64,000 nt of DNA from Candidatus Norongarragalinales archaeon (GCA_038884755.1 JAWABJ010000001.1:636953-700952), one strand, 5' to 3'; counted from the first letter of the stretch, positions 1 to 64,000 are shown. Notes: a model not told the origin generated them from the sequence alone. Program-made: numbers and translations.

Positions 1-1100
1 GCATCACGATCAAGCTCGGCTATTCCGAAGCCGTTTTCTACAAATGCTCCTCTTGCCCCGAGCCGCAGTGCTATTCAGTAAAGCCGAAGTGCGAAAACTG
101 CGGCAAGGAATCGAAAGCCTTGCGCAAAGTCTCGTTTTTGGATTCGCCCGGCCACGAAACGCTCATGGCTACCGTAATCGCCGCTTCGAGCATAATGGAC
201 GGCGCGTTGTTTTTGATTGCGGCGAACGAAGAGTGCCCCCAGCCGCAAACCATAGAGCATTTGATGATTCTCGAGGCGGCTGAAATCAAGAACGTGGTGG
301 TAGTTCAAAACAAGGTCGACTTGGTTTCAAAGGAAAAGGCTTTGGAGAACTACAAGCAAATCAAGGAGTTTTTGAAGGGAAGCACGTTGCAAGACGCGCC
401 CGTAGTGCCGCTCGTGGCGAACGTCGGCGGTAATCTCGACGCATTGATTCAAACCATCGAAGAAACCATTCCCACCCCCGAACGCGCGGGGGAAGGAAAG
501 CAGGGTAAAATGCTCATAGCACGCAGTTTCGACGTCAACAAACCCGGAAAAGAAATCTCGAAGCTCACTGGCGGAGTGGTGGGCGGAAGCATAACCGAAG
601 GGGTTTTGCGCGTCGGCGACGAAGTAACGATTTTGCCCGGAGCACTGCGCGTGAAAAAAGAAAAAGAAACTTACCAGCCGTTGACCACGAAAATCGTTTC
701 CTTGTTTGCTGAAAACGAAAAGCTTGAGGAGGCGAGGCCCGGCGGGCTTATTGCGGTTGGAACGCAGTTGGACCCTGCGCTCACACACTCGGACTCTCTA
801 GTAGGAAACGTTTTGGGAAATAAAGAAACTCTGCCCAAAGTCTATTCCGAGTTCAAGATGGAAATAACGCAAATGAAGAGAATGCTCCAGAAGTTCACCG
901 AATCGTTCAAGCCCAGCGAGCCTCTGGTCTTGGGAGCGGGAACTGCAACGACGGTCGGATTCGTGGCCGAGCAAAAGAAAAACGTCGTGAAAATCTCCTT
1001 GAAAAAGCCAATCTGCCTCGACAAGAGCTCGCGCATTGCGGTCATGCGCAGGGCCGAAAACCGCTGGCGGTTGTACGGAACCGCAAAACTATTGGAGTAA
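1..1100 (+). CDS. eif2g: translation initiation factor aIF-2 gamma subunit (5'-partial; reading frame is open from position 3, start lies upstream of window)
   Basis: Frame 3 open from nt 3; Zn-ribbon (C-x2-C...C-x2-C) followed by RKVSFLDSPGHE switch motif and EF-Tu-like domains II/III; typical aIF2-gamma architecture. Confidence 0.85.
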   Translation, partial: ITIKLGYSEAVFYKCSSCPEPQCYSVKPKCENCGKESKALRKVSFLDSPGHETLMATVIAASSIMDGALFLIAANEECPQPQTIEHLMILEAAEIKNVVVVQNKVDLVSKEKALENYKQIKEFLKGSTLQDAPVVPLVANVGGNLDALIQTIEETIPTPERAGEGKQGKMLIARSFDVNKPGKEISKLTGGVVGGSITEGVLRVGDEVTILPGALRVKKEKETYQPLTTKIVSLFAENEKLEEARPGGLIAVGTQLDPALTHSDSLVGNVLGNKETLPKVYSEFKMEITQMKRMLQKFTESFKPSEPLVLGAGTATTVGFVAEQKKNVVKISLKKPICLDKSSRIAVMRRAENRWRLYGTAKLLE

Positions 1101-1103
1101 AAG

Positions 1104-1751
1104 GTGTGCTGGATGCGCGTGGTGCTTTTGGGGCCCCCGGGAAGCGGGAAAGGAACGCTTGGCGTGATGTTCGCGCAAGCCAAGAACATTCCACACTTGA
1201 GCACAGGCGACATGCTCAGAAAGGAAGTTGCGGAAGAAACAAAATTGGGAAGAGAAATCGGGCCGATAATAAACTCGGGAACTCTCATTCCAGACCAAAT
1301 GATGATTGAAGTAATAAGGCATAGGCTCGGGCGAGGCGATTGCGCGAAAGGCTTCGTGCTCGACGGTTTTCCTCGCACTACCGCGCAGGCAATCGCTTTG
1401 GACGCCATGCTTTCCGAAATGCGCATGGAACTCGACGCAGTGCTCTTGCTGACAGCCTCGAAAAAAGAAATAGTGCGCAGGCTTTCAGGGCGTAGGGTGT
1501 GCAGCCAGTGCGGCAAGATTTACACTGCGGAATATGCGAAAAACGCGTGCGAAAAGTGCGGCGGGAGGCTCGGCATTCGCGAGGACGACAAGCCCGAAGT
1601 GATAGAAAAGCGTTTGGGAATTTACGAAAGGCAGACTGCGCCTCTCGTCGACTACTACCGGGAGAAAGACCTGATTCTGGAAATAAACGGCGAGCAAAGC
1701 CCGCAAAAGGTTTTGAGCGACGTGCTCGCGGTTTTGAAAGAAAGCGATTAA
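1104..1751 (+). CDS. adk: adenylate kinase, long (bacterial-type) form with Zn-binding lid
   Basis: P-loop GPPGSGKGT, LID with CSQCG...CEKCG zinc knuckle, 215 aa. Confidence 0.9.
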   Translation: MCWMRVVLLGPPGSGKGTLGVMFAQAKNIPHLSTGDMLRKEVAEETKLGREIGPIINSGTLIPDQMMIEVIRHRLGRGDCAKGFVLDGFPRTTAQAIALDAMLSEMRMELDAVLLLTASKKEIVRRLSGRRVCSQCGKIYTAEYAKNACEKCGGRLGIREDDKPEVIEKRLGIYERQTAPLVDYYREKDLILEINGEQSPQKVLSDVLAVLKESD

Positions 1752-1790
1752 AACGGCGGGACAAAAGAATTATAGCATCGCGGAAACAAT

Positions 1791-1864
1791 GGGCTCGTAG
1801 CTCAGCTTGGCAGAGCGGCTGGCTTTTAACCAGCATGTCGTGGGTTCGAATCCCACCGAGCCCG
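1791..1864 (+). tRNA. tRNA-Lys (UUU), intronless
   Basis: Manual fold: acceptor GGGCTCG/CGAGCCC, D GCTC/GAGC, anticodon stem GCTGG/CCAGC with loop CTTTTAA, T-arm GTGGG-TTCGAAT-CCCAC, discriminator G. Confidence 0.85.
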
Positions 1865-1870
1865 CTAAAA

Positions 1871-1889
1871 GGAGAAACTACGTTTCTCC
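1871..1889 (+). terminator. perfect hairpin GGAGAAAC-TAC-GTTTCTCC 6 nt after tRNA-Lys; same motif recurs inside tRNA-Arg intron 2 at 20054-20078
   Basis: 8-bp perfect stem read directly; recurrence of GGAGAAAC/GTTTCTCC core at second locus. Confidence 0.4.
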
Positions 1890-1916
1890 TCTTTACTCCG
1901 CTTCCTTTGAGGGCGT

Positions 1917-2270
1917 GTGAAAATGAAGGTTCTCATGGACACAAACGTTCTGCTTGCGTTTCTAGACAACAAGACCGATTTCGCCGGCCTCATCAAGGAA
2001 ACGTACTTGTACGCAGAGCTTTACGTGCTCAAGCAAAGCATGGACGAAATCAAGGCAAAGCGCAAGGCGGCGTTCAGGCACATAGAAGAATACGTGAAAA
2101 ACAACGGCTTTCGCGTCGTTGGCGGGAGCGGAAAGGCGGATGGCTTGATCGAATCGTGGGCGAAGGCGAACAATGGGGTGGTTGCAACGCGCGATTTCGC
2201 CTTGAAAAAAAGGTTAAAAAGGGCGGGAATCCAAGTTATTTCGCTGAAAAACAACAAGCTAGGGCTCTAG
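1917..2270 (+). CDS. PIN-domain (VapC-like) ribonuclease
   Basis: N-terminal MDTNVLL acidic motif, conserved D/E positions (DEIK, VVATRD), 117 aa. Confidence 0.6.
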   Translation: MKMKVLMDTNVLLAFLDNKTDFAGLIKETYLYAELYVLKQSMDEIKAKRKAAFRHIEEYVKNNGFRVVGGSGKADGLIESWAKANNGVVATRDFALKKRLKRAGIQVISLKNNKLGL

Positions 2271-2311
2271 CTTGCCGAGCCGATTTGTTTTTTCCTTAAT
2301 GCTTTCTAGGG

Positions 2312-2884
2312 GTGTGTTTCGTGTACAAACTCGTCACTATCGAACAAACAGTCCGCATTCCGCCAAACCTGTTCGGGTTGAAGATGAAGGACGCGGCCTT
2401 GTCCATGCTGCGCGAACAGCTGGAAAGGACGGTCGACAAGGAATTGGGCATAGTGGTGAGCGTCGACAACGCGCGCATAAAAAGCTCGGGGAAAGTCTTA
2501 CAGGGAGATGGCGCCGCGTATGTTGACGTCGACTTTGACGCGCTGGTTTACGAGCCGCAAATCAACGAAGTCGTTGACGGCGAGGTGACCGAAATCGTCG
2601 AGTTCGGCGCGTTCGTGCGCATAGGGCCGGTCGACGGGCTGATTCACGTTTCGCAAATCGCGAACGACTTTTTCAGCTTCGACAAGAAAACCGGGAACCT
2701 GGTCGGAAGGGAGACCAAGAAGAACGTCAAGAAGGGGGACAAGCTGCGAGCGAAAATCGCGACGGTAAGCTTGAAGGACACGATTGCGGCGAGCAAAATC
2801 GCCTTGACCAGCAGGCCCGAAGGCCTGTCGGAAAAAAAGAAGGAAAGGGCCGGTAAAGAAAGGAAAGAAAGGAAGAGAGGATAA
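2312..2884 (+). CDS. rpoE: DNA-directed RNA polymerase subunit E' (Rpb7 homologue) with S1 domain
   Basis: Rpb7-N fold followed by S1 domain (GEVTEIVEFGAFVRIGPVDGLIHVSQI); immediately upstream of spt4 as in most archaea. Confidence 0.85.
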   Translation: MCFVYKLVTIEQTVRIPPNLFGLKMKDAALSMLREQLERTVDKELGIVVSVDNARIKSSGKVLQGDGAAYVDVDFDALVYEPQINEVVDGEVTEIVEFGAFVRIGPVDGLIHVSQIANDFFSFDKKTGNLVGRETKKNVKKGDKLRAKIATVSLKDTIAASKIALTSRPEGLSEKKKERAGKERKERKRG

Positions 2885-2887
2885 GGG

Positions 2888-3070
2888 ATGGAAAAAGCTT
2901 GCAGGAAATGCAGACGCATAGTCCAGGGCGACGTTTGCCCCGCGGACCAGTCCACCGATTTGACGAAAACGTTCGAAGGCTACATAGTGATTCTCGGGCC
3001 GGAGCAATCCGAAGTGGCCAAAGCAGTGAACGCCACCACTCCCGGAAAATACGCCTTGAAAATAAAGTGA
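2888..3070 (+). CDS. spt4: transcription elongation factor Spt4 (RpoE'')
   Basis: 60 aa, Zn-ribbon C-x2-C...C-P-x-D, conserved rpoE-spt4 synteny; stop overlaps next start (ATGA). Confidence 0.8.
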   Translation: MEKACRKCRRIVQGDVCPADQSTDLTKTFEGYIVILGPEQSEVAKAVNATTPGKYALKIK

Positions 3071-3369
3071 TGCAAAAAATGAAGGTTGTTGAAGAAAAGG
3101 AAAACAAGCTTTTCGAAAGGAAGGAAATAACGGTCGAAATCGACACTCCGGCGGGAACCCCGTCCAGGAAACAGGTTTTGGAAGAGTTGAAGAAGAAATT
3201 CCAAGGCGAGGTAGTCGTGGAAAAAATCGAGCAGAAGTTCGGGTCGAAAAACGTCACCGTCAAAGCCAGGGTTTACGCTTCCGCCGAGAAGGCGGCTTCG
3301 TTCGAGCCAGAATGGAGAATGCAAAGGGGCTTGGCAGCGCCTAAAGCCCAAGCTGAAGCAAAAGCATAA
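3070..3369 (+). CDS. rps24e: 30S ribosomal protein S24e
   Basis: MQKMKVVEEKENKLFERKEITVEID... matches S24e; the ORF-track N-terminal extension (from 2899) overlaps spt4 and is rejected. Confidence 0.8.
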   Translation: MQKMKVVEEKENKLFERKEITVEIDTPAGTPSRKQVLEELKKKFQGEVVVEKIEQKFGSKNVTVKARVYASAEKAASFEPEWRMQRGLAAPKAQAEAKA

Positions 3370-3378
3370 GGTGTTTTT

Positions 3379-3522
3379 ATGGCTGAAAAAGCAAAGAAGG
3401 AAAAAAAGTTCAAGCCCTACAAGGCCGGACGCTCTTGCCCCAAGTGCGGGGCCGGCGTGAAGCTCGCCGAGCACAAAAACCGCCTTTCGTGCGGAAAGTG
3501 CGGCTACATGGAAAAGCAGTAA
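3379..3522 (+). CDS. rps27ae: 30S ribosomal protein S27ae (Zn-ribbon), 47 aa, below ORF-track length cutoff
   Basis: [47 protein letters not shown]; C4 zinc ribbon; conserved position after S24e. Confidence 0.8.
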
Positions 3523-3547
3523 ACCAACATTTAAACGCCCTAATCGC

Positions 3548-4108
3548 GTGAATGCTATTCAGACCATGAACGGAATACTCGAAGTGAATTTGAAAGCCAT
3601 AGCCTTCAGCCTAGCAATTCTCGCGGCGCCGTTCTTTCTCCTGAAGCTCGAAGGAAAGAAAAACTTCAGGAAAGAACTTTTGCTGGGAAAGCTGAACTGG
3701 GCTAAAACACTCTTTCAAGGCTTGAAGCTCTTCGCCGTAACGTTCTTCATCCTCGTCCTCCAGGGCATCATCCTGAACCTGCTCGGGCTTTTGGACAACG
3801 AGATTGTCGTTGAAATCATAACCGCCCAGGAACCCCTCGCGCTACTCATGGCAGTAACAATAGGACCCATAGGAGAAGAACTGCTTTTTCGGGGGTACCT
3901 GCTCAAGCGCATGGGCGTGGTATTGCAAGCCGTCCTCTTCGCCCTGTTCCACTACGGCTACGCCAGCATCTCTGAAATCCTCGCGGCGCTGGCTGTAGGC
4001 GTGCTCCTGGGGCTTTACGTAAAGAAAAACAAGGACATCTACTCGGCCATAGCTGCACACTCGTTCTACAACATTTTTTCAATAACGCTCGTTTTGTTTT
4101 ACGTTTGA
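3548..4108 (+). CDS. CPBP-family intramembrane metalloprotease (CAAX protease-like)
   Basis: Multi-TM protein with EELLFRG and FHYGY/HSFYN motifs characteristic of CPBP/Abi family. Confidence 0.65.
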   Translation: MNAIQTMNGILEVNLKAIAFSLAILAAPFFLLKLEGKKNFRKELLLGKLNWAKTLFQGLKLFAVTFFILVLQGIILNLLGLLDNEIVVEIITAQEPLALLMAVTIGPIGEELLFRGYLLKRMGVVLQAVLFALFHYGYASISEILAALAVGVLLGLYVKKNKDIYSAIAAHSFYNIFSITLVLFYV

Positions 4109-4129
4109 GAGCAAGGGGGAGGAGGGAGA

Positions 4130-5137
4130 GTGGGAAAGGCGTGCACGGTTTTGGGGATTGAAAGCACGGCGCACACGCTGGGCGCGGGAATCGCCGAAGC
4201 AGGCGAACGCATTTCAATCAAAGCCAACGCCGTTTCTAAAGTCCCGCACACGAAAAAGGGCTTCGTGCCCAGGCTGCTTGCGGAACACCACGCGCGCGTT
4301 TTCAAGAAGACGGTGCAAAATGCGTTGAAGCAGTCGCGCTGCAAGCTTCCTGAGCTTGACGGGATAGCGTTTTCTCAAGGGCCGGGCATCGGGCACGCCT
4401 TGAGGGTGGGTTTCGTGGGCGCCAGAACCCTTTCCGAGCTGCTTTCAGTCCCCCTGCTTCCCGTGCACCACGGCATCGCCCACATCGAAGTGGGAAAGTG
4501 GGAGTGCGGGTTGCGCGACCCGCTTGTGCTTTACGTTTCCGGCGGAAACACGCAAATACTTGTTTTGGACCCCGGCGAAAAACGCTATCGCGTGCTCGGC
4601 GAGACGCTGGACGTGGGCGTGGGGAATTTCCTGGACGTTTTCGCGCGCGAGTTCGGGCTGAACAACGCCGTCGAAGTAATGCACCACGCTTCGCAAGGGC
4701 AGAAGTTTTTGGAAATGCCTTACACCATCAAAGGGATGAACGTGAGCTTCACGGGACTGCTTACGCACTGCGCCCGCAATTTCAAGCCTCGCGTGGAGAA
4801 AGGGGAAGTGCGCTTGCAAGACGTTTGCTTTTCCGTGCAGGAAACCGTTTTCGCAATCCTCACCGAAGCGACCGAACGCGCTTTGCTCCACTCGCAAAAA
4901 AACGAGGTTTTGGTTTGCGGGGGAGTGGCGTGCAATACGCGTTTGAAAGAAATGCTTTCGGCAATGGCGAAGGAAAACAAGGCGAAGTTTGGCTCCACGC
5001 GCGACGAGTACAACCGAGACAACGGCGCGATGATCGCGCTCGTGGGCGCGAAAATGCTTTCCGCCAGCTTCATTCCGGGCGAAAACGAGATAAGCCAGCG
5101 CATGCGCCCGGAAGCGCAGGAAATAACTTGGGCTTGA
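4130..5137 (+). CDS. kae1: tRNA N6-adenosine threonylcarbamoyltransferase Kae1 (KEOPS catalytic subunit)
   Basis: ASKHA fold, HxxH metal-binding (HHGIAH), GGVACN motif; 335 aa. Confidence 0.9.
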   Translation: MGKACTVLGIESTAHTLGAGIAEAGERISIKANAVSKVPHTKKGFVPRLLAEHHARVFKKTVQNALKQSRCKLPELDGIAFSQGPGIGHALRVGFVGARTLSELLSVPLLPVHHGIAHIEVGKWECGLRDPLVLYVSGGNTQILVLDPGEKRYRVLGETLDVGVGNFLDVFAREFGLNNAVEVMHHASQGQKFLEMPYTIKGMNVSFTGLLTHCARNFKPRVEKGEVRLQDVCFSVQETVFAILTEATERALLHSQKNEVLVCGGVACNTRLKEMLSAMAKENKAKFGSTRDEYNRDNGAMIALVGAKMLSASFIPGENEISQRMRPEAQEITWA

Positions 5138-5177
5138 ATGCCGTAATGTAAAGTATTAAATTCCTTTCAAAAGAAAT

Positions 5178-5846
5178 TTGTTTCAAAGGTGGGCAATCAT
5201 GCAGACTAAAATCATGAAGTTAGAGCACGATATGGAAAAAATGGCGAAAGTCATAGACCAGTGCGTTTCCGTAATCCAAAAAGGCGGGACGCTGACTTTC
5301 CCCACGGAAACGAGCTACGGCATAGGCTGCGACGCGACCAACGAAAAGGCGGTCAAAAGGATTTACGAAGCCAAGGAGAGGGAGGCGTACAAGCCATTCC
5401 CGATAGTGATAAGCGACTTGCGCATGGCCGAAGAGTACTTCGTTTTGAACGACAGCGCCAGGAAACTCATCAAAGCGTTCATGCCCGGGCCTTTGAGCCT
5501 GGTTTTGGACAAGAAAGGCAGCAAAATGCCCGACGAGTTCTGGCCCAAGGAAATCGGCGTCGCGTTCCGAATTCCCGGAAAGGATTTCGTGCGAATAATG
5601 GCGCAGGAGGCAGGGGTTCCGCTTGTCGCAACGTCAGCCAACCTCTCGGGCAGGACGCCAATATACCGTTTTGAAGACATCAAGCAAACGTTCAACGGCA
5701 AAGTGGAGTTGATGGTTGACGGAGGAAACCTCCCCCCAATCCGCCCCTCGACCATAATCGACTTGCGCGACAAGCAACCCATCGTGGTCAGAGAAGGACC
5801 CTTGAACATCCAAGACATCCTCCGCGAGCTTTCCAAAGAACAGTAG
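5178..5846 (+). CDS. sua5: L-threonylcarbamoyladenylate synthase (Sua5/YrdC/TsaC family)
   Basis: YrdC fold motifs (FPTETSYGIGCDATN, SANLSGR); placed between kae1 and bud32. Confidence 0.85.
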   Translation: MFQRWAIMQTKIMKLEHDMEKMAKVIDQCVSVIQKGGTLTFPTETSYGIGCDATNEKAVKRIYEAKEREAYKPFPIVISDLRMAEEYFVLNDSARKLIKAFMPGPLSLVLDKKGSKMPDEFWPKEIGVAFRIPGKDFVRIMAQEAGVPLVATSANLSGRTPIYRFEDIKQTFNGKVELMVDGGNLPPIRPSTIIDLRDKQPIVVREGPLNIQDILRELSKEQ

Positions 5847-5857
5847 GAAAAAACAGC

Positions 5858-6442
5858 ATGAGAGGCAAAATCATTGGCAAGGGAGCGGAAGCAGTGCTAT
5901 TCCTGGCCAAGCTCAAAGGCAAACGGGTTGTAGTCAAAAAACGCCTGGAAAAAAAATACCGCCACTCTGTTTTGGACCACAAGCTGAGAAAAAACCGCAC
6001 GCGCAGGGAAGAACGCGTTTTGCAAAGGCTCAACGAAAAAGGCGTGAGCGCTCCGCGTTTTATAGACGCGAAAGACGCGCAAGTGGTTTTCTCGTTCGAA
6101 AAAGGCGTTCTTGCCAAGAATGCAACCTTGTCCAGCGCGGTTTTGAAAGAAATCGGAAGGCAGCTTGCGTCCGTGCACGAGGCGGGAATAGCGCACGGCG
6201 ATTTCACCACAAGCAACATCCTCGTAGACGGCGCGCGAGTGAAAATAATCGATTTCGGGCTTTCGGTTTTCTCGCAAAGCGTGGAAGACTACGCGACGGA
6301 CTTGGTGTTATTCGAGAAAACAGTTTCTACGCGCGAATTCTCCATTTTCCTGAAGGCTTACGCTAAAGCAAAGAAAAACTCCCGAGCCGTGGTGGCGCGG
6401 TTCGCAGAAATAAAGCAACGCGGCAGGTACGTCGAACGCTAG
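5858..6442 (+). CDS. bud32: KEOPS complex Bud32 atypical kinase
   Basis: Short RIO-like kinase: G-loop GKGAEAV, VVVKKR, HGDFTTSNILV, IDFGLS; 194 aa. Confidence 0.85.
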   Translation: MRGKIIGKGAEAVLFLAKLKGKRVVVKKRLEKKYRHSVLDHKLRKNRTRREERVLQRLNEKGVSAPRFIDAKDAQVVFSFEKGVLAKNATLSSAVLKEIGRQLASVHEAGIAHGDFTTSNILVDGARVKIIDFGLSVFSQSVEDYATDLVLFEKTVSTREFSIFLKAYAKAKKNSRAVVARFAEIKQRGRYVER

Positions 6443-6444
6443 GC

Positions 6445-6558
6445 TTAAAGTTCTCCAATCCTGCGCTTTTGCTTTCTCTTCAAGCGTTTTCTTCTCTTCT
6501 TAATCCACTTCCATCTCATGTGCCCTTTCTTTTTCCACTTGCGCGGTCTTGCACCCAT
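6445..6558 (-). CDS. rpl41e: 50S ribosomal protein L41e-like basic peptide (37 aa; alternative 24-aa start at 6519)
   Basis: [37 protein letters not shown]: extreme K/R/W composition resembling L41e; below ORF-track cutoff, embedded as C-terminus of spurious ORF 6445-6831. Confidence 0.5.
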
Positions 6559-6710
6559 AGTATAGAACCTCGTAATTAACGTTAAAAATACAAGAATTAT
6601 TTGCCCCGATTGCCTTTTATTTGTATTCAAATGCCCAAATACGCTTTCCTGACTTGCGGCAGCATTTTCGAACTTCACGGTCTCATATACAGGTCTAGAA
6701 AGAAGTGTGG

Positions 6711-8738
6711 CTAAGGACGCACGAGTTTCCTTACTTCCGCACGGTCCATTCTCTTCAACTGTTCTGCGCTTTTGACGCCCTTGTCGAAAAGCTTTCTCGC
6801 GCGCACGCGCCCTATCCCGCGAATCCTGCACAAATCAAGCAATTCTTCCTTGACCCCGTGCTTTATCCTGCGCGAGAGTATTTTCGCGTTTTTGTATGCA
6901 GTGGTTTGGTTCAACAAAAACGCTATTTCCTGCATGCAATAGCAAAGCCACTCGGAATTAAGCGCGCGAGAGTGCAACGCGCCTGGCGGCAAGTCGAACT
7001 TCTCCATAACGTCCGCTTCGCTCGCCTCGTTAATCCAAGCGTTCAACACCTTGGCAGTCTTGAATTTTTCGACTGCCTCGAAATCGCTTTCCAGCATTAC
7101 TATTTCCTTGTCGTCCAGCAAGCCGTACAACTCTTCCCACAATTCGTTCTCCTCGTTTTGCTTTACGCTCAACAGCGGGCGGGATTCCGTCGCATTTTGC
7201 AGCGCCATCAAGTAATCGAAAGGATTGGTTTTCGCTTTCTTGGTGAATTCCACGAAAGCATACGCACTGGCAGGGTCGATGTAAAGCTCCGACACCCTTT
7301 TCCCGAGCGGCGTTGCCAAAAGCAACCCGCCTTTCTCCCTCAAGAAATCCATGTCCTTCAAATCCGCGACTATTTTCTCTATAATGCCGTACAGTTCTTC
7401 CATGTTCACGTATTGGAACGCGAAGAAAGTCTTTTCGAAAAACGAATAAAGCGTTTTGAAATCTCGGCAGTAGTCCGACGCTATCAACGCAAGCACGTGG
7501 CTGCGCAGCACGGGCTCGCTGGAAAGCTTGGAATGAATTTTTTCGAGCGGGCCGAAAACGTATTTTTCCTTAACTTTGTTCCGCTCGGCGGAAGAACAGC
7601 AGAATATTCCCACTCCTTTCGAATCGTAGTTGGGGCGCCCGGCTCGCCCGACCATTTGGGCGCATTCCAACGCGGGAATGAATTCGGCGAAAGCGCCGTT
7701 GAAACGCTTGAGGTCTTTCACGATAACCCATGACGCCGGATAGTCGATGCCTATCGCGAGGGTGGTCGTGCATACTATCGCTTTCACGCACCGGTCTTTC
7801 TTGAAGCCGGTTTCAATGAGCTTGCGTTGGCCGGACGGAAGCCCAGCGTGGTGGAATGCTACTCCGTGTTTCAAGCATTCGGCAAGCGCTTCGCATTGCG
7901 AAGTGGGCGTGCCTAACGCTTTCAGGGTTTTTTCCGAAAGCCATTCGCACTCTTCCTTTTCTGCCCCGTCAAGAAACTTTGAAGCCAAAGGAATCAATTC
8001 CCTTGCAAACGATTCGGCATTACGGCGCGAAGAAACGAAAACCAACACTTGCGCGTCTTTCTTTTCCTTCAGCGCGCTTTCAATCAAGCCCTTTATCCCG
8101 TCGAGCTTTTCCTTGGCGCGTCCGTCCGAAATTTCGAGTTTTTCCCCGTCGAAAACGCCCAAGTGCAACGGCGTGGGGCGGTAGTCGCTTTGAATCAATT
8201 TCGCTTCAAGCCAATCCGCAATTTCCAAAGCGTTGGGAATGGTCGCGGAAAGGCAAAGGATTTTGCAGTTTTTTCCCAGCAGCTTTGCAAGGACTATTTC
8301 GAGCGTAGCTCCGCGCGAGTCGTCGCCCATCAAATGCACTTCGTCCGCTATCACGAGCCCGACGCTCTCGATCCACTTTGGGTTATGGCGCAAAAGCGAA
8401 TCCATCTTTTCGCTTGTCACTACGATAACGTCGAAAGAATGCAGTTGCTCCGAAGAGGAATCCAAATCGCCAGTCGCAATTCCAACGCTCAAACCGTGGG
8501 GCGAAAGCTTTTCCACAAACTCGTCGTGCTTTTCGCTCGCCAGCGCTCGCAACGGGACGATGTACAACGCCTTTGTTTTAGTGCGTTTGTAGTTGTCGAG
8601 GATTTTCATTAACGCCAAAAGAGTTTTCCCGCTTGCAGTCGGGGCCGAAACGACCGCGCGCTCGCTGGAAAGCAGTCCATCGGCTAACGCTTTTGCCTGC
8701 AAAGGATTCAACTGCGAATAGCCTAACTGCGAGTGCAT
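6711..8738 (-). CDS. hel308: Hel308/Hjm (Ski2-like) DNA helicase
   Basis: Walker [13 protein letters not shown] box, two RecA domains + WH + ratchet domain length (675 aa). Confidence 0.85.
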
Positions 8739-8824
8739 TGGAAAGAAATCGCTGAAGCCTAGCTTAAAAACCTAATCAGAGTGCCTTTCCAGTGGTTATC
8801 CAAATTTTTAATGTGCTTCAACTT

Positions 8825-9121
8825 CTAGAAAGTGCAGGTTCTAAGGTAGCCGTTTGGCGTTTTATAGATAAAACCTTCAGTAAACAAGAGCTCTACAAAA
8901 AGCCCGAGTTGTTTCTTGCGTATCTGAGGGAAATGTTTTTTTAATTGCTTTGCGGTTAGCCCACCGCTTTCATGCAACTGAATCCAGACGGCTAAAGGTT
9001 CCAAACCTTTAGGTACTCTCCAAGGCGGCAAAGAATCTGCTAAACGTGTTTTTGAAGAAATCATGTTGTCACGGTGAAACCAAAAATCTAAAGAGTGGTT
9101 GCGAGAGGACAATGCCAACAT
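8825..9121 (-). CDS. hypothetical small protein, possible winged-helix; start uncertain (internal M likely)
   Basis: ORF only; AT-rich context. Confidence 0.3.
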   Translation of the reverse strand: MLALSSRNHSLDFWFHRDNMISSKTRLADSLPPWRVPKGLEPLAVWIQLHESGGLTAKQLKKHFPQIRKKQLGLFVELLFTEGFIYKTPNGYLRTCTF

Positions 9122-9417
9122 AAAAAGGCGATAACGCCTGGGAGTTTGCCTGCCCTCGCACCACAGTCTCTCTCCCTTACGGGAGAACTTTTCTGCCTTC
9201 GCTATTGCTCACGCAACACGCATTAAAAAACCTTTCGCTAAAAAGAGCTTAAGCTGCCTTGTTTCGTTTAGAAAAGGCGTAAAAAGGGCTTAGAATATGA
9301 AAAAGAGGAAGCTAAAGGTTCGTTTTCCCCAAGCCTCTTGTCTGTTTCTACACGAATTGTTTTCTTTTATACAACCTTTTAAGCGTATGCTACTACCCCG
9401 CGGGAACTAAGCCAAAG

Positions 9418-9488
9418 CAAATCAGATGACTCTATTTTCATCACAACTCGCTTTCGCGATCAGAAGTACCTCTAGTCATCATTCGAAT
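9418..9488 (-). ncRNA. candidate C/D box sRNA (2'-O-methylation guide)
   Basis: On minus strand: C box AUGAUGA (9482-9476), 12 nt, D' CUGA (9463-9460), spacer, C' GUGAUGA (9444-9438), 12 nt, D CUGA (9425-9422); canonical archaeal 12-nt box-to-box spacing. Confidence 0.45.
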
Positions 9489-9518
9489 ACAATTCTACTG
9501 GAGGATGTTAATAAGAAA

Positions 9519-9591
9519 TAGCCCCGGGCGGATTCGAACCGCCGTCCACGGATTCAGAGTCCGTTATCCTGGGCCGCTAGACTACGGGGCT
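9519..9591 (-). tRNA. tRNA-Gln (CUG)
   Basis: Manual fold: acceptor AGCCCCG/CGGGGCT, anticodon stem ACGGA/TCCGT, loop CTCTGAA, T-arm GGCGG-TTCGAAT-CCGCC. Confidence 0.8.
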
Positions 9592-9643
9592 GCAACTGGA
9601 AATCGAAAAAAAACATATGCCCGCGGGGTTTGAAAATGCTTTG

Positions 9644-10363
9644 CTATTCAAACAAAAGTATGATTATCCAAATCGAGACTACGCCGAAAAGGAAGGAAGC
9701 GAATTCTATCACGGATTTGTTCAACGCAGTTTCTTTCTTCAACTCGGGAATCAGGTCGGTGCAGGCAATGTAAATCAGCCCTCCTGCCGATAGGGGAAGC
9801 AGGACTGACGAAAGGTTGGGCACAACAGATGAAAAGTAAAACACGACCAAAGCACCCACGACTGCAGCAAAGGCTGAAAGCAGGTTGAAAAGCAACGCCT
9901 TTTTTTGCGTCATGCCCCCGTAAAGCAGTATGGTGTAATCTCCGAACTCTTGCGGAATTTCATGCGCTGCCACCGCGATTGTCGTAGTAAAGCCAAGCAT
10001 TGAGTCTTGAATGAAGGCTGCGGCTATTATCGTCCCGTCGAGGAAATTGTGGATGGCGTCGCCGATGAGGTTGAGCGTTGTGAAAGGGTGACGGTGGGTT
10101 TTGGAATGATGGTGGTGCCAGAACAAGATTTTTTCCAGGACGAAAAACAGGACTACTCCGAGCAAGGCGTATTCAAGCGTGCCGCCCGCCTCCAGGGACT
10201 CTGGAAGTAAGTCAAGAAAAACAACTGCGAGCATTGTTCCTGCAGCAAAGCTCACAAACAAGCCCAAGTTCTTTTCCGCAGTCTTGCTGACAACGAAAAC
10301 TATTCCAACCAAAGAAAGCACGCTGACGAGCAAAGTCGCAGCGATAATTTCAAGCAAAACCAA
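9644..10363 (-). CDS. ZIP family divalent metal (Zn/Fe) transporter
   Basis: 8 TM helices, His-rich loop (HHHHSKTHRH), HEIPQEFGDY signature. Confidence 0.8.
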   Translation of the reverse strand: MVLLEIIAATLLVSVLSLVGIVFVVSKTAEKNLGLFVSFAAGTMLAVVFLDLLPESLEAGGTLEYALLGVVLFFVLEKILFWHHHHSKTHRHPFTTLNLIGDAIHNFLDGTIIAAAFIQDSMLGFTTTIAVAAHEIPQEFGDYTILLYGGMTQKKALLFNLLSAFAAVVGALVVFYFSSVVPNLSSVLLPLSAGGLIYIACTDLIPELKKETALNKSVIEFASFLFGVVSIWIIILLFE

Positions 10364-10438
10364 AGCGTCCTACACCTTAAACTGCCAGTAATTAGAAGGC
10401 TAGACTGAAAATTAAAGAGTTTCGTTGTTTAAAAAAAA

Positions 10439-10735
10439 TCAGCAGCGGTAATACCCGTAGTAGTCGTAGTAGCAGTTGTACTGGTATGGATAGTACGTGC
10501 CGTACGCAACGGGGTAGTAATAGTCGTAGTAACGCCCGCAGTTGTAGCCGTAACAACCGTAGTAATAGCCGTACGGATAGTAGAAATAGCCGTACGAATA
10601 CTGGTAGGGGTAGCCGTAGTTGTAATTGTTGTAGTAATAGTTGTTGTACTCGTAATAGTAATTGTGTGAAGCGCTTGCTAACGGGGCAAGGGAAAACGCC
10701 ACCATCAAGCCCATTAGAACGCTCTTCAACTCCAT
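10439..10735 (-). CDS. secreted Tyr/Asn/Gly-rich low-complexity peptide with Cys residues (start moved to MELKS... signal peptide)
   Basis: Signal peptide MELKSVLMGLMVAFSLAPLASA then ~75-aa mature region with >40% Tyr (YYYEYNNYYYNNYNYGYPYQYSYGYFYYPYGYYYGCYGYNC...); ORF-track N-extension overlaps neighbouring gene. Confidence 0.55.
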   Translation of the reverse strand: MELKSVLMGLMVAFSLAPLASASHNYYYEYNNYYYNNYNYGYPYQYSYGYFYYPYGYYYGCYGYNCGRYYDYYYPVAYGTYYPYQYNCYYDYYGYYRC

Positions 10736-10797
10736 CCTGCACGCCCCCTTTTCAATAAAACCCTGTCGCGCTTTCGCTTTAAAGCTTTTGCCGTTTT

Positions 10798-11298
10798 TTA
10801 AAGCCTCTTGAACAGCCCGTATTCTTTCGCCCAACAGCCGAAAACTAGTCCCGAGTCTACGAACCACAATGCCGGATGCACCACGTCTATCGCCTGCGGG
10901 CCGTACTCCGCGCCCACGGCTATAGTGAAAGCTACGCGGAGCAGGTTGAAGGTGAAAAAGAAGGCGAAGTAGCCGAGCATGCGCAAGTGTGGAATGCGGG
11001 TTTTAGTGGCGTAAAGCAGCGCGAAAAACAGGGCCATCATTACCAAGCCGCTGCAGTCCACGACTATTTCGAAAGCAGCATTTTCCACCACCAAGCTCGC
11101 TCCGTCTCTCAGCACGCCGTAGCCGGCGCTTGAAAGGAGGGACTCTTGCAGTTGGGCTACGAGCAGATTGACTGGCCTGGGCTCGGCAAGCTTGAGGAGT
11201 GCGAAAATCAACGAGAAAACGGTGGTGAAATAAAACAAAAAGTGCTTTTCTTTTTCCGACAGGGAGAAAAAAGGGCGTTTGGTTTTCCGTACGTCCAT
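10798..11298 (-). CDS. exosortase/archaeosortase-family protein (short form)
   Basis: Polytopic membrane protein with conserved VVDCSGL (catalytic Cys) and Arg positions typical of exosortase/archaeosortase domain. Confidence 0.5.
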   Translation of the reverse strand: MDVRKTKRPFFSLSEKEKHFLFYFTTVFSLIFALLKLAEPRPVNLLVAQLQESLLSSAGYGVLRDGASLVVENAAFEIVVDCSGLVMMALFFALLYATKTRIPHLRMLGYFAFFFTFNLLRVAFTIAVGAEYGPQAIDVVHPALWFVDSGLVFGCWAKEYGLFKRL

Positions 11299-11301
11299 AA
11301 C

Positions 11302-11829
11302 TTACCACGGCACTTTCTTCAACTGCATCTTGTGCGCAAGCCAATTGAAAAACAAGTGCAGGAAATAAGTCAAGACCAAAAGCCAAAGCACGTCCCACCC
11401 GTTCAACAGCTTGAAGACTACGGGTTGGGAGTATGCTATAAAAAGCAGGGCGACGACCAAAAACAACAACTGGTCGAGGAGAAAGTACTGCGATCCGGGT
11501 GCAAGACCCAAACGGCGTTTCACGAAACTGCCGAGCAAGTCTCCAGCCATTGCTCCGGCAGAGGCGAAAAAGGCCAGGATAATCTTGTCTTCAACCGAAA
11601 ACCACGGCATGAAAGGAAAGAGTAATGCCACGATCGCGCCGGCCAGCGTTCCCGCGACTATCCCGGAAACAAGACCGCGAACGGTTTTGGAATCGCCGAA
11701 AACGCGTTTTCCGTCGAAAAACTTCATTCCAAAATCAACTGTCGCACCGCCGCCGAAAACCACTGGCGCGCCGTTGGAAATGAAGGCTGGAAAGACCAAA
11801 AGCAAAAGTTCCACGAAATCCACGTTCAA
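11302..11829 (-). CDS. carS: CDP-archaeol synthase
   Basis: ~175-aa membrane protein with GDLLGSFVKRRLG cytidylyltransferase motif typical of CarS. Confidence 0.75.
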   Translation of the reverse strand: MNVDFVELLLLVFPAFISNGAPVVFGGGATVDFGMKFFDGKRVFGDSKTVRGLVSGIVAGTLAGAIVALLFPFMPWFSVEDKIILAFFASAGAMAGDLLGSFVKRRLGLAPGSQYFLLDQLLFLVVALLFIAYSQPVVFKLLNGWDVLWLLVLTYFLHLFFNWLAHKMQLKKVPW

Positions 11830-11863
11830 AACCCCACGCGGGTGAAAGAATTTGTTTTAAGCA

Positions 11864-12052
11864 ATGCTTTTAACCGTTCGTTTGAAAAAAATATTAATGA
11901 CAGTCCAAGGTGACGACATAGTAAAATCGTGCAGGAACTGCTGGAACCAGCATTCTTTCGGCATCAGGCTTTCCGAAAGCAGGGGAATTCTGCACTGCCC
12001 CATCTGCCACCAAAAGTACGTGGTGGAAAAAGGGTTTTTGAAGACGGTTTGA
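11864..12052 (+). CDS. small Zn-ribbon protein (CxxC...CxxC)
   Basis: 62 aa with CRNC...CPIC pairs. Confidence 0.35.
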   Translation: MLLTVRLKKILMTVQGDDIVKSCRNCWNQHSFGIRLSESRGILHCPICHQKYVVEKGFLKTV

Positions 12053-12065
12053 AAGGGATTGCAAA

Positions 12066-12599
12066 ATGGGTTGGCTCGTTTCCAAAAAAGACTTCGAGGT
12101 CGAAGACGAGCGCAAGCTCGAGCCGCTTTTCAAGGAAGCGGTGGAATACGGCGCCGTTTTGAGCGTGCTGCACTTCGACGCCCACGCCAAGGAATCCAAC
12201 GCGGTGAAAGACTCTCTGGTGGATTTCCTCTCGCGCCTGACCAAGGAAGAGGGAGTGTTGTACTGCAAGGGGGAAATCGAGGAAACGGTAGGAAGCGAGC
12301 AGGAAGGCTTTTCATCCACCGCCGAAGTCAAGATTCTCACGGACTCTTTCCCAACGCTCCTCCGCATTTCCATGCGCTACGGGCCGGTGGCGTTGGAAAT
12401 CCTCGAGCCTCGGGAAATCAAGATGAACGTTCCCGAAATGCAGGATCTATTGTTGAGCGCAAGCGAAATCTCCAAGCAATACGCGTCTTACGTAGTCGAA
12501 AAAATTTGGGGGAAGGAAGAGCTGGAGAAATACCGCGAGCGCGTGATGAGGCAGTTGGAAGAAGGAAGGAAGCTTCGCGAAAAGGCTGAAAAGGAATAG
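12066..12599 (+). CDS. hypothetical protein (acidic, K/E-rich C-terminus)
   Basis: ORF with coding-like composition; no recognisable motif. Confidence 0.4.
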   Translation: MGWLVSKKDFEVEDERKLEPLFKEAVEYGAVLSVLHFDAHAKESNAVKDSLVDFLSRLTKEEGVLYCKGEIEETVGSEQEGFSSTAEVKILTDSFPTLLRISMRYGPVALEILEPREIKMNVPEMQDLLLSASEISKQYASYVVEKIWGKEELEKYRERVMRQLEEGRKLREKAEKE

Positions 12600-12610
12600 A
12601 ATACGTTTTT

Positions 12611-14260
12611 CTATTGCTTGAACAATTCTTCAGCCACGACCCCGTAAGCCGGACGCGTCACCGCAATGCCCAAAATCACTCCGAGCATGGTTGCAACAGC
12701 AAAGCCCGTCACTTCGACTATTCCGCTGGAAAACAGGGGGAACATCGAAGCTATGGATATCCCCGCGGTGGTGAAAACAATGAAGAAAGCGCGGGAGAGC
12801 TTTTCCTTAGCCCCGACTTCGGCCTCGTTTTCCCTTCGCTTTCTCGAAAACTCGTCGGTAATCACGATTTGGTTGTCCACTCCCGTTCCTATTATCGCGA
12901 TTACTCCAGCCATCGCGCTGAGGTCGAGCGTGCCGAAAGTGCCGAGTATCGCGAGAAGCAAAACCAATTCTATTATGCTTGTCGCGACTATGGGCAGTAT
13001 GAGTAAAAGCTTGCGGTAGCGTAGGGTGAGAAAGAGAGAAACGGCGAATACGGCGAAGAACAACGCAAACATACTGTAAAACAAGAATTGCCTACCCAGC
13101 GAGGGGGAAACGTCGTAATAGCTTCCCACTATGGTCGTTACTGGCAGCCTGCCGCCGGAAAGGATGCTTTTCAACTCCCTCAATTCCACGAGCGCGTTCT
13201 GCTGCTGTTCTTCAGGCGTAGCGCCCGAAGACATTCCGGTAATGGAATATTGCGTTATCGCATTTTGGCCCAGCGGTTCCACCTGCAACGTGGGCGCGGA
13301 GCGGAGGCCTATCGCCTTCCAAGAAAATACGCTGGAGCCGAACTGGGCTTCGAAAGACTGCGGAACGAAGTCCGCGTCTGGCTTTACCACTATTTTCTTT
13401 TCTGACTCAGGGTTTTCAGAAAACCCGCTTTCCTCCAAAACGCGTTTTACTCGCGGGTTCCCTTCCAAAAGCCCTTTCCCTACGACCACGCGCGTCTTGC
13501 CCTGCAGCGAAGAGTTGGAAACGTCTTCAGCGAAAACAAGCGTTATGTCGTCGCCTTGCTTGCGCAAAACGTCTTCAAGCGAATCTTGCGGAATTCCCGC
13601 GATCGCGCTCTTGTTCAGCAAAAGAACCGCGTTTTCAGGCCGGTCGAGAAACATCAAAACCGGAAAACCCCTTTTACCCTTGGCAGCCTGCGCGAAAAAC
13701 AACTCCCCCTCTCCGGTAATCGCGAAAGTCAAGCCCCACTGCGCGCCTCCTGCAGTGTTGGTTATTGTCTCGCCCCCGCTTCCGCCAATCGCGTTCGCTA
13801 TCACGTGCTCGCCGCTTAAAGCCTGCCTTCCGTCGATAATCGCCTCGAACTTCCCTTGCTCGCGCAAAATCCGTTCTATGTTTTCGATTACTTTCGAGTC
13901 TGCGCGCGGTATTTCCACGATTATTTCCTTATCGCCTAACGGCCTTACTATCGCCTGGCTTAACCCAAACGCATTGATGCGCGTTTTGATAGTGTCCACC
14001 ATCGACTGCATGGTTTCAGAGTCCACGCTCCGCTCTAGGGAAATGGGCACGCGCACGCCGCCGACGAATTCTATGCCCATGTGCGCGTCGAACGTCGCGG
14101 GGTTAAAGTCTTTCAAAAACAGCAGGCCTAACGCTATTACGAACGCAAGCAAGACCACTTGAACCCTGCGCCTTTGCAAAAGCTCTTTCCAACCCATTTT
14201 TACACGCTCTTTTCCTTGCGCTCGACGCTCCACAATATCAAAGGCGCGTTGCCCATCCAA
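12611..14260 (-). CDS. secD: protein-export membrane protein SecD
   Basis: N-terminal TM, large periplasmic domain, C-terminal 5-TM RND-like bundle; followed by secF. Confidence 0.8.
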   Translation of the reverse strand: MDGQRAFDIVERRAQGKERVKMGWKELLQRRRVQVVLLAFVIALGLLFLKDFNPATFDAHMGIEFVGGVRVPISLERSVDSETMQSMVDTIKTRINAFGLSQAIVRPLGDKEIIVEIPRADSKVIENIERILREQGKFEAIIDGRQALSGEHVIANAIGGSGGETITNTAGGAQWGLTFAITGEGELFFAQAAKGKRGFPVLMFLDRPENAVLLLNKSAIAGIPQDSLEDVLRKQGDDITLVFAEDVSNSSLQGKTRVVVGKGLLEGNPRVKRVLEESGFSENPESEKKIVVKPDADFVPQSFEAQFGSSVFSWKAIGLRSAPTLQVEPLGQNAITQYSITGMSSGATPEEQQQNALVELRELKSILSGGRLPVTTIVGSYYDVSPSLGRQFLFYSMFALFFAVFAVSLFLTLRYRKLLLILPIVATSIIELVLLLAILGTFGTLDLSAMAGVIAIIGTGVDNQIVITDEFSRKRRENEAEVGAKEKLSRAFFIVFTTAGISIASMFPLFSSGIVEVTGFAVATMLGVILGIAVTRPAYGVVAEELFKQ

Positions 14261-15297
14261 GTCGCGATGGAGTCGACCAGCGCACCTATCACGGCGACTG
14301 CGCCGACCTGGTAGTAGAACGGAATTTGCAGCAACAGCGACAAAGCAAGCAGGGTCCCGAACGCGATGAGCACGGACGCGTTCATAGTCAAGCCGGTTTT
14401 CATCGCGTCAAAAGCCCTTTGCGCAGCCGTCCCTTCCTTGCGTTTTACCACGCGCGCGGTAAGCATCACATCCGTGTCAAGCGAAAATCCGATTAGCATG
14501 AGCAAGGCAGCGACGCTCGCGAGAGTCAAAGGAATTCCCACTAAACCCATTACCCCGGCGGTTATGACTATGTCTGCAACCGCCCCGAAAATCACCGCGA
14601 AACTGGACGCCCACGCGCGGAATATTAGGAAGATTATGACTGCCGAGAGAATGAAAGAATACAAAACGACTTCGCGGGTTTTAGTGACGAAAAACTTGCT
14701 TAGCGAAGAGCCGACTTCCTTGAACGAAGCGTTTTCGACGGAAACCACGCTTGCCAGGGCTTGCGAAACTTCGTGCCTGTAAGAGCTTCGCGCGTTCAAA
14801 AACGCCTGTTGCGCCTGCTCTACCGCTTTTCGCGCATCAGGCTCGCCCAACTGCCTTTCGGAAAACAGCGAGTTCAACTCCCGGGCTTTTGCTAAAACCT
14901 GCCGCCCTTTTTCCGCAGCAAGAGGTGAATTCGCTATTTCCAATTGCACGAGCTCGTTGTTCAAGGAATTCATTTCCGACAAGAGCGTTTCGCCTTTCGC
15001 TAGGTTCTCGTCGGAAGGAATTTCTATTTCCACCCCGCTTCCGGCGGGCGAGGAGAAACTGCGTATGCTTGCAGAGCCGAATTGCGCCAAAGCACCCTGA
15101 ATTTCAACTATTTTTTTTGGCGAAACCTCGCCGTCAGTAAAAACGGTTATGAGCAACCCTCCTCTCAAGTCAATGCCTTGCGGTATTTGCGGAATGTAGA
15201 ACAAAGCCGCAACGATTAGCACTAAGGGGAACACGAAATACAATTTGTAGTGCTTGTTTTCGTAAGGGTTGGAAATATGCATTTTGAGTAAGCCCAC
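14200..15297 (-). CDS. secF: protein-export membrane protein SecF
   Basis: SecF architecture (TM1, periplasmic domain, 5 TM with conserved GxxxD/PxxD-like region); overlaps secD by ~60 nt. Confidence 0.75.
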   Translation of the reverse strand: MGLLKMHISNPYENKHYKLYFVFPLVLIVAALFYIPQIPQGIDLRGGLLITVFTDGEVSPKKIVEIQGALAQFGSASIRSFSSPAGSGVEIEIPSDENLAKGETLLSEMNSLNNELVQLEIANSPLAAEKGRQVLAKARELNSLFSERQLGEPDARKAVEQAQQAFLNARSSYRHEVSQALASVVSVENASFKEVGSSLSKFFVTKTREVVLYSFILSAVIIFLIFRAWASSFAVIFGAVADIVITAGVMGLVGIPLTLASVAALLMLIGFSLDTDVMLTARVVKRKEGTAAQRAFDAMKTGLTMNASVLIAFGTLLALSLLLQIPFYYQVGAVAVIGALVDSIATWMGNAPLILWSVERKEKSV

Positions 15298-15417
15298 CGT
15301 TTAGCGCCCTATCAGTGATGATTAAAAGCCGCTTAGAAAAACTAGGCGCGAGAGGCTTAAAAACTCTTTTGAAAAGCAAAGGGTTTTTCTTGATTGGCAT
15401 GGAAGATTATTGTTCAA

Positions 15418-15587
15418 GCAGGGGTAGCGAAGCCTGGTCAAGAACCTTTTTGCTCTCGCAAAAAGCTTCACCAAAAACGCGACAGGTTCAGGGCCTGTTC
15501 TCTCAGGAGTTCGAGGGTTCAAATTGAGCAAAGCGCTGGCTTTGCAACGTTTCACTCGCTTTGCTCGTGAAACTCCCTCCCCCTGCA
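15418..15587 (+). tRNA. tRNA-Leu (CAG) with two non-canonical introns (D-loop hairpin intron ~15442-15472; 50-nt intron between T-loop and T-stem 3' strand, 15525-15574)
   Basis: Exons closely parallel the intronless tRNA-Leu(UAG) at 52704-52788: GCAGGGGTAGCG..., anticodon stem ACAGG/CCTGT loop TTCAGGG, long variable arm TCTCTCAGGAGTTC, T-arm GAGGG-TTCAAAT-[intron]-CCCTC, acceptor CCCCTGC+A; T-arm intron is a perfect 10-bp hairpin GAGCAAAGCG/CGCTTTGCTC. Confidence 0.7.
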
Positions 15588-15651
15588 CTTAGACCTGCGG
15601 AAAGCATGGAGTATAAAATCAGCCCCGCTACTATATCCTATAGAAGAGGTA

Positions 15652-16098
15652 ATGGGCTATATGGCAAGCAACACCAAAAAGAGCATGCAGAAGTCCAAGG
15701 GATTCTCGGACTTTGAGCGTGAAGCGATGAAAGAGCGCGCCCAAGAGCTGATGGCGGGCAAGGCCGACGGGGAAAGCGCCATGCTCACGAAGATCGCCGA
15801 GATGCCGGAACCGGATCGCACGATGGCCAAGCGGCTCCATGCTATCGTCAAAGCCAGCGCGCCAGCCCTCTCACCCAAAACCTGGTATGGAATGCCCGCT
15901 TACGCCAACAAAGACGGCAAGGTCGTCTGCTTCTTCCAAAGCGCAAAGAAGTTCAAAACGAGGTATGCTGCACTGGGTTTTAGCGACGCGGCAAATCTTG
16001 ACGAAGGCGCCATGTGGCCGACCACCTTCGCGCTGAAGAAATTGACTGCCGCAGAAGAGGCAAAAATCGCCGCGCTCGTGAAGAAAGCAGTAAGCTGA
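15652..16098 (+). CDS. DUF1801 (YdhG-like) domain protein
   Basis: [13 protein letters not shown]...[35 protein letters not shown] pattern typical of DUF1801. Confidence 0.6.
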
Positions 16099-16169
16099 CA
16101 AAGTTTACCACGGGGCTCCGTGCAGATGGCTGCAGCGTTGCCCGGCTGGATCCCTTAAGCGTTCAGAGC

Positions 16170-16622
16170 TCAAATCCAACCAGCCTTTTTGTAGGCTCTA
16201 ATCCCTTCCTTGAGCAAAACTCCCAAGTCCTCCAGCACCTGCGCGTCAAGCGAAGAAACGTTGAAGCAAGACTTTCCCTTCAAAAACTTTCTCGTCAACG
16301 GACTTTTCGTCTTGCTCAACAGCGCAGGGTGAGAGTATACAGGCATGGAGTAAAAGCCCACGAAAGTCTTTTGCAGTATTATTCCTGCAACGTAGGTCTT
16401 CTTCGGCTTTCTCACGGGTATAGAAACTTCCTTCCTACCGTAAAGGTGCAAACCGGGCGTTCCTCCCTTAGCTCGCGAACCTACAATCGTAGGACGAAGC
16501 TCCAAACCATTGGAGTTGTCTTTCAAAAGTTTTGCTAGAGACTTGAAAACAACATTCAAGTTTTCCAAGTTCTTCCAACCTGTTTGGAGAAAACAAAAAA
16601 AGCTAGAGGCTCTTCTTCTCAA
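16170..16622 (-). CDS. DUF1801-like domain protein (start uncertain)
   Basis: FVGFYSMPVYSHPALL...KGKSCFNVSSLDAQVLEDLGVLLKEGIRAY resembles DUF1801 C-terminal half; convergent with 15652-16098. Confidence 0.45.
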   Translation of the reverse strand: MRRRASSFFCFLQTGWKNLENLNVVFKSLAKLLKDNSNGLELRPTIVGSRAKGGTPGLHLYGRKEVSIPVRKPKKTYVAGIILQKTFVGFYSMPVYSHPALLSKTKSPLTRKFLKGKSCFNVSSLDAQVLEDLGVLLKEGIRAYKKAGWI

Positions 16623-17034
16623 CTTTAGACTCGAATTGCTCGTCGTTCAATTGCCCGTTCACCCAAGCTTCGACGTCAGCGTTCGCCACAGTCCACATTG
16701 TCGTAGCGTTCCCACCGGAATATTGCACTGCGATTATTTTCTGCGAGCCTTGAGAGCTTGCAGAAGCAGCGCCTATCACGAACTTTTGCATGACGCCGGA
16801 ATCAAAGCCTTCAGGCAATTCATACGCAACATACGCTTGCGCTTCGCTCACGTCGACAAAAGGCTCCTGAATACCGCCCCCCAACAACGTCGCATATAAT
16901 TCAGTATTCCGAAGAGCCTGCTCTTCTTCAGGGTCGCTGTATTCGGCAACACCCTGCTGTGCGAAGAGGAGAAAATAAGCGGCGCCCGCGAGAGCGAGAA
17001 CGACGACGATTGCGATTATTGCAAGCTTATTCAT
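16603..17034 (-). CDS. secreted hypothetical protein
   Basis: N-terminal signal/TM anchor (MNKLAIIAIVVVLALAGAAYFLLFA), acidic mature domain. Confidence 0.5.
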   Translation of the reverse strand: MNKLAIIAIVVVLALAGAAYFLLFAQQGVAEYSDPEEEQALRNTELYATLLGGGIQEPFVDVSEAQAYVAYELPEGFDSGVMQKFVIGAASASSQGSQKIIAVQYSGGNATTMWTVANADVEAWVNGQLNDEQFESKVEKKSL

Positions 17035-17037
17035 TTT

Positions 17038-17820
17038 TTATCTCCTGTTTCCCCATCGGTTTCTTGAATCCAGAGGGCCCAAGTCTATGGTGCGCGTGTT
17101 CATCAAATGCCGGGCGGTGTTCGAATGAGCGCCTATCCCCATCATGTAAGCGAATTGCGCGGGCCCGTGAAGGTTGGGATTGAGCAGCGCAATGTCGGCA
17201 GGCCCTATCAAGCCCGGATTCAAACGCAGAATGTCGTTCGGGCCGATCAAGCCGGGGTTTATCTTGAAAATGTTCCACGGGCCTACGGCGTTAGGGCTTC
17301 TGCTGACAGTGTCGTAAATCAAGCCCGGGCTGCGAGCGAGATAACCGGGCGGTCGCGCGAAGTAAATGCCGAAATTACGGGCATCGTTCGAGTAAAACTC
17401 GTGGCGCGGAGAAGTATACCAAGTTCGTGCGGGACACGAAGCTTGCGCGCGGATTGCAGCTTGGATTGCAGCGTGTTTTGAAGCGTCAATCGCGTATATC
17501 GTAATCGCATTCTTGGACAAAAGGCATTTCAAATGTGAAGCCTTGTCTTCAGCGTTCGATAGCGAGCGCATTGCGTTATCCGTAGTCGTGATAGTGAAAT
17601 CCGGTTCCCCCCCGCTGGCGCGCGAAAACTCGGCGCCATTCCAAGAGTAGAAGTCGTTTTGGCTTCCCACGCGGATTTGAACCAACGCCTTCGAGCCGAG
17701 CAACTGCCTCATTTCGGGAGTGCCGGCCGCTTGGTTGACGAGAGTCTGCAGTTCTTCCGCGCTCGCGGCGTAAGTAGAGGCGAATAATAATAGTAACGCT
17801 ATTGCTCCCCACGCCTTCAT
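17038..17820 (-). CDS. secreted protein with triplicated (L/I)NPGLIGP(N/A)DI repeats
   Basis: Signal peptide MKAWGAIALLLLFAS; three tandem NPGLIGP repeats near C-terminus. Confidence 0.5.
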   Translation of the reverse strand: MKAWGAIALLLLFASTYAASAEELQTLVNQAAGTPEMRQLLGSKALVQIRVGSQNDFYSWNGAEFSRASGGEPDFTITTTDNAMRSLSNAEDKASHLKCLLSKNAITIYAIDASKHAAIQAAIRAQASCPARTWYTSPRHEFYSNDARNFGIYFARPPGYLARSPGLIYDTVSRSPNAVGPWNIFKINPGLIGPNDILRLNPGLIGPADIALLNPNLHGPAQFAYMMGIGAHSNTARHLMNTRTIDLGPLDSRNRWGNRR

Positions 17821-17894
17821 AGTAAAAACCAACTCAAAGGTTGTTTAAAAAACGTTGCTTACGCTTTTTTCTCCCTGCAATCGTGTCAAGGAAG

Positions 17895-19193
17895 TCAAGG
17901 CGTCAGCCTGTTCCTGTCGCGCGGGAACAAAGCGCACTCGCGAATATTACTGCGATTAGCAAGCTTCATGCAAAAACGCTCGGCGCCGATGCTCCAGCCT
18001 GCGTGCGGAACCGCGCCGTATCGAAACGCGTTGACATACCACTCGAAATCCGCCGGCTTGAGGTTTCGGGCTTTCAACTGCGCTACAAGCGTGTCGGGAT
18101 CATGTATTCTCTGCGCGCCGCTCGCTATTTCCAATCCTTTGAAAACCAAATCGTAAGATTTGCATACTTTCGGGTTTTCTTCCAAAGGCATTGCGTAGAA
18201 CGCGCGGGAAAGCGTGGGCCACCGGATTGTGAAAAACGCGTCAGCTCCGAGAATCTTCGGAAGCTGGGAATCGGCTTCTTTAGGAATGTCTTGGCCCCAG
18301 TCCACTTTGAACCCTTTCTTGTCGAGTTTTTCCAAAACCTCGTCGTAAGTGAAGCGCGGAACTTCCTTCGGAATTTCGTACTCCGCGTCCAAAAGCTTCA
18401 ATTGCGCGGCGCAGTTTTTCTTGACGCTCTTCAAAACGTGCAAAAAGAATTCTTCCAAGTAATCGAGCGCCTTGAAATCGTCTATGAAAGCGCATTCGAT
18501 ATCCATCTGAGTGCTTTCGTTCAAATGCACGGTCGTATTGTGCTTTTCAGCTCTGAAAACGGGAACAGTCATGAACACTCGCGTCATTCCGCCCAACACG
18601 GCCAGTTGTTTGTAAAGCTGCGGGCTTTGAGCCAGGAAAGCTTTCTTTTCAAAATATTTAACCTCAAAAACGTCCGTCCCGCCTTCACTCGCGCTTTCCA
18701 AAAGCGTCGGGGGGTTTATTTCCTGGAAGCCCAGTTCAATAGCTTTTTCGCGGAACGCCTTTTGCAATTCCGCGCGGATTTTGAAAGTAGCCTGGGTTTC
18801 CAAACGCCTCAAGTCCACGGAACGGTTGTCCAAACGCACGTCAATGTCTGCAGGAACTTTGCCCGTCAATTCGAACGGGACTTGTTTTACAACTTTCCCC
18901 AGGATTTCGATTTTCGAAGGCGAGATTTCGCACCCGAAGGCGGAAACGCCCGGGTTTTTCTTTACCGTGCCTTCGACGAAAACGCTTGTTTCCTTCACCA
19001 GAGTTTCGGCTGCCTTGGCGAGTTCGGGTTGTTCGATTTTTTTTATCGTCACCTGCGCCAAGCCGCCTTTCTCGCGAAGCACCAGGAACAAGAGTTTTCC
19101 CACGTCGCGCTTTTCGTGCACCCAACCCGCAACTCGCACGCGCTTTCCGTCGAGCTCGGGGGTTATTTGGGACAAGGAGTGAGTCAATTCCAT
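17895..19193 (-). CDS. aspS: aspartyl-tRNA synthetase, archaeal type
   Basis: N-terminal OB anticodon-binding domain, class II motifs 1-3 (FRAE, GAxRxxD-like ending FPRDRNRLTP); 432 aa. Confidence 0.9.
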   Translation of the reverse strand: MELTHSLSQITPELDGKRVRVAGWVHEKRDVGKLLFLVLREKGGLAQVTIKKIEQPELAKAAETLVKETSVFVEGTVKKNPGVSAFGCEISPSKIEILGKVVKQVPFELTGKVPADIDVRLDNRSVDLRRLETQATFKIRAELQKAFREKAIELGFQEINPPTLLESASEGGTDVFEVKYFEKKAFLAQSPQLYKQLAVLGGMTRVFMTVPVFRAEKHNTTVHLNESTQMDIECAFIDDFKALDYLEEFFLHVLKSVKKNCAAQLKLLDAEYEIPKEVPRFTYDEVLEKLDKKGFKVDWGQDIPKEADSQLPKILGADAFFTIRWPTLSRAFYAMPLEENPKVCKSYDLVFKGLEIASGAQRIHDPDTLVAQLKARNLKPADFEWYVNAFRYGAVPHAGWSIGAERFCMKLANRSNIRECALFPRDRNRLTP

Positions 19194-19247
19194 GCGAAAT
19201 CCACCAAATTACTTATAAGCGAGGTTGTTTTTTAAATTGAGAACGTA

Positions 19248-19379
19248 TGGGGGATCTGAGATTCGAAGTCCGGAGCTTTTCTTTCTTTTCCAAGGTTTTC
19301 TTTCTTTCGCAAAGAAAGAAAAGCTTCTCAGGTCGCCAGCTCCCAAAGCTGGCAGGATACCAGGCTACCCCAATCCCCC
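19248..19379 (-). tRNA. tRNA-Pro (UGG) with ~59-nt intron inserted between T-stem 5' strand and T-loop (19268-19326)
   Basis: Minus-strand fold: acceptor GGGGGAT/ATCCCCC+A, D GGGT/ATCC, anticodon stem CCAGC/GCTGG loop TTTGGGA (G37), T-stem CTGAG...[intron]...TTCGAAT CTCAG; intron built of TTTCTTTC...GAAAGAAA hairpin repeats. Confidence 0.65.
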
Positions 19380-19496
19380 GTGATTACAAAATTGCGGGCT
19401 GGAGGGAAATAAAACAAGCGGTTTCGCATACGTATTTATTCGCAAAACCTTTTTTCCTTTAAAACGGTTTTTTGGAAAGAGGGGAAAAGACGCGGG

Positions 19497-19829
19497 ATGA
19501 TAGGCGAATCGAGGCAGCCCAGGATAGTTTCCATAGGCAGGCAGCAGAAAAGCTTGATGGACTACCGCGAAGCTGGTGAGTACGTGCCCTACCGCAGGCA
19601 GACGCCGGCGTTTTACGCCGAGGCGAAACAGCTTTTCACCGACAACGAAATAATACTGCTCGCAATTTGGCTCGTTGTCTCTCCTTCCGCGGCGTTGGCG
19701 TACTTGATTTGGATAAAATACGAGCACTTGAGGCTTTTGGCACTGCTGCTGTTTGCGGTCGGAATAATCCACGCAGCCTACCAGTGGCAAGGCTTTTACG
19801 GGTTCGTTAGGAACCTCGCCGGTTTTTGA
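19497..19829 (+). CDS. small integral membrane protein, hypothetical
   Basis: Two predicted TM helices; ORF only. Confidence 0.4.
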   Translation: MIGESRQPRIVSIGRQQKSLMDYREAGEYVPYRRQTPAFYAEAKQLFTDNEIILLAIWLVVSPSAALAYLIWIKYEHLRLLALLLFAVGIIHAAYQWQGFYGFVRNLAGF

Positions 19830-19876
19830 AACGCGAGCGTGGGGTTTAAAGAATTCGCGACACAATTCTTTACGGT

Positions 19877-20207
19877 GGGCCTATAGCTCAGCCTGGACAG
19901 AGCAACTGCCTTCTAAGTCAGGCTTTTCTTTTCACAAAAGAAAAGCCCGACGCGGTAAAAGAAAACTCGGTTTTTCTTTGGCGCGGCGCCAACCGCACCT
20001 TTCTTTTCGTGAAAAAGAAAGGGGCAAGGCAGCAGGAGGTCGGGGGTCCGAAAGGAGGAGAAACCAAGGTTTCTCCTCTCTACGCCTCTTCCTTTCGAGG
20101 AAAGAGAAAGGCGCGTTGCGCAAGAAAAAATAGTTTTTCTTTGGCGGCGCCCTCGCCTTTCTTTTTTCTAAAAAGAAAGGCAAGGCACGGAAATCCCCCT
20201 AGGCCCG
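19877..20207 (+). tRNA. tRNA-Arg (UCU) candidate with two long (~115 and ~140 nt) introns: after anticodon loop (19917-20031) and within T-loop (20051-20190)
   Basis: Exon 1 GGGCCTA TA GCTC AGCCTGGACA GAGC A ACTGC CTTCTAA (19877-19916); exon 2 GCAGG AGGTC GGGGG TCCG (20032-20050); exon 3 AAT CCCCC TAGGCCC G (20191-20207); acceptor 7/7 bp, T-stem GGGGG/CCCCC; both introns end in the same CCTTTCTTTT-N5-AAAAAGAAAGG-GCAAGGCA module. Position 27:43 is A:G, so the anticodon stem has one mismatch. Confidence 0.55.
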
Positions 20208-20262
20208 CTTTTTTGCTGAAGAAAACGCAAGAGTTTTTATCGTTAGGCTGGTTAAGTATGCG

Positions 20263-21009
20263 ATGATAAAACTCAACGTTTTCCCCTTGGATTTGGAGTA
20301 CGACGATTCCGAAAAAAAACTTTACTTCGAGGGAGTCGAACTTTCGCCGAACGTGCGCACTCTCGGCGAAATGTCGAGCGTGGTTTTAGACAAGGTTTTT
20401 TTCGAGAAAGCCGACAAGAAACGCATTCAGTACTACATGTTCAGGGAGATTGCGAAGAAAGGCGACGTCGAGCTTTTCAAAACCCCGCCTTTGGAATTGT
20501 CTTACGACATTACGGTGATTCCCACGCTCGATTTGGGGAGGGAGTTCAACAAAACCCTGGGGCATTACCACCCGAAAAGCCCGTTTGGAGCGCGTTATGC
20601 CGAGATTTACGAAGTGCTCGAGGGTGAAGGGCATTACTTGCTGCAACGCCTTGATGAAAAAACGGGAAACGTTGACGACGTCATGCTTGTGATAGCGAAG
20701 AAAGGCGACAAAGTGGTAGTGCCGAACGGCTATGGGCACATTTCCATAAACCCCAGTTCGAAAACACTGGTTTCCGCAAACATCACGGGCGTTTTCAAGA
20801 GCGAGTACGACCCTTACAGGCTCAAGGGCGGAGGGGCTTATTACGAATTGATAGACGATTCGCTTTCTCCCAACGAAAACTACGCGAACCTTCCGCTCAT
20901 TAAAACGGTCGACGCCATGGACTTGCCTTTGAACCAGCAGTTCGACGGCGACAACATTTACGCGCAGTTCGTCGAAAACCCGACGAAGTTCGACTTCCTG
21001 AAAAAGTGA
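20263..21009 (+). CDS. pgiA: glucose-6-phosphate isomerase, cupin type (archaeal cPGI)
   Basis: Cupin signature TLGHYHPKSPFGARYAEIYEVLEGEGHYLLQ (metal-binding His/Glu) and GYGHISINP. Confidence 0.7.
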   Translation: MIKLNVFPLDLEYDDSEKKLYFEGVELSPNVRTLGEMSSVVLDKVFFEKADKKRIQYYMFREIAKKGDVELFKTPPLELSYDITVIPTLDLGREFNKTLGHYHPKSPFGARYAEIYEVLEGEGHYLLQRLDEKTGNVDDVMLVIAKKGDKVVVPNGYGHISINPSSKTLVSANITGVFKSEYDPYRLKGGGAYYELIDDSLSPNENYANLPLIKTVDAMDLPLNQQFDGDNIYAQFVENPTKFDFLKK

Positions 21010-21022
21010 TTGCCCGGCACAA

Positions 21023-22984
21023 TCATCTTCGCGCGAGGATGAGGAAAACAAGCAGCAAACCCAAAATCGAAAGGCCCATTGCCGCGTAATCGTACCACGG
21101 TTTTTCAAAACGCAGCACGACTTTCTCTCCCCGCTCGACCCCTTCCACCGCGACAAGCCCTCCTGCGGCTTCAAGCACGCGCAATTCTTTTCCGTTAGAG
21201 TAAGCTTTCCAAAGCGGGTAGTGCATTACCGAAACGAAAGCGAAGCCGCTTTCGGGCGCGGTGAAAACGAGTTCCCTCGCGCGTTCGTCAAACTCTGTTT
21301 CGAAAGCGACTCCTTCCTCAGAAGACGCCAAGCGCAACGCCTCGCTCGCGTTTTTTTCGTCGACAGAGTAATCCGAGCTTGCAGGTTTGGTTTTAGGAAG
21401 GGTGAAAACCTTGGAAAGCGGCTCGAACGAATGGCTGGAAACAAGCTCCCTCTCGAAAAACTCTTCCGCATCGTCCAAGTCAAGCAAAACGCCTTGGGAA
21501 ACGAAGCCGCCGACGCCAGGCGCTTCGTAAGTGATGACGTTGTTGCGCTGCTGCACGAGCACGAAGCGCACGTCTAGCAAGACCAGCTTGTTTTCGAACG
21601 AAACGGTGCCGTTGGAAAAGCCCAACCCGCTCACGAACGCTGAATACTCGGGATTGAGCCGCTCTGGGGGGTCGTAAAGCGTGGTGGAATTGCCGGAAAG
21701 CGAGACGAGCAGAACGTCGTCCTGCAAGTTCTGTCCTACAGTCAAAAACCGCCCTCCCCCGCCCCTGTAATCCAAAACCGAGTAGTAGTAGGAAATTACT
21801 GGAGCTACGGGAAAAGAGTATGACGGCGCGGGAATCGCCAGGGGGTTCAAATCCAATGCTATTGCCATCGTTACGAGCGCAATTGCAAACCAGCGGGGCA
21901 AATCGACGTTCGAAAACCGCGCTTCTATCGCGCGCGACGCGAAGCCGGCTGCCAGTGCGGCGAAAAAACTCAGGAAAAAAGCGGGTCTGGACAGCGTTTG
22001 GTTCAACGGCGACAGCGCTTGCGGGAAAAGCGTGTCGAGCAAAAAGAAAGCCAACAACGCTAAAATGGCGTGAGAGTGGGGCGTTTTTTCCTTAAGCGCG
22101 CGGTAAAAGAAAACTGCGCAAAGCGCGGCCACGCTGAAGCCCAAGTAAAGCGAGTGCACGGTTTCCAGAGAAAACTCGCGCTGGAACAAGCTAACCGCAA
22201 TATCCACGGGATTCACATTGCCCGCGCCGGAAGGCAGGTAGCGCGCCAAGTGCGTTTCCCGGAATTCGAACAAAAACGGCAGGAGAAAGAAGGACGAGGC
22301 GAGGATTGCGATTGCAATAGCCAAAGCCAATCGCTTTAAACCTTCGGCCGCCGCAAAACCGGAGCGCGTCAAGAAAACCCACGCGAAAGAAATGAAAATG
22401 AAATACGCGGCCGAAAGCGGGTGGGTGGAAAGGGCAACGGCAAAGAGGATTGAAAGCGCGGCCAACGCCTTTCTTTCAAATTTTTGCGAAAGGCTTTCGG
22501 CGCATAACAGAATCCAAGGAAGGAGGGCGTAAGCGAAAACGCGCGTCAACGAGCCCCACAATCTAGCTTCCACTGCCAACGGAAAGCTAAGCAACGCCGC
22601 CAAGGCCGCAACGAACGCAAAACGACCTTGCAAACCAAGCTTTTTCGCGAGGAAAAAAACTCCCGAGGCGAGGAGGAAGTATGAAACGAAAACTAGGAAC
22701 GAAAGAGAATTCCAGACTCCCATCACAACCGCGAACGCACCGCTCAGGAAGTAAAAAAAAGGCGGGTAGGTGCGCGAGAAAACGCTGTTGGTGAAAAAAT
22801 CGAAGGAAAAATCGAAATTCCCGCTTTCAAACTGGTGTTGGGCAAACCAAGTGCCGTAAGCGTGAAAGCCTATGTCGGTCCCCAAATTCGCTGGAATGCT
22901 TTGCTCGCCCTTCCAAGCGCTCGTGGCAAAAAGGCACGCTATCGAAAGCAAGAGTAGAAAAAACGCGCTTTCGTTCCATTCCAC
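21023..22984 (-). CDS. large polytopic membrane protein, possible GT-C-like glycosyltransferase / DUF2079-like
   Basis: ~13 N-terminal TM helices followed by ~250-aa soluble C-terminal domain; no WWDYG motif (not AglB). Confidence 0.4.
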   Translation of the reverse strand: MEWNESAFFLLLLSIACLFATSAWKGEQSIPANLGTDIGFHAYGTWFAQHQFESGNFDFSFDFFTNSVFSRTYPPFFYFLSGAFAVVMGVWNSLSFLVFVSYFLLASGVFFLAKKLGLQGRFAFVAALAALLSFPLAVEARLWGSLTRVFAYALLPWILLCAESLSQKFERKALAALSILFAVALSTHPLSAAYFIFISFAWVFLTRSGFAAAEGLKRLALAIAIAILASSFFLLPFLFEFRETHLARYLPSGAGNVNPVDIAVSLFQREFSLETVHSLYLGFSVAALCAVFFYRALKEKTPHSHAILALLAFFLLDTLFPQALSPLNQTLSRPAFFLSFFAALAAGFASRAIEARFSNVDLPRWFAIALVTMAIALDLNPLAIPAPSYSFPVAPVISYYYSVLDYRGGGGRFLTVGQNLQDDVLLVSLSGNSTTLYDPPERLNPEYSAFVSGLGFSNGTVSFENKLVLLDVRFVLVQQRNNVITYEAPGVGGFVSQGVLLDLDDAEEFFERELVSSHSFEPLSKVFTLPKTKPASSDYSVDEKNASEALRLASSEEGVAFETEFDERARELVFTAPESGFAFVSVMHYPLWKAYSNGKELRVLEAAGGLVAVEGVERGEKVVLRFEKPWYDYAAMGLSILGLLLVFLILARR

Positions 22985-22998
22985 CGCAAAAGCCCTTT

Positions 22999-24648
22999 TT
23001 ACATGTCCATGCCGGGACCGCCCGCTCCGCCCCCGCCAGGAGGCATTGCAGGCGCCTTGCCCTTGGAAGCGATTATGTCGTCAATGCGCAAAATCATTTC
23101 AGCGGCTTCGCTCGCAGACTGCATCGCCTGTTTCTTCACGCGAACCGGCTCTATGATTCCCAAATCACCCAAATCGTGGACGCGCGCCTTGTAAACGTCT
23201 ATTCCCAAGCCGGAGTTTTTCTTCTCGTGCTTGCTGCGCAAGTCCACGATAGTGTCAATGGGGTCCAGACCACAAGACTCGGCCAAAGCACGTGGAATCA
23301 CTTCCAGCGCTTCGGCGAAAGCGTGAATGGCCAGCTGCTCCCTTCCACCGACTTCAACCGCGTATTTGCGAAGGCGCATCGCCAACTCCATTTCAGTGCT
23401 GCCCCCGCCAGTCACGTACTTGCCATCCTCAACCGCAGACTTGACAGAGCCTATGGCGTCAACCAACGCCCGTTCAGCCTCGTCGACAACATGCTGCGTG
23501 CCCCCGCGAACCAAAAGCGTAACGCTTTTCGGGTCCTTGCACTTTTCTACGAAAACCATTTGCTCGCCCGCGACCTTGCGCTCTTCAACCAGCCCGGCGT
23601 GGCCCAAATCCTTGGTCCCGAGGTCGTCGAGAGTGGTTACAATGCGGGCGCCAGTAGCGCGAACGAGCTTTTCCATGTCGCTCTTTTTCACGCGCCTTGC
23701 GGAAAGTATTCCTTTCTTGGCGAGATAGTGCTGCGCAACGTCATCAATGCCCTTCTGGCACATGAGCACGTTCGCTCCGGAAGCCGCGATCTTGTCCACC
23801 ATTGCCCTGAGCATTTTCTCTTCCTGCTCCAAAAACGCGGTCATCTGCTCCGGCGAGGTTATGGAAATCCGCGCGTCAGTCTCAGTCTTTTCTATCTCCA
23901 ACGCCGCGTCGAGCAAAGCGATTTTAGCGTTCTCGATTTTTTTGGGCATTCCCGGGTGCACCACTTCCTTGTCGATGAGCACTCCGTTTATGAGGTTGGT
24001 CTGCATTACGTCCCCGCCCTGCTTTTTCTCTAGCTTAATGTAATCCTTGTCCACAGTAATCTTGCCGGCGCTTTCAACTGCAACTTGCGTTACCGCGTCT
24101 ACAACCATTTTCGCGAGAAAATTGCGGGCTTCGCCAGCTGAAACCGTTTTGCTCCCCATGGAAACAGCCGCGATTTTCTCGAGCGTAGCCTTGTCTTTCA
24201 AGCCCACGGTTTGCGAAACGGAATGCAATTCGTCAATCGCCTTTGCAGAAGCCATTTTGTAGCCCGCGATTATGGTCGAAGCGTGAATCGACTGGTCGAG
24301 CAAGTCTAACGCATTCTTCAAAAGCTCTCCCGAAAGCACGACAGCAGTAGTCGTCCCGTCGCCCACTTCCTCGTCCTGGGTTTTCGCGATTTCGACCATC
24401 ATTTTTGCAGCAGGATGCTCCACGTTCATTTCCTGCAAAATCGTGGCGCCATCGTTCGTTATCACTATGTCGCCCATGTCTGAAACCATCATCTTATCCA
24501 TTCCCCGCGGGCCTAGAGTCGTTTTGACTGCCGAAGCCACGGCATACGCCACGGCAATATTCGTCCTTTGCGCATCCCTTCCCAATAGCCTTGAAGAGCC
24601 TTCCGGCAACACCAAAACGTTTTGTCCGTTAATTTGTCCTTGAGTCAT
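22999..24648 (-). CDS. ths: thermosome subunit (group II chaperonin)
   Basis: 549 aa; equatorial ATP motifs (GDGTTT), apical domain, C-terminal GGM/GGAGG-rich tail. Confidence 0.95.
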
Positions 24649-24777
24649 ACCACATCCACCTCTCTTGAAAAAGCATTGATACGATTAGAAACCGCAACTA
24701 CGCTGTAGCAAAAAGCGATTGCCTGAGAATTGACCTTCCATATTTATACGCGCAAAGTGTCTTTTAAAAATTTCGGT

Positions 24778-26493
24778 TCAGGTCCTTTTGCTCCTCGCTT
24801 CGATGACCTTCCGCTTGCCCTCGATTTCCTTGTCATCTATTTTCTTGAACAGGATTTCTGGCTCCCCCAGCGTGTGCCCGCTCTTCAAACCCAATTCCAA
24901 GGCATCATCCCACTCCACGCCTTCGAACCTCACGTTCAACTGCGAAAAAATCCGCCTGGAGGTGAACGGCACGAACGGCTCGAGGATTATCGCGATGCTA
25001 CGCAGCGCGTTCGCAGTGAGAAAAACGCAGGTTTTCGCTTTTTCGGGATCAGTTTTGATAGCATGCCACGGCGCGGAGTCGTTGAAGTACTTGTTTGCCT
25101 CGCGGGCGAGGCCTACGGCGCAATGCAACGCTTCCTGAAGCTTGTACGCCAAAAGCAGTTCACGCGTTTTCTTTACGCTATCCGCAATGGTTTTCTTGAA
25201 CGCCTTGTCGCCCTCGTCAAGCTTTTTCGAAACGGGGATTTTCGAGCCGTAGTTGTTTTTCGCGAAAACTAGGCAGCGTTGAAGCAAGTTACCCAGCGTG
25301 TCGGCCAAATCGCCGTTGACGCGTGTTTGAAACTCGCTCCAGAAAAAGTTGGTGTCGCTGTGCTCTGGCAGGATGGATAGGAGATAATAACGCCAGTAAT
25401 CCGCTGGAAACCAGTCCAGCGCCTCGTCCGTAAAAATGCCCCACTTGCGAGACGTAGAGAATTTTTCGCCTTCGTAATTCAAGAATTCGACACTCTTTAC
25501 CTGGTAAGGGAGTACGGCGTATTCCGACGCGAAAAGCACCGCCGGCCACGTCACCGTGTGAAACGCAATATTGTCTTTCCCAAGAAAATGGATTATTTTC
25601 GATTGCGGACCACGCCAGTACTCCTCCCACCTTGCGCTTTCCCCTTTCTCGTCGAAAAGCTGTTTTGTAATCGAGATATAGCCTATGGGCGCGTCGAACC
25701 AAACGTAGAAAACCTTGTCTTCGTACCCTTTCAGCGGCACGCGCACTCCCCACTGCAAATCGCGCGTTATGCAACGCTCCCGCAAGCCTTCGCGAATCCA
25801 CTGCAGCGCGAAGTTTCTCGCGTTGGAAGGCCACTGCTTTTGCTTTTCAATCCACTTGCGCAGTGGCTCGCTGACTTTCGGAAGGTCGAGAAACAAGTGC
25901 CTGCTCTCGCGGAAGTCGATGTTGTTTTTTCCGCAAATAACGCACGATGGGTTCAAAAGCTCTATCGGGTCGAGGACCTTGCCGCATTTTTCGCACTGGT
26001 CGCCCTTGGCGTAAGGGTAAGCGCAATGCGGGCACTTGCCGGCCACGTACCTATCCGGTAAAAACCGCTTGTCGGTCAGGCAAAACGGAAGCTTCAGGGT
26101 TTTTTCCGCAATCAACCCCTTCGCATGCAAGCGCTTGAACACTTCCTGTGTGGTCTCGTGGTTTTGTTTTGCGCTGGTACGCCCGAAGTAATCAAAACGC
26201 AATCCCCACTTTTCGTATATGCCGCGCTGGATTTCGTAGTACTTGTTGACGTAATCGCGAATGGGCGTTTTCTCTTCGAGAGCTGCGACTTCGCAGGCGG
26301 TCCCGTGCTCGTCCGTCCCGCATACGAAAATCACGTCTTCGCCCTGCAAGCGTAAAAAACGCGCGTAAACGTCGGCGGGAAGCATGCTTCCCAGTAGGTT
26401 GCCCAAATGCTTTACCCCGTTGACGTAAGGCAACGCGCTCGTGACAACTATCTTTTCCTTTGCTTTCGCCTTTCCCTTCAAGAAGCAAACCAC
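24778..26493 (-). CDS. metG: methionyl-tRNA synthetase
   Basis: HIGH-type motif (P-Y-V-N-G-x-x-H-L-G), KMSKS-like, CxxC zinc knuckles, anticodon-binding helical domain. Confidence 0.9.
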   Translation of the reverse strand: MVCFLKGKAKAKEKIVVTSALPYVNGVKHLGNLLGSMLPADVYARFLRLQGEDVIFVCGTDEHGTACEVAALEEKTPIRDYVNKYYEIQRGIYEKWGLRFDYFGRTSAKQNHETTQEVFKRLHAKGLIAEKTLKLPFCLTDKRFLPDRYVAGKCPHCAYPYAKGDQCEKCGKVLDPIELLNPSCVICGKNNIDFRESRHLFLDLPKVSEPLRKWIEKQKQWPSNARNFALQWIREGLRERCITRDLQWGVRVPLKGYEDKVFYVWFDAPIGYISITKQLFDEKGESARWEEYWRGPQSKIIHFLGKDNIAFHTVTWPAVLFASEYAVLPYQVKSVEFLNYEGEKFSTSRKWGIFTDEALDWFPADYWRYYLLSILPEHSDTNFFWSEFQTRVNGDLADTLGNLLQRCLVFAKNNYGSKIPVSKKLDEGDKAFKKTIADSVKKTRELLLAYKLQEALHCAVGLAREANKYFNDSAPWHAIKTDPEKAKTCVFLTANALRSIAIILEPFVPFTSRRIFSQLNVRFEGVEWDDALELGLKSGHTLGEPEILFKKIDDKEIEGKRKVIEARSKRT

Positions 26494-26651
26494 CGCTTAT
26501 CGGCAAACGCAAAAAAATATGGAAAAACAAGGTTAAAAATGAGCGTCGGGATTGCGCGCAAGCGCTTCACAAAAAGGGGGGGGGAAGGCTTATGCAGAAA
26601 TGCAGGAAATCTTTTGCTTCCAGCAAGGCTAAGAATGCATTTCTGCAGCTA

Positions 26652-26676
26652 TAGAAGCCGGATGCCGGCTTCTATA
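26652..26676. promoter_or_regulatory. perfect 11-bp inverted repeat CTATAGAAGCCGG-ATG-CCGGCTTCTATA downstream of small Cys-rich gene / upstream of metG; additional palindromes TTGCGCGCAA (26554-26563) and CTGCAGAAATGCA...TGCATTTCTGCAG (26594-26650)
   Basis: Read directly; candidate operator/terminator structures in the 180-nt metG leader. Confidence 0.4.
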
Positions 26677-26826
26677 TTATGCAGCCTTCTTCAAATCCTT
26701 GATTCTCTCTGCGACGCCCTTCGCCTCTTTTTCAAGAGACTCTTGGTAGTCCTCGAGCATCTCGATTTTCTCTTCCTTCGTCAGGAAGCCGCGCATGCCG
26801 TAGCACCCGCAGTCGTATCCACCCAT
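26677..26826 (-). CDS. small Cys-rich protein (49 aa; DUF5320-like), divergent from PadR gene
   Basis: MGGYDCGCYGMRGFLTKEEKIEMLEDYQESLEKEAKGVAERIKDLKKAA; below ORF-track cutoff; TATA-like tatttaaatata in divergent intergenic region. Confidence 0.45.
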   Translation of the reverse strand: MGGYDCGCYGMRGFLTKEEKIEMLEDYQESLEKEAKGVAERIKDLKKAA

Positions 26827-26909
26827 TTTGCACACCTCCCTATTTTGTTATCGGACATACGATATACAGCAAAACGCATATTTAAATATATCGGTCGTCC
26901 AATACGTTT

Positions 26910-27212
26910 ATGGGAAAAACCGATGCTTGCTGTGACATGCGGGGGATGCTGTCGTTCTTGTTGCTGTTCTTGATTTCGAAAAAGCCCATGCACGGGAAGG
27001 AAATAGCTGACGAGCTGGAGCGCAGGAAGGGAGAAAGGCCGAGCCCTGGAACCATTTACCCCGCACTGAAGGCTTTGAAGCAATCGGGGTTCGTGAAGGA
27101 GAAGAAATCGGGCAAGACGATTACGTATACCATTACCGACAGCGGGAAGCGGGCGTTGAAGGTTTCGAGGGATAGGTTTTGCAGGACGTTCGTAGAAGTT
27201 TTCGAGGCATGA
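26910..27212 (+). CDS. PadR-family transcriptional regulator
   Basis: Winged HTH with PMHGKEIADELERRKGERPSPGTIYPALKALKQSGFV pattern. Confidence 0.75.
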   Translation: MGKTDACCDMRGMLSFLLLFLISKKPMHGKEIADELERRKGERPSPGTIYPALKALKQSGFVKEKKSGKTITYTITDSGKRALKVSRDRFCRTFVEVFEA

Positions 27213-27218
27213 GGTATC

Positions 27219-27488
27219 ATGAGCGAAGCAACCGAATTAAGAAAGGAAATAGGAAAGCTCAAGGAGAGGAACACCAAAGTAGAGGCGGACAAGGCTTGGG
27301 AAACGAGCTGGGCGAGAAAACTCTTGATTTTCGTGCTTACGTATTTGGCTATGGTCGTTTATTTTCAAGCAACGGGACTTCCGAATCCGCTCGTCAATTC
27401 CTTTGTGCCAGCATTGGCTTTCGTCATTTCCACCCTAAGCCTGCCTTTCTTCAAGAAACACTGGACTGAAAGAATTTACAGAAAGTAA
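27219..27488 (+). CDS. small membrane protein co-transcribed with PadR (hypothetical)
   Basis: Coiled N-terminus + 2 TM; 7-nt spacing after PadR stop. Confidence 0.45.
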   Translation: MSEATELRKEIGKLKERNTKVEADKAWETSWARKLLIFVLTYLAMVVYFQATGLPNPLVNSFVPALAFVISTLSLPFFKKHWTERIYRK

Positions 27489-27490
27489 AA

Positions 27491-27631
27491 TGCTCCGCCC
27501 GGGATTCGAACCCGGGTTGCTGGCTGTCCATACGGCCTTTCTTTTTTCGTCGAGGTTTTTTCTTTCCGCGAAAGAAAAAAAAAAGGTCGTTTGAAAGGCC
27601 AGCGTCCTGGACCGGACTAGACGAGCGGAGC
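27491..27631 (-). tRNA. tRNA-Glu (UUC) with ~66-nt intron after the anticodon loop
   Basis: Acceptor GCTCCGC/GCGGAGC+A, D GTCT/GGAC, anticodon stem CTGGC/GCCAG loop CTTTCAA, T-arm CCGGG-TTCGAAT-CCCGG; intron contains T10-CTTTC-GCG-GAAAG-A6 hairpin. Confidence 0.8.
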
Positions 27632-27674
27632 TCTTCTAGCATTAGGGAATAGAAAGAATTTGCTCGCGCGGGTT

Positions 27675-28337
27675 TTAAATGATTTTTCTTTCGCGAAGTT
27701 TCGAGAAGACGAGCATGGAAACCTCTTCCTTGCCTTTTAGCCTCCCGTTTTCCATGCATTTTATGACGAGCCAGTGTTTTTCCTTCGCCAAACGCAGGTA
27801 GTTGTCGTAGACGGCGTTCGCGTAAAAAGCGTCTTTCTCGTGAATGTCTTTCTTGACCCCGCGAATCTTGTTCTTCCTTTTTTCAATCAGCCTTCCGCTT
27901 TGGACCGGCGGAACGTCGAGAAATATTACTATATCGGCTTTAGGCAACCCTTGCTCCACGCGTTCTATCCACTCGAGCATTCTTCTTCTTCGTTCTGCAG
28001 TAAGCCCCGCCGTCTGGTAAGCTAGGTTGGCTTGCGTATACCGGTCTAAAACGACGATGAAGCCTTTCCGCAAGTAATCTTCAATTTCGCCTTTGCGTGA
28101 ATACCGGTCCAAAGCGTAAAGCAGCGAGGCAAAGTGCTTTGAAACTTTCCCTCGCCCCCCAAATTTTCCCTTCAAGTAAAGCGCGATTAGCTTTCCCACG
28201 GGAGTGGCGTAAGAAGGAAAGTCCATCAAAACCGCTTTCTTTCCCGAGCGCTTGAGGTTTTTCACCAAAAGCTCTGCTTGCGTTTTCTTGCCCGAAGCGT
28301 CAATGCCTTCGAAAACGATTAAAGCCACTGAACCCAC
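27675..28337 (-). CDS. tmk: thymidylate (dTMP) kinase
   Basis: P-loop FEGIDASGKKT, DRY-like motif, lid region; 220 aa. Confidence 0.85.
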   Translation of the reverse strand: MGSVALIVFEGIDASGKKTQAELLVKNLKRSGKKAVLMDFPSYATPVGKLIALYLKGKFGGRGKVSKHFASLLYALDRYSRKGEIEDYLRKGFIVVLDRYTQANLAYQTAGLTAERRRRMLEWIERVEQGLPKADIVIFLDVPPVQSGRLIEKRKNKIRGVKKDIHEKDAFYANAVYDNYLRLAKEKHWLVIKCMENGRLKGKEEVSMLVFSKLRERKII

Positions 28338-28347
28338 CGTTGGAAAA

Positions 28348-28911
28348 CTATCTTATGAAATTGCGCAGCACTGATGCCGCGAAGGGAATAAGGATGTTGT
28401 CGTCTACCTTCAAGTCCACGCTTTCGACTACTGCCAGCAAAAGCGAGTATATAACGGCGTTTTGCAGGCCCAAAAAAAACATTGACGAAGCGACGCCCGC
28501 TAGGATGAAAGCGCCAAGTCCGTCCCAGGTCTTATTCTTGTTGAACGGAAGCGGGCGCGTGCCTGAAACGCCGACGAGCGTGGCGAAACCGTCTCCGAAA
28601 GCTAGAATTGCAAGGATTCCCATCGCGAAGTTGAAGTCAACCGCGGAAAACAGGAACAGGGCGCCTGCCACGTACGTGAGTCCGCCGCGCGCGGGAATGC
28701 GCTCGCGCCTGTCGAAGGTTTCCAGCATGAAGTCTATGAACTTGTTCCTCCACCCTTCGATTTTAAGCTGCACGAACATCAAGCCCAAAAGCAGGATTAT
28801 TCCCAAAAGCAGTATGGTCAAGTCGCGGCCTGCAAAGTTGGCTATGAACAAAAGCATGGTTCCGAAGAGCATGTGCAAAATCTGTCGTCCCAGTTCCACC
28901 ATTCGCAACAC
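28348..28911 (-). CDS. CTP-dependent polyprenol (dolichol) kinase-like / DUF92 family membrane protein
   Basis: 6 TM, conserved FGDGFATLVG motif of the dolichol kinase/phytol kinase family. Confidence 0.5.
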   Translation of the reverse strand: MLRMVELGRQILHMLFGTMLLFIANFAGRDLTILLLGIILLLGLMFVQLKIEGWRNKFIDFMLETFDRRERIPARGGLTYVAGALFLFSAVDFNFAMGILAILAFGDGFATLVGVSGTRPLPFNKNKTWDGLGAFILAGVASSMFFLGLQNAVIYSLLLAVVESVDLKVDDNILIPFAASVLRNFIR

Positions 28912-28915
28912 CGTT

Positions 28916-29428
28916 TCAGGCTACTTTCTTGTTCAACAGGTTTTCGTCCAGCATCTCGTCCAAGTCGAACTTCGCATCGCCGCCGTAAAACTTTTGCCAA
29001 ATTTCGAAAACTGCAAGGTAAACCATTACAGCCAGAGCCACGCCTCCCGCAATCTGGTCGAGCGAGTGGACGCCGAGCCAAACCCTTGACAGCGATATTA
29101 TTACGGACAAGAAAAACAACGGGAGGAATAGGGACGTTCCTATCGCGCCCATGGCTAGGGCGGTTGTTGCTACGGCGTGCGTGGAGGGGAAGCCTTCGGA
29201 AGAAGGGCAGGGAATCTGACCGTTGCCCGCGATTTCACAAGGGCGTGGTTGGTCGAAAAAAGCTTTCAGGCCCACGCCCAGCGCCAAAGCCAAGACCAGC
29301 GAAATGACGAAAACCTTCTGGTTTTTGGCGAAAAAAAACACTAGAAGGAAGGCGACTGCAGCGTAGGCAAGGAAACCCCAAGTGCTGTGGAAGAAAAGCC
29401 CTATGGAATTGAAAACGGAGGTTAACAT
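28916..29428 (-). CDS. PAP2-superfamily lipid phosphatase (polyprenyl-diphosphate phosphatase-like)
   Basis: Acid phosphatase motifs KxxxxxxRP, PSxH (FPSTH), SR/HxxxD region. Confidence 0.65.
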   Translation of the reverse strand: MLTSVFNSIGLFFHSTWGFLAYAAVAFLLVFFFAKNQKVFVISLVLALALGVGLKAFFDQPRPCEIAGNGQIPCPSSEGFPSTHAVATTALAMGAIGTSLFLPLFFLSVIISLSRVWLGVHSLDQIAGGVALAVMVYLAVFEIWQKFYGGDAKFDLDEMLDENLLNKKVA

Positions 29429-29508
29429 GAGAAATCTCGAAAGGACTTAAGAAAACAAGGCTTTTTAGTCTTGCGAAAGCAAAAAAGTTTTGAAGAAAAT
29501 ACCTATAC

Positions 29509-29598
29509 GCCGGAGTAGCTCAGTTGGTTAGAGCGCTAGACTCATAAGCGCAACGCTGTGAAACCTAGAGGTCGGGTGTTCAATTCTCCCCTCCGGCA
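29509..29598 (+). tRNA. tRNA-Met or tRNA-Ile2 (CAU) elongator-type with ~16-nt intron after anticodon loop
   Basis: Acceptor GCCGGAG/CTCCGGC+A, D GCTC/GAGC, anticodon stem CTAGA/CCTAG (A31:C39 mismatch) loop CTCATAA, intron GCGCAACGCTGTGAAA, T-arm GGGTG-TTCAATT-CTCCC (one U:U). Confidence 0.65.
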
Positions 29599-29599
29599 T

Positions 29600-30364
29600 T
29601 CAACGCTTTTTCGCCACAGGCTTCATCAAAAGAAAATGCCTGTTTCCTTCAGAGTGGATGTAAATCCCGCGAAAGCCTTTCCAGTCCACGAACTTGTAGG
29701 CGGTTTCAAGCGGGTGCCCCTGCTCTTCGACCAACTCCAAAAGATAGTGCCTGCGCTGTTCGTTTAAATCGTGCAGTTGAGTTTTGACCGCGCTCAAGGT
29801 TTTGGTCTTATCCAAAGTAACCCGGTCCAAGCCCGCCAGTTTCGAAACGTCCATCTCTTTCTGGGGAAAATTCAGCCGCCCGCGAATGTAAAAACGGTGT
29901 TCGCCGGGACCGTACCTGTTCGCAACCCAGTCTGCAACCCTGAACCCCTCGTGGTTTACGTTGACTACCAAAGACGGGATGTTGTGGGGGCTCATGGTGC
30001 TTTGCTTCGTTCGATTGCCGAGCATTTCCTTGATGCGGGCATGCATCATCGTCGCTATCCCCAAACCGCGGTAGTCCCTGTGAACGCCGTTGAACAAAGT
30101 CAAAAACGAGTTTCCCTCGCCTTTCAACGCTATGTAAAAGCCGACAGGCGTTTTATCGTAAAAAGAAACCAAAACAATGCCCGGCCGTCCCAACTTAGGG
30201 TCGACTATCTGGAGCAACGCATCCTTACCCAGGTAAGGGTGTTTTTTTCTCTTGCCGCTCCTGCTCACGCTGGCGTGCAATTGAAGTTCTTCAAGCTGTT
30301 CCGCCAGCCTGTGCTCGTCAGGATGCAGTTCGCGAACCAAAATGTTTTCAGCGGGTTTTCTCAT
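29600..30364 (-). CDS. GNAT-family N-acetyltransferase with C-terminal extension
   Basis: Acetyl-CoA binding motif HRDYRGLGIATMMHARI. Confidence 0.55.
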   Translation of the reverse strand: MRKPAENILVRELHPDEHRLAEQLEELQLHASVSRSGKRKKHPYLGKDALLQIVDPKLGRPGIVLVSFYDKTPVGFYIALKGEGNSFLTLFNGVHRDYRGLGIATMMHARIKEMLGNRTKQSTMSPHNIPSLVVNVNHEGFRVADWVANRYGPGEHRFYIRGRLNFPQKEMDVSKLAGLDRVTLDKTKTLSAVKTQLHDLNEQRRHYLLELVEEQGHPLETAYKFVDWKGFRGIYIHSEGNRHFLLMKPVAKKR

Positions 30365-30375
30365 TCACACACCGT

Positions 30376-30873
30376 TCAAGCGTGAAACGCTTCCACAAAA
30401 TAGTCGCGCCCGTCCTTGCGCACGAAAATGTCGTGCATGGGAAGCGAACGCTGGTTTGACACGACGAACTCCTTCAGCATGAGTGAATCCGATGGAATCA
30501 TTTTCTCTGGAAGCTTGTCCAAATCGAACCACTCGACTTCCCCTTCTATCGAACGCGTCAATTGCAGTTGCTTCGGCTTCAGCTGCACTACAAAAAGCAG
30601 GAAATGCTGTTTTTCCTTTGCATTGTCCTGTGGCGTTATTATTTCCGAAGAAATGCCGCGCAGCGCCACGAACTCGCAATCCAAACCCGTTTCTTCGCGG
30701 GCTTCGCGCACCGCCGCTTCCTTAAGCGTTTCCCCGAAGTTTATCTTCCCGCCAGGAAAACCCCACTGGTCTTTGTAAAGCCGCTTTTCGTGCTTCAGCA
30801 GGAGAATCTTGTTTTCAAACAAAATCGCGTCAAGCACAACACCCAACGGCTTTTGCTCTTCCGCCCCGTTCAT
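30376..30873 (-). CDS. NUDIX hydrolase
   Basis: Nudix box [27 protein letters not shown]. Confidence 0.8.
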
Positions 30874-33515
30874 GAGAATTTTCCCCTCGCAAACGCCTTG
30901 TCCCCGCCGCCCTTGGCGCCCTTCGCCTTAAGCAGTTCAACCGCATTCTCCCCGCTTTGCGCGCCCGACGCCGCCGCAATAAACCCCTCCTTGTTCCAAA
31001 CTACCACGCTCGCGCGGGGGTTTAATTCTATCGTTTTCAACGCTATCTTCTCCAAAAGCCTCTGGGGCGCATTCAACTCCTGCGAAGTTTTATCTTTCAA
31101 AGAAAACTCGCGTGCGTAATTCTCCGCGTTCTTCTCCCACAAATCCTCGATTTCCTTCTTTTGCGCTTTCCACTCCTCAAAAAACCTTTGCACAGTCGAA
31201 GGCAACTCGTCCAAATGCACGCTCAAAACATCTGCAGCATCTTGCAAATACGCTTCGTGCTCGCTAACGTAAGCCAAAGCCCGGTCTCCGGCCTTGTAGC
31301 GTATTCTCAACACCCCGTCCTGAACTTGTTCTATGGCGGTTATTTTGATGAAACCTATATCCTTAGTATTTTCACAATGCGTCCCCCCGCAAGCTTGAAC
31401 GTCCCAACCTACGATTTCGACAATACGCACTTCGTCCGAAGGCGGCCCGCCTCCCTGGTAAATGCCAAAACCGTACTTTCGCTCAGCCTCTCCCCGCGGC
31501 TGGAAAGAACACTTGATTGGAAGGCCTTTGCGCACGACTTCGTTAGCCAAACGCTCTATCTCTCTCCTTTCCTCGCCAGTGATTTTCTTGTAATGCGTAA
31601 TGTTAACGTGCCCTTCATCCTCGTCTTTTCTCGAGCCGGCTTGCCAAACGTGCTTTCCCAAAACGTTTTGAGCCGCGCGAAGCACGACGTGCGTTGCAGA
31701 ATGGTGCTTTCGAATGTCCTCGCGGCGTTTTTCGTCGAGCTTCAGAGAAACTCCCTTGCCTTTCGCGAAAGGTGAGTGTTTTTCCAAACAGTGGACAACA
31801 ACGCCATCTTCCTTTTGTACATCACGAACAAAAACCCCGTCGATCCACCCGTGGTCTCCGCACTGCCCTCCGCCTTCGGGATAGAAAATAGTCTGGTCCA
31901 AAACGATTTTGTCTTCCTTCGAACCCATTACTTTCGCGTCCAAGGCGTAAGCGAAGGGCTTGTCGTAATAAACCAATTTCGTTGGCTTGAGCCCGTCGAA
32001 CTCTTTCTTTTTCGCTTGCGCCTGCTTTTCCAAAACGTGCTTTTCAGCAAGCTTCTTGTAAAAGTCGGTTGGAGCGGAAAGCTGCACGCCTTGCTGTTTC
32101 GAAACGCTTTCCACCAATTCAGGCGTAATCCCGTGGCTCTCGTACAAAACCATCATTTTGTCGGAAGTCAAAGGCTCTTTGCGCGAAATTATTTCGCGAA
32201 CCTTGTTCGAAGCGTTTTTCAGCGATTCTTCGTACTTCTGCTTTTCAACGTCTATTATTTCCTGCAGTGCAGGCAACCGTTCTTCAAACTCGGGCCACAA
32301 TTGCTTGAGTTCGCGCGCGTGGAGTTTCATCAAGTCCATCAAGCTCAAATTCAAGTTGTGGTCTTTCACGAACGAAAAGCAACGGCGGAACAACAAGCGA
32401 AGGTTATAGCCGCCTCCCGTGTTTGAGGGTATCGCACCGTCGCTCAACGCCATTAAAAGCGTACGCGAGTGGTCTGCCAAAGCGTAAATAGCTTGCATGG
32501 GCGCGATTTGCTTTTCCATCTCTTCGAGCGAAAGCCCGAGCATTGACGCTATCTTCTGCTTTTCCTCGCGCATATTACGAACGCTTTCAACGTCCAATCC
32601 TGCCGAGAGCGACGCGTATTTGCGCAAAAGCGCATCGTCAAAACGCAGTCCGGAGTGTTTTTTCGCGTACGCTATCACGGACGGAAAAACCGCATCGTAC
32701 GCGGTCAATTCGCCCGTGTAATACCACAACAACCTTTCAAAACCCCAGCCCACGTCTACCACGCGCATTGGAAGTTCTTTCGTCCCTTCCTTCGCGTCCC
32801 AGTAGTACTGCATGAAAACGCTATTCACTAGTTCGCTGCCATTCGCAAAGCTTTCGATGCACGGGCCGAACGCGCTGAAGTCTGGCATTGACCAAACGTC
32901 TTCGGCGTAAGTCAAATCGTTCTTGGGGACTTTCAAAACCTTAGTCAAAAAGTCGTAATTTAGCCGAATGCAATCGTCGAGCCAGTACGCTTTCTTGTCT
33001 TTCGGGTGGTTGAACGACTTTTGCCCGGCCATCATGAAGCCGGAAAAATGACGGCCCGTAACCCCGACGTTCGCAATGTCCACAAACCTCATGCAAGGCT
33101 GCGGCACGACCAAGGGATTCGCGGGGTATTCGAAAACTACTTTTCCGCCTTCCAACCTTTGAAAATCCACTACGTCAGCAATGACGAAAAACAAGTCGTC
33201 TCTCCACTTTGCGAGCAAAGGATAGCGTGGAATTACCTCGTGGTTGTTTTTCTTCCAGAAGTCGGCGAATTTCTTCCAAAACGCGGCGTAGCTCTCGCGC
33301 AAAGGCGTTTTCTTGAAGAAAGAGTATTCCTCGTGAGAACTGTCTCCGCACGAGTCGCTTCCGCCCGCAGTCCAATAGTTTTTGCCGCACTTTACGCACG
33401 TTTTCCTCACAAAACCCTGCTCGTCGAACAATTTCGTTTTATAATATTTCGTAGGGTTTTTGGAAAACTCGTCTTTCAAGCGTTCTTTCGACACTCCAGG
33501 CAAGTAAAGAGGCAT
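30870..33515 (-). CDS. alaS: alanyl-tRNA synthetase (archaeal type); start moved to MPLYLPGV...
   Basis: Class II core, editing domain HxxxH/CxxxH (HSATH...CGGTHC), ~880 aa; ORF-track N-extension would overlap RNase P RNA. Confidence 0.9.
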
Positions 33516-33560
33516 AATCGCTTTTACTCGCTCAAAGTTTAAAAGAGTGAAGAGGAACGG

Positions 33561-33886
33561 GGGTGTCGGGTCGTAGTCCGCTTTTTGTTGCTCGCGACAT
33601 CCGTCTAAGCGTCCGGCAAACGGGACTTGCACCCCTTATAGCCCAGCTCGTTTCACCCGACTTCCGCGCAACGTCACATTACGGTCATACTGCGCGCGGT
33701 TCGGTATCGTTTCTATTCCAGGCTCGCGCCCAAAACGCGGGCACTTGCGTGCCTCCGTCCTTTGCTTTCTTTGATTGAACTTTCTTTCTCAAAGAAAGTT
33801 CAGGAGGGTGAGCGGAACTTCCTCAGCTGCCTCCCCTTATGCAGGAAAGGCTACCGACAGTCGCGCACCCAACACCCTTAAAGTAA
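33561..33886 (-). ncRNA. rnpB: RNase P RNA
   Basis: Minus strand: P4 5' strand GAGGAAGUUCCGCUC (bulged U) and P4 3' strand ACAAAAAGCGGACUAC match universal CR-I/CR-V; P1 formed by 5' GGGUGUUGGGU / 3' ACCCGACACCC; contains a GAACUUUCUUUCUCAAAGAAAGUUC hairpin insertion (33777-33801). Confidence 0.65.
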
Positions 33887-34130
33887 GTATGCCCGAAGGG
33901 GCTTAAAAACGTAGTTGAAGTGAATAAAACGGCATTGGAAAGAAAGCTTGCAGAAACGAGAAAAAGAAAAAAAAAAGAAAATAAAAAGGAAAAAAGATTT
34001 TTTTTGAAATCCTCAACGAATTTATCTGCGTCTGCGTCTCTTTGCCATTTGTCGTATTCACCCGCTGAATTTCAAAAATTTTAATTCATCATCCGAATTC
34101 GATATATAAACATTTGCAAAAGTGATTTGA

Positions 34131-34835
34131 ATGGAAAAAAATTCGGAAAAACTGTCTGAAGCGTTTTATTCTGCTGAAGCAATGCTCGGAAAAAACTATT
34201 TCGTGCACGCTTCGTTCGAAAAATACGCCGGGCTCAAAGCCAAAGTCGAGTTCAAGGACGGAAAAATAATCGCGAAAGCGAGCGACGGTTTCGAAAACGC
34301 AGAGCGCGACGTGCTCGTAGGGTTGGCGCTGGTCCTTTTGGGCGGAATGTTTCGAAAACGCATAGACAACGCTTACACGAAAGCTTACAAAGAGTTTTCC
34401 ACGCGCGAGTCGTCAAGCGAATACCACGACACGCTGCGCAAGCTGCGGGGGCACAAGAGAAATTTGGATCCGAAAGGAAAATATTACAATCTAACCCCCA
34501 TTCGCGACACTTTGTTCATGCTTTACCCGCACGTTCTCGGGCAAACGCCCCAACCCGCCATAGGGTGGAGCGAAAAAAAGAGCAAACGCATTTTGGGTTT
34601 TCACGACGGCGCTTTCAACGCCATCACGATCAACAGAATTCTCGACTCCGAACGCGTTCCGTTGTTCGTAGTGCAGTACGTCGTGTTTCACGAATTGCTG
34701 CACTGCAAGCACAAAGTGCTTTTCCAAAGGGGCGAGAGCATGCGGCGCACCGTACATCCGAAGGCGTTCAAGGACGACGAGAAAATGTTTTCATTGGCTG
34801 AGAAAGCAGAAGAGTGGGTTCAACGGAACCTATAA
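34131..34835 (+). CDS. HExxH zinc-metallopeptidase-like protein (DUF45/SprT-like family)
   Basis: FHELLHCKH motif near C-terminus in a ~230-aa protein; TATA-like ttcgatatataaac ~30 nt upstream. Confidence 0.5.
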   Translation: MEKNSEKLSEAFYSAEAMLGKNYFVHASFEKYAGLKAKVEFKDGKIIAKASDGFENAERDVLVGLALVLLGGMFRKRIDNAYTKAYKEFSTRESSSEYHDTLRKLRGHKRNLDPKGKYYNLTPIRDTLFMLYPHVLGQTPQPAIGWSEKKSKRILGFHDGAFNAITINRILDSERVPLFVVQYVVFHELLHCKHKVLFQRGESMRRTVHPKAFKDDEKMFSLAEKAEEWVQRNL

Positions 34836-34890
34836 CAAAAATCAACCAAACCAATAAATAGCAGCTATATCAATTGATATACGATGCGTT

Positions 34891-35175
34891 ATGGAGAGTG
34901 AAGTGATTTTCAAAAGCAAAGTCTTGCGTTTCCCTACGCTGGATACGGTCTTGATGATTGAAAAAGCGGCCAAGAAGTCGTACGGCGAGAAAACCTTAAC
35001 CCAGCTTTGGAAGTCTCTTCCGAAAAAAGTGATGTGGCAAACCTTCAAGACCACCATAGACTATCTAATTTATTCAGGCAAAATTCTTATCGACAAGAGA
35101 GATAATACGGTAATCTGGACTTGGGACCCCGAAGGAATAGAAAAACTGAAAAAACGGGGCCTAATTATTAGATGA
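34891..35175 (+). CDS. hypothetical small protein, likely antitoxin partner of downstream RelE/ParE-like gene (stop overlaps next ATG: ATGA)
   Basis: 94-aa ORF; 4-nt overlap with toxin-like gene. Confidence 0.4.
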   Translation: MESEVIFKSKVLRFPTLDTVLMIEKAAKKSYGEKTLTQLWKSLPKKVMWQTFKTTIDYLIYSGKILIDKRDNTVIWTWDPEGIEKLKKRGLIIR

Positions 35176-35490
35176 TAGGAAAGACTAAAACGGGTAGCTT
35201 TTGCTGACGAGAAAACGAAACTAGAGTTTCAAAAACTTGACTGCGGAAGGTTTGAAGAAAAACAGCTTTTCGAAAGTGTTAGAAAAACCATCGATGTCCT
35301 GATCGAGAATCCTTTCGTTGGAGTCAAAATTCCAAGAAAACTGTGGCCTAGAGGGTATGCGGCATATGGGATTAAGAGCTTGTGGAAATACAATCTCCCG
35401 AACGGTTGGAGGTTAATCTACACCGTAAAAAGCAACGATGCTGAAATCATTGCAACAATCATCGAGTGGTTCGGCTACAAAAGCAAGTGA
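35172..35490 (+). pseudogene. RelE/ParE-family toxin gene disrupted by a +1/-1 frameshift after codon ~8
   Basis: ATG at 35172 gives MIGKTKTGSFC-stop; shifted frame continues ...VAFADEKTKLEFQKLD...IENPFVGVKIPRKLWPRGYAAYGIKSLWKYNLPNGWRLIYTVKSNDAEIIATIIEWFGYKSK, a clear RelE/ParE fold signature without any in-frame start. Confidence 0.55.
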
Positions 35491-35491
35491 G

Positions 35492-35797
35492 TTAAAACGC
35501 GTAGAGCTTGCGCTTGAAATCCCGCACTTTGCTTCCCTTGAAGCGAATTCCTTCGCGAGAAAGCAGTCTTTTCTTTGCCGCGGGACCGCTTTCGAAACCG
35601 CCGAGCGTTCCGTCGCTTTTCACAACCCTATGGCACGGGCATTTCGGCATTCCCGGGCTTTTGTTCAAAGCGTTGCCTACAGCGCGCGCTGCTCGCGGCT
35701 TTCCGATTGCTTTCGCTACAAGCGCGTAAGTGGAAACCCTGCCTTTGAGAATTCTTGCCGCAGCCTTGTGAACTTTTTCAGTAAAATCCATTTTCAT
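35492..35797 (-). CDS. ogt: methylated-DNA-protein-cysteine methyltransferase C-terminal domain protein (Ogt/MGMT DNA-binding domain); start moved to MKMDFTE
   Basis: PCHRVV active-site motif; 4-nt overlap with pyrI start. Confidence 0.7.
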   Translation of the reverse strand: MKMDFTEKVHKAAARILKGRVSTYALVAKAIGKPRAARAVGNALNKSPGMPKCPCHRVVKSDGTLGGFESGPAAKKRLLSREGIRFKGSKVRDFKRKLYAF

Positions 35798-36261
35798 CCC
35801 AGCAATTGCTTTTCCTTGAAAACCTGGTTGCAATATGCACAACGCAGCTTGACCGGTTCCCTCTCCTCGACGATAAACTTGAATTGCACAGTCTTGTTGC
35901 TCTCGCAACTCGCGTTAGGGCATTTCGCCACGTCCGTAATGACTTCGGGCAAAGAAACGCGAAATTTTTCGACAGCCTTGTAATCGCGAACAATATTCAC
36001 GCTTATGTAAGGAGAGAGTATCGCCAGTTTTTCCAATTCGCTCTTCCCGATTTCCTTGCCCTCGATTTTAATCAAATCCTTGAGCCCGAATTTCGTGCTC
36101 GGAACGTTAGTCAAAAGGGTTATCGAGCCTGGAAAGCTTTCGTCGATTCCCAAAATCCTCAACACCAAGAAACTCCTGCCTGCCGGAATGTGGTCTATTA
36201 CTATGCCCCGCTCGATTTTCCTCGCCTTCAAAAACTCGTTGTCTTCGCTCAAATCACTCAA
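35794..36261 (-). CDS. pyrI: aspartate carbamoyltransferase regulatory subunit
   Basis: Allosteric + Zn domain with C-x4-C...C-x2-C (CPNASCESN...CAYCNQ); 155 aa. Confidence 0.8.
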   Translation of the reverse strand: MSDLSEDNEFLKARKIERGIVIDHIPAGRSFLVLRILGIDESFPGSITLLTNVPSTKFGLKDLIKIEGKEIGKSELEKLAILSPYISVNIVRDYKAVEKFRVSLPEVITDVAKCPNASCESNKTVQFKFIVEEREPVKLRCAYCNQVFKEKQLLG

Positions 36262-39200
36262 CCCTCTCGAATTGTTTTGCCGTTTCCAAAGCCACGTCGT
36301 TCAACGAAATGATTCCGAAGTCCTTGAATTTATGCAGGCTGTCGGCAATGCGAACGGCCTGAAACGCACCCATGACCAAAGGAATCTTGCGCGCTATCGC
36401 CTTTTTCCTCAATTCGCTTTCCTTCGCGTTGTTGAAACTCACGACGAAAGAAACCTCTCCTTGTTCCATCAGCTCCCGCCAGTCTTGCGCGTTCGTATAA
36501 ACTTTCAAGCCCGCATCTGAATACTTGTGCACCAAGAGTTTTTTCCACTTTCCGCAATCGCCGACGAAAACGCTTTTGCCGAAGCGCATTCCGGCTGCGA
36601 GCAGCGCTTTCCCGAACGCTTCCTCGAAATTGTCCGCGATTCCCATGGTTTCGCCGGTGGATTTCATTTCCGCGCCTACGACAGGGTCAACTTCGGGAAA
36701 GCGGTTGAACGGGAAAACGGGCATTTTAACGCAGTAGTATTTCGATTCGGCAATTTCCGGAAACCCTTCGAGAGTCATTACTCCCGCCTGGATTTTAGCA
36801 GCTATCTTTGCAATGGGCATTCCTATTGCTTTACTAACGAAAGGAACGGTTCGCGAAGCGCGCGGGTTAACTTCCAAAACGAACGCTTCGTCGCCCTTAA
36901 CAACGATTTGAATGTTGCATAGTCCTTTGATTTGCATGGCGAGAGCGATTTTCTTTGAATAATCGATGGCTTTAGCTTTCGCTTTTGGCGAAATGCTTAT
37001 CGTGGGTATGACGCAAGCGCTGTCTCCCGAATGAATTCCGGCTTCGTCAACCTGTTCCATCACTCCCGCAATAAACACTTTCGAACCGTCGCCCACCAAG
37101 TCAATGTCGAGTTCGGTTGCGTCTTCAATAAAGTGGTCTATGAGCAGCGGGTGTCCTTCGGAAACGTCAATCGCTTCGACGATTTTCTCGCGCAACTCGC
37201 TTTCATTATGCACCAAATGCATTGCCCTTCCGCCCAAAACGTAAGAAGGGCGGATGAGCAGGGGATAGCCGACATCTGAAGCGATGGCAAACGCCTCTTG
37301 CTCGTCAAACGCCAACCCGCTTTCGACAATCGGAATTTTCAAGTCTTTCATGAGTTTCTTGAACTTCTTGCGGTCTTCAGCAATGTCGATGGCTTCAACG
37401 CTCGTTCCTAGAATGGGAATTTTGTTTTCGCGCAAAGGCAATGCCAAGTTTATGGACGTCTGGCCGCCGAACTGCACTGCTACGCCTTCAATCTCGCCTT
37501 CTTGCTTTACGACGTTCAAAACGTCTTCAATCTTCAAAGGCTCGAAATACAAACGCGAGGAAATGTCGAAGTCAGTGGAAACAGTCTCGGGATTGTTGTT
37601 TATGATAATGGCTTCAAAACCCTCTTCCTTCAACGCTGCAACGGCATGCACCGTGCAGTAATCGAATTCTATTCCCTGCCCGATGCGTATTGGCCCGGAC
37701 CCGAGAATTATTACCTTGCGTTTTGCTTTTCCAGGCTCAACCTCGTTTTGCCCGTCGGACGTCGAATAGTAATAAGGCGTCAAAGCTTGAAATTCGCCTG
37801 CGCAAGTGTCGACCATCTTGAAGGAAGCGTGCAGCCCTTGCTTTTCGCGCATGAAGCGGATTACTTCAACCGAACGGCCGGAGTATTTGCTCACCATCAC
37901 GTCCGACAACGATTGTTTCTTGGCTTTCTCGAGCGTATCCTCGTTGAAATTGTCTTTCAACTCTTCCTCGACCAACGCAACGTTCTTGATTTTCTCCAAA
38001 AACCAAGGATTGATTTTCGTAGCGTGAGCAATTTCCTCGACTGAATAGCGTTTTAACGCGGCGAGCAAGTCGAAAATGCGCGTTTCAGTAGGCTTTTCTA
38101 ACGCCTCCAGCGAAACGAGCTTCGAGTATCTCCTCTTCTCGACCGAACGCAACGCCTTGTTGTACGCTTCTTCGAAAGTCCTTCCAATCGCCATCGTTTC
38201 GCCAGTGGAACGCATGCTCGTTCCAATCTCGTTTTCAGCATACAGTTTGTCGAAAGGCCAGCGAGGCACTTTCAACACAACGTAATCAAGCGCAGGTTCA
38301 AACATCGCGCTTTTACCCGTAATCTCGTTTTCCACGTCAATCAAAGAATATCCTAGCGCGAGTTTCGCGGCAATGCGCGCAATCGGATAGCCAGTCGCCT
38401 TAGATGCAAGCGCGCTCGAACGCGAAGTGCGCGGGTTGACTTCTATAACGTAGTATTCGCCTGAAGACTGGTCTAGAGCGAATTGAATGTTGCACGCTCC
38501 AACCACGCCCAACGCGCGTACGACTTTAATCGCAGCACTTCGCAGTTTCTGGTGGTCGTCGTCGCTCAGAGTTTGCGCTGGCGCGACTACGACGCTTTCG
38601 CCCGTATGAATGCCCATAGGGTCGATATTTTCCATGCTGCAAATGGTAATGCAATTGTCGAAAGAATCGCGTATAACCTCATACTCCATTTCGCACAAAC
38701 CGGCAACGCTCTTCTCCACCAAAAGCTCGCCGGACCCGCTCGAGGCAAAGCAACTCTTGCCTTTTTCCTCGATTTCTTCTTCCCGCTCGACAATCATTGT
38801 TCCCATTCCACCCAAATTGAAGTCAGGGCGCAGGATTACGGGCAAGCCAATCGTTCCAACCGCTTTCTTCAACTCTTCAATATTCTTCACGCGCAAGCTC
38901 TGAGGAACCGGCTCGCCAATCTTCAAAAGCAAATCCCTGAATTTCTCCCTGTCTTCAGCCAATTCGATAGTTTCAATGCTCGTTCCCAAAACTTTGACTC
39001 CTTTTTCCTTCAGGAAATCGCGCAGTTCAATCGCTAGGTTAAGGCTGGTTTGCCCGCTCATGGTCGCAATAAACCCGTCCGGCTTTTCCTTTTCTATTAT
39101 TTTGCGGATTGTTTCGCCAGTCAAAGGCTCAAGATACACAATATCGGCTGTATCCAAGTCTGTTTGAATCGTGGCAGGGTTGGAATTAACCAAAACCACT

Positions 39201-39319
39201 TGCACTCCTTCTTCTTTCAAAGCCAAGCAAGCTTGCGCTCCGCTGTAATCGAATTCTGCAGCTTGTCCAATAACTATGGGGCCGCTTCCAACAAGCAAGA
39301 CTTTCTTTGGCTTGTTCAT
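36254..39319 (-). CDS. carB: carbamoyl-phosphate synthase large subunit; start moved to MNKPKKVLLVGSG
   Basis: Two ATP-grasp repeats, oligomerisation and MGS-like domains; ~1020 aa. Confidence 0.95.
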   Translation of the reverse strand: MNKPKKVLLVGSGPIVIGQAAEFDYSGAQACLALKEEGVQVVLVNSNPATIQTDLDTADIVYLEPLTGETIRKIIEKEKPDGFIATMSGQTSLNLAIELRDFLKEKGVKVLGTSIETIELAEDREKFRDLLLKIGEPVPQSLRVKNIEELKKAVGTIGLPVILRPDFNLGGMGTMIVEREEEIEEKGKSCFASSGSGELLVEKSVAGLCEMEYEVIRDSFDNCITICSMENIDPMGIHTGESVVVAPAQTLSDDDHQKLRSAAIKVVRALGVVGACNIQFALDQSSGEYYVIEVNPRTSRSSALASKATGYPIARIAAKLALGYSLIDVENEITGKSAMFEPALDYVVLKVPRWPFDKLYAENEIGTSMRSTGETMAIGRTFEEAYNKALRSVEKRRYSKLVSLEALEKPTETRIFDLLAALKRYSVEEIAHATKINPWFLEKIKNVALVEEELKDNFNEDTLEKAKKQSLSDVMVSKYSGRSVEVIRFMREKQGLHASFKMVDTCAGEFQALTPYYYSTSDGQNEVEPGKAKRKVIILGSGPIRIGQGIEFDYCTVHAVAALKEEGFEAIIINNNPETVSTDFDISSRLYFEPLKIEDVLNVVKQEGEIEGVAVQFGGQTSINLALPLRENKIPILGTSVEAIDIAEDRKKFKKLMKDLKIPIVESGLAFDEQEAFAIASDVGYPLLIRPSYVLGGRAMHLVHNESELREKIVEAIDVSEGHPLLIDHFIEDATELDIDLVGDGSKVFIAGVMEQVDEAGIHSGDSACVIPTISISPKAKAKAIDYSKKIALAMQIKGLCNIQIVVKGDEAFVLEVNPRASRTVPFVSKAIGMPIAKIAAKIQAGVMTLEGFPEIAESKYYCVKMPVFPFNRFPEVDPVVGAEMKSTGETMGIADNFEEAFGKALLAAGMRFGKSVFVGDCGKWKKLLVHKYSDAGLKVYTNAQDWRELMEQGEVSFVVSFNNAKESELRKKAIARKIPLVMGAFQAVRIADSLHKFKDFGIISLNDVALETAKQFERVE

Positions 39320-40455
39320 TTCATCAACTTCAAAAACTCTTCGAAATAAAACGCCGCGTCGTAAGGCCCGGGATTCGCTTCGGGATGGAATTGGATGGAA
39401 AAAGCAGGCAATTCTTTGTGGCGCAAGCCTTCGTTCGTGCCGTCCAAACAATTCACAAGCGTTTCCTCAGCTTCCTTAGGCAAAGACTTCGCGTCTACAG
39501 CATAACCGTGGTTTTGCGACGTAACGAACGCCCGTTCGGTATTAACATCCCTAACTGCGTGGTTCGCCCCGCGGTGTCCAAACTTCAGTTTGAACGTTTT
39601 AGCGCCCAACGCGCTCGCCAAAAGCTGGTGGCCCAAGCAAATGCCGAAAACAGGCTTTTTGCCCAACAGCTTTTTGATTTCAGCAACTTCCTTCGCACAA
39701 ACGACCGGATCTCCAGGCCCGTTCGAAAGCATAATCCCGTCAAAATCGTTTTTCAACACTTCTTCCGCCTTTGTGAAATGCGGAAATACTGTTACTGAAC
39801 AACCGCGTGCAAGCAAATTGTGCACTTGGCTTGTTTTAGCGCCGTAATCCATCAAAGCAACCCGGAATTTCTCGTTCTTGGCGGCAAAAGTCTGAAGCTT
39901 TTTCTCGCTCACCCTCTCGACGAAATTAACGCCAGCATAATCAAACTTTTCCAATTGCTTCAAAGCGTTTTCTTTCACGTTTCCGAAGTCGCTTTCGTTA
40001 ATCGCACCTTTCCAGGTAACTAATGCGGACGGCAAAACGCCGTGCTCACGAATCTTGCGCACAATCGCGCGCGAATCCACGCCAGCAATGCCCGAAACGC
40101 CTTGCTCTTTCAGCAATGCGTCGAGGCTCTTGCGTGAAGCGTAATGGGTTGGCGTTTTACAGGCTTCCCTCACTACAACGCCGTTAGCCCAAACTTTATT
40201 CTCGAAAGACTCGAAAGCGCTTTCGCCCACGCCGTAATTGCCTATCAACGGATACGCAAAAGTGAGAATTTGGCCGGCGTAAGAAGGGTCGGACAAAGAC
40301 TCTTGAAAGCCCATCATGGATGTAGTAAAAACAAGCTCGCCGGTCGAATAGCCTTCAGCGCCCAAGGCTTGGCCTAGAATTACGGAATTGTCGTCGAGAA
40401 ATAGAGCTGCGGACGCCTTAGAAAGAGAACGGGAGGAGACGGAAGACAACGGCAT
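39316..40455 (-). CDS. carA: carbamoyl-phosphate synthase small (glutaminase) subunit
   Basis: N-terminal CPSase small domain + class I GATase (GICLGHQ, HPE). Confidence 0.9.
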   Translation of the reverse strand: MPLSSVSSRSLSKASAALFLDDNSVILGQALGAEGYSTGELVFTTSMMGFQESLSDPSYAGQILTFAYPLIGNYGVGESAFESFENKVWANGVVVREACKTPTHYASRKSLDALLKEQGVSGIAGVDSRAIVRKIREHGVLPSALVTWKGAINESDFGNVKENALKQLEKFDYAGVNFVERVSEKKLQTFAAKNEKFRVALMDYGAKTSQVHNLLARGCSVTVFPHFTKAEEVLKNDFDGIMLSNGPGDPVVCAKEVAEIKKLLGKKPVFGICLGHQLLASALGAKTFKLKFGHRGANHAVRDVNTERAFVTSQNHGYAVDAKSLPKEAEETLVNCLDGTNEGLRHKELPAFSIQFHPEANPGPYDAAFYFEEFLKLMK

Positions 40456-40543
40456 GAAGCCGCCTGAAACACCTTCAACCCCACTAAACATAGCAATCTA
40501 AAATACTACTTTGCGGTGCAAGGAATAAAAGCCTTTGCGACTA

Positions 40544-40568
40544 GCACTGGAAAGCTACTCTAATTAAG
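40544..40568 (+). promoter_or_regulatory. CACTGGAAAGCTACTCT module + TAATTAAGTTTAAAAA TATA-like element ~25 nt upstream of MTase start; same 17-mer heads the two BHB-type rRNA introns upstream of their HEG ORFs
   Basis: 17/17 identity to 16S-intron 5' end (rc of 49684-49700) and 16/17 to 23S L2593 intron (rc of 44015-44031), each followed by A/T-rich TATA-like box and a start codon 30-60 nt downstream. Confidence 0.5.
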
Positions 40569-40589
40569 TTTAAAAACCCTGAATTAGTC

Positions 40590-41465
40590 GTGGTTAAGAC
40601 GAAGAAAATGATAAGCAAGTATTTGAATAAGCTCTATGTTAGAGACTGCCTTAGCTTCATGAAAGAGCTACCGGCAGGCAGCATAGACGTTATAGTAACT
40701 TCGCCACCATACAACATAGGCAAAGAGTACACTACCTACAAAGACGATAAAACTAGGATAGAGTATCTCGACTGGATGGAACAAGTAGCTATAGAGAGCA
40801 AACGAGTATTGAAAGAAAACGGCTCGTTCTTTCTTAATGTTGGCGGAAAACCGTCGGACCTTGCTATTCCTTACGATGTTGAAAACCGGTTTAGAAAATA
40901 CTTTGTCTTACAAAACGACATCATTTGGGTTAAATCAATAACAATCACTAAGGAAGATGTCGGCAAGTCTAATGGCTTAAGAAGTGACGTTTCGGTAGGT
41001 CACTATAAGCCGATTCAAAGCAACAGGTTCCTAAACAATTGCCACGAAAACATATTTCATTTTACTAAACATGGCAAAACAGAGGTAGACAAGCTTTCAA
41101 TTGGAGTGCCTTATCAATACAAATCTAACATAGAACGCTGGGGTAAGACAGAAGACAGAAGGGATAGGGGGGATGTTTGGTTTATCCCTTACGAAACGAT
41201 ACAAAGCCACAGACCACACCCGGCTACGTTTCCAGAAAAACTACCGCTAATGTGCATTAAACTACACGGAGTAAAGAAGGACATTGTAGTTTACGATCCA
41301 TTCATGGGAGTTGGAAACACGCCGTTGGCATGCCTAGAATTGGGAGTAAATTATATTGGCACCGACATCGATAAAGGATATGTTGAAATGGCTGAAGAGT
41401 TTATTCGAGAAAAGAAGGCTCAAGCCAGATTAGCTACAAAGCTCGTATCTCTTTCAGAAGAGTAA
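40590..41465 (+). CDS. beta-class DNA N4-cytosine/N6-adenine methyltransferase (SPPY motif; likely m4C)
   Basis: Motif IV VTSPPYN precedes motif I DPFMGVGNT (beta-class order); pfam N6_N4_Mtase-like; low-GC gene. Confidence 0.8.
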   Translation: MVKTKKMISKYLNKLYVRDCLSFMKELPAGSIDVIVTSPPYNIGKEYTTYKDDKTRIEYLDWMEQVAIESKRVLKENGSFFLNVGGKPSDLAIPYDVENRFRKYFVLQNDIIWVKSITITKEDVGKSNGLRSDVSVGHYKPIQSNRFLNNCHENIFHFTKHGKTEVDKLSIGVPYQYKSNIERWGKTEDRRDRGDVWFIPYETIQSHRPHPATFPEKLPLMCIKLHGVKKDIVVYDPFMGVGNTPLACLELGVNYIGTDIDKGYVEMAEEFIREKKAQARLATKLVSLSEE

Positions 41466-41916
41466 GCGCTTTTTTACGAGAAATTTTCGTAGTAGTGCTT
41501 AATTTTTTATCGTTCCACCATTCAAGCACTTGCCCAACAGGGACGATCCAAAAAGGAATATCTGGAAAAGATTCGATGTCAGAAATTATGAAACCTTCAA
41601 TTTCTCTAAGTTTCTTGAGAAAGCCTTCTTTGCCAAAAGACCGCCCAGAGCCAACCATGTAACTAGGCGAGAAGTAAATACCAGCCTTTGTGATGCTTCG
41701 AACTTCCCACTTGCCGCCTTTAGAATCTAAAAGGTCAAAACCTGCCCCTTCGCTTGGTGCAAGTTTACCATGCAAAACCTCGTAAGCAAGACGACGCTCT
41801 AACAAAAACGAAACGCGCCTCCCGTCAGTGAAGTAAAGCCTAACATCTGCTTCAGTTATTTTGAGAGCATTAGCTATCGCTTTAATATTCCAAGTAAACT
41901 TGCCGCTTGCTTTCAT
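41434..41916 (-). CDS. small putative restriction endonuclease (PD-(D/E)xK-like), convergent with and overlapping 3' end of MTase gene
   Basis: 160 aa, GFDLLDSKGGKWEVRSITK resembles D...(E/D)xK catalytic core of small type IIP REases (PvuII-size class); no database confirmation possible. Confidence 0.4.
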   Translation of the reverse strand: MKASGKFTWNIKAIANALKITEADVRLYFTDGRRVSFLLERRLAYEVLHGKLAPSEGAGFDLLDSKGGKWEVRSITKAGIYFSPSYMVGSGRSFGKEGFLKKLREIEGFIISDIESFPDIPFWIVPVGQVLEWWNDKKLSTTTKISRKKALTLLKEIRAL

Positions 41917-41964
41917 GAAAGAATAAACTAAAAGGGAATTTAAATAAACCCCTAAAAAAAAGGG

Positions 41965-42924
41965 TTAGCGGACTTTGAATTTACTTTTTATCCCCGCCTG
42001 TTCAAAGTGTTCTTTAAGCGAATCTATAAGAGCTTCAGTCATTGAATTTATTGCCTTGTGGCTAGTCCCCATCGCACCCCATTCACAGTCTGTGGACCAT
42101 TGTTCCGATTTCATTTTTGGAATAATGCGCAAAATCTTTTCAAAGGTTTCAGCGGTTATTTCCTTGTTTGGATCAACATAGTTAAGTACGATGTATCGAA
42201 ATAGCTTATTCATCACAAACACTCCGGTCCGTCTGAACAAAACATATTTTGTGGGCTGGGCATGTGCTTCAGAACAAATGTTTCTTATCGCAATCCAATA
42301 GTGATCTAGCATTTTTTCTAATATTTCGGTTGGCGTTCCTTTTAGATCGGATTTGAATATCGGCTCAAGAGAATCGGTAAATGCCTTTTGATTAATAAAT
42401 GCCCCAGATCTCGGTTCTTCGTTAGCCATCTGGATTCGGGTAGACCACACTTTTGAGGATCTATTTAGATATTCTGCTATTGCTAAAGCGTGCGGCTTCC
42501 AGTCAATACCACTAATTACTTGTTGAGGAAGGTTTGCCTTTGATACCCCGATCGTCCCTCCAAATTCTTCCTTTATATGAGGAAGAAACTGCTCTGCTAG
42601 ATCAGTTGGAACGCCTCGTTGAGTTTTATTCATTATAACAAACTGCAGCATCTCAGTGAACTCGATATTTTTTAGACCAGCGGCTTTAGGATCAACCCAC
42701 AAATTCGGACAGATTATTATTACTGGAAAAGGGTATTCTTCAACTCGTTCATCTCCAGGAGGAAAGGAATCGATGAGTTTTCGAAGACCGGCTATCCTGT
42801 GTTGGCCATCAACTTGCCAAAGTTTCTGATTAGGTGGCAAACGAATTTCGCCAAAACTACCGTTAACTTTCTTGAAGATAGGCGTTTTGTCTCTGGAATA
42901 GGCGCTGACTTTTCTTTTTTTCAC
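41965..42924 (-). CDS. DGQHR-domain protein (DndB-like / ParB-Srx superfamily)
   Basis: Diagnostic motif WQVDGQHRIAGL near N-terminus; 319 aa; 48 nt upstream of the small nuclease gene on the same strand. Confidence 0.6.
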   Translation of the reverse strand: MKKRKVSAYSRDKTPIFKKVNGSFGEIRLPPNQKLWQVDGQHRIAGLRKLIDSFPPGDERVEEYPFPVIIICPNLWVDPKAAGLKNIEFTEMLQFVIMNKTQRGVPTDLAEQFLPHIKEEFGGTIGVSKANLPQQVISGIDWKPHALAIAEYLNRSSKVWSTRIQMANEEPRSGAFINQKAFTDSLEPIFKSDLKGTPTEILEKMLDHYWIAIRNICSEAHAQPTKYVLFRRTGVFVMNKLFRYIVLNYVDPNKEITAETFEKILRIIPKMKSEQWSTDCEWGAMGTSHKAINSMTEALIDSLKEHFEQAGIKSKFKVR

Positions 42925-43273
42925 GCTGTGCAGGTTTTCTCGAGGGGTAGTCTCACGATTAGAAACATCAAAGCTTTACAGCTCTGCTTCCAAACAATTG
43001 TGAGGTTATGGTCGTTAGTAACGCTCGGCTGAACACCTCGCTTGCGCTTGGTGCGTACACCTGCGTCCTATCAAACTCATCTGCTATGAGTGACCTAAGC
43101 CGCTTCGTTTCAGGATTGGCTTCGTCCTTAGCTAGGCAGCAGTTTTTCCAAGGTTTTTTTCCTACGGAAAAAAAGCTTATGCCTTCAGGACTTATCCTAA
43201 TGGCGCGTGGCTACCCTGCTTGCTTGCAAACAACAGGCGAACCAGAGGCGCCGGATCGATGTTCCTCTCGTAC

Positions 43274-43975
43274 TTATCGATCCTTCCCTTCAAGCGGCCA
43301 AACAATCCTAAAAGATGCAACCGAACTGTCTATGTCGCCTCTTCTAGAACGCTTAAGCAATTCAAAACGAAACACTTTATCCGGATGAGCCGAATCAAAA
43401 CAATCGTAAAACTTCAACACTTGCTCGCTCCCGTGAACCATCAACGCAAACATTTGCGTTTGGCTTCCTTTCTTAACGTACGGCCCGCAAACGCGTCCGC
43501 AGCGAACTCCGAATTCGGAAACGATTTCCTTTATTTCGCCCAGAACACCCTGGTTGGCTTGAGCCAAATAAACCCGAATGTCCTTTTCAGGAATGTTCAA
43601 AGTCGTTTTCTCGAAGGAATTAACGCTTCCCTCCGCATCGAAAAAACCCCGGACGTAAGCCGCCTTAAGTTCTCCAGAGCCTTTTGAAATCCACGTTGGG
43701 GTTAGCCAAGTGGATTGGTCTCCGTTGAATTCAGCGAACTTCGAAAGTTCTTGAAAAACTTTCTTGGAAGTAATGCTCAAACACCAAACGCCATGCCGCT
43801 CGTCGAAGTAAAAGCTAGCGTTCTTGCCGAAATTCCTTTCGAGAATTCCGGCCAAAAGCTCGAGCCATCGTTTGCTCTTTTGGTAAAACCCGATTCGATA
43901 AATGCCTTGTTCAGGAATGCTCGTGATGTTTCCATCACGCAAGGCTCCGATCAAGTAAGCGATTTCTTCATTCAC
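43274..43975 (-). CDS. double-motif LAGLIDADG homing endonuclease (GTG start assumed at 43975; last 19 codons run past the 3' splice site into exon 2)
   Basis: Motifs LIGALRDGN and GFFDAEGSV; ORF-track N-terminal 78 codons (43976-44209) are translated 23S exon/intron-5' sequence and rejected. Confidence 0.7.
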   Translation of the reverse strand: MNEEIAYLIGALRDGNITSIPEQGIYRIGFYQKSKRWLELLAGILERNFGKNASFYFDERHGVWCLSITSKKVFQELSKFAEFNGDQSTWLTPTWISKGSGELKAAYVRGFFDAEGSVNSFEKTTLNIPEKDIRVYLAQANQGVLGEIKEIVSEFGVRCGRVCGPYVKKGSQTQMFALMVHGSEQVLKFYDCFDSAHPDKVFRFELLKRSRRGDIDSSVASFRIVWPLEGKDR

Positions 43976-44070
43976 GATTAATCCGAAATCTTCCTCTGCT
44001 TTTAAATCTTGAGAGAGTGGCTTTCCAGTGCTTCCAGTGAATTGCCTATGATTGTGCGTTCTAAAAGAGG
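43331..44070 (-). mobile_element. archaeal (bulge-helix-bulge type) intron in 23S at the I-CreI-like site (E. coli ~2593), carrying a LAGLIDADG ORF
   Basis: Splits AACGUCGCGA|GACAGUUCGG; intron termini CCUCUUUUAGAACGC...GCGUUCUAGAAGAGG are complementary (long terminal helix typical of archaeal rRNA introns); no group I core elements. Confidence 0.7.
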
Positions 44071-44191
44071 TCGCGACGTTCTGAACCCAACTAACGTAGG
44101 TCTTTAATGGATGAACAACCCAACCCTTGGTGGCTCCTGCACCACCAGGATGACCTGAGCCGATAGCGATGTACCAAACCGCGGTGTCGAT

Positions 44192-44393
44192 TTGTCCTTT
44201 GCAGAACAATCTTTCCCGCCCCCTACGCGTTGAGCGTCAGAGTTCAAACCGGTCACTAACATCTTTTGCGAGAGATTACCTAAACCTAACCAGCATGGAT
44301 GCCAGTGTCGGTTTAAACGAAGACTGATCGCTCAAAACACGGGGTTGAAAAAGAAAGTTCCATTCGCCTTTCAAATGAAAGAAAGGGGAAAAA
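44192..44393 (-). mobile_element. ~200-nt insertion in 23S between GAGAGUUCAU and AUCGACACCGCGG (E. coli ~2500 site); ORF-less, type undetermined
   Basis: Flanking exon sequences align to conserved domain V; insert lacks group I R/S elements; contains CCUUUC...GAAAGG hairpin. Confidence 0.5.
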
Positions 44394-44517
44394 ATGAACT
44401 CTCAACCGCGACGAGCCTGTTACCCCCGGGGTAGCTTGTCTGTCAGAATGAGCCCTCATTAAAAGGGCATCATTGTTCGTTAAGCCCTGCTTTCGCACCT
44501 GCGACCCATAAAACAGA

Positions 44518-44555
44518 TTTTTCTTTACTTGATTTTTCTTTCGTAAAGAAAAATC
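44518..44555. repeat. hairpin-repeat insertion in 23S: UUUUUCUUUACUUGAUUUUUCUUUCGUAAAGAAAAAUC
   Basis: Near-identical (35/38) to copy in 16S at 49958-49997. Confidence 0.7.
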
Positions 44556-44984
44556 ATTTGTTAAGATCACAGTCAATCCAGCATTTGTCTTTGACCCTCT
44601 ACAACGCATTTCTAACGCGTCTGAGCTGAATATTGGGCGCCTTTGTTATCTTTTCGAAGGCGTGCCGCCCCAGCCAAACCACCCACCTGCAGCTGTCTTT
44701 CTTTCGAAATGAGCAATGCAGTCGAAAAATAGCAGTGTCACACTTTCGCCTATCGCACTCCCGGAAGAGTGCGCTTGACGGCTCCTGCTTACGCTTTGAT
44801 TCTCCAACCGAATTACAACAACAGGCTGTGGTTAAGCTCCACGGGGTCTTCGTTTCCCTTTAGGATTCCTCGGCATGTTCACCGAGAAGTAGGTTCACCA
44901 GGTCCAAGGTAGGGACAGCAAGACAGTCGTTACGCCATTCATGCAAGCCGCCAATTAAGCGGCGAGGTACTACGCTACCTTAAG

Positions 44985-45709
44985 CAACTTTTCGTATGCA
45001 TTTTGCACTGAAAAGCTGGACTATATCTTCACCGTCTTAGGGTGTTCGGCGTATAGTCTCTGAGGATCCTGTCTTTGCGTCCAACTCTTGCATTATTTCA
45101 TCCAAAGTGCTCTTGCGTTGTTTTCCTTCCAAATTCATTCGGAAGGCCAAGCGCACGAGTTTTTTGAACGAGTCAAGGTCGGAATGCTCTTTTCTTTCTA
45201 ACGCTTCAACAATTTCCTTGAACAGAAGAAAGTCTTTCTCTTTCGAGACAAGCGGATACTTGTCGAAAAAAGGAATTACTTTCTCCGCCAACTGCCTTCG
45301 GTTGTCTACAACGAACTGCATTAATTCCGGTTGACCGTGTTTTTCCACGACCCTTCCGCAAGAAAGCCTGCTTCGGAATAAATCCAAAACCGCTTGTCCT
45401 TGCTTGTGTTGGGTTACGTGAAAAACCGGGTCTAAAACCAACCCGAATTTTGCAGTGTCTTCTTGTTTTAAAGACACGTTGAAACAACCTTCAGCGTCGG
45501 CGAATCCGCTCAAGAAAAAATCGGCGTTTCTTCCTTTCGTGAGTTTACTCAACCCAGCCATAGGCAACCACCTTTTTGGTTCTTTTAAAATTACAGTTTC
45601 CTGCTGATAGCATTCAACGTTTCAAGCTCTTTTCCTTACTCAGGGTCTTGAAACTCCCGCGTTCCAGCATACAGCCGAATTTAGCGACTCCCTTTAACTT
45701 GATTGCTCA
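44985..45709 (-). mobile_element. group I-like intron in 23S (E. coli ~1917 site) carrying LAGLIDADG ORF
   Basis: 5' exon ends ...GACUCU (U at -1) pairing with internal guide GGGAGUC (U:G at splice site); P-like AACGCGGGAG, Q-like UAUCAGCAGG, R-like CAGAGACUAUACG, S element AAGAUAUAGUCC (exact consensus), P9 hairpin, terminal G; ligated exons restore ..UAACUCUGACUCU|CUUAAGGUAGCG. Confidence 0.7.
45037..45567 (-). CDS. single-motif LAGLIDADG homing endonuclease (TTG/ATG start), encoded from P6 region through P7/P8 of the group I intron
   Basis: LSGFADAEGCF motif; 176 aa; R element encoded as ...SETIRR..., stop codon in P8 loop. Confidence 0.75.
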   Translation of the reverse strand: MPMAGLSKLTKGRNADFFLSGFADAEGCFNVSLKQEDTAKFGLVLDPVFHVTQHKQGQAVLDLFRSRLSCGRVVEKHGQPELMQFVVDNRRQLAEKVIPFFDKYPLVSKEKDFLLFKEIVEALERKEHSDLDSFKKLVRLAFRMNLEGKQRKSTLDEIMQELDAKTGSSETIRRTP

Positions 45710-46023
45710 AGAGTCAGAGTTACTCCCGCTCTTTGCCAGTCCTTTGCTCCCTTGAAAAGGAGTTTGAGATACTGGTAGTGAGCAGGCGTCAACCATCGTA
45801 CTCAACCTTTCGGTTTTGCGATGATTTGTGTTTTTGATAAACAGTCGCTGTCTCCTTGCCACTGCGACCTACAAACCCCCAATCGACAAAGTCTATGGAA
45901 GAATGTAGGCAGCCCTTCTTCCGAAGTTACGGGCCTAGATTGCCGAATTCCCTTACCATGGTTCTCCTGCCACGCCTTGGCTTGCTCTGCCAGGACCACC
46001 TTTCAGTAAAAAATTTCTTTGGG

Positions 46024-46063
46024 TTTTCTTTACTGAATTTTTCTTTTCCCAAAAGAAAAATTC
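46024..46063. repeat. hairpin-repeat insertion in 23S: UUUUCUUUACUGAAUUUUUCUUUUCCCAAAAGAAAAAUUC
   Basis: Shares UUUCUUUACU-N-AAUUUUUCUUU...AAAGAAAAAUU module with 44518 and 49958 copies. Confidence 0.65.
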
Positions 46064-47920
46064 TTGTACTGGTTCTGGGTACGGACACTCGAGATCACTC
46101 CCGCTCCATTTTCACGGACTCTAGGATTCAGCCCAACCCCCTTGCGGAGGCCATTCCCAGCTTCAACGAGTGCTCCTCATTACGAGACTTCCCCGTTGTA
46201 TTCAAGTTAACAACGATGCGCGTTGTGGGCCTATCCCTAAGCGTTTGGATGCGGGCTTGCGTTGCCGCACTTACTCAAGTGGTACGCGAATGTTAACGCG
46301 TTTCCCTTTCGACATCACTGTCGTTTAGTCTTAGGACCGACTTACTCTTGGTCGACTAACGTTGCCAAGAAACCCTTAGTCCTTTCGGCGTCCAGGATTC
46401 ACACCTGGAATAGTTGCTACTAGCACCAAGATCTTCATTGCAATCCGCTCCACAAGACCTCACGGCCTTGCTTCTGCGCGAACTGCACGCCCCTCTACTA
46501 AATCACGCTCAACAAAGCGTGTTCTGAAGTATCGGCGAACTGCTTAGTCCCGAGAGTTTACAACGCTCCAGTCCTTGATGGGTCCGCTGTTACGCGTTGT
46601 TTAAAGGATGGCAGCTTCTGTTCCTACCTCCCCACTGTCTGAGAACCGAAACGTCTTGAAGAACACTCAGCAGTTTCTTAGGGGCCTTAACTCCAGTAAG
46701 CGTCTTTACGCCCTCGCCGCACGCGCTTAACTCATGCGGCCAACTCCTGTCTTCTACAACGTCGTTAGCTTCGGAGTTTGATAGCAAAGTGAGGGCTTTC
46801 GCCCCCGTGCTTCGCAATCGGTAGCTCTACCTAACGACAATCTCCAACAGGGCTGAACTGCGGTTCACTTCGAAGGGAACCCGCTATCGCCAAGCTCGAA
46901 TGCACTTTCATCCCTAAACGCGAGTCACCCAAGAGGCTAGACCATCACTGGTTTCGGGCTTCCACCACCCTGAAGGGCGGCTTCACCCTGCTCACGCTTA
47001 GATCGCTTTGGCTTCGGGTCTCACGAGAGTGACTTGACGCCGGTTAAGACGTTCTCCCTCGCACCTTGCGGTGTTGCGGAGTTTTCGCTTTCGCTATGCA
47101 CAATGCTTGCCACTCTCGTGAACTCCTTGGCTCTTGCTTCAAGAAGTACGACACGACCCCGTGCCCTCTTCGGGCCTTTCGGGCCGAGTCTTCATGTCGC
47201 CTTACAATTTCAGGCACTTTTAACGCCGCTTTCGCGGTGCTTTTCAGTTTTCCCTCACGGTACTGAATTCGCTATCGGTCTTGAGTTGTATTTTAGGGTT
47301 GCAAGTTAATACTCGCGTTTTCACACAGCCAATCCAGGCTATGCTACTCTGGAATTCCTCCCATCCCCTTTCGGTTCGCTTACACGGCTTTCACGTTCTA
47401 AAGCGGCATTTTCCAATGCCCTTCAGCTCTCGATCGGGGATTAAAAGAAGGAACCCAAACTCCACATTTCTACTCTCTTTGCAGAGAGGATTCGGTTTGC
47501 CCTGATGCGCTTTCGTTCGCACTAATCACGCAATCCCTATTGGTTTCTCTTCCTCCGCTTACTAAGATATTTCAATTCAGCGGGTGTGCGCTCTTTCCAG
47601 AGCATTCGGGAACCTTGGGTTCAAAGCCTGCATGCGGCTACCCCAAGCTTTTCGCAGCTTGCCACGCCCTTCGTCGCCACTCAAGCCAAACCATCCACTG
47701 TAAGGCTTTGCAACAACTACTCCTCGATAAACCTGCACAGCTTCATGAAAATATGCACTCTTGCGAGTGCATTAAATCAGCACTTCGAATTCAAACGCCC
47801 GTGCAAGGGGTCTTGCTTTGAATTCTGTTTTCTTCGCCCGCAAACCGTTTTGAGGCGGTCAGCGGACACACGCATTTTCCTGTGATTTCCGCGCTCCGGT
47901 TTTTTCCGGCGGTTTTTCTT

Positions 47921-47977
47921 TTTTTGCTTTTCTTTCTTTACTTAATTTTTTCTTTCTTTCGCAAAAAGAAAGAAAGG
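47921..47977. repeat. TTTCTTTC...GAAAGAAA hairpin repeat copy in the 16S-23S spacer (UUUUUUCUUUCUUUCGCAAAAAGAAAGAAAGG)
   Basis: Perfect palindromic stem; member of family also at 44518-44555, 46024-46063, 49958-49997, 33777-33801, and inside tRNA introns at 19268-19326, 19917-20031, 20051-20190, 27541-27585. Confidence 0.7.
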
Positions 47978-47981
47978 TTAG

Positions 47982-48053
47982 TGGACTCGGTGGGATTTGA
48001 ACCCACGGCCTCCTGCTTGCAAAGCAGGCGCGCTGCCACTGCGCCACGAGCCC
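47982..48053 (-). tRNA. tRNA-Ala (UGC) in the 16S-23S spacer
   Basis: Acceptor GGGCUCG/CGAGUCC with G3:U70 identity pair, anticodon loop UUUGCAA, T-arm GUGGG-UUCAAAU-CCCAC; classic archaeal ITS tRNA. Confidence 0.85.
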
Positions 48054-48274
48054 ACTCGCAGCGCGCGGCTGTCAATTATTATGACAGGGGAACGAAGAGA
48101 GGCGAATGAAATTTGCAAAACGCTTTTTTGATCAAACTTTTTTCGAAAAAAAGTTTGTCCATTGCAGAGTTAGACTTAAAGGATAGCTTCTATCCTCCGT
48201 TTTACTTTGCCCAAATTAGTTCCCGGAACAAATGGAGGTGATCTAACCGCAGGTTCCCCTACGGTTACCTTGTT

Positions 48275-48490
48275 CATGTAGTTCCACATGTCGCCATGCG
48301 GCATGGACTATATCATCATCTCAATTTCTTGAGCGTCTGCGTGTAGTCTCTGAGGGGTCAATCATTTTCATGACGACTTCCCTGCTGATAGACCCCACCT
48401 GAACCGTTGCCGGTTCAGGATACACGGGTTGTTCCAGCATACAGCAGATTTTGTCTGCATCCTCGCGGATGCAGGTCGCAACATAAGTTT
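48275..48490 (-). mobile_element. 216-nt ORF-less group I intron near 16S 3' end (between GUCGU and AACAAGGUAACC; E. coli ~1506 site)
   Basis: U at -1 with IGS GCGAC pairing exon GUCGU (U:G); P2 CUGCAUCC/GGAUGCAG, P5 CUGAACCG-GCAA-CGGUUCAG, Q-like UAUCAGCAGG, R CAGAGACUACACG, P8 CUCAAGAAAUUGAG, S GAUGAUAUAGUCC, P9 CCAUGCCGCAUGG, terminal G; core elements near-identical to the 23S L1917 intron. Confidence 0.7.
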
Positions 48491-49031
48491 ACGACTTAAC
48501 CCTCCTCATGAAGATCTAGCTCGAATGCGACCGAAGTCGCAGCCTCACTAAAACCTCACTTGGATGGCTTGACGGGCGGTGTGTGCAAGGAGCGGGGACA
48601 TATTCACCGCGCGATGATGACACGCGATTACTAGGGATTCCAACTTCATGGGGGCGAGTTTCAGCCCCCAATCTGTACTGGAGTAGGGTTTAGGTGATTG
48701 CCTCCGCCTTTCGGCGTCGGAACACATTGTCCCTACTATTGTATGCCACGTGTGGCCCAGCAGATTCAGGCCATACGGACCTAGCGTCGCCTTCTCCTTC
48801 CTCCCACTTAACGCGGGCAGTCTCCACAGAGTGCCCTCCGAATTGCTTCGAAGGTAGCAACTGTGGACGAAGATCTCGCTCGTTGCACGACTTAACGTGA
48901 CACCTCACGGCACGAGCTGGCGCTGGCCATGCAACACTTCTCGGCTTGTTGGCTAAGATCTTTAGTCTGAGCTTCATACTGCCGTCTCTGCTGGTGAGTT
49001 TCCCGGCGTTGAGTCCAATTGAACCGCAGCA

Positions 49032-49719
<688 letters not shown>

Positions 49720-49957
49720 TCCTTTAAGTTTCAATCTTGCGATCGTACTCCCCAAGCGGCAGACTAAACGTTTTCACTACGGCACTGCAGCAACGCGAAG
49801 TCGCTGCAACGCCAAGTCTGCATCATTTACTGCACAGGACTACTCGGGTATCTAATCCGATTCGCTACCCTGGCCTTCGTTCCTCACCGTCAGACGTGTT
49901 TTGTCCAAGCGCTTTCGCCACCGATGGTCCTCTAAGGATTACAGGATTGTAAGCACA

Positions 49958-49997
49958 GTTTTTCTTTACTCAATTTTTCTTTCGTAAAGAAAAATTG
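49958..49997. repeat. hairpin-repeat insertion in 16S (within the ~720 region): UUUUUCUUUACUCAAUUUUUCUUUCGUAAAGAAAAAUUG
   Basis: Interrupts conserved GGGGUGAAAUCCUGUAAUCC context; near-identical to 23S copy. Confidence 0.7.
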
Positions 49998-51054
49998 TTT
50001 TACTCCTCCCCCTAAAGTACCCTTGGACTCCCCCACTCTCAAGCTCGGTAGTATTCCCTGCACGCCCATCCGTTGAGCGGATGGATTTCACAGGAAACTT
50101 GCCAAGCCGGCTACGGACGCTTTAAGCTCAATATTCGTGGATACCACTAGTTCTACCTGTGTTACCGCGGCGGCTGGCACAGGATTTACCCAGAACTTAT
50201 TCCACCGGCTATTCAAGCCGGTTAAAAGCCGACCTTTCGATCGGCACTCGGACTACCCCCATCACGCTTTCGCGCATTGTGGAATTTTCGCGCCTGCTGC
50301 ATCCCGTAGGACTCGGGCCCTTGTCTCAGTGCCCGTCTCGGGGCTCCTACTCCCATAGCCCCTACTGATTATAGGTTTGGTGGGCCGTTACCTCACCAAC
50401 AGCCTAATCAGCCGCAGTGCCATCTTACAGCAAACTTGCTCCAATTCGCTTTTTTTTCAACCGCCAACCGTTCCAGGTACGGCGGCCTATGGCGTGTTAC
50501 CCGCACTTTCGCGCGGTTATTCGCCTCTGTAAGGTAGGTTCACTACGTGTTACTGAGCCGTTTGCCGGGATTACAAGTGTAATCCCCAAACTTGCATGGC
50601 TTAGTCGTAATCCGATAGCAGTATCCTCCAGCAGGATCAACTGGTGTTGTCCTAACACCCGATTCGGGTGTTAGGACGGAGATCGCAAGAACTAACTTAT
50701 CTTGCGGAATGAGCGTCTTGCATAGAGTTATTTGCTCTCTTCTTCCCCTGCGTCGAACCCAAATGAGAATCGCTTGCCATCAGAGATGGAAGAACATAAT
50801 TCTTTGTTTGAGTGCCCATGATCGCTGTAGTAGTAAAAATAGCAACGCCAGTCATGGATTCACGCAGAGGCGAAAAACGCGATAGCAAGGCGTTTCTACG
50901 CTCTCAGATAAAGTCTTCTATGGCTTGCCGGGAACTACAGCATTAGAAAAAACACTCTTTCCGAAGAAAGAATGCCTTTATTAAATCGTCGAAAGGAGTT
51001 TAAAAAGCTTTTGAATCAACCGCGGGATGTAGCGCTTTGCAAGCGAAACAAATA

Positions 51055-51699
51055 CTACAATCCGCGAAACACGCCGGCGTATTTTTCCCTGCTTTTGAAA
51101 ACGATGAATTTTTTTCCGCGAGATTCGAAAAGAATGCTTTCGTTTTTCAAACGCGTCGCTTTCCCGATCCCGTCAGACGGGGAGATTAAAACCACGCTTT
51201 CGTCCTTGTTCAGCAAACCGTCGAGCAACACCACGCTTTCGGGGTTTTCCAACTTCGACTTTCGCAAGAGGAAAAACGCCTGCTCGAGGGAACTCGCATT
51301 GTCCGAACACAGCCATGCCACGTTTCCGGTGGAATTGCAAACCCCCCGGTACGCGTGGAAATGCACCGAAATCTGCCTGGGCTTTACGCTGACGACATGA
51401 TACACACTAACCACCTTTCCCGGAAATCCGCCCGAAACGCAAAACCCTTGAAGGGGGCGGTTTTCGGCTAGAAGGTCGAAGACCGCGAACTGCGCTAAAA
51501 AAGCAAATTTTCGGTTTGAAGACAAAAACCCAAGCCTAAAGGGTCGATAATAACAGCACCCGAGGCAAGGGGACTTTCTAACATTTTTAAAGTTTATAAA
51601 GTTTATTAAGCATTGGGGGGGAGTTCTTTTCATGCGCTCGCGCGGCTGCACCGAACGCGCCTCGAAAAAGTTTTTATTCGGCAAAAAGCTTATTCGCAA
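51055..51699 (-). CDS. hypothetical protein; N-terminal third overlaps an AT-rich promoter-like region, true start probably internal/non-ATG
   Basis: C-terminal ~110 aa have coding-like composition (..ISVHFHAYRGV..VVLLDGLLNKDESVVLISPSDGIGKATRL..); no internal ATG after residue 23. Confidence 0.3.
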   Translation of the reverse strand: MRISFLPNKNFFEARSVQPRERMKRTPPQCLINFINFKNVRKSPCLGCCYYRPFRLGFLSSNRKFAFLAQFAVFDLLAENRPLQGFCVSGGFPGKVVSVYHVVSVKPRQISVHFHAYRGVCNSTGNVAWLCSDNASSLEQAFFLLRKSKLENPESVVLLDGLLNKDESVVLISPSDGIGKATRLKNESILFESRGKKFIVFKSREKYAGVFRGL

Positions 51700-51716
51700 C
51701 AGGAGGATTGGGGCTT

Positions 51717-51833
51717 ATGGCAAAAAAACAATTGTTTTACCAGAACGCGAACACCACGGAAAGGCTGTTGGTTTTGATAGCGCTGTTCATGGCGATAATA
51801 GCGACTACGGGCGTAATCGCGCTGGCTTCTTAA
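51717..51833 (+). CDS. 38-aa single-TM peptide with strong Shine-Dalgarno (AGGAGG 8 nt upstream)
   Basis: MAKKQLFYQNANTTERLLVLIALFMAIIATTGVIALAS; below ORF-track length cutoff. Confidence 0.4.
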   Translation: MAKKQLFYQNANTTERLLVLIALFMAIIATTGVIALAS

Positions 51834-51878
51834 GGGGTTAAAGCCAGGAATTAAAAAAACTCGGCTAGTCTTAAAGTC

Positions 51879-52361
51879 ATGAAGAGCACGAAAAAACACG
51901 GAAAGCTCGAAACCGCTACTTTCGCGGCAGGCTGCTTTTGGGAGCCGCAACTCGTTTTCGACAACACGCCCGGCGTAATAGAAACGCAAGTGGGCTTCAC
52001 TGGGGGCAATGCGAAAAACCCGTCTTATTTGCTAGTGTGCACCGGCCTCACGGGGCATAGGGAAGTGGTGCAAGTTAAATTCGACCCGAAAATGATTCCT
52101 TACGAAAAGCTTTTGGAAATATTTTGGGAAGTGCACGATCCCACGCAGGCGAACGGGCAGGGAGTCAACGCCGGCAGCCAATACCGCGCCGCGGTTTTCT
52201 ACCACGGTGGAGAACAAAAAAAGCTGGCGGAAAAAACAAAAGCGGAATTGGAAAAAAAGGGAATGAAAATCGCTACGCAAATTCTCCCAGCGGGCGAGTT
52301 CTACCTGGCCGAGGAATACCACCAGAAGTACTTGCAAAAACGCGGGCTGAAAACTTGTTAG
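51879..52361 (+). CDS. msrA: peptide-methionine (S)-S-oxide reductase
   Basis: Catalytic GCFWE motif, 160 aa. Confidence 0.9.
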   Translation: MKSTKKHGKLETATFAAGCFWEPQLVFDNTPGVIETQVGFTGGNAKNPSYLLVCTGLTGHREVVQVKFDPKMIPYEKLLEIFWEVHDPTQANGQGVNAGSQYRAAVFYHGGEQKKLAEKTKAELEKKGMKIATQILPAGEFYLAEEYHQKYLQKRGLKTC

Positions 52362-52381
52362 TTGAAAAATAGTGGTTTAAA

Positions 52382-52702
52382 ATGCGTTGGAGCATCGCAC
52401 ATTCTGTCAGCGGGATGGAACAGCACGTAGTGAAGATAATTAGAAATGAATCGGAAAAAGGGCCAGTCGTAGTGCATGAAATTTCATTCAGGAGGGCTTC
52501 ACTCAATTGGCCTCCTAAAAGAAGGGAAATGCCGTGGAGTGAAGCGAAAGAAGACCTTTTGCATAAGGAAACAGTTCATGCAAAAACGCCTGAAGAAGCG
52601 GCAGAAAAATTCGTGCAAATACTTAATGAAAATGTATTTGGAATCACAAAAGACACTAGCGATTACTACCGTGATTTGCTGAAAGAAATGATTAAAGACT
52701 GA
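52382..52702 (+). CDS. hypothetical protein
   Basis: 106-aa ORF, coding-like composition. Confidence 0.35.
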   Translation: MRWSIAHSVSGMEQHVVKIIRNESEKGPVVVHEISFRRASLNWPPKRREMPWSEAKEDLLHKETVHAKTPEEAAEKFVQILNENVFGITKDTSDYYRDLLKEMIKD

Positions 52703-52703
52703 G

Positions 52704-52788
52704 TGCAGGGGGAGAGATTTGAACTCCCGAACCCCTAAGGGAGCGGGTCCTAAACCCGCCGCGTTTGACCAAGCTCCGCCACCCCTGC
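52704..52788 (-). tRNA. tRNA-Leu (UAG), intronless, long variable arm
   Basis: Acceptor GCAGGGG/CCCCUGC+A, anticodon stem GCGGG/CCCGC loop UUUAGGA, variable arm UCCCUUAGGGGUUC, T-arm GGGAG-UUCAAAU-CUCUC. Confidence 0.85.
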
Positions 52789-53028
52789 GCGAAAATAATC
52801 TGTTTGAGAGGGAATTTAATTGCGAAAGGCGGCGTGCGGGTGAAAAGGCTCAGCCGCGTTTGACAAATCGCCTGAGAATCCAGGTCTTCACCTTGTCCAA
52901 AACTGGCTTTTGCTGAACTTGTTTTGAGCTTCGCTCGGAGTTTCGAAAATTTTTGAGACCTGTGAAACCAGCGCTCTTGGCTTCAAAAGGTTTCTTTCGG
53001 GATTTCAAAGGCTCTTGCGTCAAGCGGT

Positions 53029-53769
53029 TCACCCGTACATGGGGTTTTGCTGCATTTGCTGGTAGTTCTGGTGCATGGCCTGCATTTTCTCTATCGCGTC
53101 TTTCATGTTTTGCTCTACCTGCTTTCCTTCGCTCACCAGCTGTTTGGTATCCACTTTCAGCCCGGCAAGCTTTGCGACGACATCCAAAAGCCTGGCCGCG
53201 CCCAACGGGTCCAACGGCTTGTTGGTTTCCACCATCAAGTTCGCGGCGGGAAACTTTTGCGCCGCGCACTCGGCAATCAGCACGCCAGACACGCCTTGCG
53301 TCGCGCCTTCCTTAATCAAGTCAATGCCGCTTGCGCGCAAGGCATTTTGAACTTCGGGAGTGGAGGCTATGCCGTGCACTTTTTCAGACGGCGTTTCCAA
53401 CGCAATGCCTGCGAGACTGTAGACGGCTTTAGCTTTTTTCGCTTTCGCGAAATCTATCAGCTCGCGAGCCAGGGGCAGGACTATGTCGGCGGGAATCACG
53501 AATTCCGAAAACACCACTATCAGGTTGTCTTGTTCGCTCGCGTAAATGCGAGCTGGGGAAACGGGCTTGAAGTCGTGGATTGCGGCGATTGGGGGAAAGT
53601 GAGAGGAGGAAAGGTAGCCCGCGAGCTTCATGCTCGGGCGCGAGGCGAGGAAAGACGCGCCTATCGGCCCTATCATTCCTACGCCGGGAAACCCTTCGAC
53701 GATGACGGGATTTTTCAGCGAAATTTTTTCCATTTCCCTTATTTCGACAATCATTGAGACACCGCTCAA
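53029..53769 (-). CDS. pbaA: proteasome assembly chaperone (PAC2/PbaA family) with C-terminal HbYX motif
   Basis: PAC2 fold pattern (VEGFPGVGMIG...), C-terminus ...NPMYG (hydrophobic-Tyr-X). Confidence 0.65.
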   Translation of the reverse strand: MSGVSMIVEIREMEKISLKNPVIVEGFPGVGMIGPIGASFLASRPSMKLAGYLSSSHFPPIAAIHDFKPVSPARIYASEQDNLIVVFSEFVIPADIVLPLARELIDFAKAKKAKAVYSLAGIALETPSEKVHGIASTPEVQNALRASGIDLIKEGATQGVSGVLIAECAAQKFPAANLMVETNKPLDPLGAARLLDVVAKLAGLKVDTKQLVSEGKQVEQNMKDAIEKMQAMHQNYQQMQQNPMYG

Positions 53770-53787
53770 GGCATTATCTCGACGGCA

Positions 53788-54525
53788 TTATAATAGTATT
53801 GCGCCGCGCACGAGGTTGAACAAAAACAGCGATAACGGCGCCATCACGGAAAAATACAACAGGGCTTTCTTGGTTTTTTCTTCCAGGCGGGCGACGAAAA
53901 CGCTCGAGACAAACGCGAAAACAATCAAATACGCTTGAGTCGCCAAAAGCACGGTTTCGCGCATTCGCAAGTCGGGCTTCAAGTCCAGCAGTTCGACCGT
54001 AAACCCTTCCTGGAGGGAAGAGGAAATGTTGAACAACAGCGCCAAAACCATCGGAACCAGCACGCTTCCGCCTATAAGCAGCGTGTATTTCTGGAGAGCC
54101 AGCGCGGACGAAGTTTCCCGGACTATTTCCTGGAGTGAGTAAACGTCTTCCGCGACTTCCTTGAACATTTTCCCGGAGTTGGAAGCCCCCGAGCTGTAGA
54201 ATTTCAAGACCAAATCACAAGCCCGTTGCAAGAGCATGGATGAATTCCGTTTTTTCATCTCATCTAACGCTTGCCTGACTGAGTAGCCGGTGCGGATTCT
54301 TTCCAACGCAAGGGCAAACTCTTCGCTCAAGGCGCCGCAGTCCGACTGCGCTATTGCTTCGAGCATTTTTTCTATGGGAGAGTTGGACGGGAAGGACGCG
54401 ATTTGGAAAAGAGCCTGCGGCAGCAAGTCATCTATCTCCTTCTGCCTCTTTTCCTTCCGGTACTCGTCTGCGAGGCTGCTTAGAAACCACAAACGCATTT
54501 CACAACACCTTGGGCTTTGCTTCAC
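53788..54525 (-). CDS. type IV pilus/archaellum-like assembly membrane protein (FlaJ/TadC family), C-terminal half
   Basis: T2SSF-like repeat with 3-4 TM helices; follows second T2SSF-like ORF. Confidence 0.55.
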   Translation of the reverse strand: MKQSPRCCEMRLWFLSSLADEYRKEKRQKEIDDLLPQALFQIASFPSNSPIEKMLEAIAQSDCGALSEEFALALERIRTGYSVRQALDEMKKRNSSMLLQRACDLVLKFYSSGASNSGKMFKEVAEDVYSLQEIVRETSSALALQKYTLLIGGSVLVPMVLALLFNISSSLQEGFTVELLDLKPDLRMRETVLLATQAYLIVFAFVSSVFVARLEEKTKKALLYFSVMAPLSLFLFNLVRGAILL

Positions 54526-55330
54526 TCAAGTAAAACAAGATTGCGAAATCTGCAAGCGGGAAAACTATCACGAAAAAAACCACTATGTCCGCGGTGGTGA
54601 AAGTCAAGGAAAGGAAGGAAGAGCCTATCATCACGTACGCGGAAAACAGCGCGGGGACTATCGTGCTTGCCGCTATGAACAGCAAGCCGAAAAACGCTTG
54701 TTTTGCCGCGAACTCGCGGCTTTTTACTCGCTGTTGTTGGATCAACTCGTCGGCAAGCTTTTTCATCTCCTCGTCCGCGAAACCGTGCTCGTAGGAAAAG
54801 CAAAGCTGCATCACCGCGCGTTTCACTTGAATGCTGTCGACTCTGTCGGAAAAACGAAGCAAGGCGCTTTGCACCGAATGCCCGCGCTTGAATTCCGCGC
54901 AAACGCGCGCCAATTCCTCGCCCAGCGCTCCGAAACCGCTGGCTCCGCCTTCAAGCGTTTTTTCAAAGGCGGTTGCCAGGCTCAAGTCCACGGCTGCACC
55001 CCGCAAAAACAAGGGCAAGTCCCTTTCGATTTCCGCAGCACGGCGTTTTTTCAAAAACCAAGGCAGGTAAAGCGATGCTGCAAAGACCGCGGAAAAAACC
55101 GGGAGTGAAAACGAAAGGGCTGCAACCGCATCGGACAAGGCGAGTGAAAATGCGAGTGAAACCGCGCCAAGCGCCAAAGCGAACGAAAAGCAAAACGAAG
55201 AGTACACCCGCGCGTCGAAATCCAATGAAGACTGGAGCAAATCCTTTTCCAGTTTTTTCAGCGAATGCCCGTCGAGGGGACAGGGGATTAGTGAAAACCC
55301 TTCCACAAGCGAGCGAAAGTTCAAAGCCAC
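54500..55330 (-). CDS. FlaJ/TadC-family membrane protein, N-terminal half (start uncertain; ORF-track N-terminus overlaps ATPase gene)
   Basis: T2SSF-like domain; together with 53788-54525 resembles a split FlaJ. Confidence 0.5.
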   Translation of the reverse strand: MALNFRSLVEGFSLIPCPLDGHSLKKLEKDLLQSSLDFDARVYSSFCFSFALALGAVSLAFSLALSDAVAALSFSLPVFSAVFAASLYLPWFLKKRRAAEIERDLPLFLRGAAVDLSLATAFEKTLEGGASGFGALGEELARVCAEFKRGHSVQSALLRFSDRVDSIQVKRAVMQLCFSYEHGFADEEMKKLADELIQQQRVKSREFAAKQAFFGLLFIAASTIVPALFSAYVMIGSSFLSLTFTTADIVVFFVIVFPLADFAILFYLSEAKPKVL

Positions 55331-56679
55331 TCTGCCCCCAGCCCGAACGCAAACTCTTGCGCTTTCAAAGTGAAGTCTTTGAAGCCTGCAAAGCGGGTTT
55401 TTTTCAAGAAAGATTTCCTTCGGGCGACTTCCCGCCAAAACTCCCTTAGGGAAAAACCGTAGTTTTGCAGGGTTTTTTCGGCCACCGCGCTGCATTTCAA
55501 CCCCTTGCATTCGTTGAGAACTCCGCTCGCGTCGAGGGAAAACAAAAACCGTGGCTTTGAATTTTTGACTTCGGCGATTTCAGTTACCTTGCGCATTTCC
55601 CTCGCTTTTTTTGCCTTCAAGTCGAAAAAAGAAATGCGTTTTTGCACTAAAACCAGGTCAACCGCGTCCAAATCGCCTTCGTCCACTCCGAACGCCTTGA
55701 GGCGGGACATCACGTCTAGCGAGGATTTCGAGTGGAAAGTGAAGAAAGAGCCTTTAGCCTGTCCGGCCAAAAGCGAATCCAACAGCCCTTCGGCCTCGGC
55801 CTTACTGCGCACTTCTCCCACGACCACGCGATCCGGCCTCATCCTCAAAGTGTCCCGCACTAAATCCTTCAAGCTCGCGCCGGCATCTTCGCTTGCAATC
55901 ATTTTCACCACGTGTTTTTGCAGCAAAAACAACTCTGGAGTTTCTTCCGCGACGATTATCCGCTCGTTCAACGGAACGAACGAAAACAAGGCGTTGAGCG
56001 TGGTGGTTTTACCGCTGCCCGTGTTGCCTGCAATGCAAAGCGAAACGTCCCCGTACAGCACAGTCCAGAGGAAGGCGAGCGCGTCAACGGAAACCGTGCC
56101 GAAATCGGCCAGCTCCCTCGCGTTCAGCGGGTTTCGCAAAAACTTTCGTATGGAAAGCTCCACGCCGTCGAGGCAGACGGGAGGAATGCTCGCGTGCAAC
56201 CGCGACCCGTCGGGAAGCACGGCGTTCAAGCGCGGGTTTTTCAGCGTCACCCTCCGCCCCAGTGGACGCGCGATCTTGTTCACCGCGTTTACGGCGTGCT
56301 CTTCGCTCGTGAAAAACGCGTTCGTCTCCAGCCAACCTTTTTTCCGGTGGAAAACGAAAACAGGCTTTCCCACGCCTATTACCGAAATTTCCTCGAGCTC
56401 GTCGTCCGCCAGGAGGAAGTCGAGTACTCCCAGCCCCTCGACACAGTTTTTTGCTATGCCGATTATTTTCTCCCCGCTCGCCTTCTCGAGGATAATGTTT
56501 TTCTCTTCGCATAATGCCCGCAAGAGCGAATGCAGGCCGCGCGAAGGCTCGCGCAAGAGCAGCTGAAGCAATTGCGAGAGTATCTCGTCCTCGCGTTCCG
56601 TCAATTCGATTGGTGGCACGAAATAAGGCGTTTTTTCTCTTGCGAGTTTCCAACCGAATTTTTCTTCAACGCTTTTCAA
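55321..56679 (-). CDS. type II/IV secretion-system ATPase (FlaI/TadA/VirB11 family)
   Basis: Walker A CIAGNTGSGKTTTLN, Asp box, His box; 452 aa. Confidence 0.85.
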   Translation of the reverse strand: MKSVEEKFGWKLAREKTPYFVPPIELTEREDEILSQLLQLLLREPSRGLHSLLRALCEEKNIILEKASGEKIIGIAKNCVEGLGVLDFLLADDELEEISVIGVGKPVFVFHRKKGWLETNAFFTSEEHAVNAVNKIARPLGRRVTLKNPRLNAVLPDGSRLHASIPPVCLDGVELSIRKFLRNPLNARELADFGTVSVDALAFLWTVLYGDVSLCIAGNTGSGKTTTLNALFSFVPLNERIIVAEETPELFLLQKHVVKMIASEDAGASLKDLVRDTLRMRPDRVVVGEVRSKAEAEGLLDSLLAGQAKGSFFTFHSKSSLDVMSRLKAFGVDEGDLDAVDLVLVQKRISFFDLKAKKAREMRKVTEIAEVKNSKPRFLFSLDASGVLNECKGLKCSAVAEKTLQNYGFSLREFWREVARRKSFLKKTRFAGFKDFTLKAQEFAFGLGAEWL

Positions 56680-57062
56680 CTGGATTTACGTTCTCCGGGG
56701 TTCCAGGAAAGCCTTTGCCCGACGCGCACTTTTGCGCTCCCGCCGGGAGGAAGTTCAATCAAAAAAAATGCAGGCTTGGAAGGCGTGACGAACAGCCTCC
56801 ACGGCTTTATGCGCTTGAAAACGCAAACCACCCGCTTTCGCGAGTCGAGGAAAACAGCGTCGAAAACCGGGCAGAAAAACGAGTGGATGGCGTTGCGCTT
56901 TACGCCTTCAGAATCGAACTCGAACAACAGGGAAAACGCCTTGCGTTTAAACATCAAGCCAATTGTTTTTTCAAGCGGGGTTGACGCTTGGAAAGCATTC
57001 CACAATAGCTTGTTGTTCTTGAAAATCGCAACCTTGCGCATCTGAAAACCATTAGCAGGCAA
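56676..57062 (-). CDS. DUF192 (COG1430) protein
   Basis: IGLMFKRK...LLFEF...IHSFFCPVFDAVFLD pattern. Confidence 0.6.
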   Translation of the reverse strand: MPANGFQMRKVAIFKNNKLLWNAFQASTPLEKTIGLMFKRKAFSLLFEFDSEGVKRNAIHSFFCPVFDAVFLDSRKRVVCVFKRIKPWRLFVTPSKPAFFLIELPPGGSAKVRVGQRLSWNPGERKSS

Positions 57063-57094
57063 GAGTTAAAAAGACTTTCAAGAGTTATCTACTC

Positions 57095-57784
57095 ATGCGC
57101 AAACTCTCTCACCTTGCCATTACTCCGGACGGCAACCGCAGGTATGCGGCGAAGCACAGGCTTTCTTTCCAACAGGCGTACAAGGCGGGATTCGACAAGA
57201 TCAAGGAGGTCCTTGAATGGAGCGAAGAGCCCGAACGCATCACGCTTTGGGCCATGTCTCTGGACAACCTTTTGAAACGCTCTGCGTTCGAAAAAAAGAT
57301 TTTGTTCAAACTGATGGCGCGGCACGTGCAGGAGAGCATCAACACCCAGCAGTTTTCCGATGAAGGCGTGAAAGTGAGTTTTTTCGGAAGGCGGGATTTG
57401 CTTCCGCGCGAGTTGAACGCGCGTTTCGAAGCGTTGGAAAGACAGACTGAAGGCGGTGGAAAACAGTTGAACATAGCGATCGCATACTCGGGAAGGGACG
57501 AGATTTTGAGCGCGGCGAAATCGCTCGCTTTCGACGCGAAAGCGGGAAGAATCGACCCGAGCGGGTTGAAAGAAAGCGATTTCGAAAAATACTTGTATTG
57601 CAGCGATTCGCCCGACCTCGTGATACGCACTGGAGACGCGCAACGCCTTTCCGGGCTGATGCCGTGGCAGACGGCGTACAGCGAAATCTACTTTTCCAAA
57701 AAACTCTGGCCGGAATTCGGCAAAAGCGATTACGCCGACGCCATTAGATTCTATCGCGAGACCGAAAGCCGCAAGGGAAAATAA
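57095..57784 (+). CDS. uppS: cis-prenyltransferase (undecaprenyl/dehydrodolichyl diphosphate synthase family)
   Basis: HLAITPDGNRRYA motif and C-terminal RxG/ER...SG region. Confidence 0.85.
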   Translation: MRKLSHLAITPDGNRRYAAKHRLSFQQAYKAGFDKIKEVLEWSEEPERITLWAMSLDNLLKRSAFEKKILFKLMARHVQESINTQQFSDEGVKVSFFGRRDLLPRELNARFEALERQTEGGGKQLNIAIAYSGRDEILSAAKSLAFDAKAGRIDPSGLKESDFEKYLYCSDSPDLVIRTGDAQRLSGLMPWQTAYSEIYFSKKLWPEFGKSDYADAIRFYRETESRKGK

Positions 57785-57934
57785 AACTCACTTGAATTTT
57801 ATTATCCTGCGTGGCACTTCAAGGCGCTCTGCCAAGCCTTTGCGCGCGGCATCTTGCTCGCTTGAAGCAAAAAGAATGCTCTTTCCCTGCCAAAAAGGTG
57901 GCTTTTCACCACTATCGCAGTCTATTATAAATAA

Positions 57935-59023
57935 TTAATGGCTCTTGAAAACGAAATCCATGTCCCCGATTCTTTCCAGCGCAAAAGGAACTCCGGAAAG
58001 CTTTGCAAACGCGAAAGCGAAATCCAAGCCAACGTTGGGCAAAGAAAACAACTTCGAGTGCAAAAGCCAATGCATTCGGAAAGTCTTTTCGTACGCTTTT
58101 CTCCAGCGTTGTTCGTAGTCCAAAACGCCGTTCTCGAAATAATTTTCAATCGCACTCGCCGCTTGTTGCCCGCACAACCCGCCGAAAACAATCCCTCCCC
58201 CAGTCGTGGATTTTACTTGTCCCGCCGCGTCGCCCACCAAAATGACAGAATCTTTTTGCGTTTTCGAACGCGGGAATAGGGGAATCGAGTAGTTGAACTC
58301 CCGCCCTTTCTTTTTCTCTTCCCCTAAACCCATTTTTTTCAAAAGCTTTCTTTTTCCCGAGTTCAATGCCGAAGGGTTCGTCGTAGCGAGCCCCACGCGC
58401 GCCGTGCTTTCGTTAACCGGGACAGACCACGCGAAAAAGTTGGGCGCGATCGACTGGTCGAGAAAAACGTGAACTTTGTCCGGCGTCTCTTGCGTGAATG
58501 AATATTCGGCTTCCCAAGCGGAAGCGAAGCGTCTGAAAGGTGGAAGGCCGCTTTCGCGCGCCACGAACGAACCCAAGCCGTCAGCACCCACGACCACCCG
58601 CGAGTGAAACTCGCCTGACGGCGTTGTTATGCTCAATCCGCCGTTTTGCGAGAGTTTTCTCGCGCCGGCGTTCAAAAACAACTCCGCGCCTTTGTTTATA
58701 GCCTCGCCCACGCACTTTTCGTCGAACGCCTGGCGGTCGAGGACAAACGCGACCGGCGTTTTGGTTTGCACTGAAAACGAGACGCGCGGCGAATGCACTA
58801 TCGCGCCGTGGATTTCGTTCAAAACTGTTTTCTTGAAGTCCACGCCAATGCGTTCAAGCCCGCTGGCGGAAACGAGCGCGGTGCACTTGTTGAACTTGCC
58901 CGGGCGCGCGTGTTCTTCCAAAAGCGCGACGCTAGCGCCCTTGCTTGCTATTGCTCTTGCGGTCATTCCACCGACGCAAGACGCGCCCACTACTACGCAA
59001 TCGAATTTTTTCGTTCCAACCAC
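57935..59023 (-). CDS. geranylgeranyl reductase family FAD-dependent oxidoreductase (archaeal lipid saturase)
   Basis: N-terminal FAD Rossmann VVVGASCVGG, GGR family length and motifs. Confidence 0.8.
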   Translation of the reverse strand: MVGTKKFDCVVVGASCVGGMTARAIASKGASVALLEEHARPGKFNKCTALVSASGLERIGVDFKKTVLNEIHGAIVHSPRVSFSVQTKTPVAFVLDRQAFDEKCVGEAINKGAELFLNAGARKLSQNGGLSITTPSGEFHSRVVVGADGLGSFVARESGLPPFRRFASAWEAEYSFTQETPDKVHVFLDQSIAPNFFAWSVPVNESTARVGLATTNPSALNSGKRKLLKKMGLGEEKKKGREFNYSIPLFPRSKTQKDSVILVGDAAGQVKSTTGGGIVFGGLCGQQAASAIENYFENGVLDYEQRWRKAYEKTFRMHWLLHSKLFSLPNVGLDFAFAFAKLSGVPFALERIGDMDFVFKSH

Positions 59024-59035
59024 TCTTCCTGCAAT

Positions 59036-59749
59036 TTAGTTTGAAGCGCGGAGTTTTAAGAGCGTTGCGAACATTTTCAGCGCGGTTTTCAGCCCGTTGG
59101 CGTAGGTTATGGTCCCGCCTTCGCGCATGTGCCACTCCACCGGAATTTCCTCAACTCGCAAGCCTAGTTTTTTCGCCTGGAAAAGCATGTCTACGTCCCA
59201 AACGAAATTCGACGTCCTGATTCTCGGCAAGAGCTTTTCCAAAGCGCTTTTCCTGAATGCCTTGAAGCCGCATTGCGTATCCGCGTAAGGAAGCCCGAAC
59301 AAGAGTCTTTCCAACATATTGAAAGCTTTGGCTGCAAGCAGCCTGCCTGCCGGAATCTCGGTTTTAGAAGACGGCATATAGCGGGAGGCGATTGCAATGT
59401 CGCTTTTCTCCAACGCCTTCAGCAATTTCGGCATTTCCTTTGCGGGAACGGAATAATCGGCATCCATAAAGAAAACCATGTCCGCCTTCGCATGCGCCAG
59501 ACCCTCGTTCAGCGCGCCGCCTTTTCCCAGCCTGCGTTTGAAAACCAAAAGCTTGATTTTTCCCGCCGCATCGAGCGAATTGGCGCGCGCGAACTTTTTC
59601 GCTACAGACGGCGTCGAGTCCGTGCCGTCGAAAACTATCAACACTTCGAAATCCCACTTTGCTTGCTTCAAAAAACCTATCAAGCCTTCTAGGGTTTGGA
59701 GAATGCGTTTTTCCTCGTTGTAAGCCGGAATCACGATTGAAATCTTCAA
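59036..59749 (-). CDS. family 2 glycosyltransferase (dolichyl-phosphate sugar synthase-like)
   Basis: VIPAYNEE, DxD (MDAD) motifs. Confidence 0.8.
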   Translation of the reverse strand: MKISIVIPAYNEEKRILQTLEGLIGFLKQAKWDFEVLIVFDGTDSTPSVAKKFARANSLDAAGKIKLLVFKRRLGKGGALNEGLAHAKADMVFFMDADYSVPAKEMPKLLKALEKSDIAIASRYMPSSKTEIPAGRLLAAKAFNMLERLLFGLPYADTQCGFKAFRKSALEKLLPRIRTSNFVWDVDMLFQAKKLGLRVEEIPVEWHMREGGTITYANGLKTALKMFATLLKLRASN

Positions 59750-59759
59750 GCCAACACCA

Positions 59760-61214
59760 TCACAACGCCTGCTCTAGTGGCGGGAGTTTCGCGAATGAAG
59801 GCATCGCGCTTTCGAACAAGGCGTAAACGCGCTCCAAATCCCCTCGCGTTTTGCCTTCGAACCTGGCGCTCAACAGAGGTTCGGTAAGCGAAGCGCGCAC
59901 CAGCCCCCACGCCTTTTCATCTTGATACTTTACGCCATCCGAAGTCAAAAGCCTTAACTTTCTCGCTTTCAAAGCCTTCTCTGCCTGTGCGACGGCCTCG
60001 AACTTGCGTGCACAAGGAATGCGCAGCTCGCGCGTCGCGTGATAGCGTTTTACGGTCGCCACAAGTTGCGATGCGCGTTTTCCGCTTTTGCGCAGGATTT
60101 CGCAGAATTTTGCGCTCGCAAAAATACCATCGTCAAAGCCGTTGTTGTCGGCAAAACAAACGTGCCCGGTAGTTTCACACGCGAAAACCGCGCCCTTGCG
60201 CATCGACTCGCGGACGGCAATGCGCCCCGCGTTCGTCTCAACCGCCTTTCCGCCGAGTTTTTCTATTTCCTCCCGCACCACCATCGAGCAGCGCAGTTCA
60301 AACCCCACCGAGCCACCCTTTTTTTTCGGAAGAACATCGCGGATGAACAGCACGTTTGCTTCGTCGCTTTTGATTACGCCTCCTCGCTCGTCTACGAAAA
60401 CCGCCCGGTCGCCGTCCCCGTCGAACGCCACGCCCAAATCGGCGTTCTCCGCAACAACGCGTTTTTGCAAATCGCGAACGTTCTCTGGCTTCGACGGGTC
60501 TGGCAAGTGGTTTGGAAAACGCCCGTCAGGCTCGCAGTACAAGGGAATTACTTTTGCACCGAGTTTTCGCAGCAAGCGCACTCCGACTTCGCCGACGACA
60601 CCGTTCCCACCGTCAACGACTATCTTCAAACCGCCAAGCTCGGAATTTTTCGACGCTGCAAAACGCAAGTATTCGTCCAAAACGTTTTTTCCGTGCACTT
60701 TGCCGTACGCAAGCCTCGGCTTTTCCGCGAACTTTTTCGACTCAAAAATTTTTTTTACCGCGAGCAACTGCCTCGAGCTCAACGGCCAGATGCCGGAAAG
60801 CATTTTCACGCCGTTGTACTGCGGGGGGTTGTGGGAAGCGGTTATAACTGCAGCCCCGTCGGTCTTCAGCGCGAAAGCTGCAAAGTAAGCGACCGGCGAA
60901 GGCACGACGCCCACTTCGAAAACAGTGCAGCCGGTGGAACGCAACCCCCCAACGAACGCCTTGAACAGCGAAGGCGACGAAAGCCGGTTGTCCCGCCCGC
61001 ACGCTAATCGCGGATTTCGGGTTTTGCCCGCGGCGGTTTCCTTGAGCATGAAAGTACCGAACGCCTTTCCCAAGTCCAAAGCCCGTTTTTCGTCGAAGTT
61101 TTCGCCGTAAACGCCGCGCACGTCGTAACCGCCGAAAATCCCTTCCACCACAACACCTGCCGTAAGACTAAACGCGTCCTTTCTTAAAAACGCGTAAAAC
61201 TGTTTCACCCGCAA
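59760..61214 (-). CDS. phosphoglucomutase/phosphomannomutase
   Basis: Active-site loop TASHNP, Mg loop DGDGDR, sugar-binding and phosphate-binding motifs. Confidence 0.85.
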   Translation of the reverse strand: MRVKQFYAFLRKDAFSLTAGVVVEGIFGGYDVRGVYGENFDEKRALDLGKAFGTFMLKETAAGKTRNPRLACGRDNRLSSPSLFKAFVGGLRSTGCTVFEVGVVPSPVAYFAAFALKTDGAAVITASHNPPQYNGVKMLSGIWPLSSRQLLAVKKIFESKKFAEKPRLAYGKVHGKNVLDEYLRFAASKNSELGGLKIVVDGGNGVVGEVGVRLLRKLGAKVIPLYCEPDGRFPNHLPDPSKPENVRDLQKRVVAENADLGVAFDGDGDRAVFVDERGGVIKSDEANVLFIRDVLPKKKGGSVGFELRCSMVVREEIEKLGGKAVETNAGRIAVRESMRKGAVFACETTGHVCFADNNGFDDGIFASAKFCEILRKSGKRASQLVATVKRYHATRELRIPCARKFEAVAQAEKALKARKLRLLTSDGVKYQDEKAWGLVRASLTEPLLSARFEGKTRGDLERVYALFESAMPSFAKLPPLEQAL

Positions 61215-61268
61215 CGATTAAAAAGGTAATACTTCGTAATACTTTCCTTCGTTTTTGGCGGGATTGTA

Positions 61269-61973
61269 ATGCTTACCAGAATCAGTCTTACCATGGAAAA
61301 AGAGCTGTTGGGGCGCATAGACGCGCTGGTCGACGGCGAAACCATGAAAAACCGCTCGCAAACGGTTTCCCTGCTCTTGCGCAACGCCTTGAAGGGCATG
61401 AGCGTGGGCAAGGCGCTCGTGCTTGCCGGAAAAAACAATTTCCTTTTAGATAAAATCCTCGGTTGGCTTAAGAAAAACGGGATTACCGAAGTGGTTATAG
61501 CAGTCGGGAAGGACGAGAACTTGAGAAGGAAGCTCGAAAGCTGGGAGAAGGGAATGAACAAGGAATATTCTTTCGACGAGAATAAAGGAACTGCGAACGC
61601 AATCAAGAAAGCAAAACACTTTTTGAAAGAACCGTTTTTGCTTTGCTATTCCGACGTGTTTTGCGAAGACTTGGTTTTGAAAGACTTGCTTTCGTTCCAC
61701 AACATACAGAAAGCCAAGTGCACGCTTGTTTTGACGTGGAGCAAGCAGCCGAGCAAGTACGGCGTCGCGAAAATGCTGGGCGCGAAAATAATCGACTTCG
61801 AGGAAAAGCCCTCCAGCGCCGAAGGGTTTTTGATAAACGCCGGCGTCGCAGTGTGCAATCCAGAAGTTTTCGACTCGCTCGAAGAGCCGAGCTTCGAGAA
61901 AAACGCCTTGCCCGCGATGGCCGCGCAGGGAAGCCTTTCTGGATACGTGTATTACGGAAAATGGGTTCACTGA
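61269..61973 (+). CDS. sugar-phosphate nucleotidyltransferase with N-terminal ribbon-helix-helix (CopG-like) extension
   Basis: First ~42 aa look like an RHH domain; remainder NTP_transferase (KALVLAGKNN...). Confidence 0.55.
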   Translation: MLTRISLTMEKELLGRIDALVDGETMKNRSQTVSLLLRNALKGMSVGKALVLAGKNNFLLDKILGWLKKNGITEVVIAVGKDENLRRKLESWEKGMNKEYSFDENKGTANAIKKAKHFLKEPFLLCYSDVFCEDLVLKDLLSFHNIQKAKCTLVLTWSKQPSKYGVAKMLGAKIIDFEEKPSSAEGFLINAGVAVCNPEVFDSLEEPSFEKNALPAMAAQGSLSGYVYYGKWVH

Positions 61974-61999
61974 AAAAGCAGTAACGGGGTGGGAAAAAA

Positions 62000-63004
62000 A
62001 TGCCTTTGGTGCCGATGAAGCAGATTTTGGACGAAGCCGCGAAGGGAAAGTACGGTGTTCCGCACTTCAACGTCAACAACATGGAACAGGCGCAGGCGAT
62101 AATGCGGGCTGCGGATGAAGTTTCTTCTCCGGTAATAATGGCAGCCTCGCGTGGCGCGTTGAAATACACCGACTTGATTTTCATAAAACACCTGATGCTA
62201 GCATGCATAGAGAAATACCCGAAATTGCCCGTGTCAATGCACTTGGACCACGGCAACAACCTCGAATCCGTGAAAACCGCGATTTCGCTGGGCTTCACTT
62301 CCGTGATGATTGACGGCTCGCTCAAGGAAGACGCGAAAACCCCGACTTCGTTTGAAGAAAACGTGAGGGTAACGCGCGAGTGCGTGGACTACGCGCACAA
62401 GTTCGGCGTCACGGTAGAAGGAGAGTTGGGAACGCTCGGCGGGATAGAAGATGGCGTGGGTTCGGGGCAGGCGCGCTTGACCGACCCGGGACAGGTTAAA
62501 GAATTTTTGGAGCGCACGGGGGTTGACGCGTTGGCTGTCGCAATAGGCACTTCACACGGCGCTTACAAATTCAAGATCAAGCCCGACCCGGACAAGAATC
62601 TGCTCGCGATGGACGTCATCCGAAAAATCCACTCGCTATGCCCAGATTTGCACATGGTAATGCACGGTTCTTCATCAGTCCCACAAGAGCTTTTGGACGT
62701 GATCAACAAATACGGAGGAAAAATACCGCCCACGTACGGCGTTCCATTGTGGGCGATAAAGGAAGGCATTGCAGCGGGAGTGCGAAAGATAAACGTCGAC
62801 ACCGACTTGCGCCTGGCTTCTACCGGCGCCATAAGAAAATTCATGTGGGAAAATCCCGAGAAGTTTGACCCGCGCGAGTACTTGGGGCCGGCGAGGGAAG
62901 CCATGCAAGGGGTGGTGAGGGAAAGGTTTATCGCCTTTGGTTCTGCAGGACACGCGTTTGACTACTCTCCCGCTTCGCTGGAAGACATGAAAAAAATTTA
63001 CTAA
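62000..63004 (+). CDS. fba: class II fructose-bisphosphate aldolase
   Basis: Class II FBA motifs (HLDHG, zinc ligands), 334 aa. Confidence 0.85.
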   Translation: MPLVPMKQILDEAAKGKYGVPHFNVNNMEQAQAIMRAADEVSSPVIMAASRGALKYTDLIFIKHLMLACIEKYPKLPVSMHLDHGNNLESVKTAISLGFTSVMIDGSLKEDAKTPTSFEENVRVTRECVDYAHKFGVTVEGELGTLGGIEDGVGSGQARLTDPGQVKEFLERTGVDALAVAIGTSHGAYKFKIKPDPDKNLLAMDVIRKIHSLCPDLHMVMHGSSSVPQELLDVINKYGGKIPPTYGVPLWAIKEGIAAGVRKINVDTDLRLASTGAIRKFMWENPEKFDPREYLGPAREAMQGVVRERFIAFGSAGHAFDYSPASLEDMKKIY

Positions 63005-63020
63005 GCGCAGGTGTTGAAAA

Positions 63021-63989
63021 ATGGTTGACAGGAACTTGTCTTTGGATTTCGTGCGCGTTACCGAAAGCGCTGCAATTGCCAGTGCGCGGTGGACGGGCTT
63101 GGGCGACAACCACGCTGCCGACAAGGCGGCTACCGAACACATGCGCGCGCGCTTGAACAACATAGATTTCAAAGGGAGGATAGTGATAGGTGAAGGCGAG
63201 AGGGATGAAGCGCCAATGCTTTACATTGGCGAAACAGTTGGGAACGGCAACGGCGGGGAGTTTGACTTGGCAGTCGACCCGTTGGAAGGAACAAACTTAG
63301 TTGCCAAAGGCTGGAGCAACGCTTCGAGCGTGCTGGCGGCTGGAAAGAAAGGGGGTTTGCTGCACGCGCCCGACACGTACATGGACAAAATAGCTTGCGG
63401 GCCGGAAGCCGCGGGAAAAGTAGATTTGGATTACGCGCCTGAAGAAAACATCCGCATAGTCGCCGAATCCCTGGGAAAAAAGAAGAACGAAGTGACGGTC
63501 GCGATGATGGACCGCGACAGGCATTTGGATTTGATGAAGAAAGTGCGCGGCGCTGGCGCGAAAATACGGCTTATTACCGACGGCGACCTTTCGGCCGCGC
63601 TTGCGACTGCAATGCCGGAGCACGGGATTGACTTGCTTTTGGGCATAGGCGGCGCGCCCGAAGGCGTGATTTCCGCCGCTGGAATGAAATGCCTTGGCGG
63701 GTGGTTTCAAGGGCGCTTGAAGTACAGGAACGAAGAGGAGAGAAAGCGCGGAGGGAAAATGGACATCGACGAAAGCAAGAAATTCTCGATGGAAGAACTG
63801 GCCAAGGGGGAAGTGCTTTTCGCAGCTACAGGCGTGACCGAAGGCTACATGCTCAAGGGCGTGCGTTTCGACGCAAAACACATTTACACTCACTCGCTGG
63901 TAATGCGTTCGAAAAGCAAGACTGTTAGGTTCATTGAAGCGCTGCACGACAGCGAAGTGCAAAGGGGCTTCGAAGGTGAAAAGAAATGA
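63021..63989 (+). CDS. glpX: class II fructose-1,6-bisphosphatase (GlpX)
   Basis: GlpX motifs (VIGEGERDEAPMLYIGE..., DPLEGT). Confidence 0.85.
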   Translation: MVDRNLSLDFVRVTESAAIASARWTGLGDNHAADKAATEHMRARLNNIDFKGRIVIGEGERDEAPMLYIGETVGNGNGGEFDLAVDPLEGTNLVAKGWSNASSVLAAGKKGGLLHAPDTYMDKIACGPEAAGKVDLDYAPEENIRIVAESLGKKKNEVTVAMMDRDRHLDLMKKVRGAGAKIRLITDGDLSAALATAMPEHGIDLLLGIGGAPEGVISAAGMKCLGGWFQGRLKYRNEEERKRGGKMDIDESKKFSMEELAKGEVLFAATGVTEGYMLKGVRFDAKHIYTHSLVMRSKSKTVRFIEALHDSEVQRGFEGEKK

Positions 63990-64000
63990 AAGCGGTGATA

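Follow-up and report, generated by a model that had tools for sequence, protein, structure and literature searches.

A predicted mobile IB4-type group I intron with a LAGLIDADG gene at the L1923 site of a Micrarchaeota 23S rRNA gene

The stretch of DNA analysed in this work (the whole 64,000 nt of it being referred to as the window) very probably carries, on its minus strand, a mobile group I intron of the IB4 type that interrupts, after U1923, the 23S rRNA gene of an archaeon belonging to the Micrarchaeota. The intron is 725 nt long (44985..45709; all of its parts mentioned below lie on the minus strand as well), and its limits were set by the minus-strand reading, by the alignment with the LSU model and by the boundaries of its homologs, the first intron base being the U at 45709 and the last one the G at 44985. 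The central claims of the original prediction, that is, a group I intron located in a 23S gene and harboring a single-motif LAGLIDADG gene, hold, and both the boundaries that it had proposed were reproduced exactly by the reading of the sequence. The anatomy of the intron, its homology, the covariation of its helices and the intactness of its parts were observed, and from these we infer the activities, i.e., the splicing of the intron and the cleavage by its product. The assignment to the IB4 subgroup would follow from the homology to a published IB4 intron, IB4.18 (locus L007 of our set), with which the window intron aligns throughout; IB4 is among the subclasses typical of introns lacking P2 (Haugen 2007, PMC1995217).

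[quoted passage not shown] When the region (~44901..45800, minus strand) was aligned with the Rfam archaeal LSU model, a single unaligned insertion of 730 nt appeared after ...GGGAGUAACUCUGACUCUU; the joining of the exons, GACUCU to CUUAAGGUAGCG, regains both the length and the sequence of the archaeal consensus. The 5' exon ends with GACUCU (45710..45715), six bases that also represent the 5' strand of P1; they were placed by sequence, by LSU alignment and by the pairing with the guide, and the final one, located in helix 69, is taken to be U1923 on the basis of a count along this helix anchored at U1911, U1915, U1917 and U1939 of E. coli. On the other side, the omega G with which the intron terminates (44985..44985), identified as such by its occurrence in 20 out of 20 introns, is followed by the 3' exon CUUAAGGUAGCG. 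The boundaries of L007, derived in the same way, correspond to MNVH01000001.1 10442-9750, that is, exactly to intron IB4.18, which is listed as LSU/1923 on a Micrarchaeota contig (Nawrocki et al. 2018). The true L1917 relative found in this work (L029) has its site 6 nt upstream and a different guide sequence. Based on the helix 69 count and on the coordinates of L007 being identical to those published, the insertion site is assigned to L1923, i.e., the I-CeuI site, and not to L1917, to which the original prediction had likened it. As for the host organism, whose archaeal nature had gone unmentioned in the original prediction, it is, judging from its thermosome gene (22999..24648, minus strand), a DPANN archaeon of the phylum Micrarchaeota: this gene shares 100% identity with an NCBI protein of a 'Candidatus Norongarragalinales archaeon' MAG, and its next-best named matches come from Micrarchaeota, for which IB4 introns at LSU/1923 are already on record (Nawrocki et al. 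2018).

The secondary structure of the ribozyme was first assigned manually, and constrained folding was subsequently applied. P1 is formed by the exon bases GACUCU and by the guide sequence GGAGUC (45686..45691), recognized through its exon complementarity in the 20 introns compared, and the wobble between U1923 and G19 marks the splice site; the exon pairing and the U.G at the splice site that had been predicted are therefore both present. The P10 strand AAG (45692..45694), placed by pairing and by the constrained fold, has as its partner CUU of the 3' exon (44982..44984), a pairing shared by the archaeal members, and an equivalent of P10 exists in the bacterial homologs, where the 3' exon starts with CC and GG lies upstream of the guide. 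P2 is absent between P1 and P3. The two strands of P3, UUCGGC (45674..45679) and GCCGAA (45045..45050), were both identified by covariation, the latter being embedded in the ORF and closing the P3/P7 pseudoknot. P4 pairs UGCUGG (45664..45669), invariant in the 20 sequences, with UCAGCA (45602..45607), placed by the core alignment and by pair counts; they correspond to the true P element (UAUGCUGGAAC) and to the Q element (AUCAGCAGG), respectively. The sequence previously proposed as P (AACGCGGGAG) really represents J4/5 plus the 5' strand of P5, the true P4 strand being located a few bases upstream; the Q element and the R and S ones (CAGAGACUAUACG and AAGAUAUAGUCC) had been correctly recognized.

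The remaining helices complete the core. P5 (GCG/UGC, only three base pairs in the window intron), P5a (GUUUCAAG/CUUGAAAC) and P5b (CCU/AGG, closing a GAGUA loop) span 45610..45660, according to the constrained fold and to a homolog-only model. P6 (GGA/UCC) is continued by P6a (CUGU/ACAG), which closes the loop holding the ORF; their common 5' strand GGAAACUGU (45593..45601) is based on pair counts and on the MFE fold obtained for the core after deletion of the ORF, and the 3' strand ACAGGAUCC (45064..45072, within the ORF) on pair counts and on both the MFE and the constrained folds. Pair counts and the homolog-only model also place the two strands of P7, namely, GAGACUAUA (45052..45060), which has one bulged A and contains the R element within the ORF, and UAUAGUCC (45018..45025), which contains the S element. 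P8 is the hairpin CACC-CUAAGAC-GGUG (45030..45044; pair counts and constrained fold), the loop of which includes the stop codon UAA of the ORF (45037..45039), and P9 is the hairpin AGCUUUUC...GAAAAGUU (44986..45017; MFE fold) with the inner stem GUGCA/UGCAU; this hairpin had been predicted together with the terminal G, and both were found. This MFE fold recovered P6, P7, P8 and P9 but neither P4 nor the pseudoknotted P3, as expected when a pseudoknot is present. Finally, the G89-C133 pair, the bulged A90 and the G91-C132 pair of P7 are invariant in the alignment of the core described below (A1), and the conserved G-C pair beside the bulged base would represent the G-binding site.

Relatives of the ORF were scanned in one genome per species, and 30 loci were found to encode them, both in Archaea (Micrarchaeota, Thermoplasmata, Altiarchaeota, Aenigmatarchaeota and one Asgard archaeon) and in Bacteria (Patescibacteria, Acetothermia and other bacteria). 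Introns could be delimited at 19 of these loci, 16 of them at L1923, one at L1917 and two (L006 and L016) at L1931. The interpretation of L029 as an L1923 intron was rejected, in that the intron would not end in G, and the L1917 site with the guide GUAGUU fits. In all the 20 introns (the 19 ones plus that of the window) the upstream exon ends with U and the intron with G; moreover, each of them possesses a guide for its own exon, consisting of 4-7 contiguous base pairs including the G.U wobble (5-7 in 19 out of 20), whose end is located 4-5 nt upstream of P3 in 18 introns, 26 nt upstream in L001 and 10 nt upstream in L029. The exon/guide pairs observed include GACUCU/GGAGUC, GACCCU/GGGGUC, GACCGU/GCGGUC, AAUCGU/GCGAUU, AACGGU/GCCGUU and AGACU/GGUCU, as well as AACUAU/GUAGUU at L1917 and UAAGGU/GCCUUA at L1931, so that the covariation between guide and exon holds across three insertion sites in the 20 introns.

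The core blocks of the 20 introns were then brought into a gapless alignment of 138 columns (A1); P5 was left out of the counted structure, and the registers of P5 and P6a differ between the archaeal and the bacterial members. Standard pairs account for 93.2% of the cells, versus 31-42% when the 3' partners are slid by 1-3 columns. The values observed were reached in none of 500 shuffles for four out of five whole-structure measures and in 11 out of 500 for the further pair types, but these shuffle statistics are inflated, because the homologs were chosen via the ORF and are mutually related; the slid-partner control is unaffected by this. Among the single helices, P3 is paired in 100% of the cells, with compensatory changes at four out of six pairs, P7 in 97.5%, with two compensatory pairs, and P8 in 93.8%, with compensatory changes at all four pairs. 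The P4 and the inner P6 pairs show no variation and are hence uninformative, GGA/UCC being essentially invariant, and P6a reaches only 76%, covarying in the archaeal register. The failure of secondary-structure modelling to form the P3-P7 pseudoknot had been indicated as a finding that would speak against the intron; both helices (UUCGGC/GCCGAA and GAGACUAUA/UAUAGUCC) form and covary across the 20 introns, so that the pseudoknot forms and is under selection.

A covariance-model search, also suggested with the original prediction, gave a consistent picture. Two models were built from the 19 other introns only, and the whole window was searched with them: the model of the 3' domain (R1, P6' to P7') matched 45015..45074 with 72.2 bits (E = 2.1e-16), and that of the 5' domain (R2, P3 to P6) matched 45592..45684 with 68.5 bits (E = 7.8e-15). 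Both halves of the intron are thus matched by models made of homologs only, far beyond chance. The Rfam model Intron_gpI (RF00028) scored 27.2 bits (E = 9.6e-5), which is below its gathering score of 50; it aligned the 3' part, with R and S, properly, and misaligned the 5' half into the ORF. Since the 525-nt ORF in L6 splits the model, and since Nawrocki et al. (2018) likewise report no significant matches of RF00028 on archaeal sequences, we ascribe this sub-threshold score to a limitation of the model, and not to a failed membership of group I.

The ORF is threaded through the catalytic core, as had been predicted: it starts in the P6 loop, crosses P6', J6/7, P7 and P3', and stops in L8. Its 3' end reads GGA UCC UCA GAG ACU AUA CGC CGA ACA CCC UAA; the tail of the protein, ...SSETIRRTP, spans the R element (originally described as encoded as SETIRR), and the stop codon UAA falls in the loop of P8. 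The ORF ends in or past P7/P3' in 17 out of 20 introns and before the R element in the other three, and the homologous ORFs run across the core in all three reading frames, with tails of the SSETIRR, DPQRPYVGH or ILRD type. The use of all three frames and the three ORFs stopping before R suggest that the tail is under no selection at the protein level.

The gene itself (45037..45561) codes for 174 aa plus the stop codon and contains a single LAGLIDADG_1 domain, as revealed by Pfam, by its relatives, by the PDB matches and by the invariant residues. The 176-aa ORF originally described is correct as to the presence of a single LAGLIDADG gene, but probably not as to its start: the ATG at 45561 is the most likely one, rather than the TTG at 45567, and it is preceded, six bases upstream and in the P6 loop, by a Shine-Dalgarno-like GGUGG (45568..45572), recognized from the sequence. 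Motifs of the GGAGGUGA type precede the ATG in archaeal homologs and are complementary to the 3' end of the 16S rRNA, GAUCACCUCC. Pfam PF00961 (LAGLIDADG_1) matched the 176-aa ORF in one stretch, residues 19-120, with 73.1 bits (E = 3.8e-20), in agreement with the single motif claimed. The motif is LSGFADAEG, with E24 invariant in 17 aligned proteins, and all the 24 invariant columns of the alignment of these proteins are satisfied by the window ORF; the endonuclease gene therefore looks intact. Relatives of the ORF number 206 at E<=1e-3, the best one sharing 94% identity, and few of them carry source names (Nitrososphaera, Micrarchaeota and Vogelbacteria). Among the PDB matches, single-domain chains, that is, I-Vdi141I (3e54, 169 aa, E = 2e-25), I-CeuI (2ex5, 207 aa, E = 1e-21) and 5gkk (170 aa), were matched over their full length, and double-domain monomers of the I-OnuI type in each half. 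The enzyme had been likened to I-CreI: it is indeed single-domain, but its best single-domain relatives by sequence are I-Vdi141I and I-CeuI. I-CreI itself is absent among the 60 PDB matches listed, where the only I-CreI-type entry that we recognized is 3mx9 (E = 3e-10), presumably the engineered single-chain scV3V2.

On the basis of this anatomy, a mechanism modelled on the standard group I chemistry can be proposed. In the pre-rRNA, the guide GGAGUC and the exon end GACUCU would form P1, whose U.G wobble would define the 5' splice site, and the P3-P9 core, with its P3/P7 pseudoknot, would fold round the G-binding site of P7. An external guanosine would attack the 5' splice site; the terminal G (44985) might then occupy the G-binding site of P7, P10 (AAG/CUU) positioning the 3' exon, and the ligation of the exons would restore helices 69-71 of the 23S rRNA. 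The gene located in the P6 loop, provided with its own Shine-Dalgarno sequence, would give the 174-aa single-domain LAGLIDADG endonuclease, which should act as a homodimer cutting intron-less 23S genes around position 1923 (putative intron-less target UAACUCUGACUCUCUUAAGGUAGC, putative target duplex sequence UAACUCUGACUCUCUUAAGGUAGCG), and the repair of the cut, which is expected to have 4-nt 3' overhangs like those produced by other LAGLIDADG enzymes, would copy the intron in.

Two different interpretations of the insertion have to be weighed. According to the first one, it might be a group I-derived element that does not self-splice, either because it is decaying or cofactor-dependent, or because it is retained in the rRNA or fragments it. 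Group I introns that stay unspliced or depend on proteins have precedents, an unspliced 23S intron of Chlamydiales being cited in the reference list of PMC11270868. In addition, the P5 of the window intron is short, its L9 has no GNRA-type tetraloop, at variance with the many homologs that possess GUAA, GCGA or GUGA, and its activity is itself a prediction drawn from the sequence. However, all the core helices are intact, the window scores as well as the members of the family against the homolog-only models, and the ORF is full length with every invariant residue present. Furthermore, a single rRNA operon is present in the window, and an insert of 725 nt left between helices 69 and 71 would be expected to disrupt a functional centre of the ribosome. 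We regard this first interpretation as very improbable.

The second interpretation is that of an archaeal bulge-helix-bulge (BHB) intron, cut by the tRNA-splicing endonuclease and retaining only a vestigial resemblance to group I. The archaeal BHB introns of rRNA genes that host I-DmoI, I-PorI and I-Vdi141I share with the window intron an archaeal rRNA host and a LAGLIDADG endonuclease but differ from it in the splicing mechanism, those of I-DmoI and I-Vdi141I being of the BHB type processed by the tRNA-splicing endonuclease; the window intron has a complete ribozyme core and no BHB at its junctions. Such an identity appears extremely improbable. In its favor are the archaeal host, in which rRNA introns are classically of the BHB type and carry LAGLIDADG genes (PMC6125680), and a probable BHB-type intron located further downstream in the same 23S gene. 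However, a construct of the two junctions folded into P1 and separate hairpins, with no end-joining helix and no bulges at the splice sites, and this reading was rejected for the absence of a BHB motif at the exon-intron junctions. The downstream insertion just mentioned (44070..43331, ~740 nt), which served as the control, folded with its two ends zipped together in a long helix beside the splice sites. Moreover, the full group I core is kept with compensatory changes, which implies selection on the ribozyme fold, and the same intron family is present in bacteria, which, to our knowledge, lack the archaeal splicing endonuclease.

The group I intron at L1923 can now be compared with the systems already known. 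IB4.18 (Nawrocki, Jones and Eddy 2018, NAR) has the same host gene, insertion site and phylum as the window intron, aligns with it in every core block, and harbors a LAGLIDADG_1 gene ~60% identical; it is 693 nt long versus 725 nt. However, it belongs to another species, its peripheral sequences (P1 loop, P5a and P9) are unlike those of the window, and its exon/guide pair is AGACU/GGUCU instead of GACUCU/GGAGUC; the genome of the window is absent from Table 1 of Nawrocki et al. 2018. Ce.LSU.5/I-CeuI of the Chlamydomonas eugametos chloroplast (2ex5) shares with the window the rRNA target site and the single-domain chain, the two proteins matching with E = 1e-21 (query 13-137 versus chain 51-180), and I-CeuI is described as a LAGLIDADG enzyme that acts as a homodimer at LSU position 1923 (PMC3315327). 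It differs in being organellar and longer (a chain of 207 residues), the window protein being closer to archaeal/CPR enzymes and to I-Vdi141I.

The cyanobacterial and Thermotoga introns at L1917 and L1931 (Haugen et al. 2007, PMC1995217) resemble that of the window in lacking P2 and in possessing a single-motif LAGLIDADG gene whose ORF begins in P6 and extends across P7, P3 and P8; their sites are neighbouring ones on the same rRNA helix, and the relatives found here at these sites (L029, L006 and L016) share the core of the window intron. They differ in their position, 6 nt upstream and 8 nt downstream, respectively, with matching differences in the guides, and in their bacterial hosts. The 23S introns of CPR/Patescibacteria (e.g., that of I-ShaI; PMC11270868) encode enzymes of the same LAGLIDADG_1 family, and five loci of our set, L018, L020, L022, L025 and L026, whose MAGs are labelled as Vogelbacteria, Falkowbacteria, Kerfeldbacteria, Dojkabacteria and Saccharibacteria, share the L1923 site and the core. 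In contrast to the window, the CPR introns have exons AAUCGU or AACGGU followed by CCUAAGG, a long hairpin in the P1 loop and another register of P6a, and the proteins of the five loci share only 29-47% identity with that of the window.

For the window intron, insertion site and subgroup, enzyme family, overlap between ORF and core, and host phylum are all already described: IB4-type group I introns with single-domain LAGLIDADG genes at LSU/1923 are known from archaea, Micrarchaeota included (Nawrocki et al. 2018), from organelles (the I-CeuI site) and from CPR (PMC11270868). Existing knowledge is left unchanged by the window intron; nevertheless, it adds to the archaeal group I introns on record one well-resolved example, whose boundaries are exact, whose secondary structure is complete and whose endonuclease is apparently intact, and which might be used for self-splicing tests in a DPANN archaeon and for the mining of a new 1923-site meganuclease.

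A further question concerns the relationships between neighbouring sites. We can speculate, with considerable reservation, that one IB4 ribozyme lineage moved repeatedly among L1917, L1923, L1931 and the 16S site S1498 by changing its guide only. Relatives with the same core occur at three neighbouring 23S sites, the guide fitting its own exon each time, and the archaeal L1931 enzymes (L006 and L016) share 51-53% identity with that of the window, the delimited bacterial L1923 ones sharing 29-47%. In addition, an ORF-less copy of this core is present at SSU/1498 in the operon of the window. If this idea, which we consider rather unlikely, were true, the movement of the lineage between sites would point to reverse splicing or to endonuclease retargeting, and the window would represent a snapshot of intragenomic site-hopping within one rRNA operon.

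A second group I intron, 216 nt long and with no ORF, was found in the 16S gene of the window (48275..48490, minus strand). It is inserted after U1498, the upstream exon ending with AAGUCGU, and its terminal G is followed by AACAAGGUAACCG. It has the core type of the L1923 intron. With Rfam Intron_gpI its score (51.8 bits) exceeded the gathering score, and the two models made of homologs only gave 40.8 and 39.5 bits; SSU/1498 is a reported archaeal site (Nawrocki et al. 2018). The 3' end of the 16S gene is located near 48234, the position 48443 given by the whole-window alignment being wrong.

Other insertions are present in the same operon, which appears to combine ribozyme-type and endonuclease-type introns. 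In the 23S gene, an insertion of ~740 nt (43331..44070, minus strand) follows ...AACGUCGCGA, at about A2598 of E. coli, and contains an ORF with two LAGLIDADG_3 stretches; its two ends complement each other (CCUCUUUUAGAACGC / GCGUUCUAGAAGAGG), pairing is possible between GUCGC of the exon and GCGAC of its 3' end, and searches for a group I signal found none even at E<=1. Its probable identity is that of an archaeal intron of the endonuclease (BHB) type, in which case group I and BHB-type introns would coexist in one gene. An insertion of ~204 nt with no ORF (~44191..44394, minus strand) after GAGAGUUCA, at about position 2477 of E. coli, might represent either a mini-intron or an expansion segment. 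In the 16S gene, a 658-nt insertion (~49030..49690, minus strand) at position ~846 of the model, which corresponds roughly to 900-910 in E. coli, harbors a 194-aa LAGLIDADG_3 ORF (49061..49645) and gave no group I signal; it is probably another archaeal-type intron. The 23S gene runs ~1 kb past the 3' end assigned by Rfam on the whole window (44036), that is, over ~42990..44036 (minus strand), and a sub-scan placed model positions 2465-2879 on 43100..44500. Additional insertions of ~50 nt occur at LSU model position ~2850 and at SSU model position ~637.

Three of the loci encoding relatives of the ORF (L012, L014 and L015) lie on contigs of 597-1023 nt binned as Thermosynechococcus, Alphaproteobacteria and Flavobacteriales; their endonucleases are 53-57% identical to that of the window and are found beside a bacterial-type 3' exon, CCUAAGGUAGC. 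They could represent either mis-binned rRNA fragments or a cross-domain spread. Lastly, elsewhere in the window, the Rfam tRNA model matched 141 nt (27491..27631, minus strand) with 46.3 bits, where ARAGORN reported no tRNA; this is probably an intron-containing tRNA gene.
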